A stretch of DNA of 32,000 bases, taken from assembly GCA_934167465.1 (NCBI GenBank), contig CAKPKR010000001.1:182336-214335 (forward strand), in the 5' to 3' direction. Every line of letters begins with the position of its first letter. The first letter of the stretch is position 1. Source of the DNA: an uncultured Bacilli bacterium. Lineage in GTDB: Bacteria > Bacillota_I > Bacilli_A > RF39 > UBA660. This document shows positions 1 through 32,000 of this stretch, in pieces. A model generated the notes under the pieces. It made no database searches. It saw nothing but the letters and a program-made list of their open reading frames with translations, and was not told where the DNA came from. Position numbers and translations under genes: made by a program.

Positions 1-70
1 ACTATTTAAATTATGGTAATTAAACATTTTGTTTGGTTATATAAAAGAATAAAAAGAGGAGGTGCGATTT

Positions 71-193
71 ATGAAACAATTATTAGCTAATATTTTTGCC
101 GGTGTTGGTACTATGGCTGCTGATGGAGAATCAAGTGCATGTTTTATGTGGTTTATTGATGAACCAGAATGTCCAAAAAGTTTAATTAAATAA
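71..193 (+). CDS. agrD: AgrD-like autoinducing-peptide precursor (40 aa; too short for the ORF track)
   Basis: ATG at 71 lies 8 nt after GGAGG (58-62). Translation is MKQLLANIFAGVGTMAADGESSACFMWFIDEPECPKSLIK. It has a hydrophobic N-terminus, a single internal Cys, and a C-terminal IDEPECPKSL tail resembling the conserved AgrD DE.EVPKEL recognition tail. Confidence 0.7.
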   Translation: MKQLLANIFAGVGTMAADGESSACFMWFIDEPECPKSLIK

Positions 194-202
194 TTATATT
201 AT

Positions 203-236
203 AAAAAGTATAACGATTCGTTATACTTTATTTTTT
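203..236. terminator. Bidirectional rho-independent terminator between convergent agrD and the kinase gene
   Basis: 10-bp inverted repeat AAGTATAACG (206-215) / CGTTATACTT (219-228). An A-run lies upstream and a T-run downstream. It overlaps the kinase stop codon. Confidence 0.55.
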
Positions 237-1525
237 ACATATAATTTTTGAATATAATAAATACCACTAATTTCTCTTGATTGTGATAAACAATCAGTTT
301 TTTCAATTAAGTCTTTAGCTAAAGCTAATCCATAACCTTTCCCCTCGCCTTTAGTAGAGTAACCTTCTTTGTCTATTTTATCAATAATTATTTCATTACT
401 ATACGTATTTGATATTTTAAATACGGTATTTTTATCTTCAACGTATACTTCAAATATTATGTATTTTTCTTTAGATTGTTCTGACGCTTCAATTGCATTA
501 TCTAAGTATACTCCTAATATTTTACTAACACTTTGTAAGTTTTTGTCACAATTAAGCCAATATTTTGAATCTTTTAATTCACTAGATACGTCTATAAATA
601 TATTTAATTTTTTCTTTTTCATTGTATCAATTTTATAATGAATTAATCCTTTTAAACCACCTTTAGGTATATACATTAATTTATTATCAATTTCTAAATC
701 CTCTTCTGTTTCATTATCTAATAAGGAATCAATGTATTCGATTGTTTTTTTATTTTTAACCATCAATCTTATTACTGCTAACTGATTCTTGTATTCATGT
801 TGGTTTTTACTTTTTTCATCTAATAATTTTTCATATGTTTGAACATAATCTAATAATTGATCATATTCATATGTTATCTTGTTCTTAGAAGTTTTTTCTT
901 TAAAAAATCCTATTATAAATATAAAAACACCCGCACAAAATAAATTTGTTAGAATCATTACTGATGGTGGCAAAATATTTATAAAATTATTATATAATGC
1001 AAATATAAAAATTGTTAAGATTACAAATACAAAAAATATAAGACTTTTATATTCGTTTTGATTATACCATTCCATAATATGATTGGTTAAATTTCTAACA
1101 AATCCGATTCTACTTATCAAATAGCATATAAATAAAACCAAAATATTCAATAATAAATAGTAAATGTAATTATTATTTATTGTAGAAAAATCAGTTTTAA
1201 ATGCCAAAATTCCTATAGTCCCAACTACAAATTCTGATATGAATGACATAGCAACTATAATTAAAAGTCCTAACAATGTTTTAATCAATTTTTGCTTATA
1301 TAAAATAAGTAACGTTACAAATACAAACAAATGCGTTATATATGGCCTTATATATGCCAAATTATTAATGCTGCTAATTAAACAAATTAATGAAACAAAT
1401 AAAATACTTAATATAATATTTTTATAATTAAATTTAAATTTCTCTTTGCATACCATCGTACAAAATAAATAACTATATAAGAAAAAATACAATACACCAC
1501 ATATAAACCAACTAACAATTAACAT
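221..1525 (-). CDS. AgrC-like (HPK10) membrane sensor histidine kinase
   Basis: 434 aa. The N-terminal ~200 aa are polytopic and hydrophobic. It has an H-box HEYKNQL, an N-box LDNAIEA and a G-box GEGKGYGLALAKDLI. Its start overlaps the stop of the upstream LytTR regulator gene. Confidence 0.8.
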   Translation of the reverse strand: MLIVSWFICGVLYFFLYSYLFCTMVCKEKFKFNYKNIILSILFVSLICLISSINNLAYIRPYITHLFVFVTLLILYKQKLIKTLLGLLIIVAMSFISEFVVGTIGILAFKTDFSTINNNYIYYLLLNILVLFICYLISRIGFVRNLTNHIMEWYNQNEYKSLIFFVFVILTIFIFALYNNFINILPPSVMILTNLFCAGVFIFIIGFFKEKTSKNKITYEYDQLLDYVQTYEKLLDEKSKNQHEYKNQLAVIRLMVKNKKTIEYIDSLLDNETEEDLEIDNKLMYIPKGGLKGLIHYKIDTMKKKKLNIFIDVSSELKDSKYWLNCDKNLQSVSKILGVYLDNAIEASEQSKEKYIIFEVYVEDKNTVFKISNTYSNEIIIDKIDKEGYSTKGEGKGYGLALAKDLIEKTDCLSQSREISGIYYIQKLYVKNKV

Positions 1526-2225
1526 AACCTTTAAGTCCTTTCTTCTTATCTCTTGATACTAAATTCATAGATGTTCCATTTTTAAAATATACAATACTAT
1601 CTTTCCAAACTACATGATCTATATTTGTCAAATTTACTAAACAACTTCTATGACATAAATAAAAGTCACTACCCAACTCTTTAGATAATTCATTCAAACT
1701 TTTATTAGTAATAATATTGCGATTAACTGTATGAATAATACATTTTCTATCAACAGTATCTCTTTCAATATATAAAATATCTGATAAATATACAATATAA
1801 GTTGTACCACTCGTATCAAACTTTATAACTTTTTTCTGATTAACTAATTCTAAAGCTTTATTTATTGCTCTTTCCAATGACTTATTACAATCATCAAACT
1901 TTGATACAAAATCTAATAGCATTATTTGTGCTTTCATAGCCTGATAACCTAACTCATTATGTGAAGTAACTAATATTATGATACTATCCCAATCATATCT
2001 TCTAACTTTTCTAGCAATATCAATACCTGAAATACTATTTTTAATTTCAATATCCAATATGTAAATCTTTGGAGATTTTTTATTGATAAGTTTCTCAAAA
2101 CCTTTGTTATAAGAATCAAACTCATAAATTTTATAATCTTCGTTATTCTTCATATAAATTTTATCAATAATTTTTACAACATTACTTCTGAATACTTTCT
2201 CATCATCACAAACCACAAACTCCAT
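1512..2225 (-). CDS. LytTR-family response regulator (AgrA-like)
   Basis: 237 aa. The receiver domain shows VVCDDE and ILDIEI. The C-terminal LytTR domain shows the FYLCHRSCLVNLTNI motif. Confidence 0.85.
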   Translation of the reverse strand: MEFVVCDDEKVFRSNVVKIIDKIYMKNNEDYKIYEFDSYNKGFEKLINKKSPKIYILDIEIKNSISGIDIARKVRRYDWDSIIILVTSHNELGYQAMKAQIMLLDFVSKFDDCNKSLERAINKALELVNQKKVIKFDTSGTTYIVYLSDILYIERDTVDRKCIIHTVNRNIITNKSLNELSKELGSDFYLCHRSCLVNLTNIDHVVWKDSIVYFKNGTSMNLVSRDKKKGLKGYVNC

Positions 2226-2274
2226 TGTTTCATCCCTCTACTCTTTAATATTTAAGTATTTACTATCCGTTAAC

Positions 2275-2303
2275 ATAATAGCACATTCATCATTAAATTT
2301 CAA
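2275..2303 (-). promoter_or_regulatory. Candidate sigma-A promoter for the regulator/kinase operon
   Basis: On the minus strand, TTGAAA (2303-2298), a 17-nt spacer, then TATTAT (2280-2275), about 50 nt upstream of the start at 2225. The AT-rich background makes chance matches likely. Confidence 0.3.
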
Positions 2304-2308
2304 TAAAC

Positions 2309-2341
2309 CTAAAAAAATAATGTCCATACAAAGACATTATT
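2309..2341 (-). terminator. Rho-independent terminator after the AbiEi-like gene
   Basis: 9-bp stem AATAATGTC (2316-2324) / GACATTATT (2333-2341), followed by a T-run on the minus strand (A-run 2311-2315 on plus). Confidence 0.5.
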
Positions 2342-2883
2342 TAACTTAATACTTCTCTCTTAATTCTGTCTACAATTTTTGGATCTTTGAAATTAATAAT
2401 ATACTCGTTTAATTTGTTTTTATTTAATAATTTTGATATTCTCTTGTAATTATTGATAATTTCATGATAAGATTCAAAATCCATATTTTTTTTATTTCTT
2501 ACAACATCAATCAATAATCGTTCCAAATCATATATCAAAATATTAAATCCTTGATAAGTTATTTTGCTAATACCAGTATTATATAATTTATCAGTAGTGA
2601 AAATTTGTTTAATATATTCATCTTTTATTTTTCTATCTTTTTGTTTAGTAGCTATAACATATGGAATTTTATTTTTACTAATAAGTCCATAACAATATGC
2701 AGCTGTCTCAAGAGTAAAAACTGCATTAGGATGCTTTACAGCAATAACCTCTAGATAGTTATAATTTAATTTATCAGAATATATACCTTTTTTAACAACA
2801 TACAACTTATTTTCATTAACCATTTTTTTTATCTGATAATCACTAAAACCTTTTTTAGTTAAATCAGTATACAAATATACCAT
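2341..2883 (-). CDS. AbiEi-like (type IV TA antitoxin family) DNA-binding protein, no adjacent AbiEii
   Basis: The N-terminus DLTKKGFSDYQIKKMVNENKLYVVKKGIYS resembles the AbiEi_4 winged-helix signature (G..rv.rGiY). The likely start is the ATG at 2883 (GAAGGTGA SD), not the track start at 2928. Confidence 0.45.
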   Translation of the reverse strand: MVYLYTDLTKKGFSDYQIKKMVNENKLYVVKKGIYSDKLNYNYLEVIAVKHPNAVFTLETAAYCYGLISKNKIPYVIATKQKDRKIKDEYIKQIFTTDKLYNTGISKITYQGFNILIYDLERLLIDVVRNKKNMDFESYHEIINNYKRISKLLNKNKLNEYIINFKDPKIVDRIKREVLS

Positions 2884-2946
2884 ATTTTCACCTTCATAAA
2901 TTATACTATACAATAAAGTTAAATTCAATACATTACCTACAAAAAA

Positions 2947-5517
2947 TTAAATTGACATTGAGATATTTTTCTTTTTACATATATATTTTCTAACCCAATC
3001 AATAGGTATTATAGTAAAGGAAATAAAGATAATTAATAATAATTCAGAAATAGTGAGTCCGGCTGTTCTAAATAAATTTCCACCATAATAAATTAAAACT
3101 AATTGAACTACTATTATTAAAAACATTATAAATAAGAATACTTTATTCTTTAACAAATTAGCAAAAATATTAATTCTTGTAGTTCTAACATTGAAAGAAT
3201 TAAATAAGCAAGTAAAAATAAATAACCCAAAAAAAGCAGTCATAAAATATATATCTTGAACATTATCTCTAAATAATGATTTAAAAAATGGAACTTTTAA
3301 AAATAAAATACAAAGAATTGTTAAATAAGAACCCGCCATAAAAACCTCGGTTAACATATATTTATTAACAATTGATTCATTTTTTTTCTTTGGTAATTCA
3401 TTCATATATTCAATTAATGGTGGCTCAAATGAGAACGCTAATCCTGCTAAAGTATCCATAACCATATTTACCCATAACATTTGAATAACTGTTATTGGCG
3501 TCTCTACTCCTATAAATGGTCCAATTATTGATAAACATATTGCGCACATATTTACTGTTAATTGAAATACAATAAATTTTCGGATGCTTTTGAATATTGT
3601 TCTACCAAACAATATTGCCTTTGATATTGATAAAAAATTATCATCTAAAATAACGATATCAGCAGCTTCTTTAGCAACTTCAGTTCCGCTTCCCATAGCA
3701 AAACCAACATCTGCTTGTTTTAAAGCAGGAGCATCATTAACACCATCACCAGTCATACCGACTACTAAATCTAATTCTCTTGCAATTCTAACAAGTTTAC
3801 TTTTATCTTTGGGGAGAGCTCTAGCAACTATCTTTATTCTTGGAAAAATTTGTTTTAACTCTGCATCTGATAATTTATTTAACTCTTCACTTGTAATTAC
3901 AATTGAATCCTTGTCCAACATTCCTAATTCTTCGCCTATTGCTTCAGCTGTATTTTTATTATCTCCTGTAATCATTATTGTATTTATATGAGCGTTTTTA
4001 ACTAATCTTATTCCTTCTATTGCTTCTTCCCTAATTTCATCTTTAATTGCAATTATACCGACTAAACAATAATCGTTTTGGCTTAAATCATATGAATCAT
4101 TTTGAGCAATTGCTATCAATCTATTTCCTTTTTTTGCTAACGCCTCAATTGTATTTGTTATTTCTTTTTTATTGTATAAATATTTTTTAGAACCCATTTT
4201 ATTGTAATATCTAGTACACATTGGAATTATTTTTTCAGGAGCTCCTTTTATTAATTTGATTTTTTTATCCTTTTTAATTATTGTCTCCATATATTTGTTT
4301 TTACTATCAAATGGAATAGTTTCCAATATTTCATATTTTTTAATATTATTACCTATATATTTAAGTAATGCTCTATCTGTACTATTACCACCAACTATTT
4401 TTTCTTTACTGTATTCACTAGAATTATTATATAAAATAGAATCAATTACAATTGTTTTTAATTCACCATCAATAGTGTTTAAATTACCATAGTAGTTTAA
4501 ATTACCATCAATAAAATTTGTAACTTCTAATTTTCCTTTGGTTAAAGTACCTGTTTTATCTGTTAATAAAACATTAATATTACCAGCTGTTTCAATTCCC
4601 ATCAACTTTCTAACTAAAACATTATTTTTTAACATTTTTTTCATATTTGATGATAATACCAATGTTATCATCATTGGTAAACCTTCAGGAACTGCTACAA
4701 CTATTATAGTAACTGATAAGGTTAAGGCGTATAAAATATGTCCAATTAGTAACGGAACATTTGTAATTGTATTGATGATTGCATCAATATTAAAATTATT
4801 TTGAATTACTATTTCTGAAAATAAATATGCAAATGATACTAATATTGCACCTATATATCCGATTTTACTTATTTGAGCCGCTAACTCAGTTAGTCTTATT
4901 TTCAATGGACTATCAGGACTTTTAGTTTTTAATTCGGTTGCCACACTACCATACATAGTATTTTTTCCTACTTTTTTTACTAACATTTTTGCTCTTTTGG
5001 AATACACAACTGTTCCCATATATAATTCATCATTTTTATTTTTATTTTTTTCCTTTGATTCACCGGTTAGTAAAGATTCATCTACTGATATATTTCCATC
5101 TATTAATATTCCATCTGCTGGAATTTTATCACCTGTTTCTAAAACTACTATATCGTTTACTACTACTTCTTCAATATTTATTTCTTTTATTTTATTGTTT
5201 CGAATTACTTTTGTTTTAATTTTTGAAGATTCTTCTTGCATTCTTTTAAAGGCTTGTTCACTTCCATATTCAGATATTGTTGATATAAATGAAGCAATAA
5301 AGATTGCTATTACTATTCCAACAGTTTCATACCAGTCAAAATTTTTTATTAAAAATACTGTTTTAATTCCTAATGCGATTAATAAAATTCTAATTATTGG
5401 ATCGCTCAATGATTCTAATAGTAACTTCCAGAAACTATTATTTTTACTATCCATTAAAATATTTGAGCCATATTTTTCTCTATTTATTTTTACTTCTTCT
5501 TCTGTTAGTCCTGTCAT
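2947..5517 (-). CDS. Cation (Ca2+-type, P2) P-type ATPase
   Basis: 856 aa with TGES, DKTGTLT, TGDN and GDGVNDAPALKQADVG motifs. It has about 10 hydrophobic segments. Confidence 0.9.
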   Translation of the reverse strand: MTGLTEEEVKINREKYGSNILMDSKNNSFWKLLLESLSDPIIRILLIALGIKTVFLIKNFDWYETVGIVIAIFIASFISTISEYGSEQAFKRMQEESSKIKTKVIRNNKIKEINIEEVVVNDIVVLETGDKIPADGILIDGNISVDESLLTGESKEKNKNKNDELYMGTVVYSKRAKMLVKKVGKNTMYGSVATELKTKSPDSPLKIRLTELAAQISKIGYIGAILVSFAYLFSEIVIQNNFNIDAIINTITNVPLLIGHILYALTLSVTIIVVAVPEGLPMMITLVLSSNMKKMLKNNVLVRKLMGIETAGNINVLLTDKTGTLTKGKLEVTNFIDGNLNYYGNLNTIDGELKTIVIDSILYNNSSEYSKEKIVGGNSTDRALLKYIGNNIKKYEILETIPFDSKNKYMETIIKKDKKIKLIKGAPEKIIPMCTRYYNKMGSKKYLYNKKEITNTIEALAKKGNRLIAIAQNDSYDLSQNDYCLVGIIAIKDEIREEAIEGIRLVKNAHINTIMITGDNKNTAEAIGEELGMLDKDSIVITSEELNKLSDAELKQIFPRIKIVARALPKDKSKLVRIARELDLVVGMTGDGVNDAPALKQADVGFAMGSGTEVAKEAADIVILDDNFLSISKAILFGRTIFKSIRKFIVFQLTVNMCAICLSIIGPFIGVETPITVIQMLWVNMVMDTLAGLAFSFEPPLIEYMNELPKKKNESIVNKYMLTEVFMAGSYLTILCILFLKVPFFKSLFRDNVQDIYFMTAFFGLFIFTCLFNSFNVRTTRINIFANLLKNKVFLFIMFLIIVVQLVLIYYGGNLFRTAGLTISELLLIIFISFTIIPIDWVRKYICKKKNISMSI

Positions 5518-5589
5518 ATATATTCCTCCTAATAAATTTTATTAGAAAGATCTTTTTTTATAATTAAAAGTAATCGACAAAAATTTTAA

Positions 5590-5615
5590 AAAAAAGAAAA
5601 CTGTTTAAAGTTTTC
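5590..5615 (-). terminator. Rho-independent terminator after the thioredoxin-like gene
   Basis: Stem GAAAACT (5596-5602) / AGTTTTC (5609-5615) with a T-run on the minus strand (A-run 5588-5595 on plus). Confidence 0.5.
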
Positions 5616-6292
5616 TAACAAGCATCATCGCAAAATATTTCAAATGTCTTATTTAAATAATCATAATATATTGTTTTTAATTCCTCGTATTGTTCTTTGT
5701 TTAAACCATCATATGGGTTTTTTTGAGATTCAACTGTAGAATTGTGTAATCCAATTATTTTTCCATTTTTTACAAATAAAACAGTTGGAAAATATAATCT
5801 CTTAATTGTTTCATCATTTAAGCCATCATAAACAGGTAAATAATCATATAATAATTCTACTAATTCTTTGTATTCTTTTGTTCCTTCTTCTTCGACAACG
5901 ATATTTCCACTTTCATCTAGTGTTTTTTTATCTCTTATTGAAAGTGCATTATAATAATAAATTTTTTCAATTCCCAATTCTTTAGCAGTATCTAATAATA
6001 CAGGAACAGCATTACGACACCAAGGACATTCTGGAAATCCAAAATAAATTACCGCTGTATCATTTTTTATTAAATTTATTACTTTATCATAGTCAGCATA
6101 AACTATTGGATTTATTTTATCTATATTTACTTTAATATATTCTTTTCCATTTTTGTTTTTTGTTTCATTTAATGATTCATATTCTTTTTTAAATTTAATG
6201 GCGTCATTATCTTCTTTTTTATATTTAAATCCTATTATAAAAATACATATGATTGCCATTAAAGATATTAAAATTACTTTAAATTTATCCAT
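5615..6292 (-). CDS. Membrane-anchored thioredoxin-fold protein (CxxC)
   Basis: 225 aa. It has an N-terminal transmembrane helix (VILISLMAIICIFIIGF) and an FPECPWCRNAVPVL CxxC motif. Its start lies 9 nt after the Abi_2 stop and has its own AGGAG SD. Confidence 0.6.
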   Translation of the reverse strand: MDKFKVILISLMAIICIFIIGFKYKKEDNDAIKFKKEYESLNETKNKNGKEYIKVNIDKINPIVYADYDKVINLIKNDTAVIYFGFPECPWCRNAVPVLLDTAKELGIEKIYYYNALSIRDKKTLDESGNIVVEEEGTKEYKELVELLYDYLPVYDGLNDETIKRLYFPTVLFVKNGKIIGLHNSTVESQKNPYDGLNKEQYEELKTIYYDYLNKTFEIFCDDAC

Positions 6293-6301
6293 ATAACTCC
6301 T

Positions 6302-7237
6302 TTATTTAATTTCTAATATTTGTCTAAAATTACTAGGAAAACCAATTTTATTTAAAATTGTTTCAACAGGTACTGTATCTACTTTTCCATCCAAGATATC
6401 TATTTCATAACTTATTTGATTCATTAAGTCTCTAAATTCTCCTTCTGTAAGCATTATTTTTAAAATTATCATCACAGCAAATAAATCATTTTTGCCATAT
6501 ATATATTCATCATCTACCATTGGAATTTCTAATATATGGTGATATTTAGTATTTGGAATACACCTTTGTGTCCTGTGATCATATAAAATATCCTCATGAG
6601 CACACAAATTGCGGAAATTTGATAAGATAGCTAGATAAGTTGACATTGTTTCTGGGTCAATGTGATAAATATCTGCTATATTAATTTGATCATCCACTTT
6701 TAATATTCCGTATAGTTCAGTTATAATTCCAAACGACAATACTTTTACTAAAATCCACATTGGGATATATCCATAGTTCATTATATAATGGGATGTTGCA
6801 GCATGTTGTTTTCCGTTTATTCTTATTTGCCTTTTCATTTTATTTAATACATCATATACTTGTCTTACTTTCATATTATCTTGAATAAAGTTTTTAGGAT
6901 TTAAATAATCTTTCTCTTTAAAACCATATTTTTTTGACATTTGGTAGCTTATTATTGATTTAATATTATTTTCTACAATCAAAATAAATTTAAACATTAT
7001 GTTTCTTATATTGCGATCAAAAATAAATGTGGCATATAATTCTTCAAATCTTGTACCATATATAAACACATTTGGTTTATTATTTTTTTGAAATAAATGA
7101 CGATATCCACTTATAAAAAAATAATTTTCTCTAAATAATATTTCTTTTGCATTTTCAATATCATTAATAATTAATCCTTTATTTTTTAATATTTCTATTT
7201 GTTCATCTAAGGTTTTAAAGGTTTTTTGTCTCCCCAT
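6302..7237 (-). CDS. Abi_2 (AbiD/AbiF-like) abortive-infection family protein
   Basis: 311 aa. The N-terminus TLDEQIEILKNKGLIINDIENAKEILFRENYFFISGYRHLF and the later CAHEDILYD region resemble the Abi_2 family pattern. Recognised by eye only. Confidence 0.6.
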   Translation of the reverse strand: MGRQKTFKTLDEQIEILKNKGLIINDIENAKEILFRENYFFISGYRHLFQKNNKPNVFIYGTRFEELYATFIFDRNIRNIMFKFILIVENNIKSIISYQMSKKYGFKEKDYLNPKNFIQDNMKVRQVYDVLNKMKRQIRINGKQHAATSHYIMNYGYIPMWILVKVLSFGIITELYGILKVDDQINIADIYHIDPETMSTYLAILSNFRNLCAHEDILYDHRTQRCIPNTKYHHILEIPMVDDEYIYGKNDLFAVMIILKIMLTEGEFRDLMNQISYEIDILDGKVDTVPVETILNKIGFPSNFRQILEIK

Positions 7238-7364
7238 AATTAACCTCCTTACTATATTTATTATACCATTTATTATTTATATTGTGAATTAGTTTTTTTA
7301 TATATAATGTAATTAACATAGCAATATTTTTAAATAAAATTATTTTATTAATTTATAAAATTAC

Positions 7365-7910
7365 TTATTTGAAATAAGACAAGGTAGCAGAAACTATTGT
7401 TTCAGCTATTTTATTTTGATATATTTCTTGTTTTAAAAGATATCTTTCATTTGGGTTACTTAAAAAACCTACTTCTAATAGTATACCTGGAACTTTCAAT
7501 CTTTTTTGCAAATAAAGAGTATTATCTTTTTTATATTTTCTTGTACTATTCAAGTTTTTTTTGAATTCTTCTTGAAATATTTTAGCTATTTCAATGTTTT
7601 TTTCATTTTTATCAGCATAGAATGCTTGAGCACCTCTATAAGTATTTGTTTCTTCAGCATTTAAATGAATTGATAAAAATAAATCACAATCTGATTTATT
7701 AATAATATTACTTCTTCTTGATAAATCACTTCTTTTTCTATTTATAGTATTATTTACTGATAAATCATAATCTCCATATCTTGTCATATATACTATAGCG
7801 CCTAGTTTTAATAATTTTTCTTCGATTTTTTTACTTATTTCTAGATTAATATCTTTTTCTTTGATTTCACCATACATGGCACCGGGATCCAAGCCACCAT
7901 GTGCAGGCAC
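7365..7910 (-). CDS. cwlD: 3' segment of the split germination-specific N-acetylmuramoyl-L-alanine amidase CwlD (Amidase_3)
   Basis: AHGGLDPGA..., SIHLNA..., GAQAFY... and EVGFLSNPNE motifs follow the CwlD/Amidase_3 layout. The reading frame opens only at a GTG (7910) directly after an in-frame TAG. The signal/TM N-terminus is missing here and is found at 14136-14270. Confidence 0.8.
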   Translation of the reverse strand: MPAHGGLDPGAMYGEIKEKDINLEISKKIEEKLLKLGAIVYMTRYGDYDLSVNNTINRKRSDLSRRSNIINKSDCDLFLSIHLNAEETNTYRGAQAFYADKNEKNIEIAKIFQEEFKKNLNSTRKYKKDNTLYLQKRLKVPGILLEVGFLSNPNERYLLKQEIYQNKIAETIVSATLSYFK

Positions 7911-7928
7911 TTGCTAAATCCAAATTTA

Positions 7929-8762
7929 TTATTTCATTTCTATTTTTTCTTGATAATGTTTTTCTTTTTCTAATTCTTTTAACGATTTTTTAGGTGTTGG
8001 TAATTTTTCTGGCATTGTTCCATCATTTTTTGTAATTACCTCTCTAATATTTTTTCCAATATTATAATGTGTTTCGTTAGCATCTTTTTCACTAGATATA
8101 TTATCTCTTTTTAGTTTTGATTCAGTTTGAGTTATACGGAAAAGGTTAGCTGCTAATTCTTCACTACCCATATTATCTAAAATATCTTCACGATATCTTA
8201 AATTTTTTCTTTTAGCAATATCATTTGCAGTTTCACCATTATATAATCCTTTATATCCTGCATTATGAAATTTATCAAAATTTTTAACTCCACACTTTTT
8301 AGCAACTTGATTTAAAGAGTAATTACCTTTTTTAGTTAAACTTCTTTGATAAAATCTTTTTTCATCTTCAGTTAACATAGAATACTCTTTTTCAGTTAAT
8401 TCTTGACGTCTTGTTTGTACTGCAAAATAAGTTTGACCTAAAGCAACAACTTCTTTTCTAGGATCTGAATTTTGTACAATAAGATAACAAGCATATCTTG
8501 ATAACTTATAATCTTCAATACTTCTTGATGTTTTAGAACCAATACTTACCATTTTGTCAACGCCGACAAAATGGTCTGTGATACTAATTCCACTATTTAA
8601 ACAAGCTTCTTGTGCTTTTGTAATTACGCCTTTAAATTTTCTCCATTCCTTATAATCTAAAGCAATTTTTAATTCTCTTGCTAACCAATATTCATTACCA
8701 TATTCATCTATATGTTTAATATTTTCAAATATTGTTTCATTATATTCTTTAATTTCGTTCAT
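7929..8762 (-). CDS. DinD-like (DNA-damage-inducible protein D family) protein
   Basis: 277 aa. YWLARELKIALDYKEWRKF, ITDHFV, KLSRYACYLIVQNSDPRKE and GQTYFAVQTRRQE resemble the E. coli DinD family as I recall it. Confidence 0.6.
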   Translation of the reverse strand: MNEIKEYNETIFENIKHIDEYGNEYWLARELKIALDYKEWRKFKGVITKAQEACLNSGISITDHFVGVDKMVSIGSKTSRSIEDYKLSRYACYLIVQNSDPRKEVVALGQTYFAVQTRRQELTEKEYSMLTEDEKRFYQRSLTKKGNYSLNQVAKKCGVKNFDKFHNAGYKGLYNGETANDIAKRKNLRYREDILDNMGSEELAANLFRITQTESKLKRDNISSEKDANETHYNIGKNIREVITKNDGTMPEKLPTPKKSLKELEKEKHYQEKIEMK

Positions 8763-8822
8763 CCATTACCTCCTATTTTTCGGTATTCCTTATTTTGTAG
8801 AAAAGTCCAAATCATTACTTTA

Positions 8823-16260: not shown

Positions 16261-17124
16261 CTATTTTTCGTATCTTGTAACTATCCCACAAGGCAATATT
16301 AAATTTGAATTTTTTATCGGTAATCCAATTTCATCTGAATAAATTTTTCCTGGGTATTTTTTACCAAGTGTTAATTTTAATATATTATTCATTACTTCCA
16401 TTGATAATCCTGTGGTATAAGAATTTATTATAAAGAATAGCGGATCATCTGATAGTATTTCCATACAAAGCTCTACTAAATTAAATAAATCTTTTTCTAT
16501 ATCCCAAACTTCACCATTGGATCCTCTTCCATAACTTGGGGGGTCCATTATTATAGCATCGTATTTATTTCCTCGTCTAATTTCTCTTTTAACAAATTTT
16601 ACAACATCATCAACTAAATATCTAATTGGTTTATCTTCTAGACCAGATGAAACAACATTTTCTTTAGCCCAATCAACCATTCCTTTTGATGAATCAACAT
16701 GTACTACACTTGCTCCAGCTGATAAACAAGCCACACTTGCTCCACCAGTATAGGCAAATAAATTAAGAACCTTTATTTCTCTATTAGATTCTTTAATTTT
16801 ATTTATCATAAAATCCCAGTTGGCAGCTTGTTCAGGGAACAAACCTGTATGTTTAAATCCCATTTGTTTTATATTGAATGTTAAATCTTTATATTTTACT
16901 TGCCATCTGTCTGGTGTTTTTTTTAGATTTTCCCAATAGCCTCCACCTTTATTACTTCTATGATAATGTGCATTAATATTATCATATTTTTCTAATAAAT
17001 CTCCGTTATTCCATATAATTTGTGGGTCTGGTCTAAGTAGGATAATATTGTTCCATCTTTCTAGTTTTTCACCATTAGATGTATCTAATATTTCATAATT
17101 TTTCCATTCATTACTTACTATCAT
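16261..17124 (-). CDS. Class I SAM-dependent methyltransferase (RlmI/YwbD-like, Methyltrans_SAM type)
   Basis: 287 aa. VLNLFAYTGGASVA is a motif I-like block and IIMDPPSYGRG is a DPP motif IV-like block. Confidence 0.7.
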   Translation of the reverse strand: MIVSNEWKNYEILDTSNGEKLERWNNIILLRPDPQIIWNNGDLLEKYDNINAHYHRSNKGGGYWENLKKTPDRWQVKYKDLTFNIKQMGFKHTGLFPEQAANWDFMINKIKESNREIKVLNLFAYTGGASVACLSAGASVVHVDSSKGMVDWAKENVVSSGLEDKPIRYLVDDVVKFVKREIRRGNKYDAIIMDPPSYGRGSNGEVWDIEKDLFNLVELCMEILSDDPLFFIINSYTTGLSMEVMNNILKLTLGKKYPGKIYSDEIGLPIKNSNLILPCGIVTRYEK

Positions 17125-17565
17125 AAAATCACCTTTTTCATTATATCATATTTAGATGAATTTAAAAACTGGATAAACGAATTATATTTTCTATCTTCCG
17201 TTATGTTTATCTAATTTCTTCTTTTGTTTGATTTTAAATTTTTTTACTTATTACATCTTTACTTTATAATTTACTTTATTATCTTGTTTAATCAATTCGT
17301 GTCGTTGCTTTAAACCTTGTTGAGATTTAGTACCAATTGATTTTTTTTAACTGATTTTTAACAATAATTTTTAACAATAATTTGTATTCTTATTACACTA
17401 CAAATTATTCTAAGAAAAAAGCCAAGTTGTAAAACCTGACTTTGATATGCAAATTATCTTTTTGAGAATTGAGGTAGTCCAGTTTTAAAGGAAAAAAACG
17501 ACTTTTGTTGCCTACCTGTTGCCTACTAAATGATTTTTTCCATATACTAACCGTGTTTTAGTGCA

Positions 17566-17600
17566 ATAAAAAAAGGTAAGGAAATCATTGTCCTTACCTT
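17566..17600 (-). terminator. Rho-independent terminator ending the prophage lysis operon
   Basis: Perfect 10-bp stem AAGGTAAGGA (17573-17582) / TCCTTACCTT (17591-17600), followed by T7 on the minus strand. It lies 10 nt after the endolysin stop. Confidence 0.6.
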
Positions 17601-17610
17601 TATATTTTCA

Positions 17611-18462
17611 TTAAAATAATTTAATATTATCCCAACGAGTTAATCCATTCTGTAAATTTAAATTAACCTGTCTTTGAACTTCATCGTAATTTGAACCTAA
17701 TGCTTTTCTTCTATCAGCACCATTTCCAAAATCACCTCTGATTGTTTTCTTTACTAATGTTAATAACTCATCATTTGAACTATTTGAAGCAGGTGTATTA
17801 CTTGCCATCTTATTATTAACTATTTCTTGAATTGCATTATAATCATATCCAGCATCTGTTAATCTTTGTTTTCTTTCAGGATTGTTTCCCCATTTGCCTT
17901 GAATAACTTCATTTGCAATTTCTTCATTAGACTTACTTGGTGTTGGTGTTGGAACTGGTTCTACATAATGAACATCACCAATAGCAGGATTGACAATGCA
18001 TCCTCTAAAAGTATAACCACTACCTAAGCCCCATCTACCATTTGAATTAGTTCTTACACTATTCCAAAATGCAGTTCTTGAACCATAACCACTTTCTGAT
18101 GTAAGTATTTTATTTGCACCATCTATTCTTTCAACTACTGCAACATGACCTGCACCATCATTTCCACTTAATGTAGCACCTTTTTGCCATACCATAATAC
18201 CACCTAATGTTGGATATGATACAACGGTTAAACCACATTTTTTTGCCCTTTCAATAAAATTTTCAGCATTACAGTTTAAATAAGGATACTTCATGCTACC
18301 TATAATTTCATTAAAACGACCACAGGCATAGCCTACACAGTTAGCAAGTACATTACAACCTGCATCTGTTGGACTACCTTGTATACATTGACTATAACCA
18401 CCTCTTGAAGTAGTATTATAAAATTTATTACCTGCTGATGGTTTACTTGTTCTCATTTCCAT
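17611..18462 (-). CDS. Endolysin: N-terminal CHAP peptidase plus two CW_7 (Cpl-7-type) cell-wall-binding repeats
   Basis: CHAP Cys/His blocks are NCVGYACGRF and GHVAVVE. The C-terminal repeats are IANEVIQGKWGNNPERKQRLTDAGYDYNAIQEIVN and LVKKTIRGDFGNGADRRKALGSNYDEVQRQVN. The best start is ATG 18462 (GGAGGTGA SD). Confidence 0.85.
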   Translation of the reverse strand: MEMRTSKPSAGNKFYNTTSRGGYSQCIQGSPTDAGCNVLANCVGYACGRFNEIIGSMKYPYLNCNAENFIERAKKCGLTVVSYPTLGGIMVWQKGATLSGNDGAGHVAVVERIDGANKILTSESGYGSRTAFWNSVRTNSNGRWGLGSGYTFRGCIVNPAIGDVHYVEPVPTPTPSKSNEEIANEVIQGKWGNNPERKQRLTDAGYDYNAIQEIVNNKMASNTPASNSSNDELLTLVKKTIRGDFGNGADRRKALGSNYDEVQRQVNLNLQNGLTRWDNIKLF

Positions 18463-18598
18463 CTTCACTCACCTCCTCTTGATTTTCGATTGTACAATCT
18501 TCACCATTTACTAACACATCCAATGCATCAGTATTAAAAGTGTCTTGTACTTCCATTTCTTCTTGAACTTCTTCTGTTAATACTTCTTTTTCTTCCAT
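18443..18598 (-). CDS. Small highly acidic hypothetical protein (51 aa) between holin and endolysin
   Basis: The ATG at 18598 is preceded by AAGGAGGT. Translation is MEEKEVLTEEVQEEMEVQDTFNTDALDVLVNGEDCTIENQEEVSEDGNENK. Its end overlaps the endolysin start. Confidence 0.35.
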   Translation of the reverse strand: MEEKEVLTEEVQEEMEVQDTFNTDALDVLVNGEDCTIENQEEVSEDGNENK

Positions 18599-18631
18599 AA
18601 TCTTGACCTCCTTTTGAAGAAAATTTTATAA

Positions 18632-18660
18632 AAAACGAGAATTTTATTTTTTCTCGTTTT
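18632..18660 (-). terminator. Terminator-like hairpin overlapping the holin stop codon
   Basis: Stem AAAACGAGAA (18632-18641) / TTCTCGTTTT (18651-18660), followed by a T-run on the minus strand. It may be a partial or internal terminator within the lysis cassette. Confidence 0.35.
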
Positions 18661-18922
18661 TTGCATTAAAATTACTTAATCCATTAGAACCTAAACTAAT
18701 GGAAATTGATGTTAAAAGATATAAAAATATATCAATAAAACAAAAACTATTCATAACAATATTTGTTATAACTAAAAGAACAAATGATATAAAAAAACTC
18801 CAATATTTTGTTGGAATTTTCTTAACAAACTTTAATTCTTTCGTAAACTCTACTACCATAAATACAATTGATACAAAACTAGCATAAGTTTTTAAAACAT
18901 CCCATGTAAGAAATTGTTCCAT
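18644..18922 (-). CDS. Holin
   Basis: 92 aa with two to three hydrophobic helices and a charged C-terminus (NAKNEKK). It lies upstream of the endolysin. Confidence 0.65.
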   Translation of the reverse strand: MEQFLTWDVLKTYASFVSIVFMVVEFTKELKFVKKIPTKYWSFFISFVLLVITNIVMNSFCFIDIFLYLLTSISISLGSNGLSNFNAKNEKK

Positions 18923-18934
18923 ATTTCATTCCTC

Positions 18935-19219
18935 CTATTTTAATCCTAATTTAAATAATGCATAAGCAAGGATGGCATAAAATAAATAATCTACCAATTT
19001 ATCCCATTTCATTCCTTTGCTTTTATCACTACTTCGCAATTTAGTATCTATTCTTTCAACTGCACTTTCAACTTTTCCCATTCGATAATTCATCTTTTCC
19101 ATTATTGAATATGTTTTTTCCAATTCATCTAACTTTTTATCGTGTTCATCCAGTCGCTTAGTATTAGATTTAGACCTATCAGCAATTTCTTGTATTTTTT
19201 CTATGTATTTATCTTCCAT
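18935..19219 (-). CDS. XhlA-like (hemolysin XhlA family) lysis-associated membrane protein
   Basis: It has a coiled-coil N-terminus (RLDEHDKKLDELEKTYSIMEKM) and a C-terminal TM helix (LVDYLFYAILAYALFKLGL). The likely start is ATG 19219 (GAGGGGAGGAG SD). Confidence 0.6.
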   Translation of the reverse strand: MEDKYIEKIQEIADRSKSNTKRLDEHDKKLDELEKTYSIMEKMNYRMGKVESAVERIDTKLRSSDKSKGMKWDKLVDYLFYAILAYALFKLGLK

Positions 19220-19302
19220 TCTGCTCCTCCCCTCTTTCATACATACGAAAAAAGACAACTATTTTTTGTTGCCTTATTCTCTATATACATTATATCATCA
19301 AT

Positions 19303-20442
19303 TTAATGTGAATTTTGTGAATTATTATTTAAAAACAAATCATTGAATACTTTGTCTAAATTTTTTATACTTTTATAACAATCATATTTTTGAATATTAC
19401 CTTTCCAAGATTTATATTGTTCCTCAATATCATGAAAATCAATCAACCCTTTATCTAATAGATTTTTAAAACTTTTTAGTTTTCTTCTTTCTCTGATAAA
19501 ATTCTTTTTCACAGGTATTCTTACTAAATGCCCAGTATCTGTTAATCTATATTTTATTTTTAAAAAGGTAAAACCCTTATCTAACCTAAATAATTGTGTT
19601 TTCTTATGATTTATAAAAATTCCTTGTTTTTTACAGATTTTATCAATATCATCCAATAAAGATTTTAATTCTTCTTTACTATTTCCAATTATATAGGTAT
19701 CATCCATATATCTTCCATAGAATTTAATACCCTTAACAATTTTACAATAATTATCCATCTTACTTGGATAATAAATTCCTGATATTTGAGATATTTGACT
19801 TCCTATACCTAATGATTTATGCATCATTTTTTCACCTGTTTTTTCAGTTTCTGCCTTAGCATAAGCAAGTGAGTCAAATAATTCATTTTCCGTAATATTA
19901 TAATTGGATATATCAACAGAGAAACTATCAACTAAATGATTTATTAAATTAATAATATCTTTATCATCAATAATCTCTCTGTACATATCCATTAAAGGTT
20001 TATGAAGTATATTATCATAAAACTTACTAAAATCAATAACGAGTGCATATCCTTTATTCCCATATTTCCTATAATATTTATGCAAATGATTTTCTATTCT
20101 TCTTCTAGCAAAATCAATTCCTTTTTTCTTCACACTTGCACCATTATCATGTATTAAATATGGTTCAACTATGGGATTAACTAAATCGCACAAAGCCCTT
20201 TGTACAACTCTATCATAGAAACTTATGGAGCGAACATATCTATCTTTTCCTCTTTCTTTAAGATAAAAGCAATAAAAATCTTGTTGTCTATATGTTTTTT
20301 CTCTTAATTCTAACTGCGTGTGTCTAATATTTTTCAAAAAATTGGCTTCATATTGTTGAACACTATTTTTCCAACTACAACCTTTTTTGGCTTCGTAAAA
20401 ACTATTCATTAAAACATTGGCATTACTTATCTTATTTATCAT
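19303..20442 (-). CDS. Diversity-generating retroelement reverse transcriptase
   Basis: 379 aa. It shows RT motifs including SFYDRVVQRAL, the DGR-diagnostic IGxxxSQ block (LGIGSQISQISG) and the YMDD catalytic box (GRYMDDTYIIG). It has no maturase or endonuclease domains and lies immediately downstream of the TR. Confidence 0.9.
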   Translation of the reverse strand: MINKISNANVLMNSFYEAKKGCSWKNSVQQYEANFLKNIRHTQLELREKTYRQQDFYCFYLKERGKDRYVRSISFYDRVVQRALCDLVNPIVEPYLIHDNGASVKKKGIDFARRRIENHLHKYYRKYGNKGYALVIDFSKFYDNILHKPLMDMYREIIDDKDIINLINHLVDSFSVDISNYNITENELFDSLAYAKAETEKTGEKMMHKSLGIGSQISQISGIYYPSKMDNYCKIVKGIKFYGRYMDDTYIIGNSKEELKSLLDDIDKICKKQGIFINHKKTQLFRLDKGFTFLKIKYRLTDTGHLVRIPVKKNFIRERRKLKSFKNLLDKGLIDFHDIEEQYKSWKGNIQKYDCYKSIKNLDKVFNDLFLNNNSQNSH

Positions 20443-20648
20443 ATTTTGTTCCTAACTCTAATTGACTTATCAAAGAGTATCAAAATATCCATTTGCCTTT
20501 CGGACAGGATAAAGTTTCCTTTTAATTATCGCAACGGTACTTAACCTAATCATTGTGCGAGTTAAAATCAGGGGCGAACACCACCAGTAGCAGAAGCATT
20601 GTTGTTGTTGCTATTACCATTGTTGTTGACATTAGCGAAACAGGAAGC
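20443..20648 (-). ncRNA. DGR template RNA region (TR plus TR-to-RT spacer)
   Basis: This non-coding interval lies between avd and the RT gene and contains the TR. The ~120-nt spacer includes a GNRA-type hairpin TG(T)CC-GAAA-GGCA (plus-strand complement within 20493-20505). The RNA boundaries are not determinable from sequence. Confidence 0.55.
20556..20648 (-). repeat. DGR template repeat (TR)
   Basis: 20568-20648 aligns without gaps to 21285-21365. There are 13 mismatches, all where the minus-strand TR has A, out of 21 TR adenines. All 60 non-A positions are identical. The TR reads ...GCT AAT GTC AAC AAC AAT GGT AAT AGC AAC AAC AAC AAT GCT..., with 9 AAY codons. Confidence 0.9.
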
Positions 20649-20664
20649 CCAGTAAATACAAACT

Positions 20665-21213
20665 TTACCCTTTTTCTTTATCTAATTCTTTAAATATTTT
20701 ATTATCTGATTTTCGCCAACCTTTTAATAACACAATTTCTTTTTCAATGATATCAACATACACCATGTATTTTTCCACATTCGGATGGCATACACAAATT
20801 ATATATTGCATCTCTTGAAGAAGATTTTCACAATTACAAATTGCTTGTGTTTGATAGTTTCTTCGCATATAGTATTCTTCTTTATTGGTTATATGAATTG
20901 TATTTGCTGAACAAATATTTTTCATTAATTCCCTCAATAAATCCATGAAGTAATCTCTTTCTTTATCTATTAGCCAACTTGGAAAATTGTCAATGAAACT
21001 ATTTTTTATATCGTATGCTGACAATATTTCTTCAATTTCAGAAACATCAGCATCAGTCATATCATATACATCTTTTGCAAAATCTAAATTTCTTCTTCTC
21101 GATTTTATTCCAAAATCTTTTAAAAGAAATTCGGTTATCATAAGCCTTAATTTTATAGCATTATGATAAAATTCCATTTTTGATATGTTTCTTTTTCTTT
21201 TCAATACACTCAT
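20665..21213 (-). CDS. avd: Avd-like accessory variability determinant (helical bundle), atypically long
   Basis: It sits between the target gene and the TR, as in canonical DGRs. It is basic and helical, with FYHNAIKLRLMITEFL, ...ICSANTIHITNKEEYYMRRNYQTQAICNCENLLQEMQYI and ...IEKEIVLLKGWRKS. The likely start is ATG 21213 (AGGGAGGA SD), not 21252. Confidence 0.6.
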   Translation of the reverse strand: MSVLKRKRNISKMEFYHNAIKLRLMITEFLLKDFGIKSRRRNLDFAKDVYDMTDADVSEIEEILSAYDIKNSFIDNFPSWLIDKERDYFMDLLRELMKNICSANTIHITNKEEYYMRRNYQTQAICNCENLLQEMQYIICVCHPNVEKYMVYVDIIEKEIVLLKGWRKSDNKIFKELDKEKG

Positions 21214-21242
21214 TATCAATTCCTCCCTCGACATCTTTAACC

Positions 21243-21259
21243 CACCCCACAAGGGGGTG
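21243..21259 (-). promoter_or_regulatory. GC-rich hairpin just downstream of the VR (candidate DGR target-recognition hairpin)
   Basis: The 6-bp all-Watson-Crick stem is CACCCC (21243-21248) / GGGGTG (21254-21259) with a 5-nt loop. It lies 10 nt after the target stop codon and stands out in an otherwise AT-rich region. Confidence 0.5.
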
Positions 21260-21269
21260 TGATTAAAGA

Positions 21270-23012
21270 TTAGTCGATATAAAAGCAGGGGCGAACACCA
21301 CCAGTAGCAGAAGCAAAGTAGCTGGAGCTACCACCATCGTTGCCGACATCAGCGAAACAGGAAGCATTTGTAATATTTCTTAACCAATACCAATAAGACC
21401 TATTTGTAATAAATTCAGGTGCTAATCTAAATAATGGTAATTGACAATTATCACTACCAGTTTCATATCCACTAGATGACCAAACAATAGAACCAAAGAC
21501 TTGAACTTCATTCATTAAATCAACTTTTCTACTATACCATGCCCAGTCATTAGAACAGCCACTATTTATTCCATATCTATTATATCCTGTTGCATTGATA
21601 CCTTTTGTAAGCAAATTTCTAATTTCTATTACATGACTACCAAATACCGGAGTTATATAAGTATCTAATATGCTAGGTAATGTATTTGTATACATCGAAC
21701 TAGCAACATAACCACCAACAGTTGTATTACTAGAATTCATCTGTGCAGTTGTCAAGTGCTTATCAGGAACAATTATTGCATGATGCTTCGTTAATTCGGT
21801 GTCCCCCTTATGTAAGTATACATCAAAACCTGCAATTCGCCAAGTGATATTGTTTTTTACGATATAATCACCTACAAATAAATCTTCAAAACTACCATTT
21901 GAAATTCTAGTAAATAATGAACCATCAGTTAAATAACTCGTTACATTTTTACCTCTAAAAATAGAATTATGATAACCAGCAACAGATTTATTGGTTAAAT
22001 CCTCAAATTTACCACCTGTGGCGATTGTTTTAATATTATCTAATATATTCTTATATGCAGTAGTAAATGAAGCAGTAATGCCATCTAAAATAGATTTATT
22101 GCTATGTGTGTGTCTATTAGCAGTATTGGTATCTAAATTACTTTTGTCAGTAGTGGTAAAACTGGCTGTTGTACCATCTAAAACAGACTTATTTGTATGT
22201 GTATGCCTGTTAGAAGTGTTACTATCAACCTTATTTTTATAATCATTAGTAAAATCATTTGTACTTAAGCCCTTACCACTTGTTTTTTCCTGATAAACAC
22301 CATTTTTTACATTGAAAGTAAGTTTTCCATTAACGGTTTTTAACTCTAATGTTTTACCATCAGCATAATATTCATTGACCAGTTCTGCGACAGGTATTTT
22401 TATTGTGTCATTATTTGCTAATACCAATACTAAATTTTCAGTACTACTATCATAATGTCCACTTTTTATTAACATTTCTAGTGGTAAATCGATTTTTACA
22501 GTAGAATTGTCTTTTTTTGTAAAGGTCAATACACCATTTGTAGCATTATACGACACATCTTTAAATACACCATCCATTGTTGCAAGTGTAGTTTCAATTT
22601 CTTCTTTTAAAGATATAACCTCTGTTATTAAACTATCTAATATTTGATAATTTTCTTCTTGAACAACTTCATCATCCATATCTAATTGACCATCTACAAC
22701 CGATATATTTCCTTTTGCAGTATTTGTCAATCTACTATCACTACCATATAATGCAACACTAAATAAATACTTACCTACTTCATTAAAAGCCATATTTTTT
22801 TCAAATGTTACTTTATTATTTTTTATCTCACTTACAAAATGTAAGCCACTAGGCTTCACCATATAAAACATTGCTTTTGAAAAATCTGTTTTACTTAATT
22901 GAAAATTAAATTCAATTGAATTATAATCACCTTTTACAATTTTTATTTCATCAGATGTTATACTATCACTTTTTTCAAAATTAACTAAAATATCAAATTT
23001 TTTATTTTTCAT
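21270..23012 (-). CDS. Tail fibre / receptor-binding protein, DGR target (BppU-like N-terminus; C-terminal lectin-fold-type variable domain)
   Basis: 580 aa. The N-terminus FDILVNFEKSDSITSDEIKIVKGDYNSIEFNF looks BppU-like. There is a KGLSTNDFTNDYKNKVD fibre motif and two 31-aa NRHTH.NKS.LDG repeats. The C-terminus ends GGVRPCFYID and carries the VR. Confidence 0.85.
   Translation of the reverse strand: MKNKKFDILVNFEKSDSITSDEIKIVKGDYNSIEFNFQLSKTDFSKAMFYMVKPSGLHFVSEIKNNKVTFEKNMAFNEVGKYLFSVALYGSDSRLTNTAKGNISVVDGQLDMDDEVVQEENYQILDSLITEVISLKEEIETTLATMDGVFKDVSYNATNGVLTFTKKDNSTVKIDLPLEMLIKSGHYDSSTENLVLVLANNDTIKIPVAELVNEYYADGKTLELKTVNGKLTFNVKNGVYQEKTSGKGLSTNDFTNDYKNKVDSNTSNRHTHTNKSVLDGTTASFTTTDKSNLDTNTANRHTHSNKSILDGITASFTTAYKNILDNIKTIATGGKFEDLTNKSVAGYHNSIFRGKNVTSYLTDGSLFTRISNGSFEDLFVGDYIVKNNITWRIAGFDVYLHKGDTELTKHHAIIVPDKHLTTAQMNSSNTTVGGYVASSMYTNTLPSILDTYITPVFGSHVIEIRNLLTKGINATGYNRYGINSGCSNDWAWYSRKVDLMNEVQVFGSIVWSSSGYETGSDNCQLPLFRLAPEFITNRSYWYWLRNITNASCFADVGNDGGSSSYFASATGGVRPCFYID
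21273..21365 (-). repeat. DGR variable repeat (VR) at the 3' end of the tail-fibre gene
   Basis: This is the counterpart of the TR (offset +717). It encodes ASCFADVGNDGGSSSYFASATGGVRPCFYID*. The variable codons correspond exactly to TR AAY/A-containing codons. Confidence 0.9.
22038..22223 (-). repeat. Tandem 93-nt (31-aa) repeat inside the tail-fibre gene
   Basis: SNTSNRHTHTNKSVLDGTTASFTTTDKSNLD is followed by TNTANRHTHSNKSILDGITASFTTAYKNILD. The DNA copies are offset by 93 nt (for example ccatctaaaa at 22081 and 22174). Confidence 0.6.
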
Positions 23013-23026
23013 ATCTCATTCCTCCT

Positions 23027-32000: not shown

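Follow-up and report, generated by a model that had tools for sequence, protein, structure and literature searches.

The minus strand of positions 19303-23012 very probably carries a complete diversity-generating retroelement (DGR) in the common target-avd-TR-RT layout, located in a prophage of the siphovirus type, whose host is an uncultured gut bacterium of the class Bacilli with very AT-rich DNA. Within the window, that is, the whole 32,000-nucleotide stretch of DNA analysed, we located a fibre gene, an Avd-like gene, a TR, a spacer of 120 nt and a reverse transcriptase (RT) gene, which is the cassette order given in an earlier note on this DNA (Table 1). This reading is carried by the anatomy of the element, the adenine specificity of its TR/VR mismatches, the covariation in its spacer RNA and the rewriting of the VR observed at the population level. 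The element is a well supported and fairly ordinary example of a system that is well described in gut phages.

Table 1. Parts of the retroelement, in order of transcription (positions are those of the window).
Feature	Position	Strand	Basis or remarks
Target gene, 580-aa tail fibre / receptor-binding protein	21270-23012	minus	ORF; follows tail genes
VR	21280-21365	minus	29 codons near the end of the target gene, followed by its final three; hypervariable block 21316-21350
IMH-like GC-rich box, GGTGTTCGCCCCTG	21286-21299	minus	3' end of VR
Long hairpin / cruciform	21228-21277	minus	Directly after VR, across the target stop codon
Avd-family gene, 182 aa	20665-21213	minus	phrog_3206; predicted four-helix bundle
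5' strand of 11-bp long-range RNA duplex, GGGTAAAGTTT	20660-20670	minus	Covers avd stop codon; duplex brackets TR
TR	20563-20648	minus	Non-coding; ungapped A-only match to VR; 20 mutable adenines (nine AAY codons + AGC + ACT)
IMH*-like box in TR	20569-20582	minus	Fixed TGA 'A' adjoining at 20568
Stem-loop directly 3' of TR	20529-20560	minus	Compensatory changes in 3/5 outer pairs
3' strand of long-range duplex, AAACTTTATCC	20507-20517	minus	Pairs with 20660-20670
GNRA-capped short stem-loop GTCC-GAAA-GGC	20495-20505	minus	Followed by AAA (20492-20494)
Terminal spacer hairpin	20455-20478	minus	Just before RT ribosome-binding site
RT, DGR type, 379 aa	19303-20442	minus	RVT_1, phrog_1423, motifs

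The alignment of the two repeats on the minus strand reproduced the gap-free match of 81 nt claimed earlier, between 20568-20648 and 21285-21365 (offset 717), and confirmed the 3' end of the tail-fibre gene as the site of the VR. The recount of the mismatches also agreed with the earlier note: all 13 fall at adenines of the TR, and they comprise seven A>G, four A>T and two A>C changes. The aligned part of the TR contains 21 A, 21 C, 16 G and 23 T, its 60 non-adenine positions are all unchanged in the VR, and the probability that 13 of 13 mismatches would fall on adenines by chance is 5.4e-10 (hypergeometric). Twelve of these mismatches affect codon position 1 or 2, in eight of the nine AAY codons; these nine codons, their VR counterparts and the C-terminal peptide CFADVGNDGGSSSYFASATGGVRPCFYID, which is followed by the stop codon, read as the note had them. 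The 222 nt that separate avd from the RT gene contain the TR, which has in-frame stops.

The homology extends in the 3' direction by five or six more bases, to 20563 or 20562, giving a repeat of 86-87 nt, of which 35-48 nt are mutagenised, with conserved flanks of 15 nt and about 30 nt. The TR length and its flanks are inside the ranges published for 372 DGRs, with mutagenic parts of 30-100 bp and flanks of 5-30 and 20-40 bp (PMC5758913), and the TR is therefore not unusually short, as had been proposed. The thirteenth mismatch opposes the A of a TGA in the TR (20568) to the C of a TGC in the VR (21285). The same A (TR) and C (VR) recur in all 21 distinct TR/VR pairs from related loci, and for this reason we consider it a fixed IMH*/IMH difference and not a product of mutagenesis. 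The TGA sits 3' of the point where information transfer ends, in a repeat that is not translated; hence, the mismatch that had been singled out as an oddity is present, but to call it unusual was an overstatement.

The related loci extended the adenine specificity observed in the window. In the 21 distinct TR/VR pairs, mismatches occupy 208 of 445 A sites (a number that includes the 21 fixed TGA/TGC mismatches) versus 4 of 1235 non-A sites. Loci L009 and L020-L029 have an RT protein and a TR identical to those of the window, and the TR is constant in all copies having the same RT, while the VRs of these copies differ. Seven of these loci, on human-gut contigs, differ from the window by 23-32 nt in 7 kb; 12-14 of these differences are in the 35-nt VR block, and only one or two are found elsewhere between the start of the fibre gene and the stop of the RT gene. 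The exact RT protein was present on 42 contigs and the exact fibre protein on two. Among the fibre homologues, 61 of 62 C-termini differ from one another, and only AAY, AGC and ACT codons vary; in the 61 distinct C-termini, residues 555, 557-559, 561 and 563-566 are the only ones with an entropy above 2.3 bits, and they correspond to the nine AAY codons. The restriction of variability to about ten C-terminal codons, claimed in the earlier note, held among the homologues. Among near-identical prophage copies, the VR has been rewritten at A sites, and essentially the VR alone.

These data bear on the possibility that the DGR was once active in this lineage and is now silent in the copy of the window, whose VR would be a molecular fossil of past homing. 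Locus L021 shows no difference from the window, not even in the VR, and decayed relatives exist, such as L003, from which the target gene is missing up to the IMH box. Against this, the RT, Avd, TR, spacer RNA elements, IMH box and hairpin of the window are all intact, and they are identical to those of copies with different VRs. Moreover, copies with different VRs have hardly diverged outside the VR, by about 1 nt over the 3.7 kb of the cassette, and the rewriting of the VR is therefore very recent. We consider a silent copy improbable. The term "apparently active" used in the earlier note is appropriate in the sense of recent rewriting in the population, but the identical VR of L021 speaks against present activity of this particular copy.

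Far less probable still is that the fibre has an ordinary hypervariable receptor-binding tip shaped by recombination and positive selection, next to which the repeat and the RT would be coincidental. Hypervariability and mosaicism are common in the receptor-binding tips of phage fibres, and the N-terminal modules of the fibre homologues are indeed shuffled. However, the restriction of changes to TR adenines in the 21 pairs, the fixed third positions of the AAY codons and the co-variation of TR and VR at non-A sites, where differences between lineages appear in both repeats of each element as a concerted change, are not expected under selection or recombination.

The assignment of the RT to the DGR type was supported by its family matches (RVT_1, 6.5e-19; phrog_1423, 7e-73) and by its motifs, since the two that had been claimed, IGxxxSQ and YMDD, are both present, as IGSQISQ at residue 213 and YMDD at residue 245. 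The combination of [LIV]GxxxSQ (SQ variant) with YxDD is typical of DGR RTs. The best sequence match in the PDB was 8ub7_A (BPP-1 Brt, 3e-14), while group II intron RTs reached 6e-7 or weaker. The nearest RTs of deposited phages share 26-36% identity with this protein and include those of Roseburia Shimadzu, FP_Brigit, nd12 and Vibrio VP585, which we take to be DGR-carrying phages. A placement of the RT in another class (retron, group II intron or abortive-infection/defence), with a function unrelated to the repeat, is scarcely credible, since the NCBIfam matches of the RT to group II intron RT/maturase (74.9 bits versus 300), Drt3a, Drt5 and retron RT are all far below the cut-offs, an Rfam search of the window found no RNA of a group II intron or retron, and the gene, with its IGSQISQ motif and BPP-1 Brt as its best solved relative, lies immediately 3' of the TR and the Avd gene, even if an Abi_2 gene is present elsewhere in the window.

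The product of the gene between the fibre and the TR matched phrog_3206 ("Avd protein of DGR") with an E-value of 9.6e-5, and this family also matched 53 of 54 members of the protein's family (best, 1.7e-14). No match was obtained with the Pfam and NCBIfam Avd models. The AF2 model (pLDDT 84.5) predicts four long helices, and its top fold matches were helical bundles of the 23S-rRNA-IVS / S23 family (2rld and 2gsc), with a probability of 0.97-0.99 and weak E-values (0.5-1). The claim of an avd gene is borne out by the PHROG matches and by the predicted four-helix bundle; the protein probably belongs to the Avd family, an assignment that draws on one PHROG family together with weak fold E-values. 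The gene is preceded by a ribosome-binding site, GGGAGG, upstream of its ATG at 21213. Typical Avd proteins are basic (PMC5758913), and the one of BPP-1 has 128 aa; in contrast, the protein described here contains a 47-residue acidic insertion (residues 32-78) and has a pI of 6.8. Its unusual length and near-neutral character are new features of this element.

A second new feature is a spacer scaffold supported by covariation, which resembles the DGR RNA of BPP-1. Over the whole spacer RNA scaffold, 99.4% of the cells are paired and 13 pairs show compensatory changes, a score that none of 500 shuffles reached. In the 11-bp duplex, 132 of 132 cells are paired across 12 sequences, with compensatory changes in three pairs. 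The terminal hairpin has nine pairs, five of them with compensatory changes, and 100% of its cells are paired, and the short GNRA stem shows a compensatory C-G to U-A change and a loop that is GAAA or GAGA in all copies. In BPP-1, the "cPRT Stop" element consists of the avd:Sp duplex, a tetraloop stem-loop and unpaired adenosines (bioRxiv 10.1101/2023.10.23.563531), and the layout at 20492-20517, with a duplex strand, the GNRA stem-loop and AAA, mirrors it. Likewise, the stem-loop directly 3' of the TR occupies the position of the Avd-binding stem-loop in the BPP-1 DGR RNA (bioRxiv 10.1101/2023.10.23.563531).

The window contains exactly two copies of the GC-rich 14-mer found at the 3' end of the VR, one in each repeat, where 0.01 occurrences are expected by chance; a search for a third copy across the window found none, and therefore there is no second target. 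The box has 71% G+C, compared with 26.5% for the window. Just past it the TR/VR homology decays, the TGA/TGC base being the first difference, and no A-site variation was found 3' of the box in any related copy. The hairpin that follows has an apical stem CACCCC/GGGGTG with a 5-nt loop, CTTGT, and a DNA fold of -16.1 kcal/mol (z = -6.2), a stability that none of 200 shuffles equalled. This fold is common to every related locus despite changes in the stem sequence, which in L008 is wholly different, and the loops in the different copies are CTTGT, TTTAT or TTTAC. The hairpins of BPP-1-like phage DGRs carry a GRNA tetraloop (PMC3240598), unlike the 5-nt loops observed here. Only about one DGR in three has a GC-rich inverted repeat downstream of its IMH (PMC5758913).

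The target gene directly follows tail genes encoding a DUF859 / phrog_372 tail protein and Prophage_tail. Its product comprises a shaft with a 31-aa repeat and a C-terminal globular domain of 250 aa that appears to be DUF6273-like; the N-termini of its homologues are Mtd_N, YadA_head or Phage_fiber_rpt. In the AF2 model of residues 330-580 (pLDDT 89), the variable residues are placed on a beta-hairpin, and a structure comparison matched this tip strongly to DUF6273 proteins of gut phages. The Pfam DUF6273 score of the fibre is 18.1 bits, under the cut-off of 23.5 bits, and the relationship is visible mainly in structure. The resemblance of the tip to classical C-type lectins or Mtd is weak (Foldseek probabilities of 0.1-0.75), and the Foldseek search with the tip model yielded no Mtd, TvpA or formylglycine-generating-enzyme (FGE)-type match. 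The C-type-lectin fold that had been suggested is thus weakly matched by lectins themselves, but the modelled DUF6273-like domain displays the variable residues on a beta-hairpin. As DUF6273 has been reported as a C-lectin-like DGR target in gut phages (PMC10743442, PMC11792537), the model points to a DUF6273-like, C-type-lectin-like target of an already known sort.

The prototype, the DGR of Bordetella phage BPP-1 (mtd-avd-TR-brt), shares with this element the gene order, the placement of the VR at the very 3' end of a gene for a tail fibre, a TR with many AAY codons, a GC-rich IMH box with an inverted repeat after it, an 11-bp RNA duplex between the end of avd and the spacer, and the IGxxxSQ and YMDD motifs of the RT. 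The similarity between the two RT sequences is nevertheless low, the tip is DUF6273-like where BPP-1 has the C-lectin domain of Mtd, and the host is a Gram-positive-type gut bacterium of 26.5% G+C. The Faecalibacterium prophages Lelie, Roos and Pioen (PMC11792537) and phages nd4 and nd12 (PMC10743442) are also temperate phages of the human gut, with targets that contain or end in a DUF6273 C-lectin-like domain and a VR on a surface beta-hairpin, and nd12 has one of the nearest deposited RTs. The element described here differs from them: its RT shares only about 30% identity with theirs, its match to Pfam DUF6273 is sub-threshold, it has one target instead of two, and its host is of another lineage (uncultured Bacilli). 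The closest deposited phage RTs belong to Roseburia phage Shimadzu and Acutalibacter phage Fontainebleau; over 86-98% of the protein they are 35-36% identical to this RT, which is too distant for the same element, and a comparison with 50,697 deposited phage records found no DNA similarity to any of them.

For cDNA priming, the roles of the single RNA elements, an Avd-RT complex and the ligand of the fibre, we infer from known systems how this DGR may operate. By analogy with BPP-1, a transcript running from the 3' end of avd through the TR and the 120-nt spacer would fold into a scaffold formed by the duplex bracketing the TR, the stem-loop 3' of it, the GNRA stem-loop with its adenosines, and the terminal hairpin. 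The RT and the Avd-family protein would copy the TR into cDNA with misincorporation opposite adenines, and this cDNA would replace the VR of the fibre, targeting presumably depending on the GGTGTTCGCCCCTG box and the hairpin after the VR. As a result, the nine AAY codons would be randomised, and one AGC and one ACT codon would change to a lesser degree, affecting residues 555-566 and 570 on the predicted beta-hairpin of the tip and allowing about 6e11 (15^9 x 4 x 4) possible protein variants. This diversification of the fibre tip presumably retunes receptor binding and host range.

The template repeat (TR, 20568-20648) and the variable repeat (VR, 21285-21365) at the 3' end of the fibre gene gave an ungapped minus-strand alignment (offset 717). 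All 13 mismatches fell on TR adenines (seven A>G, four A>T and two A>C), and the 60 non-adenine positions of this 81-nt stretch, which contains 21 adenines, were identical. The hypergeometric probability of obtaining 13 of 13 mismatches on adenine by chance is 5.4e-10. The adenine-only pattern claimed in an earlier note made from the sequence was confirmed. The nine AAY codons of the TR lie in the reading frame of the target, and eight of them account for 12 of the mismatches, always at codon position 1 or 2. The homology extends to 20563 or 20562, giving a total of 86-87 nt. Since the GC-rich 14-mer GGTGTTCGCCCCTG occurs in the window only in the TR and the VR, the element has one target.

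The mismatch at 20568/21285 (TR, TGA; VR, TGC) was present in all pairs examined, with internal adenine sites varying freely; the bases that come next after it diverge between TR and VR. It has been reported that the 3' limit of mutagenesis is marked by the start of the GC-rich IMH, the box at the 3' end of the VR, and that in the TR the non-identical IMH* then follows (PMC5758913). The fixed TGA/TGC site fits this published picture. The earlier note had regarded as unusual both the stop codon and the short length of the TR, and neither view could be maintained: the stop lies at a fixed site and is harmless because the TR is not translated, and the mutagenised part (35-48 nt) and conserved flanks (15 nt and ~30 nt) are inside the ranges given for 372 diversity-generating retroelements (DGRs) (PMC5758913). 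The theoretical protein repertoire of the target, ~6e11, also falls within the published range of 1e5 to 1e30.

We compared this pair with those of a related set comprising eight species-representative loci and eleven IMG/VR contigs. The eight loci, whose RTs are 66-92% identical, come from uncultured Clostridium, Bacilli and 'Tenericutes' MAGs, and a separate TR/VR pair is present in each related locus apart from L003, whose VR is lost. An exact look-up of the RT protein returned ten human-gut contigs. One of them (L021) is identical to the window. For seven others, 7 kb of sequence contains 23-32 nt differences from the window, of which 12-14 are in the VR, none in the TR, and only 1-2 elsewhere from the fibre start to the RT stop. 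The related locus L009 behaves like these seven contigs, its differences from the window being concentrated in the VR. Across 21 distinct TR/VR pairs, mismatches were found at 208 of 445 adenine sites (21 of them the fixed TGA/TGC site) versus 4 of 1235 non-adenine sites.

At the protein level, 61 of 62 homologue C-termini were distinct, and the nine AAY positions, and no others, reached entropies of 2.3-3.4 bits. Low entropy was seen for the AGC codon (S or G) and also for the ACT codon (T, A, V or R); the other positions from residue 553 to the C-terminus had low or zero values, and residues 546-552, upstream of the AAY block, varied by ~0.2-1.3 bits between lineages. The non-adenine flanks differ between lineages, and the TR and VR of one element carry the same version, the outcome that transfer of information from TR to VR would give. 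This comparative evidence shows that rewriting of the VR has been very recent and repeated in the lineage, a statement that applies to the lineage and not to present firing of the window copy.

Two further arrangements were observed among the related loci. In L010 (1300-1400) and L011, the VR is one codon longer than the TR, inside the AAC/AAT run; indels opposite AAC repeats are known from other DGRs. In L003 (5000-5160; uncultured Bacilli MAG), avd-TR-RT is intact, and unrelated sequence takes the place of the fibre gene as far as the IMH 14-mer. This copy is decayed or rearranged, and its breakpoint lies at the homing site.

The cassette has the target-avd-TR-RT order, which is the commonest DGR architecture, and lies among phage tail and lysis genes.

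Features of the DGR cassette, its RNA and the neighbouring prophage genes
Feature	Position	Strand	Remarks
Tape-measure-sized ORF	26898-29366	minus	
230-aa ORF	26209-26901	minus	
Prophage_tail endopeptidase	24557-26218	minus	
DUF859 / phrog_372 tail protein	23027-24544	minus	
580-aa target	21270-23012	minus	
182-aa accessory gene	20665-21213	minus	
11-bp duplex, avd side	20660-20670	minus	GGGTAAAGTTT; covers avd stop codon
11-bp duplex, spacer side	20507-20517	minus	AAACTTTATCC
TR	20563-20648	minus	
120-nt spacer	between TR and RT	minus	
Stem-loop just 3' of TR	20529-20560	minus	
Short GNRA-capped stem-loop	20492-20505	minus	followed by AAA
Terminal hairpin	20455-20478	minus	
RT	19303-20442	minus	Pfam RVT_1 6.5e-19; phrog_1423 7e-73; IGSQISQ and YMDD
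XhlA-like and holin-like small ORFs	between RT and endolysin	minus	
Endolysin	17611-18468	minus	

Among solved structures, the best match of the RT was 8ub7_A (3e-14), a chain that tblastn of the aligned 8ub7 segment identified as Brt, the RT of the prototype DGR of Bordetella phage BPP-1; group II intron RTs matched at 6e-7 or weaker. Every match of the RT to the NCBIfam group II, Drt and retron models was far under cut-off. A search of the whole window against Rfam gave nothing at gathering thresholds, that is, no intron or retron RNA and no known RNA family over the TR or the spacer, and a tRNA search of the window found none. The nearest RTs in the deposited phage collection showed 26-36% identity and include those of Roseburia Shimadzu, FP_Brigit, nd12 and Vibrio VP585, which we take to be DGR-carrying phages. 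The cassette DNA had no match among 50,697 deposited phages.

The accessory protein did not match any Pfam or NCBIfam model. Against phrog_3206 ('Avd protein of DGR') it gave 9.6e-5, and 53 of its 54 aligned family members matched, the best at 1.7e-14. The AF2 model (pLDDT 84.5) is built of four long helices and has an insertion at residues 32-78. Two helical bundles of the 23S-rRNA-IVS / S23 family, 2rld and 2gsc, were its top fold matches (probability 0.97-0.99, E-values ~0.5-1); BPP-1 Avd belongs to this fold family. The insertion, an acidic stretch of 47 residues between helix 1 and helix 2, is conserved in >200 metagenomic homologues of ~179-200 aa and lowers the pI of the 182-aa protein from 8.75 to 6.8. 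The window Avd exceeds the typical Avd (128 aa, mean pI 9.5; PMC5758913) in length and is less basic. Sequence searches of the PDB with the fibre, the Avd and profiles of both returned no meaningful matches.

The RNA from the avd 3' end to the RT start was aligned using 12 distinct sequences, and a structure that we had proposed was evaluated on this alignment. It was 99.4% paired, with 13 pairs showing compensatory changes, and none of 500 shuffles reached its score; in slid controls, the paired fraction fell to 37-48%. A first model of the spacer, in which a local TATCC/GGATA stem reached only 85% pairing and showed no covariation, was discarded; the long-range avd:spacer duplex that replaced this stem is 100% paired, with compensatory changes. 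The layout parallels the cryo-EM structure of the BPP-1 DGR RNA, where an Avd-binding stem-loop lies just after the TR, an RT-binding stem-loop is located at the 3' side, and an 11-bp avd:Sp duplex, a tetraloop stem-loop and A-minor adenosines form the 'cPRT Stop' (bioRxiv 10.1101/2023.10.23.563531). The putative function of each window element is assigned by this likeness only. It is conceivable, although we consider it unlikely, that the ~180-aa near-neutral Avd with its insertion and the covarying compact spacer scaffold define a distinct Avd/RNA subclass of DGRs in phages of uncultured gut Bacilli/Clostridia, in which the insertion would make a contact with the RT or the RNA that the BPP-1 complex lacks.

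A long hairpin (21228-21277) follows the VR directly and spans the target stop codon; folded as DNA it has -16.1 kcal/mol (z = -6.2). One alignment of the post-VR hairpins was too poor for counting pairs, so each sequence was folded separately, and an equivalent fold was obtained in all related loci. Compensatory differences occur in the lower stem (ATCTTTAA/TTAAAGAT, ATCCTTAA/TTAAGGAT, ATCTGCA/TGCAGAT), and in the most distant locus the stem sequence is unrelated. Efficient homing in BPP-1 requires such a hairpin or cruciform, and phage DGR hairpins typically have GC stems of 7-10 bp and GRNA tetraloops, at 4-34 bp from the VR (PMC3240598). In contrast with those tetraloops, the loop here has 5 nt (CTTGT, TTTAT or TTTAC).

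Close homologues of the fibre (88-98% identity) are plentiful in gut metagenomes, and one 90%-identity cluster has 887 members; remoter homologues keep the C-terminal 250 aa and differ in their N-termini (Mtd_N, YadA_head, Phage_fiber_rpt). The shaft contains 1.9 copies of a 93-nt (31-aa) tandem repeat at 22081-22254 (…NRHTHxNKSxLDGxTASFTT…), and the length classes of the homologues, 549, 580 and 611 aa, fit one, two or three copies. Residues 330-580 (window 21273-22025) were modelled with AF2 at pLDDT 89. The only significant PDB match of the tip model was the Thomasclavelia ramosa IgA peptidase 9qa6 (2.7e-5), whose N-terminal domain is annotated as DUF6273 (PMC12402451). Predicted viral structures yielded many gut-phage DUF6273 proteins, with values down to 1e-27 for uncharacterised relatives, and Pfam DUF6273 matched residues 538-580 below threshold (18.1 versus 23.5 bits). 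Earlier descriptions (PMC10743442, PMC11792537) already present this domain as a C-lectin-like DGR target, with the VR displayed on a beta-hairpin at the surface. In our model, a turn (residues 557-561) lies between strands 552-556 and 562-566, which places the variable residues on a beta-hairpin. [quoted passage not shown] Bolder, and less likely than the Avd/RNA subclass, is the idea that the ligand of the DUF6273 tip is not a bacterial receptor.

With respect to the host, the PNPase gene beside a near-identical prophage copy has matches of ~90% identity named only 'MAG: Bacilli bacterium', and the Zn_dep_PLPC genes adjoining two copies would suggest a possible Clostridium perfringens-like host. 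A code-4 host (TGA = Trp) was rejected, because table 11 leaves every phage gene intact. The genes right after the endolysin differ among the identical-RT copies (~7000-9140 in L020-L029; 16261-17124 in the window): a SAM methyltransferase and an rve transposase in the window, and in other copies a Zip transporter, PBECR3 and Zn_dep_PLPC, Abi_2 and a trypsin/PDZ protease, or ribosomal S15 and PNPase. Several integration sites or a variable cargo end would account for this. Outside the prophage, window 1-17124 is a patchwork that contains a GHKL kinase and LytTR regulator, a P-type ATPase, a sigma-70 region 4 / GcrA-like protein, an Abi_2 protein (6302-7237), a large serine recombinase with DUF4368 (8823-10415) and an rve transposase (14854-15456), and it may include a second mobile element.

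The adenine-only TR/VR differences, the RT, the Avd and the related copies together support the interpretation given in the earlier note, and its observation was correct: the element is a genuine DGR of the standard type and very probably functional. Its class, with a DUF6273-type target on a temperate siphovirus, is already well documented in gut phages, and it is only mildly atypical in its long near-neutral Avd, its 5-nt hairpin loop and its uncultured gut Bacilli host lineage of 26.5% G+C. To our knowledge, prokaryotes have no natural means of targeted protein hypermutation other than DGRs, for which gut phages are the richest reservoir. This element leaves the understanding of the DGR mechanism unchanged, and its value is that of a well-documented example and a lead on an atypical Avd. 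The dozens of metagenomic copies with identical RT and TR and different VRs constitute a natural experiment, and the compact element, from a low-G+C Gram-positive-type host, is a candidate model system, in which covariation makes the RNA scaffold directly readable and allows its comparison with the cryo-EM model of BPP-1. Its main interest lies in this clean population evidence, the readable RNA scaffold and the atypical Avd.
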